Source of the DNA: a virus
Taxonomy: Duplodnaviria > Heunggongvirae > Uroviricota > Caudoviricetes
Virus record (IMG/VR): IMGVR_UViG_2526164669_000031
Length of the DNA: 12,453 nt
Reading direction: 5' to 3' (one strand)
Shown: positions 1 to 12,453 of the stretch, piece after piece
How positions within the stretch are numbered: position 1 is the stretch's first letter
How the letters are laid out: each line of letters begins with the position of its first letter
Program-made: the position numbers and the translations under genes
Notes under the pieces: generated by a model
What the model saw: the letters and a program-made list of their open reading frames with translations, nothing else
What the model was told of the DNA's origin: nothing
The model's database searches: none

Positions 1-1260
1 ATGAAGCTCAACGCCAGACAGGTCGAGACCGCAAAGCCAAAAGACAAAACCTACAAAATGGCCGATGGTGGTGGTTTGTATCTTGAGGTTTCGGCCAAAG
101 GTTCCAAATACTGGCGCATGAAATACAGACGTCCCTCTGACAAAAAAGAGGATCGTCTCGCCTTTGGTGTTTGGCCTACTGTGACGCTTGCTCAGGCAAG
201 AGCAAAACGCGATGAAGCTAAAAAGCTTTTAGTACAGGGCATAGACCCAAAAGTCGTACAAAAAGAAGCTCAGGCCGAGAATTCGGGGGCATATACTTTT
301 GAAACTATCGCCCGAGAATGGCATGCCAGTAACAAGCGCTGGAGTGAAGACCATCGAGCGCGCGTTCTTCGCTATCTTGAGCTTTATATCTTCCCTCATA
401 TCGGTTCGTCCGACATTCGGCAGCTTAAAACCAGCCACCTGTTAGCCCCGATTAAAAAAGTTGATGCCAGTGGCAAACACGATGTCGCTCAGCGCCTGCA
501 ACAGCGCGTCACAGCCATTATGCGTTATGCCGTACAGAACGATTACATCGACTCAAATCCAGCCAGCGATATGGCTGGTGCACTATCGACAACCAAAGCG
601 CGCCATTATCCTGCTTTACCTTCTAGCCGGTTCCCTGAGTTTCTTGCACGTCTTGCTGCATATCGTGGTCGCGTAATGACGCGGATTGCGGTTGAGCTTT
701 CCTTACTAACTTTTGTGCGTTCCAGTGAGTTACGTTTCGCGCGTTGGGATGAGTTTGATTTCGATAAATCTCTCTGGCGAGTACCTGCAAAACGAGAAGA
801 AATTAAAGGAGTGCGTTATTCGTACCGTGGCATGAAGATGAAAGAAGAGCATATCGTTCCGCTTAGTCGGCAAGCGATGATTTTGCTAAACCAGTTAAAG
901 CAGATTAGTGGTGATAAAGAACTGCTTTTTCCGGGGGATCATGACGCAACTAAGGTTATGAGTGAAAATACAGTAAATAGCGCATTGCGTGCGATGGGCT
1001 ATGACACGAAAACCGAAGTTTGCGGGCACGGGTTTAGAACGATGGCGCGTGGAGCATTAGGGGAATCAGGCTTATGGAGTGATGATGCGATTGAACGTCA
1101 GCTAAGTCACTCAGAACGTAATAATGTACGTGCTGCTTATATTCATACATCTGAGCATTTAGACGAAAGGCGTTTAATGATACAGTGGTGGGCAGATTAT
1201 TTAGATAGAAATAAGAAAGAAAGTATTACACCATATGATTTTGCTAGACAACTTAAATAG
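1..1260 (+). CDS. int: Tyrosine recombinase, P4-type integrase
   Basis: 419-aa ORF. The N-terminus (AKPKDKTYKMADGGGLYLEV...KYWRMKYR) is typical of P4-family integrase arm-binding domains. The C-terminus has HGFR and RAAYIH motifs consistent with the tyrosine recombinase catalytic H-x-x-R and Y. ATG at position 1, stop TAG at 1258-1260. Confidence 0.9.
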   Translation: MKLNARQVETAKPKDKTYKMADGGGLYLEVSAKGSKYWRMKYRRPSDKKEDRLAFGVWPTVTLAQARAKRDEAKKLLVQGIDPKVVQKEAQAENSGAYTFETIAREWHASNKRWSEDHRARVLRYLELYIFPHIGSSDIRQLKTSHLLAPIKKVDASGKHDVAQRLQQRVTAIMRYAVQNDYIDSNPASDMAGALSTTKARHYPALPSSRFPEFLARLAAYRGRVMTRIAVELSLLTFVRSSELRFARWDEFDFDKSLWRVPAKREEIKGVRYSYRGMKMKEEHIVPLSRQAMILLNQLKQISGDKELLFPGDHDATKVMSENTVNSALRAMGYDTKTEVCGHGFRTMARGALGESGLWSDDAIERQLSHSERNNVRAAYIHTSEHLDERRLMIQWWADYLDRNKKESITPYDFARQLK

Positions 1261-1266
1261 TATTTT

Positions 1267-1304
1267 AACCTAGCCAGAATTTTTGTAGTCTCGCTGGCTA
1301 GGTT
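1267..1304. terminator. Inverted repeat (11-bp arms AACCTAGCCAG / CTGGCTAGGTT, 16-nt loop) between convergent int and cargo genes; possible bidirectional terminator
   Basis: Arms at 1267-1277 and 1294-1304 are perfect reverse complements. It lies in the 54-bp gap between the int stop (1260) and the stop of the minus-strand gene (1315). There is no clean U-run on either side, so terminator function is uncertain. Confidence 0.35.
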
Positions 1305-1314
1305 AATTTAAAAG

Positions 1315-1899
1315 CTAATCATTCACATCAAGAGTTAAGAGTGCGTGCATTCTTTTAACAATCATAATGATATTCAAAATTAAATGTACGCAAACATATA
1401 TTATGAGTGGGCATAAAAAATAGTATAACACATTTAATTTTAGAGTTGTGTTTATTATGCTGACATAATATTCATGTGTTTTGCCGTAAAAGAATCCTGA
1501 TTGATTGACAGGAAACAGTGATACTATAAAACACAACACGACTAACAAAACTCCACATAAAATTGAATAACAAATGTTATAATAAAGTTCAGTGAGTAAT
1601 GCTTTCTTTGATTCATAGAATGTATCAATATCTTTTCTTTGTCTTATTTTTGATTCTTGATCATATACTAAAACAAGAACGCTAAGCAGTAATGCTGTTA
1701 GTATTGCACTGAAATTAACTAATAATGATATTAAATCTTTTGTTATACCACTTCCTAGGAGTGAGAATGCGGCAGAAATAATAAATGGTAGTATTATGAA
1801 TGTAAATATATCCCATAAACTGATCTTATTAGTGTCAGCATTTTTTAAAGTTCTGAAGTGGCCTATAAGAACTTCGCATATATTTATCTTTGAACTCAT
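1315..1899 (-). CDS. Hypothetical integral membrane protein (194 aa, about 4 predicted TM helices); second gene of the AT-rich cargo cassette
   Basis: Four hydrophobic segments of about 20-25 aa (approx. residues 28-50, 56-78, 105-128, 155-180) separated by charged loops. The ATG at 1899..1897 overlaps the upstream gene's stop as TAATG. An SD-like AAGGAGAG lies 5-6 nt upstream. Stop TAG at 1317..1315. Visibly AT-rich relative to the P4 backbone. Confidence 0.7.
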   Translation of the reverse strand: MSSKINICEVLIGHFRTLKNADTNKISLWDIFTFIILPFIISAAFSLLGSGITKDLISLLVNFSAILTALLLSVLVLVYDQESKIRQRKDIDTFYESKKALLTELYYNICYSILCGVLLVVLCFIVSLFPVNQSGFFYGKTHEYYVSIINTTLKLNVLYYFLCPLIIYVCVHLILNIIMIVKRMHALLTLDVND

Positions 1900-2825
1900 T
1901 ACGCTCTCCTTATAGTAACACCACGATATAACAACTGTATATATTCCATGATAATAACATCAACAAAATTATTTAGTGATGCTATTTCCGGCATGCCATC
2001 ATAAAAAACAACTTGTTCTTCATCAAATAAAATTTCACATACAGCTCCCCTTGCTGTTGTTCCAATATGAAAAGTTCTTTTTCTGCCATTATCTAATTCA
2101 ACAACTGTTTTTACTGTTTCTCCATATTCTTTAAGGACTTCAACGAGTTGATATTGCTCCGAGCCTCTGGAGAAATAGTCTCGAAGTCTTCCAAGTCCTG
2201 CATTTCGAGGCGGTTTGATAATTAATTCTTGCTCGTTATGGCCTAGCTTTTTGGCTTGTTCAGCTACATCTGTAATGCCATGGAATTTAGTTACCTTGAT
2301 TTCTTTGGTAATGGCATCCATCCATTTTTCAATCGCTTTATCATACGCCAGAGGGTTCATTTGAATCACTAAGTTGGTAATCCTCTTGAAATAATCTGAA
2401 AACAATCTCATAAAAAGAGTTTTTATACCATCACCTCTATAGGTATGTAAAAACGCCATGCCTTCATTTACATCTCTAGGAATATAAAAATGTATGTAAT
2501 ATCTAATTATTTCAGCATTGTTTTTTGTCTTTTCGAAGTCTACATCGCCAGTTTCAATGTTTATTATGTCGGTCTTTGTTCCGTAATATCCAGACTCGAA
2601 CCATCCATATATTTCTCGATTGTTGTTATCGCGTGTAATCTCATTAAAACGAAAAACTTGTTTGGTTTCTTCAGAAAGGATATATTCTTCATTATACTGC
2701 TTAATAAATTCATCGAGTATATCAAGTAAATCATGTTCTCTGATGTTACTCAGTGCTGAATAACGTTGTTCTTTGGCTGCGTTCGGATTGTAGCAGCGGA
2801 AAAGATACGGTGCTAAAGCGTGCAT
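1899..2825 (-). CDS. Hypothetical soluble protein (308 aa), first gene of the AT-rich cargo cassette; function unknown
   Basis: Long uninterrupted ORF in an AT-rich region where random ORFs are rare. Strong SD (AAGGAGAT) 5-6 nt upstream of the ATG at 2825. Translationally coupled to the downstream membrane-protein gene. I see no Walker A or other clear catalytic motif. Confidence 0.75.
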   Translation of the reverse strand: MHALAPYLFRCYNPNAAKEQRYSALSNIREHDLLDILDEFIKQYNEEYILSEETKQVFRFNEITRDNNNREIYGWFESGYYGTKTDIINIETGDVDFEKTKNNAEIIRYYIHFYIPRDVNEGMAFLHTYRGDGIKTLFMRLFSDYFKRITNLVIQMNPLAYDKAIEKWMDAITKEIKVTKFHGITDVAEQAKKLGHNEQELIIKPPRNAGLGRLRDYFSRGSEQYQLVEVLKEYGETVKTVVELDNGRKRTFHIGTTARGAVCEILFDEEQVVFYDGMPEIASLNNFVDVIIMEYIQLLYRGVTIRRA

Positions 2826-3059
2826 TGTTATCTCCTTTTTTAATGGAGATTAGCAACTTATCACTATAAGATCAACGAACGTTCAATATGGAAAGGGATA
2901 ATTCTGCTTGGTATTTTTCTTTTAATAATATTGGGGTGCTTTAGTGCGATATTTTGATGATTAGTGTGTGTTCGGCAGTAGAAGCTATCCATAGGCAGTG
3001 ATGTTTCTGCATATAGAATGTTTTAATTATCAAACACATAATTTTCGATTGCGCGCGCA

Positions 3060-3078
3060 GTGCTTTCCCCGCCTCGCC
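3060..3078. other. cos site: P2/P4-type 19-nt cohesive-end sequence
   Basis: GTGCTTTCCCCGCCTCGCC at 3060-3078 is the exact reverse complement of the P2/P4 cohesive end GGCGAGGCGGGGAAAGCAC as I recall it. It is followed by a GC-rich hairpin (CCGCCC...GGGCGG, 3078-3097) and a T-run. Confidence 0.7.
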
Positions 3079-3180
3079 CGCCCGCTTTGCAGGGCGGTTT
3101 TAATGCAGTTGCACAGTCACGCTCAGGCTGCGCCGGGAATGGCGCGGTCTGCAGAGAATGAGGCAGGAAAACGCATGCAA

Positions 3181-3213
3181 AGCCATGCACCTTATCGATG
3201 CATGGCTTTTTTC
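3181..3213 (+). terminator. Hairpin plus T-run (intrinsic-terminator-like) between cos and the 3' end of psu
   Basis: Arms AGCCATGCA (3181-3189) and TGCATGGCT (3199-3207) with a 9-nt loop, followed by TTTTTT on the plus strand. The orientation fits a plus-strand terminator better than a terminator for psu. Confidence 0.4.
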
Positions 3214-3242
3214 AGTAAAAACGGGCGGATTTTCGGGGAATT

Positions 3243-3815
3243 TTACACAGACTGACGTGATGCCAGTTGCGCACTTTTACGCGAAAAAATCATGTTCTGC
3301 GCAGGAGTGAATTTTTCACGGCTGTCATCCACCGAAGCCGCGTCAGGCCTGAATCCGATGGTCGTTAAAATGTCGCTATCCTGTGCGGAATAATTAATTT
3401 TTTCCCCCTTCGCAAGCCAGGACAGAAGGGCTTCACGCAGGGCATCTGTGGCACGCTGTATGGCACAGTTTCGGGCAATGGCCGTCAGCTCACTGTAGCC
3501 CATCAGCTCCGCTGCCAGTGCCGCCGCCAGTGCTGTGCCGTGCTGCTGCATAAAATCATTCAGCCGGTCGCGGATGCTGATGTGCTGAACGGCTTCATGC
3601 GAACGAATATAACGACCGGCGGCCTGATTCACCTGCCATTTTCTGACTTCGATAATATTGCGTAATTCGTCCAGGCGACTGACGTTTCTGCCTTCTCCTG
3701 ACAGAAGCCGCAGATATTCCTGTTCGGCCGCAGCCAGCTCATTTTTGCGTTGCAGCCATGCTGCTTTGTTATTCTGACAGGTGTCAAAGGCCTGCTGTAA
3801 GGCTGTGCTTTCCAT
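3243..3815 (-). CDS. psu: Psu (polarity suppression / capsid decoration protein), P4-like
   Basis: 190 aa, the length I recall for P4 Psu. Position is immediately downstream of delta in the sid-delta-psu operon. ATG at 3815..3813. Confidence 0.85.
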   Translation of the reverse strand: MESTALQQAFDTCQNNKAAWLQRKNELAAAEQEYLRLLSGEGRNVSRLDELRNIIEVRKWQVNQAAGRYIRSHEAVQHISIRDRLNDFMQQHGTALAAALAAELMGYSELTAIARNCAIQRATDALREALLSWLAKGEKINYSAQDSDILTTIGFRPDAASVDDSREKFTPAQNMIFSRKSAQLASRQSV

Positions 3816-3888
3816 CGTTATCTCTTTCTCATCATGCTGAAGAATAAAAATACGGTGTGTGGCGACGGCCGGTGTTAACCGGCAGCCC

Positions 3889-4389
3889 TCATTCCAGACG
3901 CAGCGAATATGATTGTGTTTTTAACCGTACTGGCGGCAGTTCCTGTTTTTCATGCAGGCGTTCTGCCAGTTCGTCCGGCGTGACCGGGCGGACAATGAAG
4001 CGGGTGATGGTCTGAAGCGTTTTAAACACCAGACCACAGCCCGGATCCGTGCACACATAAAAACGCTCGGTGACTTCCTGAGACAGACGCCGCGATGTTC
4101 TTGACAGTGCAAGGCCTTTACATCTCCGACAACAATATCCGGTAACAAGCATTCTTTTCGGCCGTTTCATACTGCCGGAGGCCGACGTCAGTGAATCGCG
4201 GTATCTCTGTTTGCCTGAAATGTATTCCATTCCTGAATCTTTACTGTCAGAGAAAAAGCTTTCACTCGCTTCAAATGTCGCAGAGCAATAAATATTCCGG
4301 CACTGTGCAATCATTATCTTGGTGCCATCGTCCATGAAATGTGCGCGACGGGTGTGAGCAACATGTCCACACGACGGGCAGTAAATCAT
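3889..4389 (-). CDS. delta: Delta, late-gene transcriptional activator (tandem Ogr-like zinc-finger domains)
   Basis: 166 aa. Two Cys4 zinc-finger modules are visible (CPSCG...CRNIYC and CCRRC...CTDPGCG). The ATG overlaps the sid stop as ATGA at 4386-4389. Confidence 0.9.
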   Translation of the reverse strand: MIYCPSCGHVAHTRRAHFMDDGTKIMIAQCRNIYCSATFEASESFFSDSKDSGMEYISGKQRYRDSLTSASGSMKRPKRMLVTGYCCRRCKGLALSRTSRRLSQEVTERFYVCTDPGCGLVFKTLQTITRFIVRPVTPDELAERLHEKQELPPVRLKTQSYSLRLE

Positions 4390-5120
4390 GACAGCAGTCC
4401 TCTGGCCTTAAGCTCTGCTCCCTGCTGGTCTATTTTGTCCTGCCACACCTTGCGCTGTGCCGGTGTGCCTGCCACCTCATAATCCATGTGCGGGAGTGTT
4501 GCCGCTGACAGTCCGGCCAGCCGGAGAACCGGCTCGCCGGTGAGGCTGATTTGCATCTGTTTAATTTTCTGTTCCAGCGATGATTTCACCTGCTGCATGA
4601 CAGCCTTATCGGGTGCGACGTAGCCCTGATGGCCGGTGGTGTTGGCGAGCGGATTTTCCTGTACCAGGATTCTCAGATGCATTGCCCGGACAAGCGCCTC
4701 ACAGGTTTCATTCAGGGCGTGTTCCAGCTCATGCTCTGCATACAGACTCAGAAGGTGATGATGTGCCTTCCGGTAGGCGGTGGCCGTGCTGTCACACGCC
4801 CCTTTCAGGCGTTCACGTTCGAAATTCAGCACCACGGCCAGATTGTCATATTCCTGTACCAGCTCCCGGCGTGCCACGCGCTCAATGTGGCGCTGTTTCA
4901 GCTCGTCGCTCAGGACACCACCGGCTGCACGAAAGGCCGTGCGCCAGTCGTCAGCGTCATTTCCGTCGGCCTGCGCCAGCGCATTTTTTTCCTGCTCTGC
5001 CCGTTCAATGGCCGTGACGGTCTCATCCATCAGGCGGGCGTTCTCAAGGTGGGCGGCTCTGGCCTTTTCCAGTTGTGCCAGTGCGGGTTGCAGATATTCA
5101 GGGATGGTGTTGTCAGACAT
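4386..5120 (-). CDS. sid: Sid (capsid size determination external scaffold), P4-like
   Basis: The track ORF 4386..5138 begins with a GTG. The in-frame ATG at 5120..5118 (MSDNTIPEYLQ...) gives 244 aa, the recalled P4 Sid length, and has a GAGGAG SD 7 nt upstream. The protein is coiled-coil rich and is the first gene downstream of the late-promoter motifs. Confidence 0.85.
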   Translation of the reverse strand: MSDNTIPEYLQPALAQLEKARAAHLENARLMDETVTAIERAEQEKNALAQADGNDADDWRTAFRAAGGVLSDELKQRHIERVARRELVQEYDNLAVVLNFERERLKGACDSTATAYRKAHHHLLSLYAEHELEHALNETCEALVRAMHLRILVQENPLANTTGHQGYVAPDKAVMQQVKSSLEQKIKQMQISLTGEPVLRLAGLSAATLPHMDYEVAGTPAQRKVWQDKIDQQGAELKARGLLS

Positions 5121-5154
5121 TTTCCGGCTCCTCGTCACTTCAGGTTAAGAAAAT

Positions 5155-5210
5155 TGTGACGTACACCGGACAACAACACGACGCATTGCAGATGTGCCAG
5201 CCCTGACACA
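5155..5210 (-). promoter_or_regulatory. Psid-like late promoter region with two TGT-N12-ACA activator (Delta/Ogr) sites
   Basis: Exact TGT-N12-ACA dyads at 5155-5172 and 5193-5210. Relative to a minus-strand start near 5146 they would be centred at about -18 and -55, the arrangement I recall for P4 late promoters. The sid ATG is at 5120. Confidence 0.6.
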
Positions 5211-5289
5211 GGAGACTCATCCTCAGACCGGCAAGCCAGGAAAAGGTCGCAGGAAAAACCGGCTTACTGTTTGTTTTTTTATGTTTTAC

Positions 5290-5393
5290 TGTTCACCTCT
5301 GTTCACCTTAATAAAAAAGATAAGTAATACAGTAAGTTAAAGGGTGAACAATCGCAGTAATGACTGTTCACCGTCTGTTCACCACTGTTCACC
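5290..5393. repeat. Iteron cluster (six copies of TGTTCACC/GGTGAACA); putative ori for the alpha protein
   Basis: TGTTCACC at 5290, 5300, 5365, 5376 and 5386, and inverted GGTGAACA at 5343. The same octamer recurs in the crr-like repeats downstream of alpha. The AT-rich tract 5400-5500 is adjacent. Confidence 0.7.
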
Positions 5394-5551
5394 CGTTGAT
5401 GGGCTTTTTATGCTGTTTATTACTGTTTATTTTTATTAATTAACTGAAATAAATAAGAAAAAACAATTTGCATTTCACTATAAAAAATTCCAGGTCCTTC
5501 AGAACCCTTTGAGACCCTTCCAGTCCGGATGGATAAAAAACACACAGCCAT

Positions 5552-5569
5552 TGTAAGGTTGCCGGAACA
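5552..5569 (+). promoter_or_regulatory. PLL-like late promoter activator site (TGT-N12-ACA) upstream of vis
   Basis: Exact TGT-N12-ACA at 5552-5569. It would be centred about 55 nt upstream of a plus-strand start near 5615, leaving a 57-nt leader to the vis ATG at 5672. Confidence 0.5.
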
Positions 5570-5671
5570 AATTCCCCCTGTTGCGTCTGCTGAAAATATT
5601 CACAAAATAAAGCGCTACCCGAAGCCGGACGGACTTATCCGGTGCTGTATGGACATTAACGAGGTAGCCCG

Positions 5672-5938
5672 ATGCAAGCTGTTTTTTCTTCCCCGTCTCC
5701 CGCCCCTGTTACGCCACTGATGCCGCTGCCGGACATCACGCAGGAGCGTTTTTTACGTCTGCCGGAAGTGATGCACCTGTGCGGCCTGTCACGCTCGACC
5801 ATCTATGAACTCATCCGTAAGGGGGAATTTCCGCCGCAGGTGAGTCTTGGCGGTAAAAATGTGGCCTGGCTGCACTCTGAAGTCACCGCATGGATGGCCG
5901 GACGCATTGCCGGACGCAAACGGGGGTACGACGCATGA
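5672..5938 (+). CDS. vis: AlpA/Vis-family small DNA-binding protein (excisionase-like late regulator)
   Basis: 88 aa. The C-terminal two-thirds ([47 protein letters not shown]) is a typical AlpA-family helix-turn-helix. GAGG SD 7 nt upstream of the ATG at 5672. An alternative in-frame start at 5720 would give 72 aa. Confidence 0.8.
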
Positions 5939-6066
5939 TGATGCCCGCTCTGCAAAAACGCCCTTTTTCTGGCTTGCCTTTTTCCGGCATTTGCGGATAT
6001 AGTTTTTCCGCTGCCGCAAAATCGGCAGCCGGGCGTGAGAACCCGTGTAACTCGAAGGCGACATAT

Positions 6067-6088
6067 GACGCGCCATGCGTCTTTTTTT
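6067..6088 (+). terminator. Intrinsic-terminator-like hairpin (GACGC-GCCAT-GCGTC followed by 7 T) in the immunity-like region
   Basis: 5-bp GC-rich stem at 6067-6071 / 6077-6081 with a 5-nt loop, then TTTTTTT at 6082-6088. It lies inside a long frame-1 ORF (5890-6525) of doubtful coding value. Confidence 0.4.
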
Positions 6089-6327
6089 GTGTCGCAATCA
6101 ACGCCACAGAGCGCCAGATTATGGTGTGGCGTGTGGTTTGCCGTGCAGGTATGATCCTGTTCGCAATCGCATGTTATGCCACTGAGTCAATGGTAGCTCA
6201 GGCGGGGCAGCCTCCGGGCTGGCCGGTATTCTTCGAGGCCGGTATTCTCACCCCCGTCTGGGCTATCGCCATCGAGCGTGAGAACTCCGGCGATAGCAGT
6301 TATTTGCTACTCGAAGGAGACTGCCTT

Positions 6328-6525
6328 ATGGCTACAACCCTTACCCCCTCACACCCTGAATTTGTCTTTGTGTTTGCGGCTGTCCGTCGCGCAGACCGTC
6401 ATCCCCGTATCTGTATGCTTCGCACCGTCGCCGGTGATGAACGCAGCGCCCGCCGTTCCCTTGTCCGTGACTATGTGCTCTCCCTTGCTGCCCGTCTGCC
6501 GGTGGTGGAGGTGTCCCGTGCGTAA
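6328..6525 (+). CDS. Hypothetical small protein (65 aa) immediately upstream of epsilon
   Basis: ATG at 6328 is preceded by a strong SD (AAGGAGA, 6314-6320). Its stop TAA at 6523-6525 overlaps the putative GTG start of the next gene. Confidence 0.35.
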
Positions 6526-6805
6526 TAAAAAAGCCCCTCAGACCGTCTCAGCGCGTCATGACGCCCGTGAACACCTCAGCATTGAGGCTTACCATAAGCT
6601 CAACCGCGCCAGCGCCGTATCCCGGTTTGTTGGGGGTGATTTGATTCACCGTGAACTCTCAGGCCTGCATCAGCTCTACATTCCGCATATTTTCAGCTAC
6701 CTGAATGAAGATATTGATTTTGTGCTGAATGAGCTGAAAGCCAAAGGCCTGTGCCGCGATTTTCTCGCCCAGCAGAAAGACCGGGGAGACAGGACGCATG
6801 TTTGA
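6518..6805 (+). CDS. Epsilon-like protein (candidate helper-prophage derepression factor), 95 aa from a GTG start
   Basis: GTG at 6518 with GGAGG 6 nt upstream gives 95 aa, the length I recall for P4 epsilon. The track ORF begins at an upstream GTG (6278) in the same frame. The stop overlaps the next gene's ATG (ATGTTTGA at 6798-6805). Confidence 0.5.
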
Positions 6806-7253
6806 TTTTCCCCAGCCCGGTGAGATTTACCGTTCTGCCGGTTTTCCCGATGTGGCCGTGGTCGGCATTCTGGAAGACGGTATTCCGTGGGAAATGCCGT
6901 ACCGCTGCCCGGACATTGTCTGGAACCCGTACCGCCGTAAATTCAGTATCCTTGTGCGTATCCTCGATGACGGGCGCACCACAGACATCCCGCTGGGGCG
7001 TTTTCTGCGGGAATTTACCTGTGACCGTCCTGACCTGTTTAAACGCAGCCCCGTAAACCGGCATGCGGTACTGAAAGAAATGGCCGGAGACCCGGAATTA
7101 CAGAAATGGCGGGAGAAATATCTGGATATTTACCCGCAGGACCCTGTTCCGGTCAGCCGGGCGGCACCGGTGGCGCGGGAATGGCGGGAAATTCCCCGCA
7201 CGGAGCCTGACCCGGAAATCACCCCGGATAACAGTTACCGCAATTATCTGTAA
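6798..7253 (+). CDS. Hypothetical protein, P4 orf151-like
   Basis: 151 aa, SD GGGGAGA upstream, translationally coupled to the upstream gene, and at the position of orf151 in the P4 left operon. Confidence 0.7.
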   Translation: MFDFPQPGEIYRSAGFPDVAVVGILEDGIPWEMPYRCPDIVWNPYRRKFSILVRILDDGRTTDIPLGRFLREFTCDRPDLFKRSPVNRHAVLKEMAGDPELQKWREKYLDIYPQDPVPVSRAAPVAREWREIPRTEPDPEITPDNSYRNYL

Positions 7254-7388
7254 TTAAAAAACGACACCCGAAAAATTAAATGTGCGTATTCGCGCAGGGA
7301 TACGCACGTCTTCAGGAGACGCAGATATGCCTTATCAGTTAATGCAACCGGCACGGAATGCAGTCATCTGTCACAGGGAGGAAAACAA

Positions 7389-7709
7389 ATGAAAACACCC
7401 TTACCGCCCGTCTTACGCGCTGCCCTTTACCGTCGCGCTGTCGCCTGTGCCTGGCTGACCGTGTGCGAACGTCAGCACCGCTACCCGCATCTCACCCTTG
7501 AGTCACTGGAGGCGGCCATCGCCGCTGAGCTGGAAGGCTTTTATCTGCGCCAGCACGGTGAGGAAAAAGGGCGTCAGATAGCCTGTGCCCTGCTGGAAGA
7601 TTTAATGGAATCCGGCCCCCTGAAGGCCGCGCCGTCGCTGTCCTTTCTCGGGCTGGTTGTGATGGATGAACTCTGTGCCCGTCACATAAAAGCGCCGGTA
7701 CTGCACTGA
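7389..7709 (+). CDS. Hypothetical protein, 106 aa (P4 orf106-like)
   Basis: ATG at 7389 with GGGAGG SD (7375-7380). Ends 15 nt before the alpha gene. Confidence 0.65.
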
Positions 7710-7723
7710 AGGAGAACAACACC

Positions 7724-10057
7724 ATGAAAATGAACGTAACTGCCACCGTCAGCCATGCGCTCGGCCACTGGCCGCGTATTCTCCCGTCGCTGGGGATTCA
7801 GGTGCTGAAGAACCGTCATCAGCCCTGTCCGGTCTGTGGCGGAAGTGACCGCTTCCGTTTTGATGACAGGGAGGGGCGCGGCACCTGGTACTGCAATCAG
7901 TGTGGTGCCGGTGACGGCCTGAAACTGGTTGAAAAGGTGTTTGGTGTTTCCCCGTCCGACGCGGCCGCAAAGGTGGCTGCCGTGACCGGCTGCCTGCCCC
8001 CGGCTGACCCGGCAGTGACGGCCGCCGCCGGTGCTGAAACAGAAGCCGCCCGGAAGAACGCCGCCGCACTGGCACAAACCCTGATGGCGAAAACCCGTCC
8101 CGGAACCGGTAACGCCTACCTGACCCGCAAGGGCTTTCCCGGCCGGGAATGCCGGATGCTGACCGGCACACACAGAGCCGGTGGCGTGAGCTGGCGCGCC
8201 GGTGACCTTGTGGTGCCACTGTATGACGACAGCGGCGAACTGGTTAACCTTCAGTTAATCAGTGCTGACGGCCGTAAGCGCACCCTGAAAGGCGGACAGG
8301 TCAGGGGCACCTGTCACACCCTTGAAGGACAGAATCAGGCCGGAAAACGTCTGTGGATAGCGGAGGGATATGCGACCGCACTTACCGTACATCACCTGAC
8401 CGGGGAAACGGTGATGGTGGCGCTTTCTTCCGTGAACCTCCTTTCTCTGGCCAGCCTTGCCCGGCAGAAGCACCCCGCCTGTCAGATTGTCCTTGCTGCT
8501 GACCGTGACCTCAGCGGTGACGGCCAGAAAAAAGCCGCCGCAGCCGCAGATGCGTGTGAAGGTGTTGTTGCCCTGCCACCGGTCTTCGGTGACTGGAATG
8601 ATGCCTTCACGCAGTACGGCGGGGAGGCCACCCGTAAGGCCATTTATGATGCCATCCGGCCACCGGCTGAAAGCCCGTTCGACACCATGAGCGAAGCGGA
8701 GTTTTCCGCCATGAGTACCAGCGAAAAGGCCATGCGTATCTATGAGCATTACGGCGAGGCGCTCGCGGTCGATGCCAACGGCCAGCTTCTGTCCCGCTAT
8801 GAAAATGGTGTCTGGAAGGTGCTGCCGCCACAGGACTTTGCCCGGGATGTGGCCGGGCTGTTTCAGCGGCTGCGTGCGCCGTTCTCCTCCGGGAAGGTGG
8901 CCTCCGTGGTGGACACCCTGAAGCTGATTATTCCGCAACAGGAAGCCCCCTCCCGCCGCCTGATTGGCTTTCGTAACGGCGTGCTCGACACGCAGAACGG
9001 TACGTTCCACCCGCACAGTCCGTCACACTGGATGCGCACCCTGTGCGATGTGGATTTCACCCCGCCGGTGGAAGGGGAAACGCTGGAAACCCACGCCCCC
9101 GCGTTCTGGCGCTGGCTTGACCGTGCTGCCGGTGGTCGTGCGGAAAAACGCGACGTGATTCTGGCCGCACTGTTTATGGTGCTGGCAAACCGCTACGACT
9201 GGCAGCTCTTTCTGGAGGTGACCGGTCCCGGCGGCAGCGGCAAAAGTATCATGGCCGAAATAGCCACCCTGCTGGCCGGGGAGGATAACGCCACGTCGGC
9301 CACCATCGAGACGCTGGAATCCCCGCGTGAACGTGCCGCGTTAACTGGCTTCTCACTGATACGCCTGCCGGACCAGGAAAAATGGAGCGGCGACGGTGCC
9401 GGACTCAAGGCCATCACCGGCGGCGATGCGGTGTCCGTTGACCCGAAATACCGGGATGCGTACTCCACGCACATCCCGGCGGTGATTCTGGCCGTGAACA
9501 ATAACCCGATGCGCTTCACCGACCGCAGCGGCGGCGTGTCACGCCGGCGGGTGATTATTCACTTCCCGGAACAGATAGCCCCGCAGGAGCGCGACCCGCA
9601 GCTTAAGGACAAAATCACCCGCGAGCTGGCGGTCATCGTGCGTCACCTGATGCAGAAATTCAGCGACCCGATGCTCGCCCGGTCACTGCTTCAGTCCCAG
9701 CAGAACTCAGACGAGGCACGGAACATCAAACGGGATGCCGACCCGACGTTTGATTTTATCGGCTATCTGGAAACCCTGCCGCAGACCAGCGGCATGTATA
9801 TGGGGAACGCCAGTATCATCCCGCGTAATTACCGTAAATACCTCTATCACGCCTATCTGGCCTACATGGAGGCAAACGGCTACCGGAATGTACTCAGTCT
9901 GAAAATGTTCGGGCTGGGGCTGCCGGTGATGCTGAAGGAATACGGACTGAATTACGAGAAGCGCCATACCAAACAGGGGATACAGACCAACCTGACGCTG
10001 AAAGAGGAAAGCTACGGCGACTGGCTGCCAAAATGTGACGACCCTGCAACAACCTGA
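7724..10057 (+). CDS. alpha: Alpha protein: primase-helicase with origin-binding domain
   Basis: 777 aa, the recalled length of P4 alpha. N-terminal zinc-binding primase motif (CPVCGGSDRFRFDDREGRGTWYCNQCGAG), a TOPRIM-like segment (IAEGYATAL...VLAADRD) and a Walker A motif (GPGGSGKS, nt about 9226-9249). SD GAAGGAGA at 7708-7715. Confidence 0.95.
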   Translation: MKMNVTATVSHALGHWPRILPSLGIQVLKNRHQPCPVCGGSDRFRFDDREGRGTWYCNQCGAGDGLKLVEKVFGVSPSDAAAKVAAVTGCLPPADPAVTAAAGAETEAARKNAAALAQTLMAKTRPGTGNAYLTRKGFPGRECRMLTGTHRAGGVSWRAGDLVVPLYDDSGELVNLQLISADGRKRTLKGGQVRGTCHTLEGQNQAGKRLWIAEGYATALTVHHLTGETVMVALSSVNLLSLASLARQKHPACQIVLAADRDLSGDGQKKAAAAADACEGVVALPPVFGDWNDAFTQYGGEATRKAIYDAIRPPAESPFDTMSEAEFSAMSTSEKAMRIYEHYGEALAVDANGQLLSRYENGVWKVLPPQDFARDVAGLFQRLRAPFSSGKVASVVDTLKLIIPQQEAPSRRLIGFRNGVLDTQNGTFHPHSPSHWMRTLCDVDFTPPVEGETLETHAPAFWRWLDRAAGGRAEKRDVILAALFMVLANRYDWQLFLEVTGPGGSGKSIMAEIATLLAGEDNATSATIETLESPRERAALTGFSLIRLPDQEKWSGDGAGLKAITGGDAVSVDPKYRDAYSTHIPAVILAVNNNPMRFTDRSGGVSRRRVIIHFPEQIAPQERDPQLKDKITRELAVIVRHLMQKFSDPMLARSLLQSQQNSDEARNIKRDADPTFDFIGYLETLPQTSGMYMGNASIIPRNYRKYLYHAYLAYMEANGYRNVLSLKMFGLGLPVMLKEYGLNYEKRHTKQGIQTNLTLKEESYGDWLPKCDDPATT

Positions 10058-10064
10058 CCCACCT

Positions 10065-10088
10065 GACCGGCATCTGCCGGTCTTTTTT
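10065..10088 (+). terminator. Rho-independent terminator of the alpha operon
   Basis: GACCGG-CATCTG-CCGGTC hairpin (10065-10082) followed by TTTTTT (10083-10088), 8 nt after the alpha stop. Confidence 0.7.
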
Positions 10089-10104
10089 ATCCCTGAATTC
10101 CCCG

Positions 10105-10406
10105 CAGGTGAACAATCCACTGTTCACCCTTCACCGTATATTCACCCGTTATCACACTGAAATTAAAAGAGAAAAATGAAAGGTGAACAGTGTGAACAAT
10201 CAAATCAAAAAAAACTTTTTTTCTCCCTGTGTGATTTTCAGTGCAGGGGACTAATCGCCGGTATGAGTCACACCGGCAGAATGCCGGAGGTGAAGAATCG
10301 AATGTTCACCCTTCACCCATTATTCACCACCTATCACTCTGAAATAAAAGGAGAAAACAGAAAGGTGAACAGTGTGAACAGTTCTTTCGAAAAAAAATTT
10401 TTTATG
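10105..10406. repeat. crr-like cis replication region: two direct repeats of about 120 bp, each carrying TGTTCACC-type iterons and ending in an A/T tract
   Basis: Repeat 1 is about 10105-10228 and repeat 2 about 10287-10406. They share GGTGAA..ATGTTCACCCTTCACC...GAAAGGTGAACAGTGTGAACA and a terminal A(7-8)T(6-8) tract. Iterons at 10107, 10121, 10182, 10303 and 10364, with TGTGAACA variants at 10191 and 10373. Confidence 0.75.
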
Positions 10407-10424
10407 TGGATAAAAGATGCACTG

Positions 10425-10451
10425 GTTTGGATCCGAGCTACGGATCCAAAC
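10425..10451. repeat. Perfect palindrome GTTTGGATCCG-AGCTA-CGGATCCAAAC (11-bp arms)
   Basis: Arms at 10425-10435 and 10441-10451 are exact reverse complements. No adjacent U-run. Located between crr and the attR-like sequence. Confidence 0.5.
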
Positions 10452-10594
10452 TTACTGATTAAAAATGATTTAACTTTCCGATTTATTGATGGGCTGAAAA
10501 TAGATTGGTCAGAAAAACAGTGGGGGCACAAAAGGGGGCATATTTCATTGTTGTGTTTTATTATTTGTTTTTTTATCATTAACTTATTTTGATG

Positions 10595-10634
10595 TTTGAG
10601 TCCGGCCTTCGCACCTTCGCACCTTCGCACCATC
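10595..10634 (+). other. attR-like remnant of a tRNA 3' end (T-arm and acceptor end) with a triplicated CCTTCGCAC 9-mer
   Basis: TTTGAGTCCGGCCTTCGCACC...CACCA resembles the T-arm and acceptor end of tRNA-Leu (leuX; recalled 3' end ...GTTCGAGTCCGGCCTTCGGCACCA), the known P4 target. CCTTCGCAC occurs three times in tandem (10606-10632). The sequence is in the same orientation as int. Confidence 0.55.
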
Positions 10635-10647
10635 GGAACATCAATAG

Positions 10648-10667
10648 ACGTCAACGGACGTTTTTTT
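10648..10667 (+). terminator. Small hairpin plus T7 run directly after the tRNA-like fragment (possible native tRNA terminator)
   Basis: ACGTC-AACG-GACGT (10648-10661) followed by TTTTTTT. The stem is only 5 bp. Confidence 0.35.
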
Positions 10668-10833
10668 ATGACTGAAATCCGCGCCACACAAGGCTTTTCG
10701 CTATTTTTCGCTCAACCTAAGTCAACCTACATCAACTTACTGATGTGGATACAGCTACAGCTGCGGCTATATCCCGATTCGATAATGTTTGTACCCACAC
10801 AAAACCCTTGAAAGGCTACAAGGCTGAAATTCT

Positions 10834-11019
10834 CTAAACCATAGAGATGATTTTTATGATCCAGTCTTTCTCTTGTTGAGATAGTTCCAGTTTGCTCACT
10901 CGTGTTAAGAAGGTATTGATCACCTGAACATCCGAATTGGTGAGCCTATTTAATAGAGTGGGTGGTATACCTTTACTAACTATTGCTTTGCGGTGACTTT
11001 CGTAGTTTTTATTACTCAT
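10834..11019 (-). CDS. Short ORF (61 aa) in the AT-rich chromosomal flank; possible gene fragment
   Basis: ORF only. It is in a different frame from the adjacent 77-aa ORF, so the pair may be a decayed gene. No recognisable motif. Confidence 0.2.
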   Translation of the reverse strand: MSNKNYESHRKAIVSKGIPPTLLNRLTNSDVQVINTFLTRVSKLELSQQEKDWIIKIISMV

Positions 11020-11084
11020 TGGTGATCCTCAAATATCATTGTATGGCGGCATTGATCGTTTCCAGCAACCTTTACTTACTCACT

Positions 11085-11318
11085 TCAAACTGCATCCTCG
11101 TAGACTGTTCCACTACAATAATCGAAAAGGCGTGGATGTCCATTCAGGTATCCCGCTAATACGTATAGCAATAACAATGGCTTATGCGGCGCGCGCTGTT
11201 CACCCTTGTGCCAGATTTTTATATTGGCAATTGCCTGCTGTAGCGATTTACTGGAAGCCATTGATATCCCTGGCAGTGAAATAATTGCGATCATGCTCGC
11301 AAATTTTCGGCTGTTCAA
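11085..11318 (-). CDS. Short ORF (77 aa) in the chromosomal flank; possible gene fragment or pseudogene
   Basis: ORF only. It sits downstream of and on the same strand as the nanS-like gene, in an AT-rich stretch. Confidence 0.25.
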   Translation of the reverse strand: MNSRKFASMIAIISLPGISMASSKSLQQAIANIKIWHKGEQRAPHKPLLLLYVLAGYLNGHPRLFDYCSGTVYEDAV

Positions 11319-11472
11319 GCCTGCAAGTGAAGATATATTACTTTGATCTCATTTGTTTTTTTGCTGCCTGTGTACCCTAATTGCCATGCGATGCTGCACC
11401 GACGCTAACCACCGTTTACGCCGGAGGAGTTAAAAGCGTTGATGGATGCGAATAAATCAAATTAATGAACGC

Positions 11473-12453
11473 TCACTTTTCGCCCCAAAACTGCAAAATT
11501 GCTTCTACAAACCTGTCAGAAATAATCCCCCGACGGGCTGCCGCGCTGAAATGACTGCTTCGCAGTGCCGTCGTCCAGTTCTCCGGTGACCGGTACGCTG
11601 AACCGTAATATCCCGTGCTTAAATCGTCCGGGTCTTCATCAGGCGCGTTCGTCAGTCCTCTTTCACCTTGTTGCTGGAAGTCGACGAAAATAATATTGGC
11701 TAAAACATTATTTTGATAATTGCCATAAATAACTTCATACGCATGAGGGAAATTTTCTTTCCAGTACCAGGTGGTATCGCCGCAAAACCACGGCGCGTCA
11801 GTAATATTATTAAGCTGAGAATGGTATTGTTTTAGATCCCTACGAAAGGCTTCAATCATATGATTAAAGTGTTGAGGGTGTGACGCGTAGTCACTGGTCA
11901 TTAAGTCAAATTCGCCTTGCATCCAGCATACGCCGAGGAATTTGTTCTGCGGATTTTTTGCCAGTGCGGCTCGCGTTCTGCTGACTAAATCCTGGTACAG
12001 CGGAGTATCCGTTCCCCAACGACAAGCATCATGGCTGGCTCCGTGCCGTTCTGAATATGTCCCTTCGCTGCCCGCGGTAAAAGCCGATCCGCCACGGCAA
12101 CATGGAACGATGAGAACCCCTGCATTATCAGGAATAAAGGGTAGTAATTTCCGTGCAATATGCAGTGCCTGGCCAACGGTGCCGTACTGTGTTTGATGAT
12201 TCGTTGCCAGAGGATGGTGATAACCCTGCATATCCTGAACATCGTGTGGGCAGTGAGTCAGTGGAATAATGTCGTTAAAGTGACATGACGGGCCTCCGGG
12301 ATGCGTATGCGCAAATCTCGCTAATTGTTTAATTCTGGGATGAGGCGCATCTTCCCTGTCCGGTAATGGCAGTCCTTCGCCATACGCCATGGCATTAGAC
12401 TGACCAGCAACGGTAAGAACATAGTAATAATCGGGCGATATTATTGCGTTCAT
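11473..12453 (-). CDS. nanS: Sialate O-acetylesterase (SGNH/SASA-family), NanS-like; the start codon is at the window edge
   Basis: 326 aa. An N-terminal GQSN(A)MAYGEG motif is characteristic of SGNH/SASA esterases. Length and sequence are consistent with E. coli NanS (YjhS) as I recall it. ATG at 12453..12451. Confidence 0.7.
   Translation of the reverse strand: MNAIISPDYYYVLTVAGQSNAMAYGEGLPLPDREDAPHPRIKQLARFAHTHPGGPSCHFNDIIPLTHCPHDVQDMQGYHHPLATNHQTQYGTVGQALHIARKLLPFIPDNAGVLIVPCCRGGSAFTAGSEGTYSERHGASHDACRWGTDTPLYQDLVSRTRAALAKNPQNKFLGVCWMQGEFDLMTSDYASHPQHFNHMIEAFRRDLKQYHSQLNNITDAPWFCGDTTWYWKENFPHAYEVIYGNYQNNVLANIIFVDFQQQGERGLTNAPDEDPDDLSTGYYGSAYRSPENWTTALRSSHFSAAARRGIISDRFVEAILQFWGEK

Follow-up and report, generated by a model that had tools for sequence, protein, structure and literature searches.

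A gene-complete P4-family satellite prophage at the Escherichia coli leuX locus with a putative RexAB-type cargo

The window, a stretch of 12,453 nucleotides (IMGVR_UViG_2526164669_000031), holds at positions 1–10,632 what its sequence identifies as a P4-family satellite prophage, gene-complete and of "Type A", located at the 3' end of the E. coli tRNA-Leu gene leuX. The best explanation, favored here with good confidence, is a Type A satellite at leuX with a presumed P4-style helper-dependent cycle and a putative RexAB-type cargo. The element is useful to know, although it exemplifies a phenomenon already on record.

Comparison with satellite P4 (NC_001609 / X51522) by blastn showed 97.5% identity over 7555 columns between window positions 3079–10,618 and P4 11,624–4075, and 94.0% identity between positions 1–1210 and P4 3914–2704. 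Gene order, core genes, cos, the Psid and PLL promoters, the ori and crr iterons, the cI RNA, the Int arm sites and the leuX site are common to both elements. The P4 genes gop, beta and cII are missing and a two-gene cargo is found in their place (1315–2825), the element being 10,780 bp long as compared with 11,624 bp for P4. The features assigned are the following.

1–1260, plus strand: int, P4-type tyrosine integrase of 419 aa, 399 residues identical to P4 Int
1261–1314, no strand: inverted repeat seen in the sequence, CCTAGCCAG...CTGGCTAGG, in the gap where int and the cargo genes converge
1315–1899, minus strand: cargo gene 2, encoding a 194-aa protein; four of its segments are hydrophobic and of transmembrane (TM) length, and a RexB-like role is proposed for it
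1899–2825, minus strand: cargo gene 1, encoding a cytoplasmic protein of 308 aa whose predicted fold is a DNA clamp of RexA/RdgC type
3053–3123, no strand: cos packaging site common to P2; its 19-nt cohesive end (3060–3078) is the exact reverse complement of GGCGAGGCGGGGAAAGCAC
3243–3815, minus strand: psu, polarity suppression and capsid decoration, 188/190 residues identical to P4
3889–4389, minus strand: delta, late-gene transactivator with a double Ogr-type zinc finger, 163/166 identical
4386–5120, minus strand: sid, capsid size determination, 240/244 identical, overlapping delta by 4 nt
5155–5172, no strand: activator box TGT-N12-ACA of the late promoter Psid; 5139–5282 identical to P4
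5290–5393, no strand: ori, six type I iterons (TGTTCACC / GGTGAACA), all six conserved
5552–5569, no strand: TGT-N12-ACA box of the late promoter PLL, half-sites conserved, spacer unlike that of P4
5672–5938, plus strand: vis (orf88, alpA), excisionase and late-promoter regulator, 87/88 identical
5935–6525, plus strand: eta/kil reading frame (Icd-like, Phage_ASH domain, Pfam E 8.5e-22), open, 196 aa, with the immunity region inside
6010–6087, plus strand: leader element comprising the seqA target box (6051–6058) and a terminator (Rfam isrK RF01394, 70.7 bits)
6186–6273, plus strand: cI immunity RNA with the seqB box (6229–6236), full-length Rfam C4 antisense RNA (RF01695, 74.3 bits)
6310–6317, plus strand: seqC target box CTCGAAGG, complementary to the element's own seqB
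6518–6805, plus strand: epsilon, helper prophage derepression, 95/95 identical (Pfam Derepression, E 9e-51)
6798–7253, plus strand: orf151, 148/151 identical
7389–7709, plus strand: orf106 (cnr), copy-number control, 106/106 identical
7724–10,057, plus strand: alpha, primase-helicase-origin binding protein, 766/777 identical
10,065–10,088, plus strand: alpha terminator, aligned to P4 t-alpha and differing only in T-run length
10,102–10,403, no strand: crr, cis replication region, both 120-bp direct repeats and their iterons present
10,520–10,543, no strand: two predicted Int arm-type binding repeats of the attR arm, identical to P4 4151–4174
10,598–10,632, no strand: non-canonical attR core, GAGTCCGGCC followed by three copies of TTCGCACC and A, its first 14 nt matching the attL/attP core

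The seven components that define Type A elements (int, psu, delta, sid, vis/alpA, epsilon and alpha) are all present, and eta/kil, orf151 and cnr are also full length. Protein-by-protein alignment to P4 showed every core protein to be full length with 97–100% identity, the Int tail excepted, and revealed no stops or frameshifts; gene overlaps and Shine-Dalgarno sequences are the same as in P4. Indels relative to P4 in the 7.5-kb core are confined to non-coding DNA or to the eta leader, those in the leader being in frame or compensating. A first-pass annotation of this DNA had described the satellite as apparently genetically complete, with Shine-Dalgarno sequences, coupled overlaps and an undisrupted set of core genes, and had named truncation or inactivation of int, alpha, delta or sid as grounds for rejecting this; the alignments confirmed the description, and no truncation or obviously inactivating change was found in these four genes. 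The integrity of genes and cis elements (cos, promoters, iterons and immunity determinants) stands. The annotation had also viewed an intact copy as the unusual case, which is not in agreement with the 502 of 1037 P4-like sets reported to contain all seven core components (PMC8628076). As compared with the Type A satellites of that survey (Moura de Sousa & Rocha 2021), which have the same seven components in canonical order, the element is one more member, with nothing categorically different.

Two apparent defects, the short Int tail and residues GS72-73 of delta, were judged from the alignments not to be defects, since both correspond to the natural consensus, from which the P4 reference departs. 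Before the tail, Int is identical to P4 Int at 396/403 residues, and its arm-binding (3–89), central (100–194) and catalytic (223–384) Pfam domains are all complete, the arm-binding match beginning at residue 3 and covering model positions 1–82 of 83. The total length is 419 aa as compared with 439 annotated in P4, and window base 1 comes just after the four codons with which the P4 int annotation begins. The sequences diverge after residue ~403, where the ...ITPYDF... tail is shared with five other natural P4-like integrases of 419–422 aa, so that the P4 reference Int is the outlier. GS72-73 was found in 6/6 natural copies of delta, and the eight zinc-ligand cysteines are all kept. The vis V30L change is likewise present in 6/6 natural copies, and the length of the eta/kil frame (199 aa in P4) is due to an in-frame 9-nt deletion also seen in other natural copies. 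Nine missense changes are private to the window copy, among them sid S150R, psu P102A and five in alpha. The latter include L666R, in the C-terminal third of alpha, presumably its DNA-binding domain; the alpha motifs (zinc 35–40 and 57–61, EGYATA 214–219, Walker A 501–508) are intact. An ISEc12 separates cnr from alpha in the copies of OkiPb01716 and 13E0767, and is missing from the window copy.

Among the cis-acting sites, the cos core of ~60–70 nt (3053–3113) has 93–95% identity with its P2 counterpart. Upstream of PLL, the three 10-nt "type 2" repeats differ in sequence from those of P4. In the early region, an additional Rfam match to c4 targets (RF03163) was obtained at 5997–6049. The boxes seqA, seqB and seqC are altered together relative to P4, reading CTCGAAGG / TCTTCGAG in the element and TTCACAGG / CCTGTGAA in P4, which corresponds to another immunity specificity. 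The calculated seqB–seqC duplex amounts to −20.6 kcal/mol for the cognate pair versus −11.8 kcal/mol with the P4 seqC, and cognate duplexes are in general 6–9 kcal/mol more stable than cross pairs between the element and P4. Seven elements fell into four specificity types with three-way co-variation of the boxes without exception, which argues for ongoing selection on the immunity circuit.

By homology with P4, in the lysogen the cI RNA would pair with seqA and seqC in the PLE leader and terminate early transcription, leaving the element silent. On infection by a P2-family helper, or on induction of one, helper Ogr and Cox together with satellite Delta and Epsilon would activate Psid and PLL, Vis and Int would excise the element, and Alpha would replicate it from ori/crr. 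Sid and Psu would then remodel P2 procapsids to small size, and the P2 terminase would cut the common cos site and package the ~10.8-kb genome with its cargo. A candidate helper was sought in cargo-carrying genomes with composite queries joining the cargo to P2 gpN or to P2 gpP. Both queries gave two extra matching places in a near-identical genome (99.98%), versus none or one extra match in four other genomes. Judged from match counts alone, P2-family capsid and terminase genes are probably present in the near-identical genome, a finding that makes mobilisation by a helper plausible.

The chromosomal ends bear on whether the element still moves. Both attL and the int promoter precede window base 1; in the 99.98% identical genome attL has the exact 20-nt core at the tRNA-Leu 3' end, 164 nt before int. 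The attR core has one G fewer than attL and the 8-nt unit TTCGCACC in triplicate, unlike P4, and excision may consequently be impaired, or may damage leuX. The G-less core is, however, universal among natural attR sites and may therefore be normal; the copy number of the 8-nt unit in other strains varies from 1 to 4. An improbable alternative to a mobile satellite is a gene-complete but immobile leuX resident, inherited vertically and exchanging parts with other P4-like elements by homologous recombination. In its favor, besides the imperfect attR, searches of 5,426 E. coli genomes, PLSDB and IMG/VR yielded no attP-form junction (excised, plasmid or tandem) for elements of this type, and the element is at leuX in all seven cargo-carrying genomes. 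In addition, the right junction (TTCGCACC repeats and ATCGGAAC flank) is common to many strains that differ in cargo and even in the left arm, the int and cargo genes occur on backbones of different immunity types, as expected from module swapping, and alpha, sid and psu contain private missense changes. Against such fixation, purifying selection is evident on all coding and cis functions, and the G-less core with a P4-type arm lies beside at least six right flanks, which fits satellite transfer between chromosomes. Moreover, a natural empty site exists in a strain with the same downstream DNA, the cargo family is also found in P4-like hotspots of other genera, and horizontal spread of P4-like elements is documented (PMC8628076).

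The very high identity to reference P4 could also be taken to indicate laboratory P4 or a recent contaminant, a reading of negligible probability. The cargo, the immunity type and the Int tail are unlike those of laboratory P4, and the element recurs in several independent cattle and human isolates. The chromosomal junctions, which place the element between leuX and nanS-side DNA, refute this reading.

Within the satellite, the cargo occupies the segment between cos/psu and int, a known defence hotspot of variable content (Rousset et al. 2022, PMC9122126). The first-pass annotation had called the cassette novel; the pair (WP_000543069 and WP_000095574) is already catalogued in Table S1A of that study, as "hypothetical + hypothetical". 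A defence role is suggested by the finding that untested genes in the hotspot usually prove to be defences, with 6/8 randomly chosen unknown loci giving protection (PMC13586616). The start of cargo gene 2 overlaps the stop of cargo gene 1 (TAATG), and by their sequence the two genes are a translationally coupled pair; the inverted repeat separating them from int is likely a bidirectional terminator. The hydropathy segments of the 194-aa protein are at about residues 27–47, 56–78, 104–129 and 156–182. This partner was conserved in 7/7 other loci inspected, and in Vibrio and Pseudomonas the 308-aa homologue is followed by partners with 50–52% identity. The pair, with overlapping genes, is found in P4-like hotspots of Salmonella and Pectobacterium, and elsewhere in a Shewanella island, at a Pseudomonas prophage end and adjoining a filamentous prophage of V. 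cholerae.

Our best guess, based on a predicted model of the 308-aa protein, is that the cargo is a RexAB-type abortive-infection module, apparently a distant relative of lambda RexAB. RexA (structure 8TWQ, PMC11077077) was the single best structural match of the model and was followed by RexA's own published structural neighbours; the fold similarity spans 158/308 residues with ~6% identity in the structural alignment. Profile-profile comparison of the 308-aa and RexA families by hhalign gave E 2.3e-4 over 108 collinear columns, with a probability of only 44%. A single-sequence comparison and a Foldseek search against the PDB gave no match, and neither did Pfam RexA (PF15969) at E ≤ 0.1 for the protein or E ≤ 1 for ten distant relatives. 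No Pfam family, RexB included, matched the 194-aa protein, the hhalign probability with lambda RexB was 0.2%, and no Rex or other defence model of PADLOC matched the cargo. The pair has a predicted RexA-like fold and a downstream four-TM partner, and shows no detectable membership of the RexA and RexB sequence families. In such a module the 308-aa protein would sense a phage-induced DNA or protein–DNA signal and trigger its membrane partner, the membrane would be permeabilised or depolarised, and the resulting damage would halt growth of the infected cell.

A possible, if doubtful, alternative is that the common alpha/beta fold is coincidental and the cargo is not of RexAB type, being for example a membrane toxin paired with a cytoplasmic antitoxin, an envelope superinfection-exclusion pair or a Kiwa-like system. 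The missing Pfam and PADLOC matches and the low hhalign probability favor it, and Kiwa (KwaA–KwaB) likewise combines a four-TM membrane protein with a soluble protein of ~300 aa and occupies the same P4 hotspot in another strain. On the other hand, the ranking of the structural matches points to RexA, the KwaB/DUF4868 and PADLOC Kiwa models give no match, and the coupled order of soluble followed by membrane protein is that of rexA–rexB and not of kwaA–kwaB. The RexAB-type module proposed here differs from known Rex systems in several respects. Lambda RexB has 144 aa as compared with the 194 aa of the cargo protein, and lambda rexA–rexB adjoins the cI repressor gene, whereas the cargo pair sits in a satellite hotspot. 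For RexABpp of a Pseudomonas putida prophage (PP_5643-5644), in which in vitro DNA binding and partner-dependent membrane damage were shown, HHpred relates PP_5643 to RexA with 98% probability, versus 44% for the cargo family (PMC12894663).

The window matched positions 5052297-5064749 of NZ_AP042478.1, the chromosome of E. coli OkiPb01675 (an isolate from bovine faeces, Okinawa), with one substitution and two homopolymer-length changes. In that chromosome the leuX tRNA-Leu gene stands 164 nt before the matching stretch, whose other end falls within the nanS/nanM region. Alignment to P4 (NC_001609, 11,624 bp) showed 97.5% identity over 7,555 columns between window 3079-10618 and P4 11624-4075, and 94.0% identity between window 1-1210 and P4 3914-2704. 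The order of genes and sites across the window was that of integrated P4:

1-1260, plus strand: int, the first gene in the integrated-P4 order
1261-3050: low-GC insert (30-35% GC)
After the insert: cos, then psu, delta and sid on the minus strand
Between sid and vis: Psid, ori and PLL
Next, vis, eta/kil (which includes the cI RNA), epsilon, orf151, cnr and alpha on the plus strand, then crr
10598-10632: attR, the right prophage end

The first-pass annotation had ended the element at 10634, in agreement with this right end. The left end (attL) lies outside the window. Between equivalent att positions the element is 10,780 bp long, or 93% of P4. Its backbone is that of a P4-like Type A satellite, almost P4 itself, without any departure from known biology.

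The predicted proteins were globally aligned to those of P4. All those listed below were equal in length to their P4 counterparts and contained no internal stops.

Residues identical to P4 in the backbone proteins
psu: 188 of 190
delta: 163 of 166
sid: 240 of 244
vis: 87 of 88
epsilon: 95 of 95
orf151: 148 of 151
orf106/cnr: 106 of 106
alpha: 766 of 777

The motifs of alpha (zinc 35-40 and 57-61, EGYATA 214-219, Walker A 501-508) and all eight cysteines of the two Ogr-type fingers of delta were retained. The delta/sid, vis/eta, eta/epsilon and epsilon/orf151 pairs overlap at their starts and stops as in P4, and the Shine-Dalgarno sequences are likewise preserved. Few indels were found in the 7.5-kb backbone, the single-base ones falling in non-coding ori, terminator and crr DNA. 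The eta leader carries a 9-nt in-frame deletion and a compensating +1/-1 pair; these were rejected as lesions, being common to three natural P4-type prophages (L014-L016) and leaving the eta/kil frame open (196 aa versus 199 in P4). Nine missense changes were private to the window copy when P4 and six natural copies were compared: A22S, S90C, D107E, D450E and L666R in alpha, S150R and T202A in sid, P102A in psu, and A57D in orf151. A 138-aa open reading frame at 10176-10592 (plus strand) is unlikely to be a gene: it shares sequence with crr and the attR arm and matched no family. Its counterpart in the P4 RefSeq record is a CDS called by GeneMark alone, and other genomes annotate it as "integrase" or "hypothetical".

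The integrase is 419 aa long versus 439 in the P4 annotation. The four extra N-terminal codons of P4 Int fall just before window base 1, the Pfam arm-binding domain begins at residue 3, and the C-terminal tail (...ITPYDFARQLK) matches those of five further natural P4-like integrases (419-422 aa), so that truncation was ruled out. Loss of a zinc ligand through delta C72G was also discarded, since the position lies in the linker and GS at residues 72-73 is the natural consensus, present in all six natural copies as against CG in the P4 reference. At 2607-2700 (Int tail) and 10524-10532 (delta 72-73) the P4 reference is the outlier relative to the window and five natural P4-type prophages (L013-L017). 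These oddities of the 1990 reference may be either genuine differences between strains or errors of the early sequencing. Several apparent differences from P4 are in this way peculiarities of the reference and not lesions, which matters wherever P4 serves as the yardstick of intactness.

The cis-acting sites were conserved as well. An exact 19-nt cohesive end lies at 3060-3078, window 3053-3113 is 93-95% identical to P2 cos, and P4 homology stops about 27 nt past the cohesive-end cut, where the variable hotspot begins. The Psid region, with its TGT-N12-ACA box at 5155-5172, is identical to that of P4, and both half-sites of PLL (5552-5569) are kept. Also conserved were the six type I iterons of ori, both 120-bp crr repeats, the alpha terminator and the two attR-side Int arm repeats. 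Upstream of PLL, P4 has three 10-nt "ori type 2" repeats, whereas the window has a different sequence there, with three 10-nt repeats, CCTTCAGAAC, CCTTTGAGAC and CCTTCCAGTC, at 5497-5526; a third variant was seen in L017 (strain 2022E04-002).

The first-pass annotation had described the core genes as full length, with Shine-Dalgarno sequences and coupled overlaps and free of frameshifts and internal stops. Alignment to P4 bore this out, and since neither truncation nor any obviously inactivating change was found in int, alpha, delta or sid, the completeness of the satellite is confirmed. The further view that an intact copy is an unusual case is overstated: in the survey of Moura de Sousa and Rocha, 502 of 1,037 P4-like sets had the full complement of seven core components (PMC8628076). 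The case for special interest on grounds of intactness is weak. Little changes with the finding of a P4 satellite in a natural E. coli isolate that equals the laboratory reference in completeness and has cargo in its hotspot, a situation that Rousset et al. reported in 26% of the E. coli genomes analysed (PMC9122126). More useful are a candidate function for the cargo, the co-variation of immunity type, the peculiarities of the P4 reference and the form of the natural attR core. What decay looks like could be seen in OkiPb01716 and 13E0767, whose element is otherwise 98.9% identical and bears the same cargo: an IS21-family ISEc12 copy of about 2.6 kb (8010-10609 in the OkiPb01716 locus) lies between cnr and alpha and cuts alpha off from its operon.

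The roles of cI, seqA, seqB and seqC, of kil/eta and of the alpha domains belong in part to the general knowledge of P4 biology. They are also taken in part from the summary in PMC10111431. Rfam assigned the cI RNA to the C4 family (74.3 bits, 6186-6273) and the leader element to the isrK family (6010-6087), with scores equal to or better than those of P4 itself. The 8-nt immunity box differed from P4 at all three of its sites together, namely seqB within the cI RNA (TCTTCGAG versus CCTGTGAA in P4) and its targets seqA and seqC (both CTCGAAGG versus TTCACAGG in P4). The cognate duplexes were predicted to be 6-9 kcal/mol more stable than the cross pairs. Among seven elements (the window, P4 and five natural prophages) four box types were found, with no exception to the three-way co-variation, and a second box co-varied as well (GTGAGA/TCTCAC versus GTAGGA/TCCTAC). 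Such co-variation would be expected if a working RNA-RNA immunity system is under selection. It implies that the element is probably heteroimmune to laboratory P4, and the four specificities among seven elements could help to forecast which satellites are heteroimmune to one another. In the window, the box of L014 and L016 occurs together with the second box of P4 (6046-6058, 6229-6236 and 6310-6317).

[quoted passage not shown] The attR of the window reads GAGTCCGGCC TTCGCACC TTCGCACC TTCGCACC A; it matches the core over its first 14 nt, lacks one G and has three copies of the 8-nt unit TTCGCACC. Among other E. coli strains this unit occurred in one, two, three or four copies, only beside the flank ATCGGAACATC. 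The single-copy G-less core GAGTCCGGCCTTCGCACCA was found at every natural attR examined that adjoins a P4-type arm. It was present in ten IMG/VR loci, which between them have five or more different right flanks and in no case the perfect core, and across the comparison loci L004-L008, L013-L016 and L020-L029 together with the window it adjoined at least six right flanks. The missing G is therefore not decay specific to the window copy.

The perfect 20-nt core is found in leuX and in the attP of the P4 reference, whereas the natural attR sites are G-less; two explanations of this systematic difference are possible. Either the attP of the satellites is itself G-less and strand exchange takes place in the last few base pairs, or a G-less displaced tRNA fragment has been perpetuated in chromosomes. 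No attP-form junction was found: pattern scans of IMG/VR gave none, PLSDB gave one irrelevant match, and when 5,426 E. coli genomes were searched with a synthetic attP, no place covered both arms. Natural P4-type satellites may possess a G-less attP core, with strand exchange within the final ~5 bp of the tRNA gene, in contrast to the perfect 20-bp core of textbook P4. An empty site was found in strain HCP6S3_I1: leuX is intact there, and the remnants seen downstream in the window come directly after it.

For helper phages, composite queries of the rare cargo DNA joined to P2 gpN or to P2 gpP were searched against the cargo-carrying genomes. Both composites gave three places in OkiPb01675, OkiPb01716 and 13E0767, and one or two places in the other four. 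The simplest reading of these counts is that OkiPb01675 carries two P2-family loci, which would make a resident P2-family helper plausible in this source-like genome. It is reasonable to suppose that the cargo could be mobilised with the satellite, as the first-pass annotation had suggested, and all the sequence evidence is consistent with this. In L017, an identical integrase and nearly identical cargo stand on a backbone of P4-type immunity with a different eta allele, which indicates that recombination swaps int and cargo as a module from one satellite backbone to another.

The cargo consists of two genes in the variable psu/cos-int hotspot published for P4-like satellites (PMC8628076, PMC9122126); the pair has a strong Shine-Dalgarno sequence, and a hairpin lies between the second gene and int:

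1899-2825, minus strand: gene for a 308-aa protein
1315-1899, minus strand: gene for a 194-aa membrane protein, with a TAATG stop-start overlap with the upstream gene

PADLOC, Pfam and NCBIfam gave no family for either protein, and PHROGs placed them in two families of "unknown function". The cassette had been called novel; however, the pair (WP_000543069 and WP_000095574) is already listed as "hypothetical + hypothetical" in Table S1A of Rousset et al. 2022 (PMC9122126), and none of the systems named in the 2026 follow-up (PMC13586616) corresponds to it. Seven of 5,426 complete E. coli genomes contained the exact pair, at leuX in each case. The 308-aa family gave 91 matches in the indexed search and comprises at least 1,361 cluster representatives (50% identity, E <= 1e-3), with no Pfam model. 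In every locus inspected the 308-aa homologue was followed by a homologous membrane protein of ~180-194 aa, and the contexts were as follows:

Salmonella P4-like satellites, in the psu-int hotspot
A Pectobacterium P4-like satellite, at the equivalent delta-int site (no psu called)
The end of a Pseudomonas prophage
Beside a V. cholerae filamentous prophage
A Shewanella island

Comparison of the 308-aa family profile (76 sequences) with a RexA-family profile (24 sequences) aligned 108 collinear columns with an E value of 2.3e-4 and a probability of 44%, which is suggestive and below the usual threshold for homology. The 194-aa partner has four transmembrane-length hydrophobic segments, like lambda RexB, without sequence similarity to it. 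Foldseek comparison of the predicted 308-aa model with the PDB gave nothing below E 0.009 (TM <= 0.25), hhalign of narrow cargo alignments against the single lambda RexA and RexB sequences gave no signal, a profile search of the cargo family against PDB sequences gave no match, and a Pfam scan of ten distant 308-aa relatives found no bridging RexA match. By sequence the cargo is not filed in the RexA or RexB families, and the proposal is that it would work like RexAB, by abortive infection. That the pair represents a large unnamed branch of RexAB-type abortive-infection systems, for which Pfam, PADLOC and NCBIfam have no model, is a tentative reading, and we lean slightly against it. Such a branch would travel on P4-like satellites, prophages and integrative islands across the Gammaproteobacteria, and lambda Rex would be one small twig of a widespread defence family composed of a soluble DNA clamp and a membrane effector. 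The proposal gives a candidate function to a very large unannotated family where the hotspot catalogues list "hypothetical + hypothetical".

Beyond attR, the minus strand at 11473-12453 holds a NanS-like (sialate O-acetylesterase) open frame of 326 aa that starts exactly at the window end, of which PGAP calls only 11887-12453, as an incomplete pseudogene. Between it and the element, 10634-11470 contains remnants of a phosphorothioate-sensing (SBD-HNH) endonuclease gene and of an HNH endonuclease gene, both typical cargo of P4 hotspots, with PGAP pseudogenes at 11112-11261 and 11343-11405. An extra exact copy of the iteron-like octamer TGTTCACC at 11197, outside the element and within these remnants, may mean nothing, about 0.4 copies being expected by chance per window. 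Since the same endonuclease remnants directly follow leuX in a strain with an empty site (L018), they are part of an older, decayed island and not of this satellite.

Follow-up and report, generated by a model that had tools for sequence, protein, structure and literature searches.

A catalogued candidate Rex-like gene pair in the psu-int hotspot of a P4-like satellite

In a P4-like satellite (Caudoviricetes; IMG/VR record IMGVR_UViG_2526164669_000031), two AT-rich genes lie between the integrase gene and cos, and the question is whether they represent a new kind of anti-phage module or belong to a type that is already known. We analysed the window, namely the whole 12,453-nt stretch of DNA, in which the two genes (A and B) and their surroundings comprise the following features, the Shine-Dalgarno sites being read directly from the sequence:

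1..1260, plus strand: int, a P4-type tyrosine integrase, left flank of the hotspot (Pfam Arm-DNA-bind_3, Phage_int_M and Phage_integrase)
1265..1306: hairpin with a 13-bp stem, between int and gene B, which converge (RNA folding)
1899..1315, minus strand: gene B, an ORF of 194 aa, an inner-membrane protein with four transmembrane helices
1904-1911, minus strand: Shine-Dalgarno site of gene B, AAGGAGAG, within the 3' end of A and 4 nt before the ATG
2825..1899, minus strand: gene A, an ORF of 308 aa, a soluble cytoplasmic protein
2831-2837, minus strand: Shine-Dalgarno site of gene A, AAGGAGA, 5 nt upstream of the ATG
2826..3059, minus strand: AT-rich upstream region, expected from its location to hold the cassette promoter
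3060-3078, minus strand: P2/P4 cos cohesive-end sequence GGCGAGGCGGGGAAAGCAC, right border of the hotspot (exact 19-nt match, 0 chance matches expected)
3243..3815, minus strand: psu (polarity suppression / capsid decoration), right flank of the hotspot (Pfam Psu, E 9e-87)

The two open reading frames, their sizes, the TAATG coupling and a Shine-Dalgarno site before each gene are all as the initial annotation described them. Base 1899 is common to both genes (minus strand, AAGGAGAGCGTAATG), and in the TAATG at 1897-1901 the TAA stop codon of A overlaps the ATG start codon of B. A and B form a translationally coupled operon that encodes a cytoplasmic protein followed by a four-helix inner-membrane protein. 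The hairpin beyond gene B has a folding energy of -18.9 kcal/mol (z -4.46), and 0 of 200 shuffled sequences were as stable; it is a candidate bidirectional terminator, without a clean U-run, and was not flagged by our consensus terminator scan. A consensus scan of the minus strand of 2826-3059 brought out no sigma-70-like promoter, and promoter-like sites across the whole region were no commoner than in shuffled sequence.

Since int occupies 1-1260 and cos 3060-3078, the cassette lies between int and cos/psu, and the coordinates, the Pfam assignments and the exact cos match agree on the int-to-cos location originally proposed. Besides int and Psu, Pfam identifies Ogr/Delta, AlpA, DUF5375 and a primase in the window, and int adjoins tRNA-Leu in E. 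coli 13E0767. That this position is a defence hotspot of P4-like elements, as had also been suggested, is well founded: the psu-int site was established as such by Rousset 2022 (PMC9122126), and GGCGAGGCGGGGAAAGCAC also borders the hotspot inserts cloned in that study. The gene content between psu/cos and int is variable, and the cassette itself occurs in just 7 of 5426 complete E. coli genomes, every time at the P4 psu-int site.

The initial annotation had treated the cassette as uncharacterised and could place neither protein in a family. In fact, the pair was already catalogued: proteins identical in sequence to A and B, in the same hotspot, form system 36 of the Rousset survey, labelled "RexA" and "RexB" (Table S1B; 46 occurrences, >20,000 E. 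coli genomes) and described there as "similar to lambda RexAB" (Rousset 2022, PMC9122126). The cassette is therefore a catalogued Rex-like candidate and not a new kind of module. System 36 is a catalogue entry only, outside the constructs that were cloned and tested in that study, and we infer anti-phage activity of the cassette by analogy.

Other pairs from the P4 hotspot were tested in the same survey, namely pFR86 ('RexAB-like'), pFR81 ('RexA + 4TM') and pFR87 ('HP + 4TMs'). These three soluble-plus-4TM pairs, two of them Rex-like, appear only in the table of additional tested systems, outside the seven validated ones (PMC9122126), and we counted this absence against a RexAB-type defence reading of the cassette. 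None of them is the cassette, as their sequences differ from A and B on reading. The soluble proteins of pFR86 and pFR81 are also unrelated to A by profile comparison (probabilities 0.5% and 0.2%); protein 1 of pFR86 is related to lambda RexA (70%, profile comparison).

Hydrophobic segments are absent from protein A, the Kyte-Doolittle mean over 19 residues peaking at 1.3. Its predicted model has a two-domain fold (split globular plus dimerisation domain) of the RexA/RdgC type, closest to that of lambda RexA, and we propose A as the sensor or DNA-binding partner in the cassette. At the level of profiles, comparison of the broad family of A (profile A4) with RexA by hhalign gave a score of 33.3 over 109 columns (P 6.4e-4, at a probability of just 27.7%), against 16.3 for a reversed control and a maximum of 29.7 among 40 block-shuffled controls. 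The alignment places residues 141-248 of A on the hinge and dimerisation domain of RexA, pairing QMNPL with IEPLM and IIKPPR with IKPK, and the narrower profile A1 aligned in the same register (P 0.0074).

Conventional searches did not detect this likeness. The RexA model PF15969, present in all true RexA homologues, gave no match to A at E<=1 (hmmscan), and the Pfam RexA and RexB models matched neither A, B nor any of 122 diverse family members. There was no match between A and the RdgC sequence family, no credible PDB match by sequence for profiles A1, A4 and A2, and no meaningful match for A or B in Pfam, NCBIfam or PADLOC; ten distant relatives of A, and then the 122 members of the broad alignment, yielded no consistent Pfam or PADLOC family. 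The sole matches in PHROGs were two families of unknown function, phrog_15676 for A and phrog_15250 for B. A Foldseek search of BFVD recovered viral proteins without a characterised function and no others; lambda RexA and RexB were not among them. A is acidic (pI 5.6) and lambda RexA basic (pI 8.6), so that DNA binding by A is not assured. Over the wide family only glycine, proline and tyrosine are conserved in A, which argues for a binding or scaffold protein rather than an enzyme.

Protein B has four hydrophobic segments, with lysine and arginine enriched in the N-terminus and in loop 80-100, and its topology is probably N-in/C-in. The AlphaFold2 model (pLDDT 80) consists of four long helices at 28-48, 54-87, 95-127 and 157-192, and homologues fall into 308 clusters in which the TM2 motif is invariant. 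We propose that B is the effector of the cassette. It had no match in Pfam, PADLOC, NCBIfam or PDB; in particular, PF15968 (RexB) did not match B at E<=1 (hmmscan), and the B family showed no detectable relation to a five-sequence RexB profile (hhalign, P 0.51). A multi-pass 4-TM partner nevertheless lies directly downstream of A in the same operon, in the order of rexA-rexB. The comparison with RexA/RexB that had been made from the pairing of a soluble and a membrane protein is thus apt, as the predicted fold of A is closest to lambda RexA and its gene is followed by one for a four-helix membrane protein.

Related cassettes are numerous and the two genes are strictly paired. The A family comprises at least 1353 clusters at 50% identity, and B followed A on the same strand in 24/24 complete genome loci and 22/22 viral contigs (46/46), and did so too for a relative of A at 21% identity. 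Frameshifted copies also exist, one with A broken and the reading frame of B intact (L030) and one with both broken (L037). The carriers span at least four kinds of mobile element (P4-like satellites, filamentous phages, tailed prophages and integrons), as follows:

P4 psu-int hotspot: E. coli and Enterobacter
Satellite: Morganella
Inovirus prophage: V. cholerae
Pf phage PfAC16: cassette next to a repressor gene, convergent
Pseudomonas prophage: cassette adjoins int
V. cholerae superintegron: cassette next to intIA, with no repressor nearby

The cassette is, as first noticed, much more AT-rich than its backbone: GC content is 0.35 in A and 0.284 in B, compared with 0.46 in int, 0.53 in psu, 0.61 in alpha and 0.56 in the backbone, and GC3 is 0.28 and 0.24 compared with 0.55-0.71. 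The accompanying suggestion that the cassette came recently from a low-GC source loses weight, because relatives of the cassette are AT-richer than their flanks in 22/22 loci, the hosts having 36-62% GC. Low GC characterises the family as a whole.

Overall, the cassette is most likely related to the Rex system of phage exclusion in lambda and not a system of a new kind. With moderate confidence, we regard it as a two-component phage-exclusion module of RexAB type that has diverged in sequence and that travels as swappable cargo in the psu/cos-int hotspot; by analogy with lambda RexAB, P. putida RexABpp and Sucellos, the module is probably growth-arresting. A, which is probably dimeric, would sense an infection-specific cue, for instance a phage protein or a DNA-protein intermediate of phage replication or recombination, and would next activate an oligomeric pore or channel made of B. 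Membrane integrity or potential would then be lost and growth would stop, leaving the cycle of the infecting phage incomplete; the phages blocked in this way may include helper-type phages. The earlier idea of a defence or abortive-infection module thus stands as far as the hotspot, the Rex-like fold and the membrane partner are concerned, with activity argued by analogy; its claim to novelty does not, the system being catalogued.

The direction of signalling might also be reversed, as in Kiwa and Butters, with B sensing or anchoring (by detecting phage attachment, DNA entry or membrane stress, or by sequestering A) and A acting as the effector that binds incoming phage DNA or blocks recombination-dependent replication, so that membrane collapse would be unneeded. 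The DNA binding of lambda RexA does not track with exclusion, which leaves room for either direction of signalling in Rex systems; in the case of mycobacteriophage Butters a cytosolic RexA-like protein is the effector and is restrained by a membrane protein (PMC12894663). The strict pairing of A with B is compatible with either direction. We consider the reversed arrangement unlikely, since it is the membrane protein that acts as effector and arrests growth in lambda, P. putida RexABpp, Sbash, CarolAnn and Sucellos. A is moreover acidic overall, it has no DUF4868/KwaB match, and its gene precedes that of B, opposite to the order kwaA-kwaB.

Two further readings do without defence as the primary function, and we regard each as quite improbable. 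In one, A and B would work as an addiction module of toxin-antitoxin type and keep the mobile element stable, B being a membrane toxin and A its neutraliser, with phage resistance a side effect or absent. Such a module would fit the translational coupling and strict pairing of the genes, the occurrence of the family in the V. cholerae superintegron, which commonly houses toxin-antitoxin cassettes, and the precedent of gop/beta, the canonical P4 cargo at this site, which behaves like a toxin-antitoxin pair (Rousset 2022, PMC9122126). However, known antitoxins do not resemble A, a two-domain protein of 308 aa with a predicted RexA-like fold, the gene of the supposed toxin comes second, and copies exist in which A is broken with the B frame intact (L030) or both are broken (L037); comparable Rex-like pairs also show no toxicity at native levels, and their defence depends on both genes. 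In the other, the cassette modulates the life cycle or host physiology of temperate elements, or B is a superinfection-exclusion protein that blocks DNA entry. Lambda RexA acts on the lysis-lysogeny (CI-Cro) switch independently of RexB, and lambda RexB has been reported to restrain ClpXP-dependent proteolysis; the PfAC16 cassette sits beside a repressor gene, and every carrier found is a temperate element. Against this, the cassette occupies variable cargo positions rather than conserved regulatory ones, is carried by only 7/5426 complete E. coli genomes, and recurs in element types unrelated to one another and, far from any repressor, as a cassette in an integron, a scattered distribution that fits exchangeable accessory cargo rather than a core regulator.

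A tentative and rather doubtful further reading is that A and B constitute a large Rex-like clade of their own, lacking a model in Pfam, NCBIfam and PADLOC, in which B is unrelated to RexB and was possibly recruited independently, and which moves among P4 satellites, filamentous phages, tailed prophages and integrons. Such a clade might also act against P2-type helper or competing satellites, and, were B the sensor and A an effector that clamps DNA, the clade would differ from Rex in mechanism as a variant and not copy it.

Among known abortive-infection systems Rex is the oldest. According to the 2026 P. putida study (PMC12894663), experiments have covered only about five Rex-like systems. 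The cassette reveals no new principle; it does point to a large family of strictly paired proteins that escapes current defence-annotation libraries, and with profiles for both protein families, defence genes in satellites, inoviruses and integrons would be better annotated. The compact E. coli example, in its native P4-like satellite context, would be a convenient model system in which to ask what cue the RexA-fold protein responds to, how it is coupled to a non-RexB partner, and whether satellites use such a module against helpers or competitors.

Among known systems, Kiwa combines a small 4-TM KwaA (~190 aa) with a soluble KwaB (DUF4868, ~310 aa), sizes similar to those in the cassette, in a gene order opposite to the soluble-then-membrane order seen here. 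Kiwa also occupies the P4 hotspot (Rousset 2022, PMC9122126), yet no DUF4868 or PADLOC Kiwa match was found in A, B or ten distant relatives of A, and we reject this identity. RdgC (PDB 2OWL), a recombination-associated DNA-binding protein, resembles A in predicted fold with no sequence match and, unlike A, is a stand-alone housekeeping protein without a membrane partner.

Sucellos (SclA/SclB) is a validated two-gene defence system in a V. cholerae superintegron cassette (Darracq et al., bioRxiv 10.1101/2024.07.02.601686). Its authors describe a structural similarity to lambda RexAB that Pfam domains do not match, with SclB a predicted membrane pore, both genes needed, and infected cells dying or arresting; judging by the primers listed there, SclA and SclB may correspond to VCA0367 and VCA0368 of N16961. 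The likeness to the A/B family is circumstantial and includes a shared occurrence in V. cholerae superintegron cassettes. The Sucellos proteins of N16961 were absent among the close relatives of A and B, where no V. cholerae cluster had many contigs and the Vibrio members in the cluster look-up were non-pandemic only; Sucellos homologues are reported mainly from Salmonella prophages.

RexABpp of P. putida prophage P1 (PP_5643/PP_5644; Sci Rep 2026, PMC12894663) is a Pfam-negative Rex-like pair with proven defence. Hallmarks of RexAB-type systems in the broad sense (lambda, Sbash, CarolAnn, RexABpp) include a need for both genes in exclusion, growth arrest or membrane damage that depends on the membrane protein when the soluble one is overproduced, and a soluble protein that forms dimers and binds DNA without sequence specificity. 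The primers published for RexABpp imply protein termini (RexApp MHRTATFV..., RexBpp MLIGQLANP...) that differ from the near-invariant MH[AS]xxPY... and MSSKIN... of the A/B family; the cassette is therefore not RexABpp and the two belong to separate lineages. RexApp reaches a 98% HHpred probability to RexA, compared with 27.7% by hhalign for the A family. With respect to lambda RexAB itself (PF15969/PF15968; RexA structure PDB 8TWQ), A is an acidic protein of 308 aa and RexA a basic one of 279 aa, and B has 194 aa compared with 144 aa for RexB, homology between the two being undetectable. The cassette, being between int and cos, has no CI-like repressor upstream in a prophage immunity region: lambda rex lies downstream of cI in the immunity region, whereas the cassette lies in the cargo hotspot of a satellite.

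The window is a P4-like satellite, with the following features:

1-1260, plus strand: tyrosine integrase gene (int; Pfam)
1265-1306: hairpin with a 13-bp stem between gene B and the convergent int (folding: -18.9 kcal/mol, z -4.5)
1899..1315, minus strand: gene B (194 aa), ORF between int and cos
2825..1899, minus strand: gene A (308 aa), ORF between int and cos
3060-3078: P2/P4 cohesive-end sequence (cos), GGCGAGGCGGGGAAAGCAC, 19 nt, single occurrence, 0 expected by chance
3815..3243, minus strand: Psu (Pfam)
4389..3889, minus strand: Ogr/Delta zinc-finger protein (Pfam)
4386-5138, minus strand: ORF at the sid position, 250 aa, RefSeq name 'glycoprotein 3', no Pfam match
5672-5938, plus strand: AlpA-type regulator (Pfam)
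6798-7253, plus strand: ORF of the replication/regulation region, 151 aa, no Pfam match
7389-7709, plus strand: DUF5375 (Pfam)
7724-10057, plus strand: primase-helicase (Pfam)

The same satellite adjoins a tRNA-Leu in E. coli 13E0767, where an IS21-family ISEc12 (istA/istB) lies between the DUF5375 and primase genes (L001, 20538-22840); the element is absent from the equivalent site of the window (~7710-7724). Immediately beside cos, a GC-rich hairpin, CCGCCCGCTTTGCAGGGCGG, is followed by a T-run (3078-3097) and is flagged by the scan as terminator-like on the plus strand; Rousset et al. 2022 cloned cos-proximal regions that contain this sequence as well. The stretch 3' of the primase gene (10100-11450) is AT-rich (GC 0.37-0.43); in RefSeq relatives it is annotated as a fragmentary 'phosphorothioated DNA-binding restriction endonuclease' pseudogene and an 'HNH endonuclease'. 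This stretch, in which a 77-aa ORF (11085-11318, minus strand) has no Pfam match, is possibly the remnant of a second defence locus, located at the satellite's right end.

Genes A and B form a cassette between int and cos. Their junction reads AAGGAGAGCGTAATG on the minus strand, so that the stop codon of A (TAA) and the start codon of B (ATG) overlap; B has a strong Shine-Dalgarno sequence within the end of A, and that of A itself is AAGGAGA, 5 nt upstream of its ATG. No promoter could be singled out by a scan upstream of A. The initial annotation had described a two-gene operon with these sizes, this position, a TAATG overlap and strong Shine-Dalgarno sequences, and all of its checkable details were correct. 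It had also described the cassette as much richer in AT than the backbone, as is indeed the case (GC 0.35 in A and 0.284 in B vs 0.56; GC3 0.28 and 0.24 vs 0.55-0.71), and had taken this to suggest recent acquisition. That deduction is weakened: all 22 related loci (L002-L047) have a cassette richer in AT than its flanks (median -15 points), at a GC of 28-42% in hosts of 36-62%. The low GC thus characterises the A/B family as a whole and gives no indication of a recent event in this satellite.

As the initial annotation had proposed, both proteins were compared with HMM libraries and PADLOC; neither has a Pfam, NCBIfam or PADLOC match at E<=1. The PHROGs matches are confined to families of unknown function: A falls in phrog_15676, B in phrog_15250. 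The close homologues of A form 91 clusters, all from Gammaproteobacteria and every one called hypothetical. At E<=0.001 a profile built from them retrieved 1353 representatives of clusters at 50% identity, 786 of them below 1e-10 and nearly all 300-320 aa long; Pfam and PADLOC are likewise negative for distant members. Of the A residues, G79 and G82 alone are invariant over 122 diverse members, with Y7, G133 and P279 nearly so, and the absence of a conserved set of polar residues speaks against an enzyme. Two representatives are longer, implying N-terminal extensions or fusions: P0292 (505 aa, A region 202-502, no Pfam match) and P0213 (417 aa, A region 111-415).

The two genes are inherited together. 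We collected 26 loci from one-genome-per-species collections, two of which stop at a contig edge and two of which are frameshifted pseudogenes; B lies 3' of A on the same strand, within ~10 nt, in all 24 having downstream sequence. The arrangement recurs in 22 of 22 IMG/VR viral contigs and in an A relative at 21% identity, whose neighbour fits the B profile at 3e-28. A or B is frameshifted in an Alcaligenaceae MAG (L030, 10001-10919; A broken, B reading frame intact), in Psychromonas sp. KJ10-10 (L037, 10001-11474) and in a viral contig (L064, 3673-4220).

The carriers are diverse. The pair occupies the same psu-int site in P4-like satellites of E. coli and Enterobacter hormaechei, lies 3' of the primase gene in a P4/PICI-like satellite of Morganella, adjoins int in a tailed prophage of Pseudomonas, and is found in a small chromosomal islet of Alcanivorax and on a few Acinetobacter plasmids. 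In a filamentous (inovirus) prophage of V. cholerae (L039, 3084-11498) it follows zot beside an RTX toxin gene, and in the Pseudomonas Pf phage PfAC16 (L002, 412-1883) it adjoins repressor and excisionase genes; in both it is cargo at the prophage end. A V. cholerae superintegron (GCA_015803835.1, L047 4848-8549), which adds a fourth carrier type, has the pair ~1.3 kb from the integrase gene intIA, which adjoins thrS-infC-rpmI-rplT; as only 1-2 small ORFs intervene, the pair is an early integron cassette. In E. coli it is rare, being found in 7 of 5426 complete genomes, always at 99.8% identity or above. The psu-int locus, where the initial annotation had placed the cassette, is a defence hotspot with more than 300 arrangements over 5251 loci, and 7 of 19 systems tested from it were positive (Rousset et al. 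2022, PMC9122126). The cassette is an exchangeable cargo of temperate elements within this validated hotspot.

The AlphaFold2 model of A (52-sequence alignment; pLDDT 81.8, pTM 0.75) has a predicted RexA/RdgC-like fold, beyond a generic sheet-helix domain, since RexA has RdgC, IML3 and CHL4 as reported structural relatives (PMC11077077). When the broad A family was compared profile to profile with a 24-sequence RexA alignment, the match was local and weak (109 columns, P 6.4e-4, probability 27.7%), with a score of 33.3 vs 16.3 for the reversed control and at most 29.7 among 40 block-shuffled controls. Here A 141-248 lies opposite RexA 114-236, a range spanning the last part of the globular domain, the hinge and the dimerisation domain; QMNPL, conserved in the A family, is set against EPLM, invariant in RexA, and IIKPPR against IKPK. 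A narrower A profile aligned in the same register. We take A to be a probable but unproven distant homologue of RexA. RexA was not reached when the PDB was searched with A-family HMMs.

B, with homologues in 308 clusters, has four transmembrane helices by hydropathy and in its AlphaFold2 model (pLDDT 80), and is probably N-in/C-in, given the excess of lysine and arginine at the N-terminus and in the loop 80-100. The family has an almost invariant N-terminus (MSSKIN), second-helix motif (SLLVNFxAIxTALLLSVLVLVYDQ) and C-terminal MIVKRMHxLL. B has no Pfam RexB match, and hhalign against a profile of lambda RexB plus four neighbours of RexA homologues gave P 0.51. Foldseek against BFVD, a structural comparison of the kind suggested earlier, did not list RexA for A and gave nothing significant for B, whose top match, at E 0.06, is a 172-aa protein of 'Siphoviridae sp. 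ctylc9', a virus that also yields one top match of A. B therefore resembles RexB in kind, as a four-helix membrane protein encoded downstream, without demonstrable common ancestry.

Having established the operon, its soluble plus four-helix make-up, the strict co-inheritance and the predicted fold of A, we somewhat favour reading the cassette as a candidate RexAB-type two-component exclusion system. A, probably dimeric, would sense an infection cue and gate an oligomeric B pore, the opening of which would cost membrane integrity, arrest growth and abort the infection. The logic might be reversed: B would then be the sensor or anchor and A the effector that binds DNA, an arrangement like that of Butters or Kiwa. 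We regard this as unlikely, and it is kept alive by the acidity of A (pI 5.6 vs 8.6 for lambda RexA) and by the absent RexB homology of B. It is improbable that A/B is a toxin-antitoxin-like addiction module, and equally so that it is a non-defence modulator of the life cycle of its carrier.

A RexAB-type reading is also found in the literature. Table S1B of Rousset et al. 2022 lists system 36, 'RexA | RexB', with 46 occurrences, and Table S1A has contigs with WP_000543069 and WP_000095574, which are A and B in RefSeq; the cassette was thus already catalogued, under the same Rex reading as reached independently here, and is outside the constructs tested there. The hotspot context and the RexA/RexB analogy of the initial annotation are sound, whereas its view of the module as unplaced is not. 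The A/B family is large and missed by current annotation libraries, and the cassette has its Rex-like label in a published supplementary table.

The P4 constructs among the 'additional tested systems' of that study, pFR86 (RexAB-like), pFR81 (RexA + 4TM) and pFR87 (HP + 4TMs), none of them in the validated list, differ in sequence from A and B; the soluble proteins of pFR86, which is related to lambda RexA, and of pFR81 are unrelated to A at the profile level. In a 2026 survey, 6 of 8 randomly chosen unknown P4-hotspot loci gave protection, and none of the loci described there matches A/B. Identity with RexABpp was ruled out by its protein termini, which, as derived from primers, place it in another lineage. 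Sucellos is likened to A/B by its described mechanism rather than by sequence comparison. Membrane damage with growth arrest is the mechanism suggested for lambda Rex, and it has been seen with RexABpp and Sucellos.

Follow-up and report, generated by a model that had tools for sequence, protein, structure and literature searches.

The closest described counterparts of the locus considered here are the Rex systems. In phage lambda, RexA and RexB together exclude T4 rII, with loss of the membrane potential, and proteins with the RexA/RdgC fold bind DNA non-specifically as dimers (PMC11077077). The Rex-like pairs of actinobacteriophages exclude heterotypic phages, and their RexA-like members, too, form dimers with non-specific DNA binding (PMC11077077). 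The Rex-like systems described to date number five, and those of lambda and Pseudomonas putida are both sensitive to the ratio of the two proteins (PMC12894663). The Rex mechanism, that is, RexA's trigger and RexB's action, is still debated 70 years after Benzer. As for location, the psu/cos-int hotspot of P4-like satellites is a reservoir of anti-phage systems (Rousset et al. 2022, PMC9122126), and in a 2026 study 6 out of 8 unannotated P4 hotspot loci picked at random conferred protection against phages; none of the protective hotspot loci which it describes resembles the gene pair reported below (PMC13586616). Novel defence genes are to be expected in P4 hotspots, and Rex-like systems are already known; the pair is nonetheless of interest for the size of its family, for its absence from every defence database and as an E. 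coli-native handle on the Rex mechanism.

A P4-like satellite prophage with a two-gene cargo

The window, that is, the whole stretch of 12,453 nucleotides analysed from the IMG/VR virus record IMGVR_UViG_2526164669_000031, is a P4-like satellite prophage with int, cos, psu, delta, a sid-like gene, C4/CI RNA and the alpha primase, as seen in the list of ORFs and by scanning with Pfam; it also has an AlpA-type HTH gene and a gene of the Ash family. Its features, including those of the cassette that is the subject of this report, are:

1..1260, plus strand: P4-type tyrosine integrase gene (int), the hotspot's other boundary, opposite the psu/cos side
1263..1306, no strand assigned: terminator-like hairpin of 13-15 bp between the convergent int and 194-aa genes
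1899..1315, minus strand: gene for the 194-aa four-TM inner-membrane protein, ATG start (PHROG phrog_15250, function unknown)
1897..1910, minus strand: translational-coupling junction, with AGGAG at 1910-1906, TAA at 1901-1899 and ATG at 1899-1897 (1-base overlap)
2825..1899, minus strand: gene for the 308-aa cytoplasmic protein with a predicted RexA/RdgC-type split two-domain fold (PHROG phrog_15676, function unknown)
2826..3059, minus strand: AT-rich leader from cos to the 308-aa gene, with AGGAG at 2836-2832, seven bases before the ATG
3060..3078, minus strand: exact P2/P4 cos 19-mer, GGCGAGGCGGGGAAAGCAC, the psu-side hotspot boundary
3815..3243, minus strand: psu, polarity suppression/capsid decoration gene and P4-like satellite marker (PF07455, E 9e-87)
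4389..3889, minus strand: Ogr/Delta zinc-finger gene (ORF listing, Pfam)
5138..4386, minus strand: gene in the sid position (ORF listing, Pfam)
5997-6273, plus strand: P4 immunity RNA region (Rfam, matches above gathering score)
5997-6049, plus strand: c4-a1b1 (Rfam)
6010-6087, plus strand: isrK Hfq-binding RNA (Rfam)
6186-6273, plus strand: C4 antisense RNA (Rfam)
7724-10057, plus strand: P4 alpha-type primase/helicase gene, 777 aa (ORF listing, Pfam)
within 10058-11472: short ORFs of 138 aa (plus strand), 61 aa (minus strand) and 77 aa (minus strand), with no Pfam match for any

The 19-mer, which we take to be the P2/P4 cohesive-end (cos) sequence, occurs in the window with 0 mismatches and was matched in 0/200 shuffles; a GC-rich hairpin (3078-3097) abuts it. 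Since cos lies between psu and the cassette, the latter would lie at one genome end in packaged satellite DNA. The cassette itself is a minus-strand gene pair flanked by int and by cos/psu. Its GC content is 32%, that of the window 49%. Of 5,426 complete E. coli genomes, 2,244 have a match to the hotspot flank and only 7 contain the cassette in full; other E. coli strains hold SIR2 and other genes at the same position. By its location and by this strain-variable content, the cassette is cargo of the P4-like satellite defence hotspot.

A near-identical element in E. coli 13E0767 is integrated beside tRNA-Leu, and both of its cassette genes carry the RefSeq label 'hypothetical protein'. The 13E0767 copy (L001) features an IS21-family ISEc12 (istA/istB; 18538-20840) just upstream of the alpha primase gene; this insertion is absent from the window at the matching site, about 7710-7724. 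Within the immunity region of the window, the long ORF of the Ash family (5890-6525; Pfam) overlaps the c4-a1b1, isrK and C4 RNA matches. Further to the right, the segment from the alpha primase to an esterase gene (10058-11472) is of lower GC (40-44%) and contains short ORFs only, and the annotation of its 13E0767 counterpart comprises a truncated phosphorothioated-DNA-binding restriction endonuclease and an HNH endonuclease; the segment may be the decayed remains of a second cargo or defence region at the satellite's right end. The adjoining ORF with a SASA (sialate O-acetylesterase) domain (11473-12453, minus strand) runs past the window end, and its relative in 13E0767 carries a pseudogene annotation. 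This ORF is a probable marker of the flanking chromosome or neighbouring island.

Gene structure of the cassette

The original prediction had singled out the 194-aa gene as coding for a small membrane protein joined to the upstream gene by a TAATG overlap. The sole correction concerns the strand, which it left unstated and which is minus. By simple arithmetic, 194 stop-free codons would arise by chance at 32% GC with a probability of about 2e-7, and a word-indexed search recovered 308 relatives from the database at E<=1e-3, none of which has a name or a Pfam domain; hence, the ORF is not a chance product. On the minus strand, the junction of the two genes reads AGGAGAGCGTAATGAGT / AGGAGAGCGTAATG. 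The claimed overlap is borne out, the stop codon TAA of the 308-aa gene and the start codon ATG of the 194-aa gene having base 1899 in common, and the Shine-Dalgarno AGGAG of the 194-aa gene falls inside the 3' end of the 308-aa gene.

On the downstream side, the hairpin at 1263-1306 has an MFE of -18.9 kcal/mol (z = -4.6), with 0/200 shuffles as stable, and looks like a putative terminator that would end the two-gene operon; as it is without a clean T-run, we infer this role. With such a stable hairpin following the stop codon of the 194-aa gene, the operon appears to be limited to two genes. On the upstream side, the leader at 2826..3059 is presumed to be the promoter region of the cassette; a sigma-70 consensus scan of it recovered no strong or convincing site, the overall counts being those of the shuffled expectation.

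Conserved pairing and distribution on mobile elements

All 46 related loci open to scoring (24/24 genome loci and 22/22 IMG/VR contigs) have the same arrangement, in which the 308-type gene directly precedes the 194-type gene on one strand. The genes overlap in 35 of the 43 intact pairs, by 4 nt in 24, 1 nt in 8, 17 nt in 2 and 11 nt in 1; 2 further pairs have no gap, and the genes of the other 6 are 1 to 33 nt apart. Between the two proteins, pairwise identities are correlated (r = 0.84), and two partner members with 21-24% identity to the window protein still precede the same membrane family (hmmsearch E 2e-28 and 1e-25). Thus, the kept overlap, the pairing and the co-varying identities indicate that translational coupling and co-inheritance are traits of the family and not a local accident: the genes form one operon, with the soluble gene first, and are always inherited together.

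The pair is encoded in several distinct contexts: In P2-like prophages, it is found either directly after the replication gene A and beside an AAA_13 ATPase, or beside gpD/gpU. Some copies adjoin integrases, and in one temperate phage (L115) the pair adjoins a gene for an HTH/Peptidase_M78 repressor. In the filamentous Pseudomonas phage PfAC16 (OR863247; L118 412-1883), it constitutes ORF1-ORF2 of the left-end accessory region, where it adjoins the ORF3 'repressor' and an excisionase, ORF1 being 46% identical to the 308-aa protein. Small Acinetobacter plasmids also carry it. Sister Pf phages hold retron, Kiwa, Gabija or Avs, and the defences of PfAC16 are listed as 'TA; PfsE' only (PMC11878078), so the pair has gone unrecognised there. 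A PADLOC scan of 119 neighbouring genes, at most 3 positions from the pair in 23 genomes, yielded matches to PDC-S35/TIR (3 loci), type III R-M, bSEFIR, AbiD, MzaA, PDC-S15 and PDC-S52. Copies in which one or both genes are frameshifted or split (L012 9071-10004, L025 9074-10556 and L043 3673-4229) occur in an Alcaligenaceae MAG, in Psychromonas sp. KJ10-10 and on a viral contig, and suggest occasional decay of the module. This combination of spread, defence neighbours and decayed copies is the typical footprint of a portable defence module.

The soluble partner has a predicted RexA/RdgC-type fold

A hydropathy scan of the 308-aa protein revealed no hydrophobic peak. The protein is predicted to adopt the RexA/RdgC two-domain fold: its model comprises an N-terminal sheet-plus-helix domain (1 to ~150), an inserted alpha/beta domain (~153-253) and a C-terminal part in which a lower-confidence linker is followed by a helix (281-299) that leads back to the first domain. 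In the succession of its secondary-structure elements, the model fits the plan of RexA, with its split globular domain, dimerisation domain, swivel loop and helix alpha-8 (PMC11077077). The structural relatives of the model, which include the kinetochore proteins Iml3 (7.6), Chl4 (6.9) and CENP-N, are the set that Adams et al. gave for RexA (PMC11077077).

At the sequence level, the protein matched no RexA model in PADLOC (E<=1) or Pfam (E<=0.1) and belongs to PHROG 15676, not 12654; lambda RexA, used as the positive control, was recognised by Pfam, PADLOC and PHROG alike. Among 123 diverse family members, none matched PF15969 at E<=1 and none any Pfam family. When the alignment of these 123 sequences (A4) was compared with 29 RexA sequences (A5) using hhalign, a weak link was obtained (probability 20.6%, P 0.0011, 106 colinear columns), whose score of 32.1 is barely above the best of 40 block-shuffled controls (29.9), the reversed alignment scoring 14.3. 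It spans the hinge ('NPL' vs 'EPL') and the 'IKP' strand of the inserted domain. No signal was seen in hhalign comparisons of A1 or A4 with the single lambda RexA sequence. From the likeness in fold and the weak sequence link, we therefore hold the fold to be shared with RexA, with homology unproven.

The family is large: the word-indexed search recovered 91 relatives, and an exhaustive HMM search at least 1,354 cluster representatives (50% identity) at E<=1e-3, 789 of them at E<=1e-10. Its profile matched none of the PDB chains searched, and its longer members (P0292, 505 aa; P0213, 417 aa; and others) have no fused Pfam domains. Only M1, G79 and G82 are invariant in the 123 members, and Y7, G133 and P279 are nearly so. 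That this alignment holds no invariant polar or conserved catalytic-type residue argues for a binding or sensing scaffold over an enzyme.

A four-TM membrane protein with no detectable homology to RexB

The four hydrophobic helices that had been predicted for the 194-aa protein are all recovered, both as four Kyte-Doolittle peaks (19-residue window; maxima 2.3-3.0) near residues 28-50, 57-79, 106-130 and 155-181, and as four helices (28-48, 54-87, 95-127 and 157-192) of an AlphaFold2 model built on 46 homologues (pLDDT 82). The model additionally displays an N-terminal amphipathic helix (7-17) and a beta-hairpin (142-155) in the third loop. Lysine plus arginine counts average 11.3 across the family in the N-terminus, loop 2 and the C-terminus together versus 2.1 in loops 1 and 3, and this asymmetry yields an N-in/C-in topology. 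By the hydropathy scan, the model helices and the positive-inside count, which all agree, the protein is a small one of the inner membrane that has four TM helices and cytoplasmic N- and C-termini.

Conservation is distributed unevenly along the chain: TM2 (residues 57-79, SLLVNFGAIFTALLLSVLVLVYDQ) is 93% identical across a family of ~50% average identity, and conservation extends to the N-terminal helix (MSSKIN..GH..TL), to the TM2-TM3 hairpin on the cytoplasmic side and to a KRMH motif at the C-terminus; loop 3, on the periplasmic side, is hypervariable (19% conservation, with indels). On a helical-wheel reading, S58, N62, A65, A69 and S73 share one face of TM2, and such a stripe of small and polar residues would suit helix packing in an oligomer or the lining of a pore.

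The original prediction had further held that the protein has no recognisable enzymatic domain and resembles the channel-like effectors of abortive infection exemplified by RexB. The former point stands: NCBIfam and PADLOC returned nothing and Pfam sub-threshold noise only. A transporter or housekeeping identity was also looked for, and no curated family matched; the family profile against PDB chains gave a single, non-significant match to Sec61 (E = 6). The resemblance to RexB divides in two, the small four-TM architecture being shared and homology being undetectable. RexB models of Pfam and PADLOC do not match the protein, which falls in PHROG 15250, not 14878. The hhalign scores of the family alignment (A2) against lambda RexB (7.3, no signal) and against a 16-sequence RexB family assembled from viral contigs (11.3) lie below those reached by shuffled controls (up to 19.7), and Foldseek of the model against the predicted viral structures of BFVD did not return RexB. 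Thus, the likeness to RexB is architectural only. The sole near-significant viral structural neighbour in BFVD is A0A8S5S8H0 of Siphoviridae sp. ctylc9 (172 aa; Foldseek E 0.045, probability 1.00, 20% identity over 172 columns), an uncharacterised phage protein that may be a distant member of this membrane family.

Proposed function and alternatives

We consider it likely that the cassette is a Rex-type defence module. Given a two-gene cassette with a RexA-fold partner in a defence hotspot, an unannotated Rex-type abortive-infection system is the most likely identity, and by analogy with RexAB we favour, with somewhat less assurance, a module in which the 308-aa protein would be the sensor and the 194-aa protein the membrane effector. 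The findings support the original prediction in this respect. In such a system, both genes would be transcribed together from the AT-rich leader beside cos, and, the genes being translationally coupled, the two proteins would be made in a fixed ratio. The 308-aa protein, cytoplasmic and presumably non-enzymatic, would probably act as a dimer that clamps DNA or a DNA-protein intermediate as its means of sensing infection. Upon sensing the phage, it could engage the conserved cytoplasmic face of the 194-aa protein, which would be formed by the N-terminal amphipathic helix, the TM2-TM3 hairpin and the C-terminal KRMH motif. The 194-aa protein might then oligomerise or open via its nearly invariant TM2, so that the membrane would become depolarised or leaky, growth would stop and the infection would be aborted.

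The roles could conceivably be reversed, for which Kiwa provides a precedent: there, with the same layout, sensing falls to the membrane protein and action to the soluble one (PMC11785009). The four-TM protein would, in that event, be a sensor or anchor that registers envelope perturbation at phage entry, and the RexA-fold protein an effector that clamps incoming phage DNA and blocks its replication or late transcription without killing the cell. The non-specific DNA binding by dimers of RexA/RdgC-fold proteins and the predicted clamping of DNA by RexApp are compatible with an effector of this kind, and the hypervariability of periplasmic loop 3 might suit a surface that meets diverse phages. 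We regard this arrangement as unlikely, and give the same low weight to its corollary, namely that we are dealing with a large mobile-element-borne family outside the defence databases that joins a RexA-fold clamp effector to a RexB-unrelated four-TM sensor of phage entry in a Kiwa-like, non-abortive fashion.

A still different division of labour has been described for the Rex-like pair gp30/gp31 of mycobacteriophage Butters (summarised in PMC12894663), on the model of which the 308-aa protein would be a toxic effector that the membrane protein sequesters and silences until infection releases it. The tight coupling and strict co-inheritance would also fit a toxin and its neutraliser; however, the 123 members of the 308-aa family have no conserved catalytic-type residue, and the strongest constraint falls on a TM helix, which fits an active role in the membrane better than that of a passive anchor, such that we see little probability in this explanation. 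Finally, the pair might serve the element itself, for example in tuning lysis-lysogeny as lambda RexA modulates the CI-Cro switch independently of RexB (PMC11077077), for which its proximity to the element's repressor in PfAC16 and L115 could be cited, or the membrane protein might act in housekeeping, immunity or superinfection exclusion with no relation to its neighbour, but we judge this least probable of all, as the pair is found on elements whose regulatory circuits are unrelated (P4-like, P2-like, Pf and plasmids) and at loci where other elements hold known defence systems, is rare and patchy (7/5,426 E. coli genomes) with frameshifted copies in L012, L025 and L043, and its two genes are never apart among the loci examined.

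On the preferred reading of a Rex-type module, the cassette points to a much larger relative of the Rex class that is invisible to Pfam, NCBIfam and PADLOC and is spread over P4-like satellites, P2-like and Pf phages and plasmids of Gammaproteobacteria. Its entry into the databases of defence finders would reclassify many 'empty' hotspots. Being native to E. coli and furnished with confident structure models, this version is convenient for studying the cross-talk between a RexA-fold protein and a membrane partner, with the nearly invariant TM2 as an obvious target for mutagenesis. Were the unlikely arrangement of membrane sensor and clamp effector to prove true, this would suggest that Rex is one branch of a wider immunity that combines a membrane sentinel with a DNA clamp, and the cassette would offer an E. 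coli-native model for dissecting it.

Comparison with known systems

Kiwa was considered first because the sizes of the four-TM 194-aa protein and the 308-aa protein match those of KwaA and KwaB. The likeness extends to a four-TM protein paired with a ~310-aa non-specific DNA-binding dimer, to common occurrence on mobile elements and to action at the membrane. However, KwaB combines a Rossmann-like fold with DUF4868, KwaA carries a beta-barrel in the cytoplasm, and Kiwa has its two genes in the opposite order. The cassette proteins matched no sequence models of KwaA/KwaB, the soluble one contains no DUF4868, and Kiwa was rejected on the lack of PADLOC and Pfam matches, the different predicted folds and the reversed gene order. 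Hailong and the new P4 systems Bandua, Aernus, Toga, Reve and Crouga (PMC13586616) were set aside since their described domain contents do not fit the pair. In the literature searched, the accessions WP_000095574 and WP_000543069 are not mentioned. RdgC, the recombination-associated DNA-binding ring protein, differs in being the product of a stand-alone chromosomal housekeeping gene with no membrane partner.

Among the Rex-like systems, the actinobacteriophage pairs (Sbash gp30/gp31, CarolAnn gp44/gp43 and Butters gp30/gp31) are likewise prophage-borne combinations of a soluble and a membrane protein, though of Gram-positive hosts and, in Butters, with the roles of the two proteins reversed. 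A tblastn search with the 308-aa protein of 50,697 phage records found two Pseudomonas Pf phages only and no BLAST-level similarity to the actinobacteriophage pairs. RexABpp of the P. putida prophage P1 (PP_5643/PP_5644; Sci Rep 2026, PMC12894663) is borne by a lambda-like prophage, two genes from a CI-like repressor, and PP_5643 was linked to RexA by HHpred with 98% probability (PMC12894663), in contrast to the weak hhalign link of the 308-aa family. Compared over the 8-10 terminal residues that can be derived from published primers, PP_5643 begins with MHRTATFV, which fits the N-terminal pattern of the 308-aa family, so that RexABpp and the cassette pair may be members of one sequence family. 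The C-terminus of PP_5644 (..LYYLGYKLQE) is without a visible KR[MV]H motif of the 194-aa family. Exact matches to the primer-derived 23-25-mers of PP_5643/5644 were absent from the viral and metagenome contigs searched.

With respect to lambda RexA/RexB themselves (PF15969/PF15968; PDB 8TWQ), neither cassette protein has significant sequence similarity to either protein, as assessed with PF15969/PF15968, PADLOC PDLC02339/PDLC02340 and PHROG 12654/14878. Both are larger than their lambda counterparts (308 vs 279 aa and 194 vs 144 aa), the 194-aa protein having in addition to the architecture of RexB the N-terminal amphipathic helix, the long cytoplasmic TM2-TM3 hairpin and the periplasmic beta-hairpin. 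The cassette genes overlap, whereas the lambda rex genes are separated by a gap of 15 nt, and they reside in the P4 int-cos/psu hotspot, not beside the CI repressor as in lambda; a comparable adjacency to a repressor gene is seen in the relatives in PfAC16 and L115. Thus, the pair has the structural and organisational features of the broad RexAB-type class and falls outside the RexA and RexB sequence families, and is best read as a large, unannotated and sequence-divergent branch of Rex-type systems with a non-RexB membrane partner, here carried by a phage satellite.

What the first reader, a model, noticed from the sequence alone, without database searches (positions are those of the whole stretch)
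1899..2825. 308-aa protein with no recognisable motifs: possible sensor or regulator of the cassette
Reading the translation I find no Walker A, no clear nuclease motif and no HTH. It contains an R-x4-H stretch (RKRTFH) that could be a coincidental HEPN-like match. An orphan fold in a known defence hotspot is a good candidate for a novel family.
Basis: inference. Interest (0 to 1): 0.6.

Follow-up and report, generated by a model that had tools for sequence, protein, structure and literature searches.

The report
RexA-like sensor of Rex-type defence
The 308-residue "orphan" protein has the fold of phage lambda RexA and is always encoded with a small four-helix membrane protein, so the pair is most likely a RexAB-type (probably Sucellos-family) abortive-infection anti-phage cassette carried as cargo by a P4-like satellite; this kind of system is known but is not recognised by the annotation libraries searched here.

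Summary

The downstream 194-aa gene, which overlaps by 1 nt, encodes a four-helix membrane protein. A homologue of it follows the target in 45 of 45 related loci, and the two proteins co-diverge (Mantel r 0.83). This is the RexA-plus-RexB architecture.

The family has at least 1352 representatives at 50% identity. It travels on P4 satellites, P2-like and filamentous prophages, small plasmids and two-gene Vibrio integron cassettes. That matches the published description of the validated Sucellos system (SclA/SclB), and the fold evidence matches that for P. putida RexABpp. I could not retrieve either sequence, so direct homology is unproven.

The RKRTFH "HEPN" motif is coincidental: His253 is conserved in 3 of 133 homologues.

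Verdict: a new member of a known kind, of modest interest.

The parts
1899..2825 (-). Gene for the 308-aa cytoplasmic RexA-fold protein, the putative sensor/activator (SclA/RexA-like)
1315..1899 (-). Gene for the 194-aa four-helix inner-membrane protein, the putative effector (SclB/RexB-like in architecture)
   Evidence: ORF. Four hydrophobic segments at about 25-53, 54-81, 104-138 and 155-184. All-helical single-sequence model, low confidence at pLDDT 62.5. A homologue lies immediately downstream of the target in 45 of 45 loci that have downstream DNA. PHROG 15250. No sequence homology to RexB.
2832..2837 (-). Shine-Dalgarno site AAGGAG of the target gene, 6 nt before the ATG at 2825-2823
1897..1911 (-). 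Gene junction. AAGGAG (1906-1911) lies inside the 3' end of the target gene. The TAA stop (1899-1901) overlaps the partner's ATG (1897-1899) as TAATG, which indicates translational coupling.
   Evidence: Overlaps of -4 or -1 nt occur in 23 of 38 related loci.
1261..3052 (.). Variable cargo segment of the P4-like satellite's int-psu hotspot (GC 0.325, against 0.56 for the satellite backbone). It holds the two genes plus a 227-nt AT-rich leader.
   Evidence: Similarity to other E. coli satellites stops at about 1246 and resumes at 3053. Another genome has a SIR2 gene next to psu at this site (H9).
1265..1306 (.). 13-bp perfect inverted repeat (TTAACCTAGCCAG / CTGGCTAGGTTAA) between the convergent integrase and partner genes; a candidate bidirectional terminator
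   Evidence: The function is inferred, not tested.
1..1260 (+). P4-type tyrosine integrase, the left flank of the hotspot
3243..3815 (-). psu (polarity suppression protein), the right flank of the hotspot. It is followed by delta (3889-4389), sid (4386-5138) and the alpha primase (7724-10057, + strand).

Best explanation
The 308-aa protein is the cytoplasmic, RexA-fold component of a two-gene RexAB-type abortive-infection defence cassette, very probably of the Sucellos (SclA/SclB) family. The cassette is swappable cargo in the int-psu hotspot of a P4-like satellite.

Shown here: (a) the protein is predicted to adopt the RexA/RdgC/IML3 two-domain fold; (b) it is co-translated with, always accompanied by, and co-evolving with a conserved 4-TM membrane protein; (c) the pair moves between mobile elements and sits in defence-rich neighbourhoods.

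Inferred from lambda RexAB, RexABpp and Sucellos: the soluble protein forms a dimer that binds DNA or a nucleoprotein intermediate made during phage infection. The conserved basic positions R10, R70, K99, K135, K174, K177, K204, R207, K239, K/R248 and R250 are candidate contact residues. It changes conformation around a hinge near the conserved NPL motif (residues 157-159), and it then activates the membrane partner. The partner oligomerises into a pore or ion channel and depolarises or permeabilises the inner membrane. That arrests or kills the infected cell before phage progeny are released.

For: Sequence. hhalign of diverse profiles gives a colinear match of 141 columns at E 8e-4. It pairs NPL with RexA's EPLM hinge motif and ELIIKPPR with RexA's IEIxIKPK dimer strand. 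The score exceeds 60 of 60 column shuffles.

Partner. It has four TM segments, is present in 45 of 45 loci, overlaps the target as TAATG with its own SD, and co-diverges with the target (Mantel r 0.83, 0 of 2000 permutations).

Context. The cassette lies in the P4 int-psu hotspot, where 6 of 8 randomly chosen unknown loci protected against phages (PMC13586616). Neighbours of homologues include integrases, P2 gpD/gpU, TIR, AbiD, a type III restriction enzyme and PDC candidates. Twenty-two loci are on viral contigs.

Against: This cassette has not been tested experimentally. Sequence-level kinship with RexA is weak: hhalign probability is 24%, and the score of 32.3 is only about 1.8 SD above a block-shuffle null (mean 24.5, maximum 38.9). 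Pfam and PADLOC Rex models find nothing in any of 133 family members, although they detect the lambda proteins at 1e-110 and 1e-61. The partner shows no homology to RexB (E 0.38, equal to the reversed control), so the effector may be analogous rather than homologous. The global Foldseek TM-score to RexA is only 0.30-0.32. The protein is acidic overall (pI 5.6). No convincing sigma-70 promoter was found in the 227-nt leader. Direct homology to SclA/SclB or PP_5643/5644 could not be checked. Two of the eight unknown P4 loci tested in PMC13586616 gave no protection.
Confidence: 0.7

Rival explanations
1. The parts are the same but the roles are reversed, as in the mycobacteriophage Butters gp30/gp31 system or in Kiwa. 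The soluble RexA-fold DNA-binding protein is the antiviral effector, for example by clamping phage DNA and blocking replication. The 4-TM protein anchors, sequesters or senses at the membrane.
For: In Butters, the RexA-like protein is the effector and the membrane protein restrains it (PMC12894663 discussion). Kiwa pairs a 4-TM sensor with a non-specific DNA-binding effector of similar size. The target keeps 11 conserved basic positions and has an RdgC-like clamp fold. For lambda RexA, DNA binding is not strictly required for exclusion (abstract of PMC11077077), so the role of DNA binding in this fold family is unsettled.
Against: In the closest described analogues (lambda RexAB, RexABpp, Sucellos, CarolAnn, Sbash), both genes are needed and the membrane protein is the toxic effector. 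The partner is at least as conserved as the target (51% against 49% mean identity). Its intramembrane motifs are strongly conserved, which suits a pore-forming effector.
Confidence: 0.13
2. The cassette is not primarily a defence system. The RexA-fold protein would regulate the carrier element's own life cycle, as lambda RexA biases the CI/Cro switch toward lysis, or it would act as an RdgC-like modulator of recombination. The membrane protein would serve superinfection exclusion or another carrier function.
For: Lambda RexA acts independently of RexB on the bistable switch (PMC11077077). RdgC, a fold relative, is a recombination modulator. The module is carried almost exclusively by temperate elements.
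Against: The module occurs on carriers with unrelated regulatory circuits: P4 satellites, P2-like and filamentous prophages, integron cassettes and small plasmids. It sits in a slot filled by other cargo in most satellites (one neighbour shown is a SIR2 gene) rather than among regulatory genes. The strict pairing with a membrane protein is not explained by this idea.
Confidence: 0.05
3. The protein is a HEPN-like RNase or another enzyme whose active site includes the RKRTFH stretch.
For: An R-x4-H string is present at residues 248-253.
Against: His253 is His in 4 of 51 close and 3 of 133 broad homologues, and position 248 is more often K than R. The model is mixed alpha/beta with antiparallel sheets, whereas HEPN domains are all-alpha (my own knowledge of the family). 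No HEPN hit appears in Pfam, PADLOC or the structure searches. No conserved His, Cys or Ser catalytic-type positions exist across the family.
Confidence: 0.01

Closest known systems
Sucellos (SclA/SclB), V. cholerae N16961 superintegron cassette, inferred to be VCA0367-0368; Darracq et al., bioRxiv 10.1101/2024.07.02.601686
   Same: It is a two-gene operon of a soluble protein followed by a membrane protein predicted to form a pore. It is structurally similar to lambda RexAB yet not matched by the Pfam Rex domains. In Vibrio both genes lie within one integron cassette, and my family shows exactly this in L005 and L006. Homologues elsewhere lie mostly in prophages, often in Salmonella, and my family has Salmonella members. 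Both genes are required, and the phenotype is abortive infection.
   Different: Sequence homology to SclA/SclB could not be tested, because the sequences were not retrievable with these tools. The one V. cholerae member I found (P0019) is on a filamentous prophage, not in the superintegron. No N16961 entry appeared in the 20 clusters whose source names I looked up. The carrier here is a P4-like satellite in E. coli.
RexABpp (PP_5643/PP_5644), P. putida KT2440 prophage P1; PMC12894663
   Different: PP_5643 reaches 98% HHpred probability to RexA, whereas my family reaches only 24% in hhalign without secondary structure. RexBpp's termini (MLIGQLANP... / ...LYYLGYKLQE) do not obviously match my partner family (MSSKIN... 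/ ...IVKRMHxLLT). Direct comparison was impossible. RexABpp lies downstream of a CI-like repressor, not in a satellite hotspot.
Phage lambda RexA/RexB (Pfam PF15969/PF15968; PADLOC RexA/RexB)
   Same: The predicted fold of the soluble protein is the same: a split globular domain, an inserted dimerisation domain and a C-terminal helix. The gene order is the same, soluble protein then small 4-TM protein. Both are cargo of a temperate element. The presumed sensor-to-channel logic is shared.
   Different: There is no HMM-level sequence similarity for either protein. The partner is 194 aa rather than 142-147 aa. The genes overlap here (TAATG), whereas canonical loci have 12-33-nt gaps. This cassette is not adjacent to a cI repressor; canonical rexAB follows the repressor gene, directly or after one small ORF, in all 7 loci examined.
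Kiwa (KwaA/KwaB)
   Same: It pairs a 4-TM protein with a DNA-binding soluble protein of about 310 aa, and it is a defence system.

Membership tests
Lambda RexAB (canonical Rex) | The soluble protein matches the RexA sequence family (Pfam PF15969 / PADLOC RexA) | tested here: not met
   The target has no hit at E<=1, and none of 133 family members has one. The PADLOC models do detect lambda RexA at 9e-110.
Lambda RexAB (canonical Rex) | RexA fold: a split globular domain (seven-stranded antiparallel sheet) interrupted by a dimerisation domain (four strands plus four helices) | tested here: met
Lambda RexAB (canonical Rex) | Profile-profile sequence homology to the RexA family | tested here: inconclusive
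   hhalign gives probability 24% and E 8e-4 over 141 colinear columns. The score is above all 60 column shuffles but within the range of the block shuffles.
Lambda RexAB (canonical Rex) | A small polytopic (4-TM) membrane partner encoded immediately downstream | tested here: met
Lambda RexAB (canonical Rex) | The partner belongs to the RexB sequence family (PF15968 / PADLOC RexB) | tested here: not met
   No hit. hhalign against 7 RexB sequences gives E 0.38, the same as the reversed control.
Lambda RexAB (canonical Rex) | Location downstream of the cI repressor in a lambdoid immunity region | tested here: not met
   The window cassette lies between the P4 int and psu genes. Seven canonical loci have the repressor gene upstream of rexA-rexB, directly or after one small ORF.
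Lambda RexAB (canonical Rex) | Dimeric non-specific DNA binding by RexA; RexB-dependent membrane depolarisation; phage exclusion | not testable with these tools
   These need EMSA, SEC-MALS, membrane-potential assays and plaque assays.
Sucellos (SclA/SclB) | Two genes, soluble plus membrane protein, within a single integron cassette in Vibrio | tested here: met
   In L005, attC/VCR repeats at 524-648 and 2239-2362 bracket both genes. In L006, repeats at 1185-1319 and 2909-3036 do the same. The feature is met for family members; the window copy itself is on a P4 satellite.
Sucellos (SclA/SclB) | Predicted structural similarity to RexAB without a Pfam Rex match | tested here: met
.
Sucellos (SclA/SclB) | Homologues outside integrons lie mainly in prophages, often in Salmonella | tested here: met
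   22 viral-contig loci. P2-type tail genes and integrases as neighbours. Salmonella members P0003 and P0067, and many in the P0101 cluster.
Sucellos (SclA/SclB) | Sequence homology to V. cholerae SclA/SclB, or a hit to the DefenseFinder Sucellos models | not testable with these tools
   The sequences and models are not available here. The supplement tables are truncated, and there is no N16961 member in the clusters looked up.
RexABpp (P. putida PP_5643/5644) | Sequence homology to PP_5643 and PP_5644 | not testable with these tools
   Only the termini are known, from primers. They were not found among fetched proteins or loci, nor in viral or metagenome contigs.
Kiwa | KwaB DUF4868 plus Rossmann-like domain; KwaA with an intracellular beta-barrel | tested here: not met
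   No PADLOC or Pfam hits. The model has antiparallel sheets with RexA topology.
HEPN nucleases | Conserved R-x4-6-H catalytic motif in an all-alpha domain | tested here: not met
   His253 is conserved in 3 of 133 homologues, and the model is alpha/beta. That HEPN domains are all-alpha is from my own knowledge.

The most novel reading that the evidence does not exclude
The family could be related to neither Sucellos nor RexABpp. It would then be a third, very large clade (at least 1352 representatives at 50% identity) in which a RexA-fold sensor has been joined to a membrane effector unrelated to RexB. That would mean Rex-type sensors have repeatedly recruited different pore-forming partners. 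It would also make this the most widespread Rex-type lineage, still unnamed, carried on five kinds of mobile element (satellites, P2-like and filamentous prophages, integron cassettes and plasmids).
Probability: 0.2. Interest if true: 0.45.

Novelty: new member of a known kind. Interest (0 to 1): 0.3.

Why it matters
It turns two "hypothetical proteins" into a testable defence module, one that RefSeq annotation, Pfam, NCBIfam and PADLOC v2 all miss. Only five RexAB-like systems were counted in the January 2026 literature (PMC12894663). This family has over a thousand 50%-identity representatives, and it moves between satellites, P2-like and filamentous prophages, integron cassettes and plasmids. 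Rex-type abortive infection may therefore be far more common than current annotation suggests. The trigger and gating mechanism of Rex has been unresolved for 70 years, and this family offers many natural variants for studying it. It also adds a data point to the picture of the P4 int-psu slot as a defence reservoir. The kind of system is not new, though, and the family has probably already been named.

Tried and rejected
1. Direct sequence annotation. Pfam, NCBIfam, PADLOC and PDB sequence or profile searches gave nothing meaningful.

2. hhalign of the shallow family profile (Neff 2.9) against the single lambda RexA sequence gave no signal. A weak match appeared only with diverse profiles. 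My shuffle controls show it is motif-driven and not decisive.

3. Homology between the membrane partner and RexB was rejected: E 0.38, equal to the reversed control.

4. Retrieving P. putida PP_5643/5644 for a direct comparison failed. I derived the termini from the published primers, then searched the fetched proteins and loci, viral contigs, a broad profile search and metagenome contigs. All were negative.

5. Retrieving V. cholerae SclA/SclB failed. The supplementary tables were truncated in storage, and cluster look-ups of 20 representatives showed no N16961 entry.

6. The third deep protein search, with the broad alignment, barely extended the hit list.

7. Kiwa was considered because of its similar parts list. 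It was rejected on fold and HMM evidence.

8. HEPN was rejected on conservation.

10. The promoter scan of the cassette leader gave no more hits than chance.

11. Mapping RexA's DNA-contact residues R219/K221 onto the target was abandoned, because the alignment register there is unreliable.

Full report
**1. What is in the window**

The window is a P4-like phage satellite integrated next to a tRNA-Leu gene in E. coli. Its layout is:

| Feature | Coordinates | Strand |
|---|---|---|
| P4-type integrase | 1-1260 | + |
| 194-aa ORF | 1315-1899 | − |
| 308-aa ORF (the finding) | 1899-2825 | − |
| psu | 3243-3815 | − |
| delta | 3889-4389 | − |
| sid | 4386-5138 | − |
| alpha primase | 7724-10057 | + |

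The two-gene block and its 227-nt leader have 32.5% GC, against 56% for the satellite backbone.

The flanks match 2444 of 5426 complete E. coli genomes, but only 7 genomes carry this cargo. Similarity to other satellites ends at about 1246 and resumes at 3053, and another genome has a SIR2 gene at the same site. This is the int-psu defence hotspot described for P4-like satellites (PMC9122126, listed; PMC13586616).

**2.

- The ORF has an ATG preceded by AAGGAG at a 6-nt spacing.
- It has 91 homologous clusters of nearly constant length and 1352 representatives at E<=1e-3 in an exhaustive search.
- Pfam, NCBIfam, PADLOC and PDB sequence searches give nothing. Only PHROGs of unknown function match the two proteins.
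- There is no Walker A motif. RKRTFH is present, but His253 is conserved in only 4 of 51 close and 3 of 133 broad homologues, so it is not a HEPN motif. What is conserved there is a basic G-(K/R)-x-R-T loop.

**3. The fold is not orphan**

An AlphaFold2 model built on 51 homologues is confident (pLDDT 82.4, pTM 0.77).

- **Foldseek.** RexA has probability 0.97, the highest in the PDB search. The global TM-score is only 0.30-0.32. That is what one would expect for a hinged two-domain protein whose crystal form is 'closed'.
- **Layout.** The model has seven strands and two helices, then four strands and four helices, then a long C-terminal helix. This reproduces RexA's split globular domain interrupted by a dimerisation domain.
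- **Sequence.** The link is weak. Diverse profiles align colinearly over 141 columns (E 8e-4, probability 24%). The alignment pairs the family's NPL motif with RexA's EPLM motif at the hinge, and ELIIKPPR with RexA's IKPK dimer strand. The score exceeds all 60 column shuffles but lies within the range of block shuffles.
- **Controls.** PADLOC's Rex models detect the lambda proteins at 9e-110 and 9e-61 yet miss this cassette. None of 133 family members shows even a weak Pfam RexA or RdgC hit.

**4. The partner**

- The downstream gene encodes a 194-aa protein with four hydrophobic helices.
- Its ATG overlaps the target's stop as TAATG, and it has its own AAGGAG site.
- In 48 related loci from genomes and viral contigs, a homologue lies immediately downstream, on the same strand, in all 45 loci that have downstream DNA. 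Overlaps of −4 or −1 nt are usual.
- Pairwise divergences of the two proteins are tightly correlated (Mantel r 0.83, 0 of 2000 permutations).
- The partner has strongly conserved intramembrane motifs but no detectable homology to RexB. The same was reported for P. putida RexBpp.

**5. Carriers and neighbours**

- **P4-like satellites.** The closest relatives are in enterobacterial satellites (L028-L030).
- **P2-like prophages.** Pfam hits to gpD (5) and gpU (4), together with the recurring sizes of the adjacent ORFs in Pseudomonas loci, suggest a position beside the tail genes.
- **Vibrio integrons.** The pair forms a single cassette of about 1.7 kb bracketed by canonical attC/VCR repeats (L005 and L006).
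- **Filamentous prophages.** One V. cholerae copy lies at the end of a filamentous prophage next to rtxA. P. aeruginosa Pf phages also carry it.
- **Plasmids.** Small Acinetobacter plasmids carry it.
- **Neighbouring genes.** These include integrases, AlpA, TIR, AbiD, a type III restriction enzyme, bSEFIR, MzaA and several PADLOC candidate systems.

**6. Comparison with what is known**

- **Canonical RexAB.** It shares the fold and the architecture. It differs in sequence family, partner length, gene spacing and genomic position; canonical loci place rexA-rexB downstream of the repressor gene.
- **Sucellos** (bioRxiv 10.1101/2024.07.02.601686). It is described as a two-gene V. cholerae integron cassette that is RexAB-like in structure but not matched by Pfam. 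Both genes are required, it acts by abortive infection, and homologues lie in prophages, often in Salmonella. Every one of these descriptors fits my family.

I therefore consider the window cassette very probably a Sucellos-family member. I could not obtain the SclA/SclB or PP_5643/5644 sequences to prove this.

Kiwa and HEPN were tested and excluded.

**7. Mechanism**

Shown here: the predicted RexA fold, the obligatory coupling to a 4-TM protein, co-evolution of the two proteins, and a setting among mobile elements and defence genes.

Inferred from the characterised analogues:
- The soluble protein is a dimeric, non-specific DNA- or nucleoprotein-binding sensor.
- It opens around its hinge on infection and activates the membrane partner.
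- The partner oligomerises into a channel or pore.
- Depolarisation or permeabilisation of the membrane aborts the infection.

The main rival, at about 13%, keeps the same parts but reverses the roles, as in Butters or Kiwa.

**8. Verdict**

The finding is a new member of a known kind, and possibly already named. Its main value is as an annotation gap: a very large Rex-type family that the annotation libraries searched here do not recognise.

Noticed in passing
window 3053-3113: The first 60 nt or so of conserved satellite backbone on the psu side contain a GC-rich hairpin (3078-3097, CCGCCCGCTTTGCAGGGCGG) followed by a T-run on the + strand. This short segment alone matches many E. coli genomes at places with no annotated feature (H22-H32). 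It may be a repeated element or a recombination boundary of the hotspot.
   Followed up: no
window 10058-11470: The stretch downstream of the alpha primase has GC 0.40-0.43 and only short ORFs. In the annotated relative NZ_CP020107, the corresponding stretch lists a 111-aa hypothetical protein, a fragment of a phosphorothioated-DNA-binding restriction endonuclease and an HNH endonuclease before nanS. It may be a decayed second cargo or defence region at the other end of the satellite.
   Followed up: no
L001 20549-22851, compared with window around 7710-7724: Strain 13E0767 has an IS21-family element (ISEc12, istA/istB) inserted between the DUF5375 gene and the alpha primase gene. The window lacks this insertion.
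   Followed up: no
L057 8001-9498; phage records OR863247 and OQ658363: The same two-gene module is carried at the end of a V. cholerae filamentous prophage (Zot, gpA-type replication protein) next to rtxA. A homologue of the 308-aa protein is also encoded by P. aeruginosa Pf-type phage genomes. A defence-like module on inoviruses is uncommon cargo.
   Followed up: partly
L005 524-2362; L006 1185-3036: In Vibrio sp. WZ-1 and V. cincinnatiensis, the pair is a single integron cassette of about 1.7 kb flanked by canonical VCR/attC repeats. The same module therefore moves by integron recombination as well as by satellite hotspot exchange.
   Followed up: yes
protein cluster P0101 (302 aa): A second enterobacterial branch of the family is about 35% identical to the window protein. 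It has 298 member sequences in E. coli, Klebsiella, Enterobacter, Citrobacter and many Salmonella. Its genomic context was not examined.
   Followed up: no
window 1265-1306: A perfect 13-bp inverted repeat with a 16-nt loop lies between the convergent integrase and membrane-protein genes. It is a likely bidirectional terminator. The consensus scan missed it because of the loop length.
   Followed up: partly

Follow-up and report, generated by a model that had tools for sequence, protein, structure and literature searches.

Introduction

P4-like satellites are mobilised by P2-like helper phages, and the steps by which they are excised, replicated and packaged belong to established P2/P4 biology. 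The classical attachment site of P4 is leuX. Packaging needs a cos site, yet a cos site is not sufficient for it. In P4 itself, cos is located between psu and gop.

A defence hotspot of P4-like satellites, lying between psu/cos and int, was described by Rousset et al. 2022 (Cell Host Microbe; PMC9122126), and Figure 1A of that work shows a conserved-to-variable transition in the cos-proximal sequence. The position of the hotspot beside cos is restated by de Sousa & Rocha 2021 (PMC8628076) and in a 2026 NAR survey. A complete “Type A” P4-like satellite is composed of int, psu, delta, sid, alpA/vis, epsilon and alpha (de Sousa & Rocha 2021, PMC8628076). The small capsid holds about 12 kb (Rousset et al., PMC9122126), and P4 cosmids of 5–10 kb are packaged efficiently. 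Here, we discuss a cos site which adjoins a two-gene cassette in an element of this kind.

The satellite element and its gene content

The window, i.e., the whole stretch of 12,453 nucleotides that was analysed, is 100% identical to a sequence of E. coli OkiPb01675 (NZ_AP042478.1; bovine faeces, Okinawa). Megablast against phage records aligned P4 with 97% identity across 70% of the window; P4 bases 4079–11624 correspond to window positions 10615–3079 at 97.5% identity, and P4 bases 2708–3914 align with positions 1207–1. Int, Vis, Epsilon, ORF151, ORF106, Alpha, Sid, Delta and Psu are present at full length with 97–100% identity to their P4 counterparts (tblastn, with Pfam support), and all seven “Type A” core components are found. 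The only P4 proteins that have no counterpart in the window are Gop, Beta and CII, and in place of gop-beta-cII there is a two-gene cassette of low GC content. The backbone comprises the following features (positions refer to the window):

1–1260, plus strand: P4-type integrase (Pfam Arm-DNA-bind_3, Phage_int_M and Phage_integrase; 97% identity to P4 Int, residues 5–414)
3243–3815, minus strand: psu, capsid decoration and Rho antagonist (Pfam Psu, E = 9e-87; 98.9% identity to P4 Psu, full length)
3889–4389, minus strand: delta, transactivator of helper late genes (Pfam Ogr_Delta; 98.2% identity to P4 Delta, full length)
4386–5120, minus strand: sid, capsid size determination (98.4% identity to P4 Sid, residues 1–244)
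5280–5403, no strand assigned: ori type-1 iterons (P4 contexts; five of six exact, the sixth with one mismatch)
5672–5938, plus strand: vis/alpA, excisionase and regulator (98.9% identity to P4 ORF88)
5997–6273, plus strand: immunity region with c4-a1b1 targets, isrK and C4/CI antisense RNA (three full-length Rfam matches above the gathering score)
6518–6805, plus strand: epsilon, helper derepression (100% identity to P4 Epsilon)
7724–10057, plus strand: alpha, primase-helicase (98.7% identity to P4 Alpha, 777 aa)
10102–10403, no strand assigned: crr, a pair of 120-bp direct repeats on which replication depends in cis (located by BLAST in the block of 97.5% identity)

An earlier note on this DNA had described sid, delta, psu, vis and alpha as intact and both replication elements as present; the full-length matches at 97–100% amino acid identity bear out the former and the iterons together with the two crr repeats the latter. 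The Psid region, too, is identical to that of P4.

The similarity of the integrase gene to P4 stops short of its end. P4 DNA homology ends at position 1207, within int, and the last ~17 codons (1207–1260) differ; thus, the int-side edge of the hotspot lies within coding sequence. The window Int has 419 residues versus 439 translated from the P4 record, where it is annotated as AA 1–440. The same int 3′ end, at 79% DNA identity, is found with a related cassette from Salmonella.

Two further deviations from P4 lie in regulatory DNA. The overlapping P4 “cI ORF137” (window 6118–6522) has only 83% amino acid identity to P4 versus 97–100% elsewhere, and C4/CI RNA, isrK and the a1b1 targets are full-length Rfam matches despite this divergence; the divergent immunity region possibly reflects a distinct immunity specificity. 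The three “ori type 2” repeats of P4 (CCACTTAAAG-like; P4 9176–9205) are replaced at about 5475–5530 by GGACTGGAAG, GGTCTCAAAG and GGTTCTGAAG, which recur with a periodicity of ~10 bp, and this change could alter the specificity of regulator binding near PLL.

The cohesive end and the conserved cos core

The window contains a single copy of the 19-mer GGCGAGGCGGGGAAAGCAC, on the minus strand at 3060–3078 and with no mismatch, while none of 200 dinucleotide-preserving shuffles contains it even when three mismatches are tolerated. The same letters form bases 1–19 of NC_001609, the linear P4 record with the virion cohesive ends as its termini, and they are present in a P2 record as well. The earlier note had placed the exact reverse complement of the P2/P4 cohesive end between the cargo genes and psu; both the sequence it relied on and its placement proved correct, and a chance match was ruled out by the shuffles. 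On one side of the site are the cargo open reading frames (1315–2825, minus strand), on the other is psu (3243–3815, minus strand). The features of this region are:

3060–3078, minus strand: 19-nt cohesive end, the 5′ overhang of P2-type terminase (exact match to P4 and P2)
3053–3113, minus strand: 61-bp conserved cos core, −35 to +25 from the first overhang base (conservation profile of 152 loci)
3079–3242, minus strand: satellite-specific spacer between psu and cos (collinear in pairwise alignment with the P4 right end)

Within the spacer, a hairpin lies 3′ of psu (~3181–3212), and positions 3079–3100 form a GC-rich inverted repeat with a T-run that adjoins the cohesive end and is kept in all P2/P4-type cos sites.

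The limits of the core were derived from 152 other, independent loci that carry the 19-mer, collected from IMG/VR viral contigs and from GTDB contigs with one genome per species. The loci were oriented and split into satellites, which have a psu homologue nearby (n = 30, including P4 and the window), and the rest (n = 123), which are mostly P2-like helpers; the per-position statistics are based on the 152 loci and exclude the window. In satellites and helpers alike, conservation amounts to at least ~90% at about −35 to −1 and at +19 to +25. The window equals the consensus wherever conservation reaches at least 90% and departs from it only in the naturally variable stretch from −13 to −10, where its T at −13 recurs in 16 other loci, 12 of them helper-type. 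Alignments with P2-like phage genomes span exactly 3053–3113 at 88–95% identity, and 134 of 156 alignments to other cos-bearing loci stop precisely at 3053. Alignment to the cos regions of P4 and P2, which the earlier note had proposed as a check, returns the same 19-mer and the shared core 3053–3113. The 61 bp include the “55-bp core” that is credited to Ziermann & Calendar 1990 in passages of PMC5694545 and PMC2231350.

Judged from its sequence, the stretch 3053–3113 is very probably a cos of the functional type, belonging to an intact P4-like satellite prophage of 10,780 bp at leuX.

The junction of cos with the variable region

The two flanks of the core differ in their relation to P4. Towards psu, the window remains collinear with the P4 right end as far as that gene; on the cargo side, similarity to P4 is gone 7–8 nt past the overhang, and P4 homology is absent from 1207 to 3052. 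The satellite class shows the same edge: conservation is at least 93% at +25 and at most 69% from +26 onwards, while on the psu side it stays at or above 90% at most positions as far as −100 in the 30 satellites. The asymmetry of conservation in helpers is opposite to that in satellites. Given the drop at +25/+26, the accessory region of satellites begins directly after the core.

In the window, this region opens with an AT-rich leader:

2826–3052, minus strand: variable leader from the cos core to the first cargo gene, without P4 homology

The description of cos as sitting directly next to the cargo therefore holds for the variable DNA, which follows the core immediately from 3052, but not for the genes, the first of which has its start codon at 2825, at a distance of 227 nt. 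The homology shared with the Salmonella cassette ends at 2875, and the leader is unrelated even to the Salmonella version. Presumably, it holds the promoter of the cargo genes. A promoter scan of 2826–3052 on the cargo (minus) strand returned no promoter-like site, with a total count not above that of shuffles; promoter-like sites were scored on the plus strand at 2992–3019 and on the minus strand at 2816–2787, just within cargo gene 1. Among 5,426 complete genomes, the cassette is carried by only 7, while the cos stretch is carried by 2,112.

Beyond marking the limit of purifying selection, the sharp break at +25/+26 could be read as the footprint of cassette exchange from terminase-cut cos ends, which would point to occasional transfer of cargo between helpers and satellites through cos. 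This reading draws on the occurrence of the RexAB-like cassette family (see below) on the hotspot side of cos in a P2-like prophage of Rahnella as well as in P4-like satellites of E. coli and Salmonella; we consider it improbable. That cos ends promote cassette exchange is offered by Rousset et al. (PMC9122126) as speculation only, and a 2026 survey reported helper–satellite cargo transfer to be almost absent.

The cargo gene pair

The cassette consists of two genes that overlap by one base:

1899–2825, minus strand: cargo gene 1, a 308-aa soluble protein (WP_000543069), “RexA-like” by description
1315–1899, minus strand: cargo gene 2, a 194-aa multi-pass membrane protein (WP_000095574), “RexB-like” by description (from its translation)

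Their GC content is 26–39%, rising to ~44% at the cos-proximal edge, versus ~50% for the backbone. Neither protein has a match in Pfam, PADLOC or NCBIfam, and a sequence-profile search of the PDB found nothing; in PHROGs, only 15676 and 15250 were hit, both of which are families of unknown function. The 308-aa protein belongs to a compact, unannotated gammaproteobacterial family.

The pair is kept together in four other genera, namely Pseudomonas, Vibrio, Salmonella and Rahnella. In a Salmonella P4-like hotspot, it occupies positions 5097–6601 of the extracted locus with cos at 4870–4888 (87% amino acid identity); in a P2-like prophage of Rahnella victoriana, it lies at 6001–7508, between gpA and cos/portal, with cos at 10206–10224 (76% amino acid identity). 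The cohesive ends of the Rahnella and Salmonella loci are variants, GGCGTGGCGGGGATAGCAT and GGCGTGGCGGGGAGAGCAT, respectively. Since the hotspot is of the P2 type (helper-type element) in Rahnella and of the P4 type (satellite-type element) in Salmonella, the side of cos on which the cassette family is found differs between the two. In V. cholerae, the pair (5001–6498 of its locus) stands beside a Zot/GPA filamentous-phage module, and in Pseudomonas (5001–6466) beside a prophage integrase. As an accessory module of temperate elements, the gene pair has travelled widely.

The pair WP_000543069 and WP_000095574 is listed in Table S1A of Rousset et al. 2022 (PMC9122126), and Table S1B contains the identical sequences as system #36, “RexA | RexB”, with 46 loci and the remark “4 TM in protein 2”; the system is absent from the tables of cloned and tested systems in that work. 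The cargo is a putative anti-phage system. Its likeness to RexAB, the abortive-infection system of phage lambda, lies in the succession of a gene for a soluble sensor and a gene for a small multi-pass membrane protein, with lambda RexB measuring 144 aa versus 194 aa for the membrane partner in the window. Homology to RexA was considered but not confirmed: Pfam RexA (PF15969) matched neither the window protein nor any of 36 family members even at E ≤ 1 (HMMER), Foldseek against the PDB returned nothing significant, and hhalign against a profile of 24 RexA family sequences gave a probability of 4%, confined to a local “IKPxxxR” stretch. The RexAB label is, therefore, kept as an analogy and as the annotation of Rousset et al., not as a statement of family membership.

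Attachment sites and integration context

The element resides at tRNA-Leu (leuX). A canonical 20-bp attL core precedes the window start by 183 nt, and the element spans 10,780 bp between attL and attR. The right attachment site lies within the window:

10598–10640, plus strand: attR, with the first 14 of 20 core nucleotides intact, followed by a 1-nt deletion and a tandem expansion of the 8-mer TTCGCACC

It reads GAGTCCGGCCTTCG-CACC-TTCGCACC-TTCGCACCA, the canonical form being GAGTCCGGCCTTCGGCACCA. Compared with the canonical core, one G is lost and the 8-mer is expanded (reference: the natural sequence downstream of leuX); the repeat is scored by TRF with period 8 and 3.8 copies at 10606–10635, and attR differs from attL at positions 15–20 of the 20-bp core. 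On the excised circle, the predicted attP junction would be …TTTGATGTTT-GAGTCCGGCCTTCGGCACCA-TTAGTACTTCC….

The same degenerate attR borders an unrelated island of the YeeU/CbtA type in strain 2014C-4135 and is carried by many genomes; shared in this way, it looks like an old boundary of leuX islands that has been reused by successive elements. The satellite recurs in strain H2 with cargo and cos flanks unchanged; there, it ends in a canonical attR, which is followed by a different, integrase-bearing island, so that the element occurs in more than one right-flank context. All seven cassette-bearing copies are located at leuX. In the siblings from 13E0767 and OkiPb01716, an IS21-family insertion brings the distance between attL and attR to 13,373 bp, which the small capsid imposed by Sid can probably not accommodate; no such insertion is present in the window copy.

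The inserted IS21-family element (ISEc12) is situated between orf106 and alpha (18538–20840 of the locus from NZ_CP020107; also in NZ_AP042701). Beyond attR, positions 10640–12453 hold remnants of an older leuX island, in which pseudogene pieces derive from an HNH endonuclease, from a restriction endonuclease of the phosphorothioate-dependent kind and from a nanS-like, truncated sialate O-acetylesterase; nanM and nanC come next.

Alternative readings of the locus

The GC-rich inverted repeat and T-run at 3078–3105 might chiefly act as an intrinsic terminator that separates transcription of the psu operon from that of the cargo/int side, in which case the match to cos would be incidental. A terminator scan does flag 3078–3097 on the plus strand, with six G-C pairs followed by TTTTAATGCA. 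The variation seen in nature argues against a role of this kind as the main one, in that a C:A combination at −18/−1 is found in 49 of 131 distinct sequences and an A:G combination at −16/−3 in 46 of them, in neither case with a compensating change; the predicted fold is no more stable than that of shuffles (z = −0.83), and the inverted repeat is kept jointly with the 19-mer in helpers and satellites regardless of the flanking genes. By the same data, a conserved hairpin structure of cos was ruled out as well, so that what is conserved in the repeat beside the nick site is sequence and not structure. A terminator role may coexist with cos function rather than replace it, and as the chief explanation of these bases it is extremely improbable.

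A weightier objection concerns the element as a whole, which could be a stranded, domesticated defence island whose cos is intact only because it is young, whose degenerate attR blocks excision, and whose cargo spreads vertically or by homologous recombination in the flanks. The deletion and 8-mer expansion in attR fit this picture, as does the recurrence of this attR at an unrelated island and in many genomes, which marks it as an old chromosomal scar; the invariable location of the seven cassette-bearing copies at leuX and the siblings above small-capsid size can be counted on the same side. Impaired excision would follow if P4 Int exchanged strands at core positions 15–20, where attR is altered. 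What speaks for excision is that the 14 intact core nucleotides cover the T-loop and T-stem portion of the tRNA, where strand exchange would be expected; in elements that target tRNA genes, the rest of the identity block rebuilds the tRNA 3′ end and does not take part in recombination. A crossover within these 14 nucleotides would restore a canonical attP. Moreover, the absence of inactivating mutations from core genes at 97–100% identity argues against long-term decay, and strain H2 has the same element with a canonical attR. On balance, we regard the stranded island as unlikely and prefer the reading of 3053–3113 as the cos of an intact satellite prophage.

Predicted packaging and mobilisation

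With 10,780 bp, the element is smaller than the ~12 kb which the small capsid holds, and the genome of OkiPb01675 matches the P2 large-terminase gene P at two additional places and contains one additional cos core; the gene P counts stem from a chimeric query, in which the cargo was joined to a segment of that gene and which yields places per genome only. In view of its size, the terminase genes in the host and the second cos core, the element looks packaging-competent, and the corresponding claim of the earlier note is supported as far as DNA sequence can carry it. Three of the seven cassette-bearing complete genomes have no match to a P2-type terminase, and these are also without an extra cos core.

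For the OkiPb01675 copy, we infer a course of excision, cleavage and packaging along the lines known from P4. Upon derepression, Int and Vis would excise the element, which Alpha would replicate as a circle from ori and crr. Epsilon and Delta would activate the late genes of a P2-like helper, and Sid would impose small capsids. The helper terminase would then bind the cos core on a circular monomer and nick it 19 nt apart, releasing a linear cos-to-cos molecule. The conserved recognition sequence is asymmetric, extending over 35 bp on the psu (right-end) side and only 7 bp past the overhang on the other; owing to this asymmetry, DNA up to +26 could be replaced with cos unharmed, and it is at +26 that the accessory-gene hotspot begins. 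In the packaged molecule, the cargo would lie at the left end, and every transducing particle would carry it.

The locus is, hence, best described as a complete and apparently transmissible P4-like satellite and not as a decayed island, a description whose value lies mainly in annotation. Being apparently transmissible, such a satellite could plausibly move its RexAB-like cargo among E. coli strains in P2-derived particles.

Comparison with known systems

The closest relative of the site is the cos of P4 (NC_001609/X51522), with which it shares an identical 19-nt overhang directly downstream of psu and a right-end flank that is collinear up to psu at ~96% identity. Within the first 60 nt of this flank, P4 and the window differ by four or five substitutions, one of them C to T at −13. 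At +19, the T of the window agrees with the family consensus, whereas P4 has C, and beyond +25 the window is unrelated to the gop leader of P4.

With P2-like helpers (Peduoviridae), the window has in common the 19-mer and the 61-bp core, at the identity of 88–95% given above for 3053–3113. In these phages, it is at the right end, beyond −35, that conservation is poor and the hotspot is found, and the portal gene follows at the left end, whereas the arrangement in satellites is the reverse.

In its entire architecture, the locus corresponds to the P4 defence hotspot as described by Rousset et al. (PMC9122126): a conserved backbone holds a foreign, variable cassette in the interval from cos/psu to int, and nothing structural differs. 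A cos site beside a cargo cassette is, thus, the standard layout of these satellites, published in 2022 with the present cassette itself catalogued, and is already known. Some mild interest attaches to the RexAB-like cargo, to its presence in cos-proximal hotspots of both the P2 type and the P4 type, and to the degenerate attR.

Follow-up and report, generated by a model that had tools for sequence, protein, structure and literature searches.

Two probable divergent late promoters with predicted Ogr/Delta activator dyads in the sid-vis intergenic region of a P4-type satellite prophage

The identity of the window (the whole stretch of DNA analysed here, 12,453 nucleotides) was read from its ORF layout and from database matches. 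By these, it is a P4-type satellite prophage. Phage P4 (X51522) matches it at 97% identity over 70% of the window length, and the Sid, Delta, Psu, and Vis (ORF88) proteins are 98.4%, 98.2%, 98.9%, and 98.9% identical to those of P4, with Alpha falling within 98.2-98.9%. As listed in Table 1, the sid, delta, and psu genes run leftward from a long intergenic region and the vis (orf88) gene runs rightward, and the flanking genes are the same in P4. The two accessory ORFs occupy a site of variable accessory (defence-hotspot) genes in P4-like elements. The end of the window (10619-12453) is not covered by the P4 match; presumably it is flanking host DNA beyond attR.

Positions 5000-5800 of the window are 94% identical to P4 8902-9703 over 801 bp. 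Judged from the sequence, the sid-vis intergenic region is orthologous to the Psid-ori-PLL region of P4. The P4 record X51522 annotates the replication origin between sid and orf88, with type-1 and type-2 repeats, and it was found that all six type-1 iterons are identical between the window and P4. One patch of the intergenic region (5486-5535) has strongly diverged from P4, and it is the only one; the sequence is near-identical on both sides of it.

Table 1. Genes and regulatory features of the window, with positions counted from its first letter.
Feature	Position	Strand	Remarks
int	1-1260	+	
Two accessory ORFs, between int and the cos/psu interval	1315-2825	-	P4 counterpart absent
psu	3243-3815	-	Pfam Psu match
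delta	3889-4389	-	Pfam Ogr_Delta match
sid	4386-5120	-	ATG at 5120
sid-vis intergenic region			551 bp
Psid -10 hexamer CACAAT	5153-5158	-	Position conserved as CAGAAT/CACAAT family-wide
Psid proximal dyad	5155-5172	-	TGTCCGGTGTACGTCACA on the sid strand; centre at about -17.5 from the predicted start; overlaps the -10 hexamer; identical to P4 9531-9548
Psid distal activator dyad (putative)	5193-5210	-	TGTGTCAGGGCTGGCACA on the sid strand; centre at about -55.5 from the predicted start; 100% identical to P4 9493-9510
P4 replication origin type-1 iterons, six copies of TGTTCACC	5290, 5300, 5343 (reversed), 5366, 5377, 5387 (span 5290-5394)		Between the promoters; 'ori type 1 repeat' in X51522
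Variable cassette	5486-5535	-	Immediately upstream of the PLL dyad; CTGGAAGGG and CTCAAAGGG at 5505-5523
PLL activator dyad (putative)	5552-5569	+	TGTAAGGTTGCCGGAACA; centre at about -54.5 from the predicted start
PLL -10 hexamer CAAAAT	5603-5608	+	CAAAAT/CACAAT/CATAAT family-wide
vis (orf88)	5672-5938	+	Pfam Phage_AlpA match; first gene downstream of PLL
Ash-family ORF, orf151, orf106	After vis, before alpha		Ash confirmed by Pfam
alpha	7724-10057	+	

The first-pass annotation had placed three exact TGT-N12-ACA dyads in this intergenic region and had reckoned that about three would occur by chance across the whole window. I scanned the whole window for the motif. Exact dyads were found at just the three positions claimed, all of them inside the intergenic region, and at four further places, starting at 3019, 6046, 7249, and 10034. 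The chance estimate was also sound, since 3.08 dyads are expected against the seven found; at least seven were reached in 8 of 200 shuffles. The density is far from equal along the window: 5.4 dyads per kb within the intergenic region and 0.34 per kb elsewhere. When the intergenic region itself was shuffled with its dinucleotides kept, the mean was 0.23 dyads and the probability of three or more was 0.0016. In whole-window shuffles, the probability that any 551-bp span holds at least three was 0.02. The clustering of the three dyads is non-random.

Could the three dyads nevertheless be a chance cluster in a TGT-rich and AT-rich intergenic region, with no regulatory role? The excess over the whole window is modest, as the counts above show, and the TGTTCACC iterons do raise the local frequency of TGT. 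This effect is already covered by the local test, because those shuffles were made from the same region, and the three dyads stand out even so. A chance cluster would also leave unexplained that the half-sites are conserved where the spacers vary, that the dyads keep a constant distance to conserved -10 hexamers, and that their sequences, four bases of the PLL spacer apart, are identical to those of characterised P4 promoters. It is thus a very improbable explanation.

All three intergenic dyads are retained in P4 as exact dyads. As for the dyads outside the region, P4 has no dyad at the positions equivalent to 6046 and 7249, and the equivalent of 3019 is absent from P4. The remaining one (10034-10051) lies within the last codons of alpha, and P4 4642-4659 retains it with one change in the spacer. 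I rejected it as a promoter element: it is coding sequence, and what follows is the alpha terminator (and crr). It is probably a chance match held in place by coding constraint.

How well does exact matching identify functional sites? The late promoters of phage P2 carry a TGT-N12-ACA consensus and depend on Ogr, a zinc-finger protein with a CX2CX22CX4C motif (PMC3931495). In the P2 RefSeq record, PP/PO, PV, and PF each have an annotated activator binding site and mapped starts, and the site centres are 55-58 nt from the starts. It was revealed that none of these annotated sites (NC_001895 3057-3087, 10239-10266, and 17555-17583) is an exact match; PO/PP and PF read TGT-N12-CCA, and PV reads TGT-N11-ACA. 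P2 has five exact TGT-N12-ACA sequences, and not one of the five is at an annotated late promoter. Thus, the count of exact matches is a poor classifier, and an exact match is not even necessary, since the annotated sites of P2 lack it. Given the P2 result, exact-match density was rejected as a functional test, and I relied on conservation and geometry. By the same comparison, the P4 sites come unusually near to the idealised consensus.

The starts of Psid and PLL are not annotated in the P4 GenBank records. I placed predicted starts about 7 nt downstream of the CAnAAT -10 hexamers, which are conserved throughout the family. On this basis, Psid would start at A5146 on the minus strand, which leaves 26 nt to the sid ATG, and PLL near 5615 (about 5614-5617) on the plus strand, from where a conserved leader runs to the vis ATG. 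The spacing proposed in the first-pass annotation, about -18 and -55 for Psid and -55 for PLL, was reproduced with these predicted starts (Table 1), and it matches the distances given in the P2 record. A consensus scan of 5050-5750 found no sigma-70 consensus promoter; the CAnAAT -10 hexamers are all that is present, as would suit promoters without a -35 element that depend on an activator. An old '-10 consensus' annotated in the P4 record X02534 was disregarded; it falls inside the distal Psid dyad.

Is the Psid arrangement conserved? The window and P4 are 100% identical in both Psid dyads, in the -10 hexamer, in the leader, and at the sid start. I compared ten further variants from E. coli and metagenomes, in a set counted as 12 E. 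coli/P4 variants, and both Psid dyads are invariant across the set. A search of 5426 complete E. coli genomes found a 76-nt Psid core in 977 of them, with an identity that never falls below 95%. The comparison was then widened to 15 loci from Klebsiella, Raoultella, Enterobacter, Citrobacter, Kluyvera, and others, together with two distant E. coli elements. One of the 15 loci is nearly identical to the window, while the other 14 are divergent, with Sid proteins 58-65% identical. Every sid-upstream sequence that was examined has the distal Psid dyad as an exact TGT-N12-ACA, 85-93 nt ahead of the sid ATG. Its family consensus is TGTGCCA-N4-TGCCACA, in which TGT and ACA are invariant and the central four bases vary freely, in line with purifying selection on the half-sites relative to the spacer. 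On these alignments, fixed half-sites around a free spacer are the pattern expected of a dimeric or tandem DNA-binding protein. Among the divergent P4-like elements compared, the distal Psid dyad is the only one that is exact family-wide. A further block farther upstream (5226-5252), which reads GCGACCTTTTCCTGGCTTGCCGG on the sid strand, is kept in all the divergent P4-like elements; its distance from the predicted start of Psid is about 80-105 bp. Its consensus is GACCTTTCTCTGGCAAGCCGG, and it is neither an origin iteron nor a dyad.

The proximal Psid dyad is conserved differently. In distant relatives, its position reads TGT-N12-AGA, and only the P4 clade has the exact dyad. Its ACA is shared with the -10 hexamer. 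As an independent site, the proximal dyad is less secure by sequence than the distal one. Perhaps, then, only the two dyads near -55 are genuine, and the proximal one is a by-product of the CACAAT hexamer and a conserved TTGTTGT tract, with no separate role. The 3′ half-site does lie inside the -10 hexamer, and the position reads AGA in all the distant P4-like elements because the -10 hexamer there is CAGAAT, so that the exact dyad is limited to the P4 clade. Nevertheless, the 5′ half (TTGTTGT) and the 18-bp register are kept family-wide, and the proximal dyad is unchanged in 12 of 12 E. coli/P4 variants. In addition, Julien and Calendar reportedly showed in 1995 that Delta footprints lie at -55 in all six P2/P4 late promoters, with a second site near -18 in Psid. 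A by-product without a role is unlikely, and I treat the proximal dyad as a candidate second site of Psid.

At PLL, the P4 equivalent of the dyad is TGTAAGACAGCCTGAACA (9133-9150), in which both half-sites are the same and four spacer bases differ. The half-sites are invariant in the 12 E. coli/P4 variants, and the variation falls in the spacer, at positions 7-9 and 13. The distant P4-like elements have TGT-N13-ACA or TGC-N13-GCA here, or a less recognisable site. By these alignments, the PLL dyad in its exact form characterises the P4 clade, and selection on half-sites rather than spacer is seen for PLL within that clade only. On reading the window sequence, no second dyad was found near -18 in PLL. 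The -10 hexamer and the leader are identical to P4. The PLL core was found in 980 complete E. coli genomes and is more variable than the Psid core. The segment from the PLL -10 region through the whole leader to the vis ATG (5590-5671) is almost invariant even where Sid is only about 60% identical. The leader also has a small hairpin, GCCGG...CCGG(T/C). The PLL leader is far more conserved than the activator site upstream of it, which suggests that the leader may have an additional regulatory role.

A candidate activator is encoded in the element itself. Two stretches of Delta match Pfam Ogr_Delta (E = 5.7e-22), and the protein contains two CX2CX22CX4C zinc-finger motifs, of the C4 type. Delta is a homologue of Ogr, and both proteins promote late gene expression of P2 and P4 (PMC8628076). 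I propose that Psid and PLL, the divergent late promoters of a P4-type satellite prophage, both lie in the intergenic region and both depend on an activator, a reading to which I assign a probability of about 0.9. P4 orthology, conservation, geometry, and the delta gene all support the divergent Ogr/Delta-dependent promoters of the first-pass annotation. Psid would fire leftward into sid-delta-psu (3243-5120, minus strand) and PLL rightward into vis and the replication operon, with the P4 replication origin located between them. Each promoter would lack a -35 element and depend on a zinc-finger activator at a TGT-N12-ACA dyad centred about 55 bp upstream of its start. The activator would be either Ogr of the helper phage or the Delta of the satellite, which would bind the -55 dyads and recruit RNA polymerase to Psid and PLL. 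The second Psid dyad, at about -18, overlaps the -10 hexamer and may also take part in activation. Since delta sits in the Psid operon, activation of Psid would be self-reinforcing once a helper supplies Ogr.

Might the dyads instead serve replication, through the alpha protein at the origin, or the binding of Vis? They lie on either side of the annotated P4 origin and within the extent of the rep_origin feature, and Vis has been reported to bind near PLL. However, the annotated origin repeats differ from the dyads in sequence, being TGTTCACC and 10-bp type-2 repeats, and they lie 80-150 bp away from the dyads. Moreover, the same type of dyad is found at the late promoters of P2, where the P4 origin and Vis are absent. 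A role in replication or Vis binding in place of Ogr/Delta activation is thus highly improbable, and activation of Psid and PLL remains the preferred reading.

The diverged patch upstream of the PLL dyad deserves separate attention. In P4, the same position is the 'ori type 2 repeat' block. P2 Cox binds cox-boxes, TTAAA(G/C)NC(A/C), in the type-2 block and thereby activates PLL of P4 (PMC3936717; PMC5009727). On its minus strand, the P4 patch carries a pair of exact P2 cox-boxes at a 10-bp spacing, while the cassette of the window (5486-5535) has no P2 cox-box. It was found that the window carries CTGGAAGGG and CTCAAAGGG there, on the same strand and in the same phasing as the P4 boxes, so that the content of the two patches is reciprocal, with a box definition that is partly derived from both sequences. 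The boxes of the cassette resemble the direct repeat CCTAGAA(A/G)GGAC of the WPhi Pe-Pc region. These repeats are distinct from the TATTGGTGAC C operators of WPhi (PMC1904263). The cassette boxes also resemble CTATAAGGGACTGGAAGGG beside the WPhi int gene, a position that corresponds to the annotated Cox site beside the int gene of P2, and a 12-mer, GGACTGGAAGGG, is common to the cassette and the int-proximal region of WPhi. WPhi Cox reportedly binds a direct repeat of 12 nt and fails to activate P4 (PMC5009727).

I examined the cassette boxes in several ways. For the 19-nt pattern formed by the two boxes, 0.00 matches are expected in the window. Among viral contigs with this pattern, 8 of the 80 loci screened were relevant, namely two phages with a WPhi cox gene and six P4-like satellites, and the rest were mostly chance matches. 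A weight matrix built from five WPhi boxes has its top window match in the cassette, yet only two boxes pass the threshold, which is suggestive only. BLAST of the variable cassette against phage genomes returned chance matches only. In complete E. coli genomes, three alleles of the cassette were distinguished: the window type in 278 genomes (294 places), the P4 type in 439 (480 places), and a third type in 373 (395 places). The places sum to 1169, which is essentially all of the 1170-1174 P4-clade copies. The cassette resembles the P2 Cox-dependent derepression site upstream of P4 PLL in its position relative to PLL, in its strand, and in the 10-bp phasing of its repeats. In contrast to that site, the box here is CTNNAAGGG, which is like the WPhi repeat, and the P2 cox-box is absent. 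I tentatively suggest, with the odds slightly against it, that the cassette may be an exchangeable helper-sensing element, that this satellite might be derepressed by WPhi-type helpers, which reportedly fail to activate P4, rather than by P2-type helpers, and that the Ogr/Delta dyads would be constant across the alleles. If true, a Cox-response cassette that differs between alleles, next to an activator site that stays constant, could account for the way in which P4-like satellites match themselves to different helper phages.

What, then, is new at this locus? On the sequence comparisons, the three dyads are the already known and well-studied Ogr/Delta sites of P4 Psid and PLL, so that the assignment is correct but ordinary. 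The textbook late-promoter architecture of P4 was recovered from raw sequence, in an element that roughly a fifth of complete E. coli genomes carry, and little is new. There are three small refinements: the distal Psid dyad alone stays exact throughout the family, the site at -18 is merged with the -10 hexamer, and exact matching misses the annotated activator sites of P2.

Finally, the locus can be set against two known systems. Psid and PLL resemble the Ogr-dependent PP/PO, PV, and PF promoters of P2 in that the centre of the activator site lies 55-58 nt upstream of the start in P2, close to the distance predicted here, and in that a -35 consensus is absent. They also share the left half-site TGT, and TGTGTCA is common to P2 PO/PP and Psid; the activators belong to the same Ogr/Delta zinc-finger family. 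In contrast, the P2 sites are imperfect (TGT-N12-CCA and TGT-N11-ACA), and one site serves both PP and PO, whereas Psid and PLL, at a distance of about 470 bp, have separate sites. Unlike Psid here, the P2 promoters have no annotated second site at -18. The closest relative is P4 itself, whose Psid and PLL sites (X51522 9493-9510, 9531-9548, and 9133-9150) form the orthologous locus, with the same flanking genes and origin iterons. The window differs from P4 in four spacer bases of the PLL dyad and in the replacement of the 50-bp cassette upstream of it.

Follow-up and report, generated by a model that had tools for sequence, protein, structure and literature searches.

A very probable P4-type bipartite replication origin in a P4-like element at leuX of Escherichia coli OkiPb01675

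Results

Location and gene order of the element

Comparison of the nucleotide sequence of the window, by which we mean the whole stretch of 12,453 bp that was analysed, revealed that it is contained, with 100% identity, in E. coli OkiPb01675 (chromosome NZ_AP042478.1, positions 5052297-5064749). It is flanked there by a tRNA-Leu gene (leuX) on one side and by a truncated nanS gene on the other. The genome of bacteriophage P4 (X51522/NC_001609) matched the window with 97% identity over 70% of the window length, in two collinear pieces; this identity of 97% at the DNA level extends over the whole P4 core.

The order of the genes is that of integrated P4. From left to right the window carries int (1-1260), two cargo ORFs that stand in place of gop/beta/cII of P4 (1315-2825), cos (about 3053-3123), psu, delta and sid on the minus strand (3243-5120), vis on the plus strand (5672-5938), the immunity/early region between vis and cnr, then cnr and alpha, and finally attR (about 10598-10640). 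The genes int, psu, delta, sid, vis, eps, orf151, cnr and alpha are all full length and their deduced proteins are 98-100% identical to those of P4. The deduced Sid protein (4386-5120, minus strand) is identical to P4 Sid at 241 of 245 residues, and Vis (ORF88), a member of the Phage_AlpA family, is identical to P4 Vis at 88 of 89 residues. Judging by its sequence, the window is a P4-like prophage located at leuX of E. coli OkiPb01675.

Octamer iterons between sid and vis

Counting of the octamer TGTTCACC on both strands of the window gave 12 exact copies, against 0.40 expected from dinucleotide-preserving shuffles. The largest count in 200 such shuffles was two and none of the 200 reached 12; the enrichment supposed in an earlier, sequence-only reading of this DNA was thereby borne out. 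Eleven of the 12 exact copies are located in two short clusters.

The first cluster consists of six exact copies at 5290-5393 in the intergenic region between sid and vis, just as the sequence-only reading had described; five of them are direct and one is inverted. Iterons 1 and 2 (5290-5297 and 5300-5307) are on the plus strand, iteron 3 (5343-5350) is on the minus strand, and iterons 4, 5 and 6 (5365-5372, 5376-5383 and 5386-5393) are again on the plus strand. The order is therefore two direct, one inverted and three direct copies, with start-to-start distances of 10, 43, 22, 11 and 10 bp. The twelfth exact copy, at 11197, is situated past attR and so no longer belongs to the prophage; it falls within a fragment of a pseudogene. 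Its flank bears a weak resemblance to the ori flank (70% over 27 nt), and this copy is compatible with chance.

The three tandem iterons are adjoined by an AT-rich stretch of about 100 bp at 5394-5493; the GC content was 15-23% across 5410-5499 when calculated in 60-nt windows. Iteron origins are typically built in this way, and we infer that the stretch serves as the DNA-unwinding region of ori.

Iteron-bearing repeats downstream of alpha

The gene alpha is followed by a hairpin and a T run (10066-10088, plus strand), read from the sequence as the alpha terminator; its counterpart in P4 is the putative rho-independent terminator 'talpha' at 4604-4628. Analysis of the nucleotide sequence beyond this position revealed a pair of 120-nt direct repeats (10102-10221 and 10284-10403) that share 82% identity and lie 182 bp apart from start to start. 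The start of the first repeat is 4,812 bp from the first iteron between sid and vis, in agreement with the prior reading, which had reported a second iteron-bearing pair of repeats of about 120 bp at a distance of 4.8 kb.

Each repeat holds five octamers. In the first repeat these are located at 10107 (minus), 10121 (plus), 10139 (plus), 10182 (minus) and 10191 (minus), and in the second at 10289 (minus), 10303 (plus), 10321 (plus), 10364 (minus) and 10373 (minus). Exact copies of TGTTCACC are found at five of these positions (10107, 10121, 10182, 10303 and 10364), and the other five differ from it by one mismatch, namely TATTCACC at 10139 and 10321, TGTTCACA at 10191 and 10373 and TCTTCACC at 10289. 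All ten octamers, five exact and five with one mismatch, thus fall inside the two 120-nt repeats. An ORF of 138 aa (10176-10592) that runs across this region was rejected as spurious; it has no Pfam match and no annotation in the source genome.

Correspondence with ori and crr of phage P4

The P4 records X51522 and X05623 label the positions homologous to the first cluster as 'origin of DNA replication' and 'ori type 1 repeat', while the second cluster is labelled 'crr (cis required region for replication)' with two features named 'crr 120bp direct repeat'. Six type 1 repeats are annotated in the P4 ori at 9310-9413, on strands -,-,-,+,-,-; reverse-complemented, this gives the order +,+,-,+,+,+ found in the window. 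Iterons 1 to 6 of the window correspond to P4 positions 9406-9413, 9396-9403, 9353-9360, 9331-9338, 9320-9327 and 9310-9317, respectively. The two crr repeats of P4 are annotated at 4291-4410 and 4471-4590, with five type 1 repeats in each.

Alignment of the region from sid through the last iteron revealed a single difference between the window and P4, G/A at 5283, which is outside the iterons, and all six ori iterons have kept the sequence, spacing and orientation of P4. The crr was nearly identical to P4 positions 4291-4590, degenerate iterons such as GGTGAAGA included; the second 120-bp repeat is identical to P4 here, with the same GGTGAAGA variant, and the crr spacer differs from that of P4 by a few substitutions and single-base indels. 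As in P4, the two 120-bp repeats with five iterons each lie directly past the alpha terminator, and the distance from ori to crr is about 4.7 kb (measured from the last iteron of ori, crr begins after 4,709 bp in the window against 4,720 bp in P4). The only strongly diverged patch in the sid-vis region is at about 5430-5560, from the AT-rich region to PLL, where the Cox boxes of P4 are swapped for another repeat phased at 10 bp. The window also differs from phage P4 in being integrated at leuX and in its cargo.

Alpha (7724-10057, plus strand), the primase-helicase-origin-binding initiator, has 777 aa and is identical to P4 alpha at 766 of 776 residues (99%), and between residues 671 and 770 it matches PDB 1KA8, the C-terminal, origin-binding domain of P4 alpha, with 100% identity. 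Directly upstream of alpha lies cnr (ORF106; 7389-7709, plus strand), whose product is identical to P4 ORF106 at all 107 residues and matches Pfam DUF5375 over its full length; we take Cnr to be the copy-number regulator of the P4 replicon.

The near-identity to P4, the GenBank labels, the identity of alpha and Cnr and the recurrence in relatives described below indicate that the identification as P4 ori and crr is correct. The two octamer clusters almost certainly represent a P4-type bipartite origin made up of ori, with six iterons and the AT-rich stretch, and crr. The sequence-only reading had taken the octamer to be the alpha-binding iteron of P4 ori and crr, and both clusters match the ori and crr annotated in X51522 and X05623 base for base. 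Its argument for an intact replicon also holds up as far as can be judged from the letters: alpha is full length, the 1KA8 domain and Cnr are identical, the spacing of ori and crr is P4-like, and the replicon looks intact, with all cis and trans components present and essentially identical to those of P4.

Conservation of the iterons in relatives and across E. coli

A set of 80 loci carrying relatives of alpha (57-99% identical), one genome per species and from many genera of the Enterobacterales, was compared. De novo clustering of k-mers showed that the top clustered word among these loci is GTGAACA/TGTTCAC, located 1.7-2.6 kb upstream of alpha and again about 55-70 bp past its stop codon. 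Of the 63 loci evaluable at the ori position, 40 had at least three copies of the TGTTCAC core there; for crr the figure was 36 of 78 loci, and 23 of 63 had such clusters at both places. The iteron pattern + 10 + 44 - 21 + 11 + 10 + was kept in elements of Serratia, Rahnella and Rosenbergiella whose alpha proteins are as little as 57-60% identical. Base 8 of the octamer is C or T in the relatives, the number of crr repeats is one or two, and the iteron cluster is accompanied by a stretch with a minimum GC content of 12-25%. The bipartite iteron layout is a constrained trait of the family, and this constraint provides an independent argument for function.

A second word was observed in the same loci. 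The palindromic heptamer GCATGCA (or ATGCATG) forms clusters of 4-5 copies within 160 bp in many P4-like loci, about 2.4-3.6 kb upstream of alpha (L063, L064, L066, L068, L070, L077-L082 and others in our numbering). These clusters occur from 57% to about 84% alpha identity, are commonest in the divergent loci and are absent from the window.

Searches of 5,426 complete E. coli genomes with the 151-bp ori core (window 5262-5412) located it at 1,201 places in 1,004 genomes, with up to four per genome. None of the 1,201 places in these genomes was on a plasmid record, all being chromosomal, and none carried a feature annotation on the ori core.

Attachment sites, cargo and the right flank

The core of attR (10598-10640) reads GAGTCCGGCCTTCG, two copies of CACCTTCG and CACCA. 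The attL site at the 3' end of the tRNA-Leu gene (2318-2337 in locus L004) has a perfect 20-bp core, GAGTCCGGCCTTCGGCACCA. Relative to attL, attR thus shows an 8-bp tandem expansion (identified by TRF as CCTTCGCA x3.8) and the loss of one G. The altered attR might make excision harder, whereas replication itself would be unaffected.

The two cargo ORFs overlap and are both on the minus strand; they code for 194 aa (1315-1899) and 308 aa (1899-2825) and match PHROGs 15250 and 15676, which are both families of unknown function. No Pfam, PADLOC or NCBIfam match was found for either ORF. The psu-int interval is a variable hotspot known for anti-phage systems, and the pair is a candidate for an uncharacterised two-gene system. 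The DNA to the right of attR (10640-12453) looks like the remnant of an earlier leuX island; the fragments annotated there as pseudogenes are those of a phosphorothioated-DNA-binding restriction endonuclease and of an HNH endonuclease, together with the truncated nanS.

These features could suggest that the origin is a dead relic, intact in sequence but carried by a decaying island that can no longer excise, and the expanded attR core as compared with attL, the pseudogene fragments beyond it and the chromosomal location of all 1,201 E. coli copies of the ori core are what such a relic would be expected to show. We consider this unlikely. Every P4 core gene is full length and codes for a protein 98-100% identical to that of P4, both the ori core and crr have stayed nearly the same as in laboratory P4, and a defect in attR would affect excision and not initiation at ori.

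Late promoters on both sides of ori

The iterons occupy the middle of a 550-bp intergenic region between the divergent Psid and PLL promoters. A pattern search was made for TGT-N12-ACA, which we take to be the activator-box consensus of P2 and P4 late promoters. Two boxes on the minus strand, at 5155-5172 and 5193-5210, are identical to P4 and are the probable Delta/Ogr sites of Psid. Their centres are 38 bp apart, a spacing that fits the sites at -18 and -55 presumed for Psid if transcription starts near 5146. A third box, on the plus strand upstream of vis (5552-5569), is the probable Delta/Ogr site of PLL; its TGT and ACA ends are those of P4 while the inner bases differ, and it fits a -55 site if PLL starts near 5615. 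No sigma-70-like promoter was detected in the sid-vis intergenic region. Just upstream of vis, at 5590-5660, lies the sequence AAAATATTCACAAAATA(A/G)AG(C/A)GCTACCCGAAGCCGGACGGAC, which is present at this position in nearly all relatives and varies much less from genus to genus than the DNA around it. The core promoter and the leader of PLL are presumably contained in this sequence.

The order of elements is thus sid, Psid with its two boxes, a gap of 79 bp, the six iterons, the AT-rich stretch, the phased array described below, one box, PLL and vis. The activator boxes nearest to the iterons are 79 bp (5193-5210) and 158 bp (5552-5569) away, the latter with the AT-rich stretch and the phased array in between, and at these distances the iterons overlap no activator box or core promoter position. 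The interleaving of ori with the late promoters that the sequence-only reading had proposed is accordingly not what the region contains; the iterons are flanked by Psid and PLL.

This bears on the proposal that the octamers are operators for a transcription factor of Psid and PLL, or that alpha bound there couples replication to late transcription or makes the two compete. The cluster does lie between two divergent late operons, in a region that is devoid of a sigma-70-like promoter as expected of activator-dependent promoters. However, the late-activator motif is another sequence, separated from the nearest iteron by the distances given above, TGTTCACC recurs in crr past alpha, where no late promoter exists, the ori and crr iteron clusters are conserved together in relatives, and the sequence gives no sign that replication and late transcription are coupled or compete, nor does it point to a secondary regulatory effect of bound alpha. 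We therefore regard an operator or coupling role of the octamers as very unlikely.

That the octamers are a chance or low-complexity feature devoid of function has next to no probability: the isolated copy at 11197 outside the element agrees with an expectation of 0.4 per window, but 0 of 200 shuffles reached 12 (maximum 2), and the arrangement is conserved across genera and is the very one of an origin that has been mapped by experiment.

The phased repeat array between ori and PLL

The diverged patch contains three to four repeats phased at 10 bp, AGGTCCTTCA GAACCCTTTG AGACCCTTCC, at 5494-5530, with the core CCCTT. They occupy the position of the 'ori type 2 repeats' of P4, which are three 10-bp repeats at 9176-9205. 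The P4 type 2 repeats coincide with P2 Cox boxes, since the consensus TTAAA(G/C)NC(A/C) is matched in phase at 9180, 9190 and 9200; P2 Cox binds upstream of PLL and derepresses P4 (PMC3936717). No match to this box was found at 5494-5530 of the window even with one mismatch allowed, and the window lacks the at least three boxes phased at 10-11 bp that define a P4-type Cox-responsive PLL.

Relatives carry 3-8 phased repeats at the same position. The repeat sequences fall into several types unrelated to one another, and the commonest type, TTGCCA/TTGGCA, resembles the annotated Apl operators of phage 186. The arrays compared were those of P4 (X51522, 9176-9208), of locus L085 (23056-23123 and 21075-21121) and of the relatives L012-L084 upstream of vis. 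Both arrays are common among E. coli genomes: at an identity of at least 95%, the window-type array was found in about 270 and the P4-type array in about 406.

Two candidate binders of the window array were considered. The Cox protein of Wphi fails to activate P4, and its recognition sequence is a 12-nt repeat (PMC5009727), which in the Pe-Pc region of Wphi is CCTAGAARGGAC. A reading of the window array as Wphi-type Cox sites was rejected, as only one box was found, with three mismatches and no commoner than chance; the Wphi repeat and the window boxes have the GAAGGG core alone in common, which is not significant. Vis is also an unlikely binder of the phased repeats, being identical to P4 Vis at all but one residue and accompanied by att arms identical to those of P4, while the repeats are wholly different. 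Since Vis is so nearly that of P4, the array does not track the directionality factor of the satellite itself.

It is conceivable, and we put it forward tentatively from the sequence comparison, that the phased array is a swappable helper-sensing module by which lineages are tuned to the Cox or Apl proteins of different helpers while the origin stays invariant. Because the array adjoins the unwinding region, binding of a helper Cox filament might affect firing of the origin.

Discussion

The ori and crr described here are real but already known, being the characterised P4 origin in an essentially unchanged form. The feature is highly non-random and, by every sequence criterion, would be classed as functional. 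Nothing in the sequence of the window contradicts a bipartite P4-type origin.

The steps by which such an origin would work are taken from knowledge of the P4 literature and transferred to the window by near-identity, the P4 labels being those of GenBank. Alpha would bind the TGTTCACC iterons at ori and crr through its C-terminal winged-helix domain and would join ori with crr by looping of the DNA. Its SF3 helicase would then open the DNA at ori, and its primase domain would prime synthesis, leading to bidirectional theta replication from ori. Replication driven by alpha in this way would be independent of host DnaA, DnaB and DnaG, and Cnr would restrain initiation by modulating the binding of alpha; in P4, losing this control of copy number is deleterious. 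Since the element is an integrated prophage, its replicon should remain silent as long as the prophage is repressed.

The theta origins of iteron plasmids such as pSC101, F, P1 and R6K also contain clusters of direct repeats to which an initiator encoded by the replicon itself binds. [quoted passage not shown] They differ in that their Rep protein is small and brings in DnaA, DnaB and DnaG from the host, while here one polypeptide combines primase, SF3 helicase and winged-helix domains. The second set, crr, is moreover needed for initiation in P4-type elements, while its plasmid counterpart is merely a copy-control (inc) locus. [quoted passage not shown] The PICI ori is, however, a single locus beside rep, while in P4-type elements ori and crr each hold a share of the iterons and are separated by 4.7 kb.

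As the octamers are the well-described two-part origin of P4, essentially unchanged in an E. coli prophage, the finding is an ordinary one. The iterons raise no new question about replication, and novelty is limited to the reading of the neighbouring phased array, if that reading is true. The recognition of a textbook bipartite origin from raw sequence serves as a positive control. It also shows that the island at leuX is a satellite of the P4 type whose replication module is complete, which bears on predicting whether a helper phage could amplify and mobilise the island together with its two-gene cargo.

Follow-up and report, generated by a model that had tools for sequence, protein, structure and literature searches.

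The region downstream of the vis-like gene in the window (the whole stretch of 12,453 nucleotides that was analysed) is very probably the immunity switch of a P4-like satellite prophage, with an RNA as the immunity factor. Switches of this type are well studied, the exception here being a recognition allele which differs from that of P4. We found homology to P4, conserved RNA structures, complementarities which covary between relatives and a reading frame which is maintained through the region (Table 1), and nothing in the sequence speaks against an RNA-immunity explanation.

Table 1. Features of the predicted immunity region, with positions in the window
Feature	Position	Strand	Evidence and remarks
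vis-like gene (P4 ORF88; AlpA-family HTH, excisionase/regulator)	5672-5938	+	Pfam PF05930 Phage_AlpA, E 7e-21
Long ORF, P4 eta equivalent (196 aa), kil nested in frame at 3' end	5935-6525	+	ORF list; RefSeq/PGAP CDS 'Icd-like protein'
PLE-type constitutive promoter	5974-6003	+	-35 TTGCCT 5974-5979, 18-nt spacer, -10 TATAGT 5998-6003
c4-a1b1 targets	5997-6049	+	Rfam RF03163, 50.4 bits (gathering 46.7)
IsrK/seqA-like leader, both upstream CI targets inside	6010-6087	+	Rfam RF01394 isrK, 70.7 bits (gathering 50)
Leader hairpin 1, GCTGCCG / CAAAAT loop / CGGCAGC	6010-6029	+	Stem 6010-6016 / 6023-6029, 7 bp
Leader hairpin 2 (CGGG/CCCG)	6030-6045	+	Loop shows upstream junction-site target
Upstream junction-site target GTGAGAA	6035-6041	+	Pairs with CI 6245-6251; 99.7% paired, 6/7 pairs changed on both sides
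Upstream loop-site target CTCGAAGG, just 5' of terminator	6051-6058	+	Pairs with CI 6230-6237; 98.3% paired, 6/8 changed on both sides
Intrinsic terminator, GACGC / GCGTC stem + T7	6067-6088	+	Stem 6067-6081; between PLE and CI gene
Spacer hairpin, 8 bp	6101-6132	+	6101-6108 / 6125-6132; fold z = -2.7
CI/C4-type antisense RNA, ~80 nt	6191-6271	+	Rfam RF01695 C4 at 6186-6273, 74.3 bits, E 2e-13
CI stalk, 17 bp	6191-6207 / 6252-6268	+	100% paired, 53 sequences
CI hairpin 1	6208-6221	+	
CI hairpin 2	6222-6243	+	Recognition loop 6229-6237
CI single-stranded junction	6244-6251	+	Recognition site 6245-6251
CI 3' CCA	6269-6271	+	
Alternative hairpin (candidate)	6262-6297	+	CI stalk 3' strand 6262-6270 pairs with 6289-6297, 9 bp perfect; TTATTT after
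Downstream junction-site target GTGAGAA (part of seqC equivalent)	6278-6284	+	Pairs with CI 6245-6251; 100% paired, 6/7 changed on both sides
Downstream loop-site target CTCGAAGGA	6310-6318	+	Pairs with CI 6229-6236; 99.5% paired, 5/8 changed on both sides
kil, 65 aa, Icd-like cell-division inhibitor (predicted)	6328-6525	+	NCBIfam NF033153 phage_ICD_like, E 1.6e-21
C-rich, G-poor stretch, start of kil	6330-6370	+	GC skew minimum -0.40 for 6310-6369

Homology to the immunity region of phage P4

The prophage occupies a tRNA-Leu site in E. coli, and in a nucleotide comparison positions 5528-6900 were 95.7% identical to phage P4 (P4 9174-7793). The gene order of P4 is kept (int, psu, delta, sid, vis, eta/kil, epsilon, orf151, orf106, alpha), with vis, PLE, the leader, CI, kil, epsilon, orf151, orf106 and the alpha primase following each other, and int, psu, delta and sid on the other side. 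The Pfam families AlpA, Derepression, DUF5375 and Psu are present in the element, as is a P4-family primase of 777 aa annotated by PGAP; PADLOC and Pfam searches of two hotspot genes gave no match. The equivalent of the vis-like gene is labelled 'excisionase and transcriptional regulator' in the P4 annotation, and the vis stopcodon and the eta startcodon overlap as ATGA. The region was present in 1048/5426 complete E. coli genomes. A preliminary description of this DNA had suggested a P4-type immunity region with PLE, eta/kil, a cI RNA and a terminator, which is borne out by the identity to P4 and by the gene order.

The window and P4 have identical promoter hexamers, leader hairpins, CI stalk, CI hairpin 1 and junction site, share the flanking genes and their order, and differ by a single base in the kil stretch. 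In contrast, the spacer between the terminator and CI has diverged (6137-6185) and is 9 nt shorter in the window, and there is a +1/-1 indel pair at 6298/6326, by which the frame is restored.

Promoter, leader RNA and intrinsic terminator

The only σ70-like match in a promoter scan of positions 5400-6900 was PLE, from which transcription is predicted to start at about 6010, which is also where the isrK model begins. The 'consensus -10 sequence' of P4 record X02534 maps to positions 5998-6003 of the window. The scan gave one promoter match versus 0.8 expected by chance and two terminators versus 1.7 expected, and each of these matches alone is not above chance level. We consider the listed features to be real because of the E-values of the covariance models (1e-10 to 1e-14), the identity of the promoter hexamers to those of P4, and the covariation in relatives.

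The isrK model matches over its full length and also matches P4 itself; the match directly follows the promoter (the -10 box ends at 6003) and its 3' end is the intrinsic terminator, and the leader is the short transcript expected to run from PLE to this terminator. The leader fold has a z-score of -0.9. Leader hairpin 1 was 99.7% paired in 53 sequences, with a double-sided change at one pair, and every pair of the terminator stem was kept in relatives (100%), once through a compensatory change from G-C to C-G. With regard to the spacer hairpin, the changes relative to P4 retain G-U pairing, and the hairpin is missing from the shorter spacer of 13 distant relatives.

The σ70-like promoter, the CTGCCG-CAAAAT-CGGCAG hairpin (6011-6028) and the 7-bp stem (6102-6108 / 6125-6131) of the preliminary description were all recovered, the two stems each being one base pair longer than first counted. 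The intrinsic-terminator-like hairpin at 6067-6088 is also present; it is an intrinsic terminator between PLE and cI and not the Rho-dependent immunity terminator timm. We take it to be the equivalent of P4 t1, with timm presumably located further downstream, in or after kil; in P4, termination at t1 requires CI. The ATG at 6064 lies in frame and has AAGG five bases before it, but it is missing from distant relatives and was therefore rejected as a possible internal start for translation of PLE transcripts.

A C4-type antisense RNA and its target sites

The cI RNA and its targets, which could not be placed in the preliminary description, were located by covariance models and exact complementarity (Table 1). 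The C4, isrK and c4-a1b1 models all scored above gathering on the + strand, and the C4 match covers model positions 1-87 of 87 at a gathering threshold of 45 bits, with P4's own CI region scoring 74.9 bits. Matches to both C4 and isrK were also found in a Kosakonia locus (L004), a Mixta locus (L008) and an uncultivated viral contig (L087).

The CI RNA has a predicted fold of -48 kcal/mol (z = -4.3). In 53 sequences, three stalk pairs were changed on both sides and six on one side, and the CI hairpins were invariant. The CC directly after the stalk was also invariant, as expected of an E. coli RNase P substrate, with excision by RNase P and 3' trimming being putative. The P4 CI RNA and the P1/P7 C4 RNA have been listed among substrates related to the hairpin-like substrates of E. 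coli RNase P (PMC5499578). The 3' strand of the stalk can also form an alternative hairpin, the loop of which holds the downstream junction-site target; it was 98.7% paired, with three pairs changed on both sides, versus 22-63% in slid controls, and could serve either as an atypical second terminator (t4) or in processing. Minus-strand ORFs at 5789-6097 and 5883-6107 were rejected, being without supporting strand-specific signal; the CI region also has a poorer fold on its minus strand.

Direct and inverted repeats define a three-site geometry, consisting of the CI site, an upstream copy and a downstream copy of the targets, with the downstream loop-site target overlapping the kil Shine-Dalgarno sequence GGAG (6316-6319). 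Relatives were obtained from at least five loci found by a Kil scan of genome contigs and from 80 loci on viral contigs. In the 53 distinct relatives, CI was 99.0% paired with the upstream targets (12/15 pairs changed on both sides) and 99.7% paired with the downstream targets (11/15), versus 37-52% in slid controls, with the reservation that many of these 53 sequences are closely related and the cell counts therefore overstate the number of independent compensatory events. Cognate duplexes had energies of -8 to -14 kcal/mol, and non-cognate duplexes were nearly all weaker, with a few close. CI-target pairing was judged by exact-complement analysis and covariation; sliding the CI core along the entire leader with RNAduplex did not separate the true targets from self and unrelated sites, which scored equally high in this G+C-rich sequence.

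Comparison with other antisense RNA systems

The leader shares with IsrK of Gifsy-1 the two 5' hairpins (with the CAAAAU loop), the intrinsic terminator at its end and the C4-like processed RNA downstream. IsrK and C4 have been described as structural homologues of P4 seqA and the CI RNA (PMC3632133), the CI RNA pairing with seqA and seqC to give premature termination, and IsrK being equated with SeqA of P4-like phages, likewise with a C4-like processed RNA downstream (PMC4825925). The two differ in that IsrK is a reported trans activator of orf45-anrP translation (PMC4825925), whereas the P4-type equivalent is a target of the repressing CI RNA. The RNA from 6010-6087 could then, instead of or besides being a passive target, activate downstream translation in trans or act as a decoy which titrates CI, as might be suggested by the full-length isrK match and by TraDIS data pointing to a requirement for an IsrK-like element in lysogen maintenance in P4-like prophages of S. 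Typhi (PMC3632133). We consider this unlikely, since the covariation that was tested ties the leader sites to CI and to no other part of the long transcript.

The I region of P1/P7 (c4 antisense RNA, icd, ant) shares its RNA architecture with the window, where it scored above gathering: a stalk, two hairpins and a single-stranded junction. In both, the RNA has two recognition sites, its targets occur on the same transcript both before and after it, and the downstream target lies over the ribosome-binding site of an Icd-like gene; the antisense RNA is an RNase P substrate there (PMC5499578), as is predicted for the RNA in the window. The likeness is structural only, without extended DNA identity, and a DNA search gave only short matches, to N15-like Klebsiella and Yersinia phages. 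In P1 the icd-ant (antirepressor) genes are controlled, whereas in the window it would be kil followed by the epsilon and alpha replication genes of the satellite, and in P4 the regulation ends in premature termination of transcription (PMC4825925).

A reading frame maintained upstream of kil

As described previously, no stop interrupts frame 1 between 5890 and 6525 (211 aa). In kil, variable sites are distributed 11/6/33 over the three codon positions, which is a coding-type pattern and agrees with its assignment to the Icd/Kil family, whereas upstream of kil the distribution is 29/25/29, without third-position bias, and only the kil part of the long ORF evolves like a protein. The 'doubtful coding value' ascribed to the ORF in the preliminary description thus holds for the part upstream of kil, but not for kil, and the frame itself is actively maintained.

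The same description leaned towards a pure non-coding leader upstream of kil with an accidentally open frame, and the absent third-position bias, the dense packing of RNA elements and the location of the ORF startcodon upstream of the PLE transcript start all fit with this. It is nonetheless quite improbable, as the kil frame is open for 354-480 nt upstream of kil in most distinct relatives, versus 15-138 nt for the other two frames, and a stop-free frame of the same length and composition was obtained in 0.7% of shuffles. Measured from the leader hairpin, the kil ATG lies at a multiple of three in all but 3/78 distinct upstream regions (with distances of 312, 321, 282, 276, 273, 300 and 309, and several independent indels in multiples of three), and the ATGA overlap with the vis stopcodon recurs in 4/5 of the distant relatives with alignment rows reaching that far. 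As the eta startcodon lies upstream of PLE, it can only be translated from transcripts begun further upstream (PLL), and in P4 translation of eta protects the PLL transcripts. Since the frame is maintained while third-position bias is absent there and present in kil, the open frame upstream of kil appears to serve the passage of ribosomes and not a protein sequence.

The long ORF also matches Pfam PF10554 Phage_ASH (aa 22-143, E 8.5e-22), NCBIfam phage_ICD_like (aa 143-190) and PHROG 6928 'transcriptional repressor' (E 1e-86), and P4 records carry 'cI gene product (AA 1-137)', 'transcriptional repressor' and 'put. ash gene' at this location. The excess of third-position changes that purifying selection on a protein would give was not found upstream of kil despite the Phage_ASH match; the even spread over codon positions indicates that conservation tracks RNA pairing, and the Phage_ASH and repressor family matches likely reflect RNA-level conservation read in one frame. 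That positions 5935-6525 encode a protein repressor (a 'cI gene product' or 'Ash protein') with incidental hairpins is extremely unlikely, given also that the RNA elements are 99-100% paired with many double changes and that the P4 immunity factor was identified as an RNA in published work, cited in PMC4825925 and PMC3632133.

A proposed model for the immunity switch

For the RNA switch, the processing of CI, the termination events, the Rho dependence and the phenotype are carried over from experiments with P4 and P1, and on this analogy the region would work as follows. Constitutive transcription from PLE would give a leader transcript, from which the CI RNA would be cut, with RNase P making the 5' end at the base of the stalk and the CCA following the stalk, as for P4 CI and P1 C4. 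CI would expose its two recognition sites, the loop of hairpin 2 and the junction, and pair in trans with the two bipartite target copies on nascent PLE transcripts. Pairing with the upstream copy, just before the terminator at 6067-6088, would promote termination there, yielding the IsrK-like short RNA and feedback on CI synthesis. Pairing with the downstream copy, over the ribosome-binding site of kil, would block translation of kil, which comes first among the genes translated from PLE transcripts, and the untranslated C-rich RNA would be exposed to Rho, stopping transcription before epsilon and the alpha primase and keeping the satellite quiescent. Judged from base composition only, positions 6330-6370 are a plausible Rho loading site for the Rho-dependent immunity terminator. 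The PLL transcripts, which run through vis, would carry the eta start at 5935, and ribosomes crossing the region in the kil frame would make these transcripts insensitive to immunity.

Recognition alleles and predicted immunity specificity

All three loop-site positions have a sequence other than in P4, with the changes compensating each other: CI of the window has CTTCGAG, with CTCGAAG present twice, whereas CI of P4 has CCTGTGAA, with TTCACAGG present twice. Pairing of the CI loop of the window with the SD-proximal target of P4 gave -3.9 kcal/mol, versus -11.8 kcal/mol for the cognate target. As the window combines the P4 junction-site allele with a different, compensated loop-site allele, its immunity specificity is predicted from these sequences to differ from that of P4, at least in part.

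Among the 53 distinct relatives there were approximately eight loop-site alleles and five junction-site alleles in 15 combinations, and in 13/15 of these all three sites match, with CI and the upstream and downstream targets changed in concert. In the two exceptions (L008 from Mixta, and L022/L067) the loop sites are degenerate. Two other loci (L063 and L077) are natural hybrids, in which the upstream target block alone is foreign. The principle of specificity is known from a few pairs, P1/P7 and P4/phiR73, and a mosaic of this kind at population scale, with two modules spread over three sites, may be new to the literature.

For annotation, which is where the importance of the region mainly lies, RefSeq has CDS only at this location ('Icd-like protein' or 'ash family protein') and no RNA gene, and PHROGs and P4 records still label the stretch 'transcriptional repressor', whereas its functional units are an antisense RNA with putative processing, the four sites targeted by this RNA, the intrinsic terminator and a gene for a small predicted toxin. 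The region also offers a clear case in nature of RNA-RNA covariation over three sites, and of an ORF whose open frame serves translation and not its product. With regard to immunity, we tentatively suggest, at somewhat less than even confidence, that the two CI recognition sites are independently exchangeable specificity modules, which form a recombination-driven combinatorial RNA 'barcode' for immunity groups of co-circulating P4-like satellites. If this is true, the window represents one such immunity group, with the P4 junction allele and a non-P4 loop allele. The allele analysis provides a simple means of sorting P4-like satellites into predicted immunity groups.

A C4-type antisense RNA and its targets

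Covariance searches at the Rfam gathering thresholds placed three families on the plus strand of the long ORF between vis and epsilon, locating the CI-type RNA and targets which the preliminary description had left unplaced. The homologous positions in P4 also match C4 and isrK, as do a Kosakonia locus (L004), a Mixta locus (L008) and an uncultivated viral contig (L087). IsrK and C4 have been called structural homologues of the P4 seqA and CI RNA (PMC3632133); IsrK has been equated with SeqA of P4-like phages, in which processed CI pairs with seqA and the downstream seqC, giving premature termination (PMC4825925). Repeat analysis gave two CI recognition sites with two targets each, the downstream loop target overlapping the kil Shine-Dalgarno sequence.

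Features of the immunity region (window positions)
Feature	Position	Strand	Evidence or remark
Sigma-70-like promoter, TTGCCT-18-TATAGT	5974-6003		Promoter scan; sole match in 5400-6900
c4-a1b1 targets	5997-6049	+	Rfam, 50.4 bits
isrK	6010-6087	+	Rfam, 70.7 bits
Leader hairpin	6010-6016 / 6023-6029		Repeat analysis, folding
Junction upstream target, GTGAGAA	6035-6041		Loop of leader hairpin 2
Loop upstream target, CTCGAAG(G)	6051-6058		Just 5' of terminator
Terminator-like hairpin + T7	6067-6081		Terminator scan
8-bp spacer stem	6101-6108 / 6125-6132		Repeat analysis, folding
C4 antisense RNA	6186-6273	+	Rfam, 74.3 bits, E 2e-13
CI stalk, 17 bp	6191-6207 / 6252-6268		
CI hairpin 1	6208-6221		
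CI hairpin 2, 12-nt loop	6222-6243		
CI loop site, CTTCGAG	6231-6237		Extendable to 6229
CI single-stranded junction, 8 nt	6244-6251		
CI junction site, TTCTCAC	6245-6251		
Junction downstream target, GTGAGAA	6278-6284		
Loop downstream target, CTCGAAGGA	6310-6318		Overlaps kil GGAG, 6316-6319

The CI-like RNA (~6191-6271) folds at -48 kcal/mol (z = -4.3), and directly 3' of its stalk is a CCA, of which the CC is invariant in 53/53 aligned relatives; stalk and CCA fit an RNase P substrate (PMC5499578). Alternatively, positions 6262-6270 on the 3' side of the stalk can pair with 6289-6297 (98.7% conserved, three pairs changed on both sides), with the downstream junction target in the loop and TTATTT following. 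This hairpin (6262-6297) may be an atypical second terminator of the P4 type, or a processing intermediate; in P4, such a terminator was reported between cI and the Rho-dependent immunity terminator timm.

Ten short phage matches (H4-H13; 57-310 nt, 76-84% identity) lie mostly over the CI-RNA segment, H4-H6 extending over part of the leader, and come from phiKO2, PY54 and further phage records of Klebsiella, Enterobacter and Yersinia; satellites are therefore far from alone in sharing the RNA module. In three of these records the matches underlie CDSs named 'transcriptional repressor', 'Icd-like protein' or 'hypothetical protein'.

Promoters, terminator and comparison with P4

The promoter, terminator-like hairpin (6067-6088), CTGCCG-CAAAAT-CGGCAG hairpin and spacer stem of the preliminary description are all present, the last two slightly longer than described. 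Pattern counts were not above chance (promoter 1 vs 0.8 expected, terminator 2 vs 1.7), and the promoter and terminator are taken as real because they are conserved. P4 has identical promoter hexamers, and in P4 record X02534 the 'consensus -10 sequence' falls at window 5998-6003 (by arithmetic from the P4 alignment) and the 'region of dyad symmetry' on the CI stalk. The assignment to a P4-type immunity region is borne out by the Rfam matches and by 95.7% identity of 5528-6900 to P4 (NC_001609/X51522 9174-7793, minus strand) in the alignment that had been proposed, but the hairpin at 6067-6088 is an intrinsic terminator of the P4 t1 type, and not timm. The strongest C-over-G bias of the region (skew -0.40, 6310-6369) is weak evidence that Rho may load where kil begins.

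P4 has exactly the same junction site and junction targets, whereas its loop site is CCTGTGAA with TTCACAGG twice, so that the window's loop site and both targets differ in concert; the window's CI loop pairs with the P4 Shine-Dalgarno-proximal target at -3.9 kcal/mol, against -11.8 for the cognate one. At 6137-6185 the spacer has diverged from that of P4 and is shorter by 9 nt, and further on two indels, +1 and -1 at 6298/6326, together restore the frame. The 6101-6132 hairpin, between terminator and CI, has two differences from P4, both keeping G-U pairing; in its place the 13 more distant relatives have another, shorter spacer.

A TGT-N12-ACA dyad (TGTAAGGTTGCCGGAACA, 5552-5569) lies some 100 nt 5' of vis, and its ends are present in P4 too. 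Delta/Ogr activator sites in the late promoters of P2 and P4 have this form, and the dyad probably marks the upstream promoter PLL, from which eta would be translated.

A frame kept open upstream of kil, apparently without amino-acid selection

An open stretch of frame 1, as first described, spans 5890-6525 and contains a PGAP CDS (5935-6525, 'Icd-like protein'), here called eta, with kil as its final 65 codons (6328-6525; NCBIfam phage_ICD_like, E 1.6e-21). Its coding value had been doubted. Variable sites by codon position are 29/25/29 upstream of kil but 11/6/33 within kil; the frame is nevertheless kept open and, not being meaningless, is apparently translated through. In nearly all distinct relatives the kil frame is open for 354-480 nt upstream, against 15-138 nt for the other two frames, and shuffling left it without stops in only 0.7% of cases. 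Despite several different indels (distances of 312, 321, 282, 276, 273, 300 and 309), the leader hairpin lies a multiple of three from the kil ATG in all but three relatives. From these sequence comparisons we conclude that the eta frame upstream of kil is selected to stay open, while its amino-acid sequence there appears not to be selected. This agrees with the role of P4 eta, where, as Forti and colleagues reportedly found in 1999, translation from PLL transcripts, and not the product, prevents Rho-dependent termination. The ORF start overlaps the vis stop (ATGA) upstream of PLE, the promoter at 5974-6003; eta can therefore not be translated from PLE transcripts, on which kil is the first gene.

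The Pfam 'Ash' and PHROG 'transcriptional repressor' matches on this stretch, like the CDS named 'cI gene product' in P4 records, are best understood as older protein names for a sequence under RNA constraint. Public annotation of 5935-6525 has protein labels only ('Icd-like', 'ash family protein', 'transcriptional repressor', 'cI gene product') and no ncRNA feature, despite three Rfam families above gathering score.

Setting of the element

E. coli strain OkiPb01675 carries the 12,453-base window at 100% (NZ_AP042478.1 5052297-5064749), adjoined by a tRNA-Leu. Its genes are arranged as in satellite phage P4: integrase, two genes of unknown function, psu, delta, sid, vis, the long ORF, epsilon, orf151, orf106 and a 777-aa P4-family primase. 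The immunity region was matched in 1048/5426 complete E. coli genomes, 64 of these at ≥99%; the window's allele is common.

Between integrase and psu are two overlapping minus-strand genes without assigned function (194 and 308 aa, 1315-2825), which had no Pfam or PADLOC match and whose sole hits were to functionally unassigned PHROGs (15250, 15676). PMC9122126 describes this interval in P4-like satellites as a site of variable anti-phage cargo, and an uncharacterised defence pair is possible. The 10600-12453 region, 3' of the primase, holds gene fragments only (PGAP pseudogenes), namely those of a phosphorothioated-DNA restriction endonuclease and of an HNH endonuclease, and a truncated sialate O-acetylesterase at the window end; this points to a second cargo region, now decayed, on the right-hand side of the island.

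Covariation and specificity among relatives

With the Kil protein as query at least 85 related loci were gathered, and 53 distinct immunity regions, P4 among them, were aligned. CI was paired with the upstream targets in 99.0% of cells and with the downstream targets in 99.7% (both-side changes in 12/15 and 11/15 pairs), against 37-52% when the partner was shifted by 1-3 columns. Close relationship among many of the sequences makes these cell counts overstate independent events, and counting distinct alleles is safer. Intramolecular helices were 99.5% paired, with compensatory changes in the stalk, both leader hairpins and the terminator. Loop and junction alleles form 15 combinations, and all three copies of each site agree in 13. 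Agreement is broken in two hybrids, L063 and L077, whose upstream target block is foreign, and in L008, L022 and L067, whose loop sites are degenerate. Cognate duplexes have -8 to -14 kcal/mol, and nearly all non-cognate ones are weaker, a few approaching cognate values. Four loci (L022, L067, L084, L074) have an eta frame broken by 1-2 nt indels, or degenerate loop-site targets, and are probably decaying prophages.

The immunity system of this region is already known, and by analogy with experiments on P4 and P1, CI RNA would be processed by RNase P and would promote termination at the intrinsic terminator, feeding back on its own synthesis, while kil translation would be blocked and Rho-dependent termination would occur before epsilon and alpha. 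In the two hybrids the upstream target block comes from another allele than CI and the downstream targets (alignment columns 134-157 vs 339-360), which implies recombination between leader and CI gene; they are predicted to have lost CI-dependent termination at the intrinsic terminator and to have retained kil control. One open reading is that P4-like satellites may use a combinatorial two-module specificity code.

What the first reader, a model, noticed from the sequence alone, without database searches (positions are those of the whole stretch)
10595..10668. attR-like tRNA 3' end with a triplicated 9-mer, followed by a terminator-like hairpin
The sequence resembles the T-arm and CCA-proximal end of tRNA-Leu, the displaced original 3' end expected at the distal junction of a tRNA-integrated island, and it is followed by what could be the native tRNA terminator. 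The acceptor-stem 9-mer CCTTCGCAC is present three times in tandem, which would disrupt the core if this is attR and might reduce excision efficiency. It could also be a footprint of repeated integration or slippage.
Basis: partly seen in the sequence, partly recalled or inferred. Interest (0 to 1): 0.55.

Follow-up and report, generated by a model that had tools for sequence, protein, structure and literature searches.

The report
P4 prophage right junction, repeat-bearing
This is the ordinary right-hand junction (attR) of a P4-like satellite prophage inserted in the E. coli leuX tRNA gene, lying against the stump of an older island; its "triplicated" motif is a strain-variable 8-bp tandem repeat found in hundreds of E. 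coli genomes, not damage peculiar to this prophage.

Summary
Window 10598-10632 reads GAGTCCGG(CCTTCGCA)x3CCA. That is the 20-bp P4 attachment core (the 3' end of tRNA-Leu leuX) with one G missing and two extra 8-bp units. The period is 8, not 9. Window 1-10597 is a P4-like satellite prophage, and an intact leuX lies 163 bp upstream of position 1 in near-identical genomes, so "attR" is correct.

Three points change the interpretation.
- The missing G is the norm for every non-tRNA copy of this core across Enterobacterales. It is not a lesion.
- The 8-mer is a VNTR with 1-5 copies. It is tied to one E. coli right-flank haplotype and sits behind at least seven unrelated left-hand elements, so slippage explains it and it has not prevented island turnover.
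- The sequence to the right, hairpin included, is not native chromosome. It is a 187-bp stump of the integrase-proximal arm of another P4-family island. The hairpin is that family's conserved intrinsic terminator, supported by compensatory changes, and it is weakened in this copy.

My favoured inference, which is not proven, is that strand exchange occurs in the last bases of the tRNA gene (GCACC). Overall this is an ordinary junction with modest new detail.

The parts
1..1260 (+). P4-family integrase gene (419 aa) at the leuX-proximal (attL) end of the prophage
   Evidence: Pfam Arm-DNA-bind_3, Phage_int_M and Phage_integrase. Annotated as a tyrosine recombinase in the near-identical genome. 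Matches P4 int.
5672..5938 (+). AlpA/Vis-type excisionase-like gene (88 aa)
   Evidence: Pfam Phage_AlpA, E = 7e-21. It occupies the position of P4 orf88/vis; the Vis assignment rests on my own knowledge.
7724..10057 (+). P4 alpha primase-helicase gene (777 aa), the last gene before the junction
   Evidence: About 98% identical to the P4 alpha region.
10350..10597 (+). P arm of attP/attR (end of crr plus spacer), contiguous with P4 up to the core
   Evidence: 98.9% identical to P4 NC_001609 4075-4344, which is annotated as crr, attP arm repeats and attP core.
10520..10543 (+). Two adjacent 12-bp arm-type Int-binding repeats (GTGGGGGCACAA, AAGGGGGCATAT)
   Evidence: Correspond to the P4 features 'attP arm sequence repeat' at L001 871-882 and 883-894.
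10598..10632 (+). attR core: GAGTCCGG(CCTTCGCA)x3CCA. This is the P4/leuX 20-bp core minus one G, plus two extra 8-bp units.
10606..10629 (+). 8-bp tandem repeat CCTTCGCA, three exact copies (a VNTR with 1-5 copies in other strains)
   Evidence: TRF, chance test, and copy-number variants in L006, L007, L009, L010, L144 and L155-L157.
10633..10819 (+). Stump of the integrase-proximal (P') arm of an older P4-family island; its integrase gene has been deleted
   Evidence: 163 of 187 positions are identical to the leuX-to-integrase spacer of strain 33-6. The architecture is the same as the K-12 leuX-intB spacer. An integrase starts about 199 nt after CCA in 63 of 69 species.
10646..10667 (+). Intrinsic-terminator-like hairpin (AGACGTC-AACG-GACGTTT) and T-run, belonging to the older island's arm
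   Evidence: Pattern scan. RNAalifold on 24 flank variants gives 7 pairs, 4 with compensatory double changes. The window copy is weakened by a C-to-T change: -6.8 versus -10.8 kcal/mol.
10713..10740 (+). Three TCAAC(C/T)TA motifs at 10-bp spacing; probably arm-type sites for the lost integrase (inference)
   Evidence: TRF period 10, 2.9 copies. Conserved just upstream of the integrase gene in strain 33-6.

Best explanation
Window 10595-10668 is the right junction (attR) of a P4-like satellite prophage (window 1 to about 10632) integrated in leuX. It is joined to a 187-bp stump of an older P4-family island, not to native chromosome.

Shown:
(i) The left side is the P4 P arm with its Int arm-type sites.
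(ii) The tRNA-like core lacks one G, as does essentially every non-tRNA copy of this core in Enterobacterales.
(iii) The 8-bp unit CCTTCGCA is a copy-number-variable tandem repeat (three copies here, 1-5 elsewhere). It is linked to one E. coli right-flank haplotype and shared by strains carrying quite different elements on the left.
(iv) The hairpin plus T-run is the conserved intrinsic terminator that follows leuX directly wherever that island family sits next to the tRNA. Here it is displaced about 10.7 kb from the tRNA and weakened.

Inferred:
- The repeat arose by replication slippage in a copy that is under no tRNA selection. The one-G-short form creates CC...CC and CACC...CACC micro-homology that would favour this.
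- The one-G-short copy is the element-borne (P-side) half of attP in this integrase family.
- Strand exchange takes place in the last bases of the gene (GCACC/A). The extra 8-mers therefore lie just to the right of the crossover, stay with the chromosome, and are inherited through successive island replacements.
- On this model the repeat need not block excision.
For: Identity as a prophage:
- 70% of the window aligns to P4 at 97% identity, including int, sid, delta, psu and alpha.
- The P arm is 98.9% identical to P4, up to and into the annotated attP core.
- Intact leuX followed by the P4-type P' arm lies 163 bp upstream in the locus L002, which is identical to the window over 1-9129 (1 mismatch at 9130, 83 clustered in about 10000-10216), and in 10 contigs that encode the identical integrase.

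The right flank is island-borne:
- In strain 33-6 and in K-12, leuX is followed by the same architecture and then an integrase.
- The anchor CACCATCGGAACATCAATAGAC occurs in 85 species. An integrase starts about 199 nt downstream in 63 of 69 tRNA-adjacent loci.

The missing G is the norm:
- 16 of 16 non-tRNA copies in the anchor scan, which is unbiased with respect to G status.
- 37 IMG/VR attR sites with more than 10 different right flanks, against one canonical GG site with a P4-type arm.
- 4 of 4 tandem P4a-P4b junctions, where the scan pattern allowed either form.
- E. coli loci L010, L015 and L016.

VNTR:
- 1 copy (L010), 2 (L009, same P4-like arm; L157), 3 (window, IAI1, O103:H2, YY76-1, strain 582, L156), 4 (MB52, E203449, L043, L155), 5 (FDAARGOS_1337).
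- 28 of 60 evenly spaced rows out of 1275 matching E. coli records carry the three-copy form, and 724 records match the core plus right-flank query at 99% or better.
- In IMG/VR the repeat occurs only with this right flank.

Terminator: 7 pairs, 4 with compensatory changes.
Against: - The P4 reference attP has the canonical GG core. If the missing G is element-borne, P4 itself is a minority variant.
- No free attP of a wild P4-like element could be found to settle this.
- The crossover position is inferred from comparative data only.
- If the overlap includes the base after GCACC, the repeat allele (GCACC-T) would be heterologous to attL (GCACC-A) and could still impair excision.
- The three-copy frequency is an estimate from a sample of BLAST rows, not a full census.
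- No empty site of either predicted form occurs in 5,426 genomes, so excision from this allele has not been observed.
Confidence: 0.8

Rival explanations
1. Chromosome-linked scar model. Strand exchange occurs to the left of the missing G, within CCGGCCTTCG. The one-G-short, repeat-bearing segment is then the displaced and mutated 3' end of the tRNA gene, and it stays on the chromosome. The functional 3' end of leuX is always supplied by the resident first element. Excision of this prophage would leave a non-functional leuX.
For: - The P4 reference attP is canonical GG, as this model expects.
- The repeat is linked to the right flank and shared by unrelated left elements.
- No empty site exists among 5,426 genomes, which is compatible with selection against a dead leuX.
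Against: - It cannot explain why the same single-G loss is found behind more than 10 unrelated right flanks and in about 15 genera.
- It also cannot explain the loss at 4 of 4 junctions whose right neighbour is a P4-type element, which must itself have supplied a canonical end when it was first in line.
- That pattern would need many independent identical deletions.
- Host-specific T-loop variants persist next to identical island arms (L028, L042, L054, L069). This excludes a crossover in the T-loop and narrows the room for this model.
Confidence: 0.25
2. One reading: the triplication is a footprint of repeated integration events, or a lesion that locks the prophage in place by destroying the attR core.
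For: - The core is interrupted relative to the 20-bp P4 core.
- No excision product was seen in any genome.
Against: - Tyrosine recombinases exchange strands conservatively and do not add 8-bp units (established mechanism).
- Copy number varies 2-4 behind the same P4-type arm.
- The repeat-bearing site is joined precisely to at least seven different elements, so it has repeatedly served in site-specific exchange.
- int and the AlpA/Vis-like gene are intact.
Confidence: 0.07
3. The hairpin is the ancestral (native) leuX terminator and the flank is ancestral chromosome.
For: The same spacer and hairpin directly follow intact leuX in 69 species.
Against: - A P4-family integrase gene follows about 199 nt downstream in 63 of those 69 loci.
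- The roughly 50-nt flank is identical in genera as distant as Xenorhabdus, Morganella and Pantoea, which fits horizontal spread rather than vertical descent.
- E. coli K-12 has a different variant of the same architecture ahead of intB.
Confidence: 0.08

Closest known systems
Satellite phage P4 attP/attR at E. coli leuX (NC_001609 annotation; Pierson & Kahn 1987, cited from memory)
   Same: The P arm is 98.9% identical, including both arm-type repeats and crr. The core is the same from GAGTCCGGCCTTCG onward, and CACCA is retained. Gene order is the same: int ... psu, delta, sid ... alpha, att.
   Different: The core has one G fewer and two extra 8-bp units. The prophage carries a different two-gene cargo between int and psu. 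The right neighbour is another island's arm.
Left end of cryptic prophage PR-Y / KpLE2 (leuX-intB spacer) in E. coli K-12, and its intact relatives such as strain 33-6
   Same: The architecture after the CCA end is the same: a 12-17 nt spacer, a 6-7 bp hairpin, a T7 run, then (G/A)TGCCTGAAATCC, TCAAC-type repeats, and an integrase start about 200 nt downstream.
   Different: Only 187 bp survive in the window and the integrase is gone. The hairpin carries a weakening C-to-T change. The site is separated from leuX by the P4-like prophage.
Tandem arrays of genomic islands at tRNA genes with displaced tRNA fragments (Islander-type analysis, PMC4383910)
   Same: A regenerated tRNA lies at one end and a tRNA-like fragment marks each internal or distal junction.
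   Different: Here the fragment is systematically one base shorter than the tRNA and, in one E. coli haplotype, carries a VNTR.
Slipped-strand VNTR / simple-sequence contingency repeats
   Same: Perfect head-to-tail units with copy-number polymorphism among close relatives.
   Different: There is no coding or promoter context, and no evidence of any phase-variable phenotype.

Membership tests
attR of a P4-family satellite prophage in leuX | A P4 gene set (int, psu, delta, sid, alpha) lies between the two junctions | tested here: met
   70% of the window aligns to P4 at 97% identity.
attR of a P4-family satellite prophage in leuX | A P arm with arm-type Int repeats lies immediately left of the core | tested here: met
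   Window 10520-10543 equals the annotated P4 arm repeats.
attR of a P4-family satellite prophage in leuX | [quoted passage not shown] | tested here: met
   leuX is intact 163 bp upstream in near-identical genomes. The repeat is imperfect: 14 nt, then one G missing, then two extra 8-mers, then CACCA.
attR of a P4-family satellite prophage in leuX | Int/Vis-dependent excision regenerates attP and attB | not testable with these tools
   No circular form or empty site was found in the databases.
Rho-independent (intrinsic) terminator | A G+C-containing stem-loop immediately followed by a T-run | tested here: met
   7 pairs, 3 of them G-C, then T7. Weak in this copy at -6.8 kcal/mol, z = -1.5.
Rho-independent (intrinsic) terminator | The structure is conserved through compensatory changes in relatives | tested here: met
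   4 of 7 pairs show double compensatory changes across 24 flank variants.
Rho-independent (intrinsic) terminator | It terminates a defined transcript | not testable with these tools
   In relatives it lies 13-20 nt after the leuX CCA end. In the window the tRNA is about 10.7 kb away.
Native (ancestral) tRNA 3' flank | The flank is vertically inherited chromosome, not part of a mobile element | tested here: not met
   An integrase lies about 199 nt downstream in 63 of 69 species, and the flank is identical across distant genera.
Slippage-type VNTR | Exact tandem units whose number differs between otherwise identical loci | tested here: met
   1-5 copies, and 2-4 copies behind the same P4-type arm.

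The most novel reading that the evidence does not exclude
The one-G-short tRNA copy may be a conserved, functional feature of attP in all leuX-targeting P4-family elements. If so, strand exchange lies in the last 5-6 bp of the tRNA gene (GCACC/A). The 14-bp tRNA-like segment in attP would then be only a recombinase-binding mimic that never rebuilds the tRNA. The 8-bp VNTR would be a chromosomal scar just right of the crossover that has been handed from island to island in one E. coli lineage. That would give a natural, sequence-readable marker of the crossover point and of island turnover at a major integration hotspot.
Probability: 0.5. Interest if true: 0.4.

Novelty: new member of a known kind. 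Interest (0 to 1): 0.3.

Why it matters
As a locus it is ordinary: a P4-like prophage junction at a textbook integration hotspot. Three by-products may be useful.
1. In this integrase family the island-side copy of the leuX core is systematically one base shorter than the tRNA. This constrains where strand exchange occurs. It also explains why reported direct repeats at leuX islands are shorter than the full tRNA 3' end.
2. An 8-bp VNTR at the distal boundary of the leuX hotspot is carried by roughly a tenth of complete E. coli genomes. It could serve as a marker of lineage and of island turnover.
3. Islands of the intB family bring their own terminator for the tRNA gene they rebuild.

None of these alters current understanding of P4 biology.

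Tried and rejected
- tRNA search in the window: none found.
- Search for another copy of the core in the window, up to 3 mismatches: none found.
- Synthetic 'dead leuX / empty site' query (leuX 5' part joined to the repeat allele) against 5,426 E. coli genomes. No full-length match. The best hits were a phage-borne 58-nt tRNA copy and intact leuX followed by the single-copy flank.
- Search for a free attP (P arm, core, P' arm) to read the G status directly. None in PLSDB plasmids and none in E. coli genomes. The 4 hits in JGI metagenome contigs are tandem prophages on chromosomal contigs. Look-up of the exact integrase returned only chromosomal leuX sites.
- Initial idea that the missing G was a one-off mutation linked to this right flank: rejected.
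- Initial idea that the right flank was native chromosome: rejected.
- Literature. Williams 2002, on integrase sublocations, is not held in the library. A full-text search for the core sequence found only papers quoting the canonical P4 site. Nothing was found on the one-G-short copy or on the 8-bp repeat.
- Pfam, PADLOC and PHROGs on the two cargo ORFs gave no functional assignment.

Full report
WHAT IS IN THE SEQUENCE

Window 10595-10668 reads TTTGAGTCCGG-CCTTCGCA-CCTTCGCA-CCTTCGCA-CCA-TCGGAACATCAATAGACGTCAACGGACGTTTTTTTA. Tandem Repeats Finder reports 10606-10635 with period 8, 3.8 copies and consensus CCTTCGCA. The octamer occurs four times in the window against 0.42 expected, and no shuffle out of 200 reached that number. 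Three of the four occurrences are adjacent, at 10606, 10614 and 10622. A simple terminator scan finds a 7-pair hairpin at 10646-10663 followed by T7. ARAGORN finds no tRNA gene in the window.

WHAT SURROUNDS IT

- The window is E. coli chromosome. Strain OkiPb01675 (locus L002) is identical over window 1-9129. It differs at position 9130 and in a cluster of 83 positions around 10000-10216, and it is 100% identical over the 551 bp around the finding.
- Window 1 to about 10600 is a P4-like satellite prophage. It contains int (1-1260), two unknown cargo genes, psu, delta, sid, an AlpA/Vis-type gene (5672-5938) and alpha (7724-10057). 70% of the window aligns to phage P4 at 97% identity.
- The 270 bp up to position 10618 are 98.9% identical to P4 4075-4344. 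That stretch of P4 is annotated as crr, two 'attP arm sequence repeats' and the 20-bp 'attP core' GAGTCCGGCCTTCGGCACCA.
- In L002, and in ten contigs that encode the identical integrase, an intact leuX tRNA-Leu(CAA) ends 163 bp before window position 1. It is followed by the P4-type P' arm TTAGTACTTCC....
- No other copy of the core occurs in the window, even allowing 3 mismatches.

THE RIGHT FLANK IS NOT NATIVE CHROMOSOME

- In E. coli strain 33-6 an intact leuX is followed directly by TCGGAACATCAATAGACGTCAACGGACGTCTTTTTTTGTGCCTGAAATCC..., then TCAACCTA-type repeats, then a 421-aa tyrosine integrase.
- Window 10633-10819 matches that spacer at 163 of 187 positions and then diverges exactly where the integrase gene should begin.
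- E. coli K-12 has the same architecture, with a different sequence variant, between leuX and intB of cryptic prophage PR-Y.
- An exact scan for CACCATCGGAACATCAATAGAC in one genome per species found 85 loci in about 30 genera of Enterobacterales. A homologue of the 33-6 integrase starts a median of 199 nt after the CCA end in 63 of the 69 loci where the left context is the tRNA.

The flank is therefore the integrase-proximal arm of a widespread island family. Only a stump of it remains in the window. Further right lie pseudogene fragments and nanS.

THE HAIRPIN

Twenty-four sequence variants of this arm all carry a hairpin ending at the T-run. RNAalifold gives 7 pairs, and 4 of them show double compensatory changes, for example GACGTC/GACGTC, GACCTC/GAGGTC, GCCGCT/AGCGGC and GTCACC/GGTGGC. 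This is good evidence for a real intrinsic terminator that the island supplies for the tRNA gene it abuts. The window copy has a C-to-T change that turns the closing G-C pair into G-U and lowers stability from -10.8 to -6.8 kcal/mol. It also now lies about 10.7 kb from leuX.

THE MISSING G IS THE RULE, NOT A LESION

- The anchor scan is unbiased with respect to the G. In the 69 loci whose left context is a tRNA, the core is canonical CCTTCGGCACCA. In all 16 loci whose left context is an island arm, it is CCTTCG-CACCA.
- IMG/VR holds 37 sites with GAGTCCGGCCTTCGCACCA. All are attR sites of P4-like prophages (int ... alpha, then core), and they have more than ten different right flanks. Only one site has a P4-type arm and the canonical GG.
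- A metagenome scan that allowed either form, next to a P4-type P' arm, found four tandem P4a-P4b junctions. All four are one G short.
- E. coli single-copy examples (L010, L015, L016) show the same.
- The P4 reference attP itself is GG.

THE 8-MER IS A VNTR LINKED TO ONE CHROMOSOMAL HAPLOTYPE

With the same right flank, the copy numbers are:
- 1 copy: GF4-3.
- 2 copies: TOE17 (the same P4-type arm as the window) and L157.
- 3 copies: the window, IAI1, O103:H2 12009, YY76-1, strain 582 and L156.
- 4 copies: MB52, E203449, L043 and L155.
- 5 copies: FDAARGOS_1337.
A degenerate two-unit form occurs in fECg99.1.

The left partners of the repeat include three P4-like subtypes, a DUF262/Abi defence island (IAI1), CbtA/YeeU-type islands (O103, FDAARGOS_1337) and a tailed prophage carrying a 58-nt tRNA copy (strains 582 and E203449). 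Each is joined precisely at the core.

Of 5,426 complete E. coli genomes, 1,269 match the core plus flank, and 724 records do so at 99% identity or better. In an evenly spaced sample of 60 rows, 28 carry the three-copy form, 4 carry four or more copies, and 1 carries two. In IMG/VR the repeat occurs only with this flank.

Copy-number polymorphism behind the same arm points to replication slippage, not repeated integration. Because all units lack the G, expansion must have followed the one-G-short state.

MECHANISM

Two models fit parts of the data.

Model A (favoured, about 0.55-0.6).
- The one-G-short copy is the element-borne, P-side half of attP. Strand exchange occurs in GCACC(A), the only block to the right of the indel that attP and attB share.
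- This explains the universality of the missing G regardless of right neighbour.
- It explains why the tRNA copy is always canonical.
- It explains the tolerance of further P-side variation among families (GCGGTGCGGCC..., CGGTTCCGGCC..., GAGTCCGTCC...).
- It explains why the extra 8-mers, which lie just right of the first CACC, stay with the chromosome while left elements change.
- It requires that the P4 reference (GG) be a minority variant, like L139.

Model B (about 0.25).
- The crossover is left of the G and the short or repeated segment is a chromosomal scar. Excision would then leave a dead leuX.
- It fits the P4 reference and the right-linkage of the repeat.
- It needs many independent identical deletions to explain.

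Host-specific T-loop variants next to identical island arms (L028, L042, L054, L069) exclude a T-loop crossover under either model. No empty site of either predicted form exists among 5,426 genomes, and no free attP could be found. The choice between the models therefore remains an inference.

Under both models the repeat-bearing site has served repeatedly in site-specific exchange. This argues against the idea that the triplication locks the element in place. The effect on excision efficiency is untested.

COMPARISON WITH WHAT IS KNOWN

- The locus is a member of a well-known kind: P4 attR at leuX, in tandem with a decayed intB-type island.
- I found no paper describing the one-G-short P-side core or the 8-bp VNTR. 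The library lacks the key older papers, Pierson & Kahn 1987 and Williams 2002, so prior description cannot be excluded.
- The often-quoted 18-bp direct repeat of the leuX island PAI II of strain 536 (from memory) is what one would get if identity stops at the missing G.

VERDICT

'attR' is correct. 'Native end plus native terminator' and 'damage from repeated integration' are not supported. This is an ordinary junction with a few modestly new details. Interest is 0.3.

Noticed in passing
window 1315-1899 and 1899-2825 (- strand): A two-gene cargo operon (194 aa and 308 aa) sits between int and psu, in the variable slot of P4-like satellites. It has no Pfam or PADLOC hit and matches only PHROG families of unknown function (15250, 15676). 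The pair travels with this exact integrase in many E. coli genomes. From general knowledge this slot often holds anti-phage systems, so the pair is a candidate uncharacterised defence system.
   Followed up: partly
L017-L101 (genome contigs); window 10633-10680: The roughly 50 nt after the leuX CCA end (TCGGAACATCAATAGACGTCAACGGACGTCTTTTTTTGTGCCTGAAATCC) are nearly invariant in 85 species from about 30 genera, including Xenorhabdus, Photorhabdus, Morganella, Pantoea and Klebsiella. This marks a very widely spread leuX island family whose integrase starts about 199 nt downstream.
   Followed up: partly
window 10713-10740: Three TCAAC(C/T)TA motifs occur at exact 10-bp spacing in the stump of the older island. 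They are conserved just upstream of the integrase gene in strain 33-6. They are probably orphaned arm-type binding sites of the deleted integrase.
   Followed up: partly
window about 10000-10216 (3' end of alpha, its terminator, and the start of crr): All but one of the 84 differences between the window and the otherwise identical OkiPb01675 locus cluster here, with no net length change. This could be a compensating indel pair or a recombined patch in the crr repeat region.
   Followed up: no
window 11473-12453 (- strand): This ORF is a full-length 326-aa sialate O-acetylesterase (NanS-like; Pfam SASA). However, RefSeq annotates only a 567-nt truncated pseudogene at this place in the near-identical genome.
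   Followed up: no
window 11112-11261 and 11343-11405: Pseudogene fragments of a phosphorothioate-dependent restriction endonuclease and of an HNH endonuclease lie between the island stump and nanS. The HNH gene is intact (651 nt) in other strains with the same junction (MB52, TOE17, strain 582), so further decay has occurred in this lineage.
   Followed up: partly
L144 2500-2560 (E. coli E203449) and L011 3001-3060 (strain 582): A tailed prophage ends at the same repeat-bearing site with a 58-nt copy of the tRNA-Leu 3' part. In E203449 the variable-loop bases (TTGAAAG) differ from E. coli leuX and resemble those of another genus (L042). That copy is therefore phage-borne, not displaced host sequence.
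   Followed up: partly
L063 about 3380-3462 (Pantoea sp. IMH): The island arm is preceded by a canonical GG core and a complete T arm with a TTTGAGT loop. The sequence further upstream is not leuX-like. It may be a different or island-borne tRNA-like gene.
   Followed up: no
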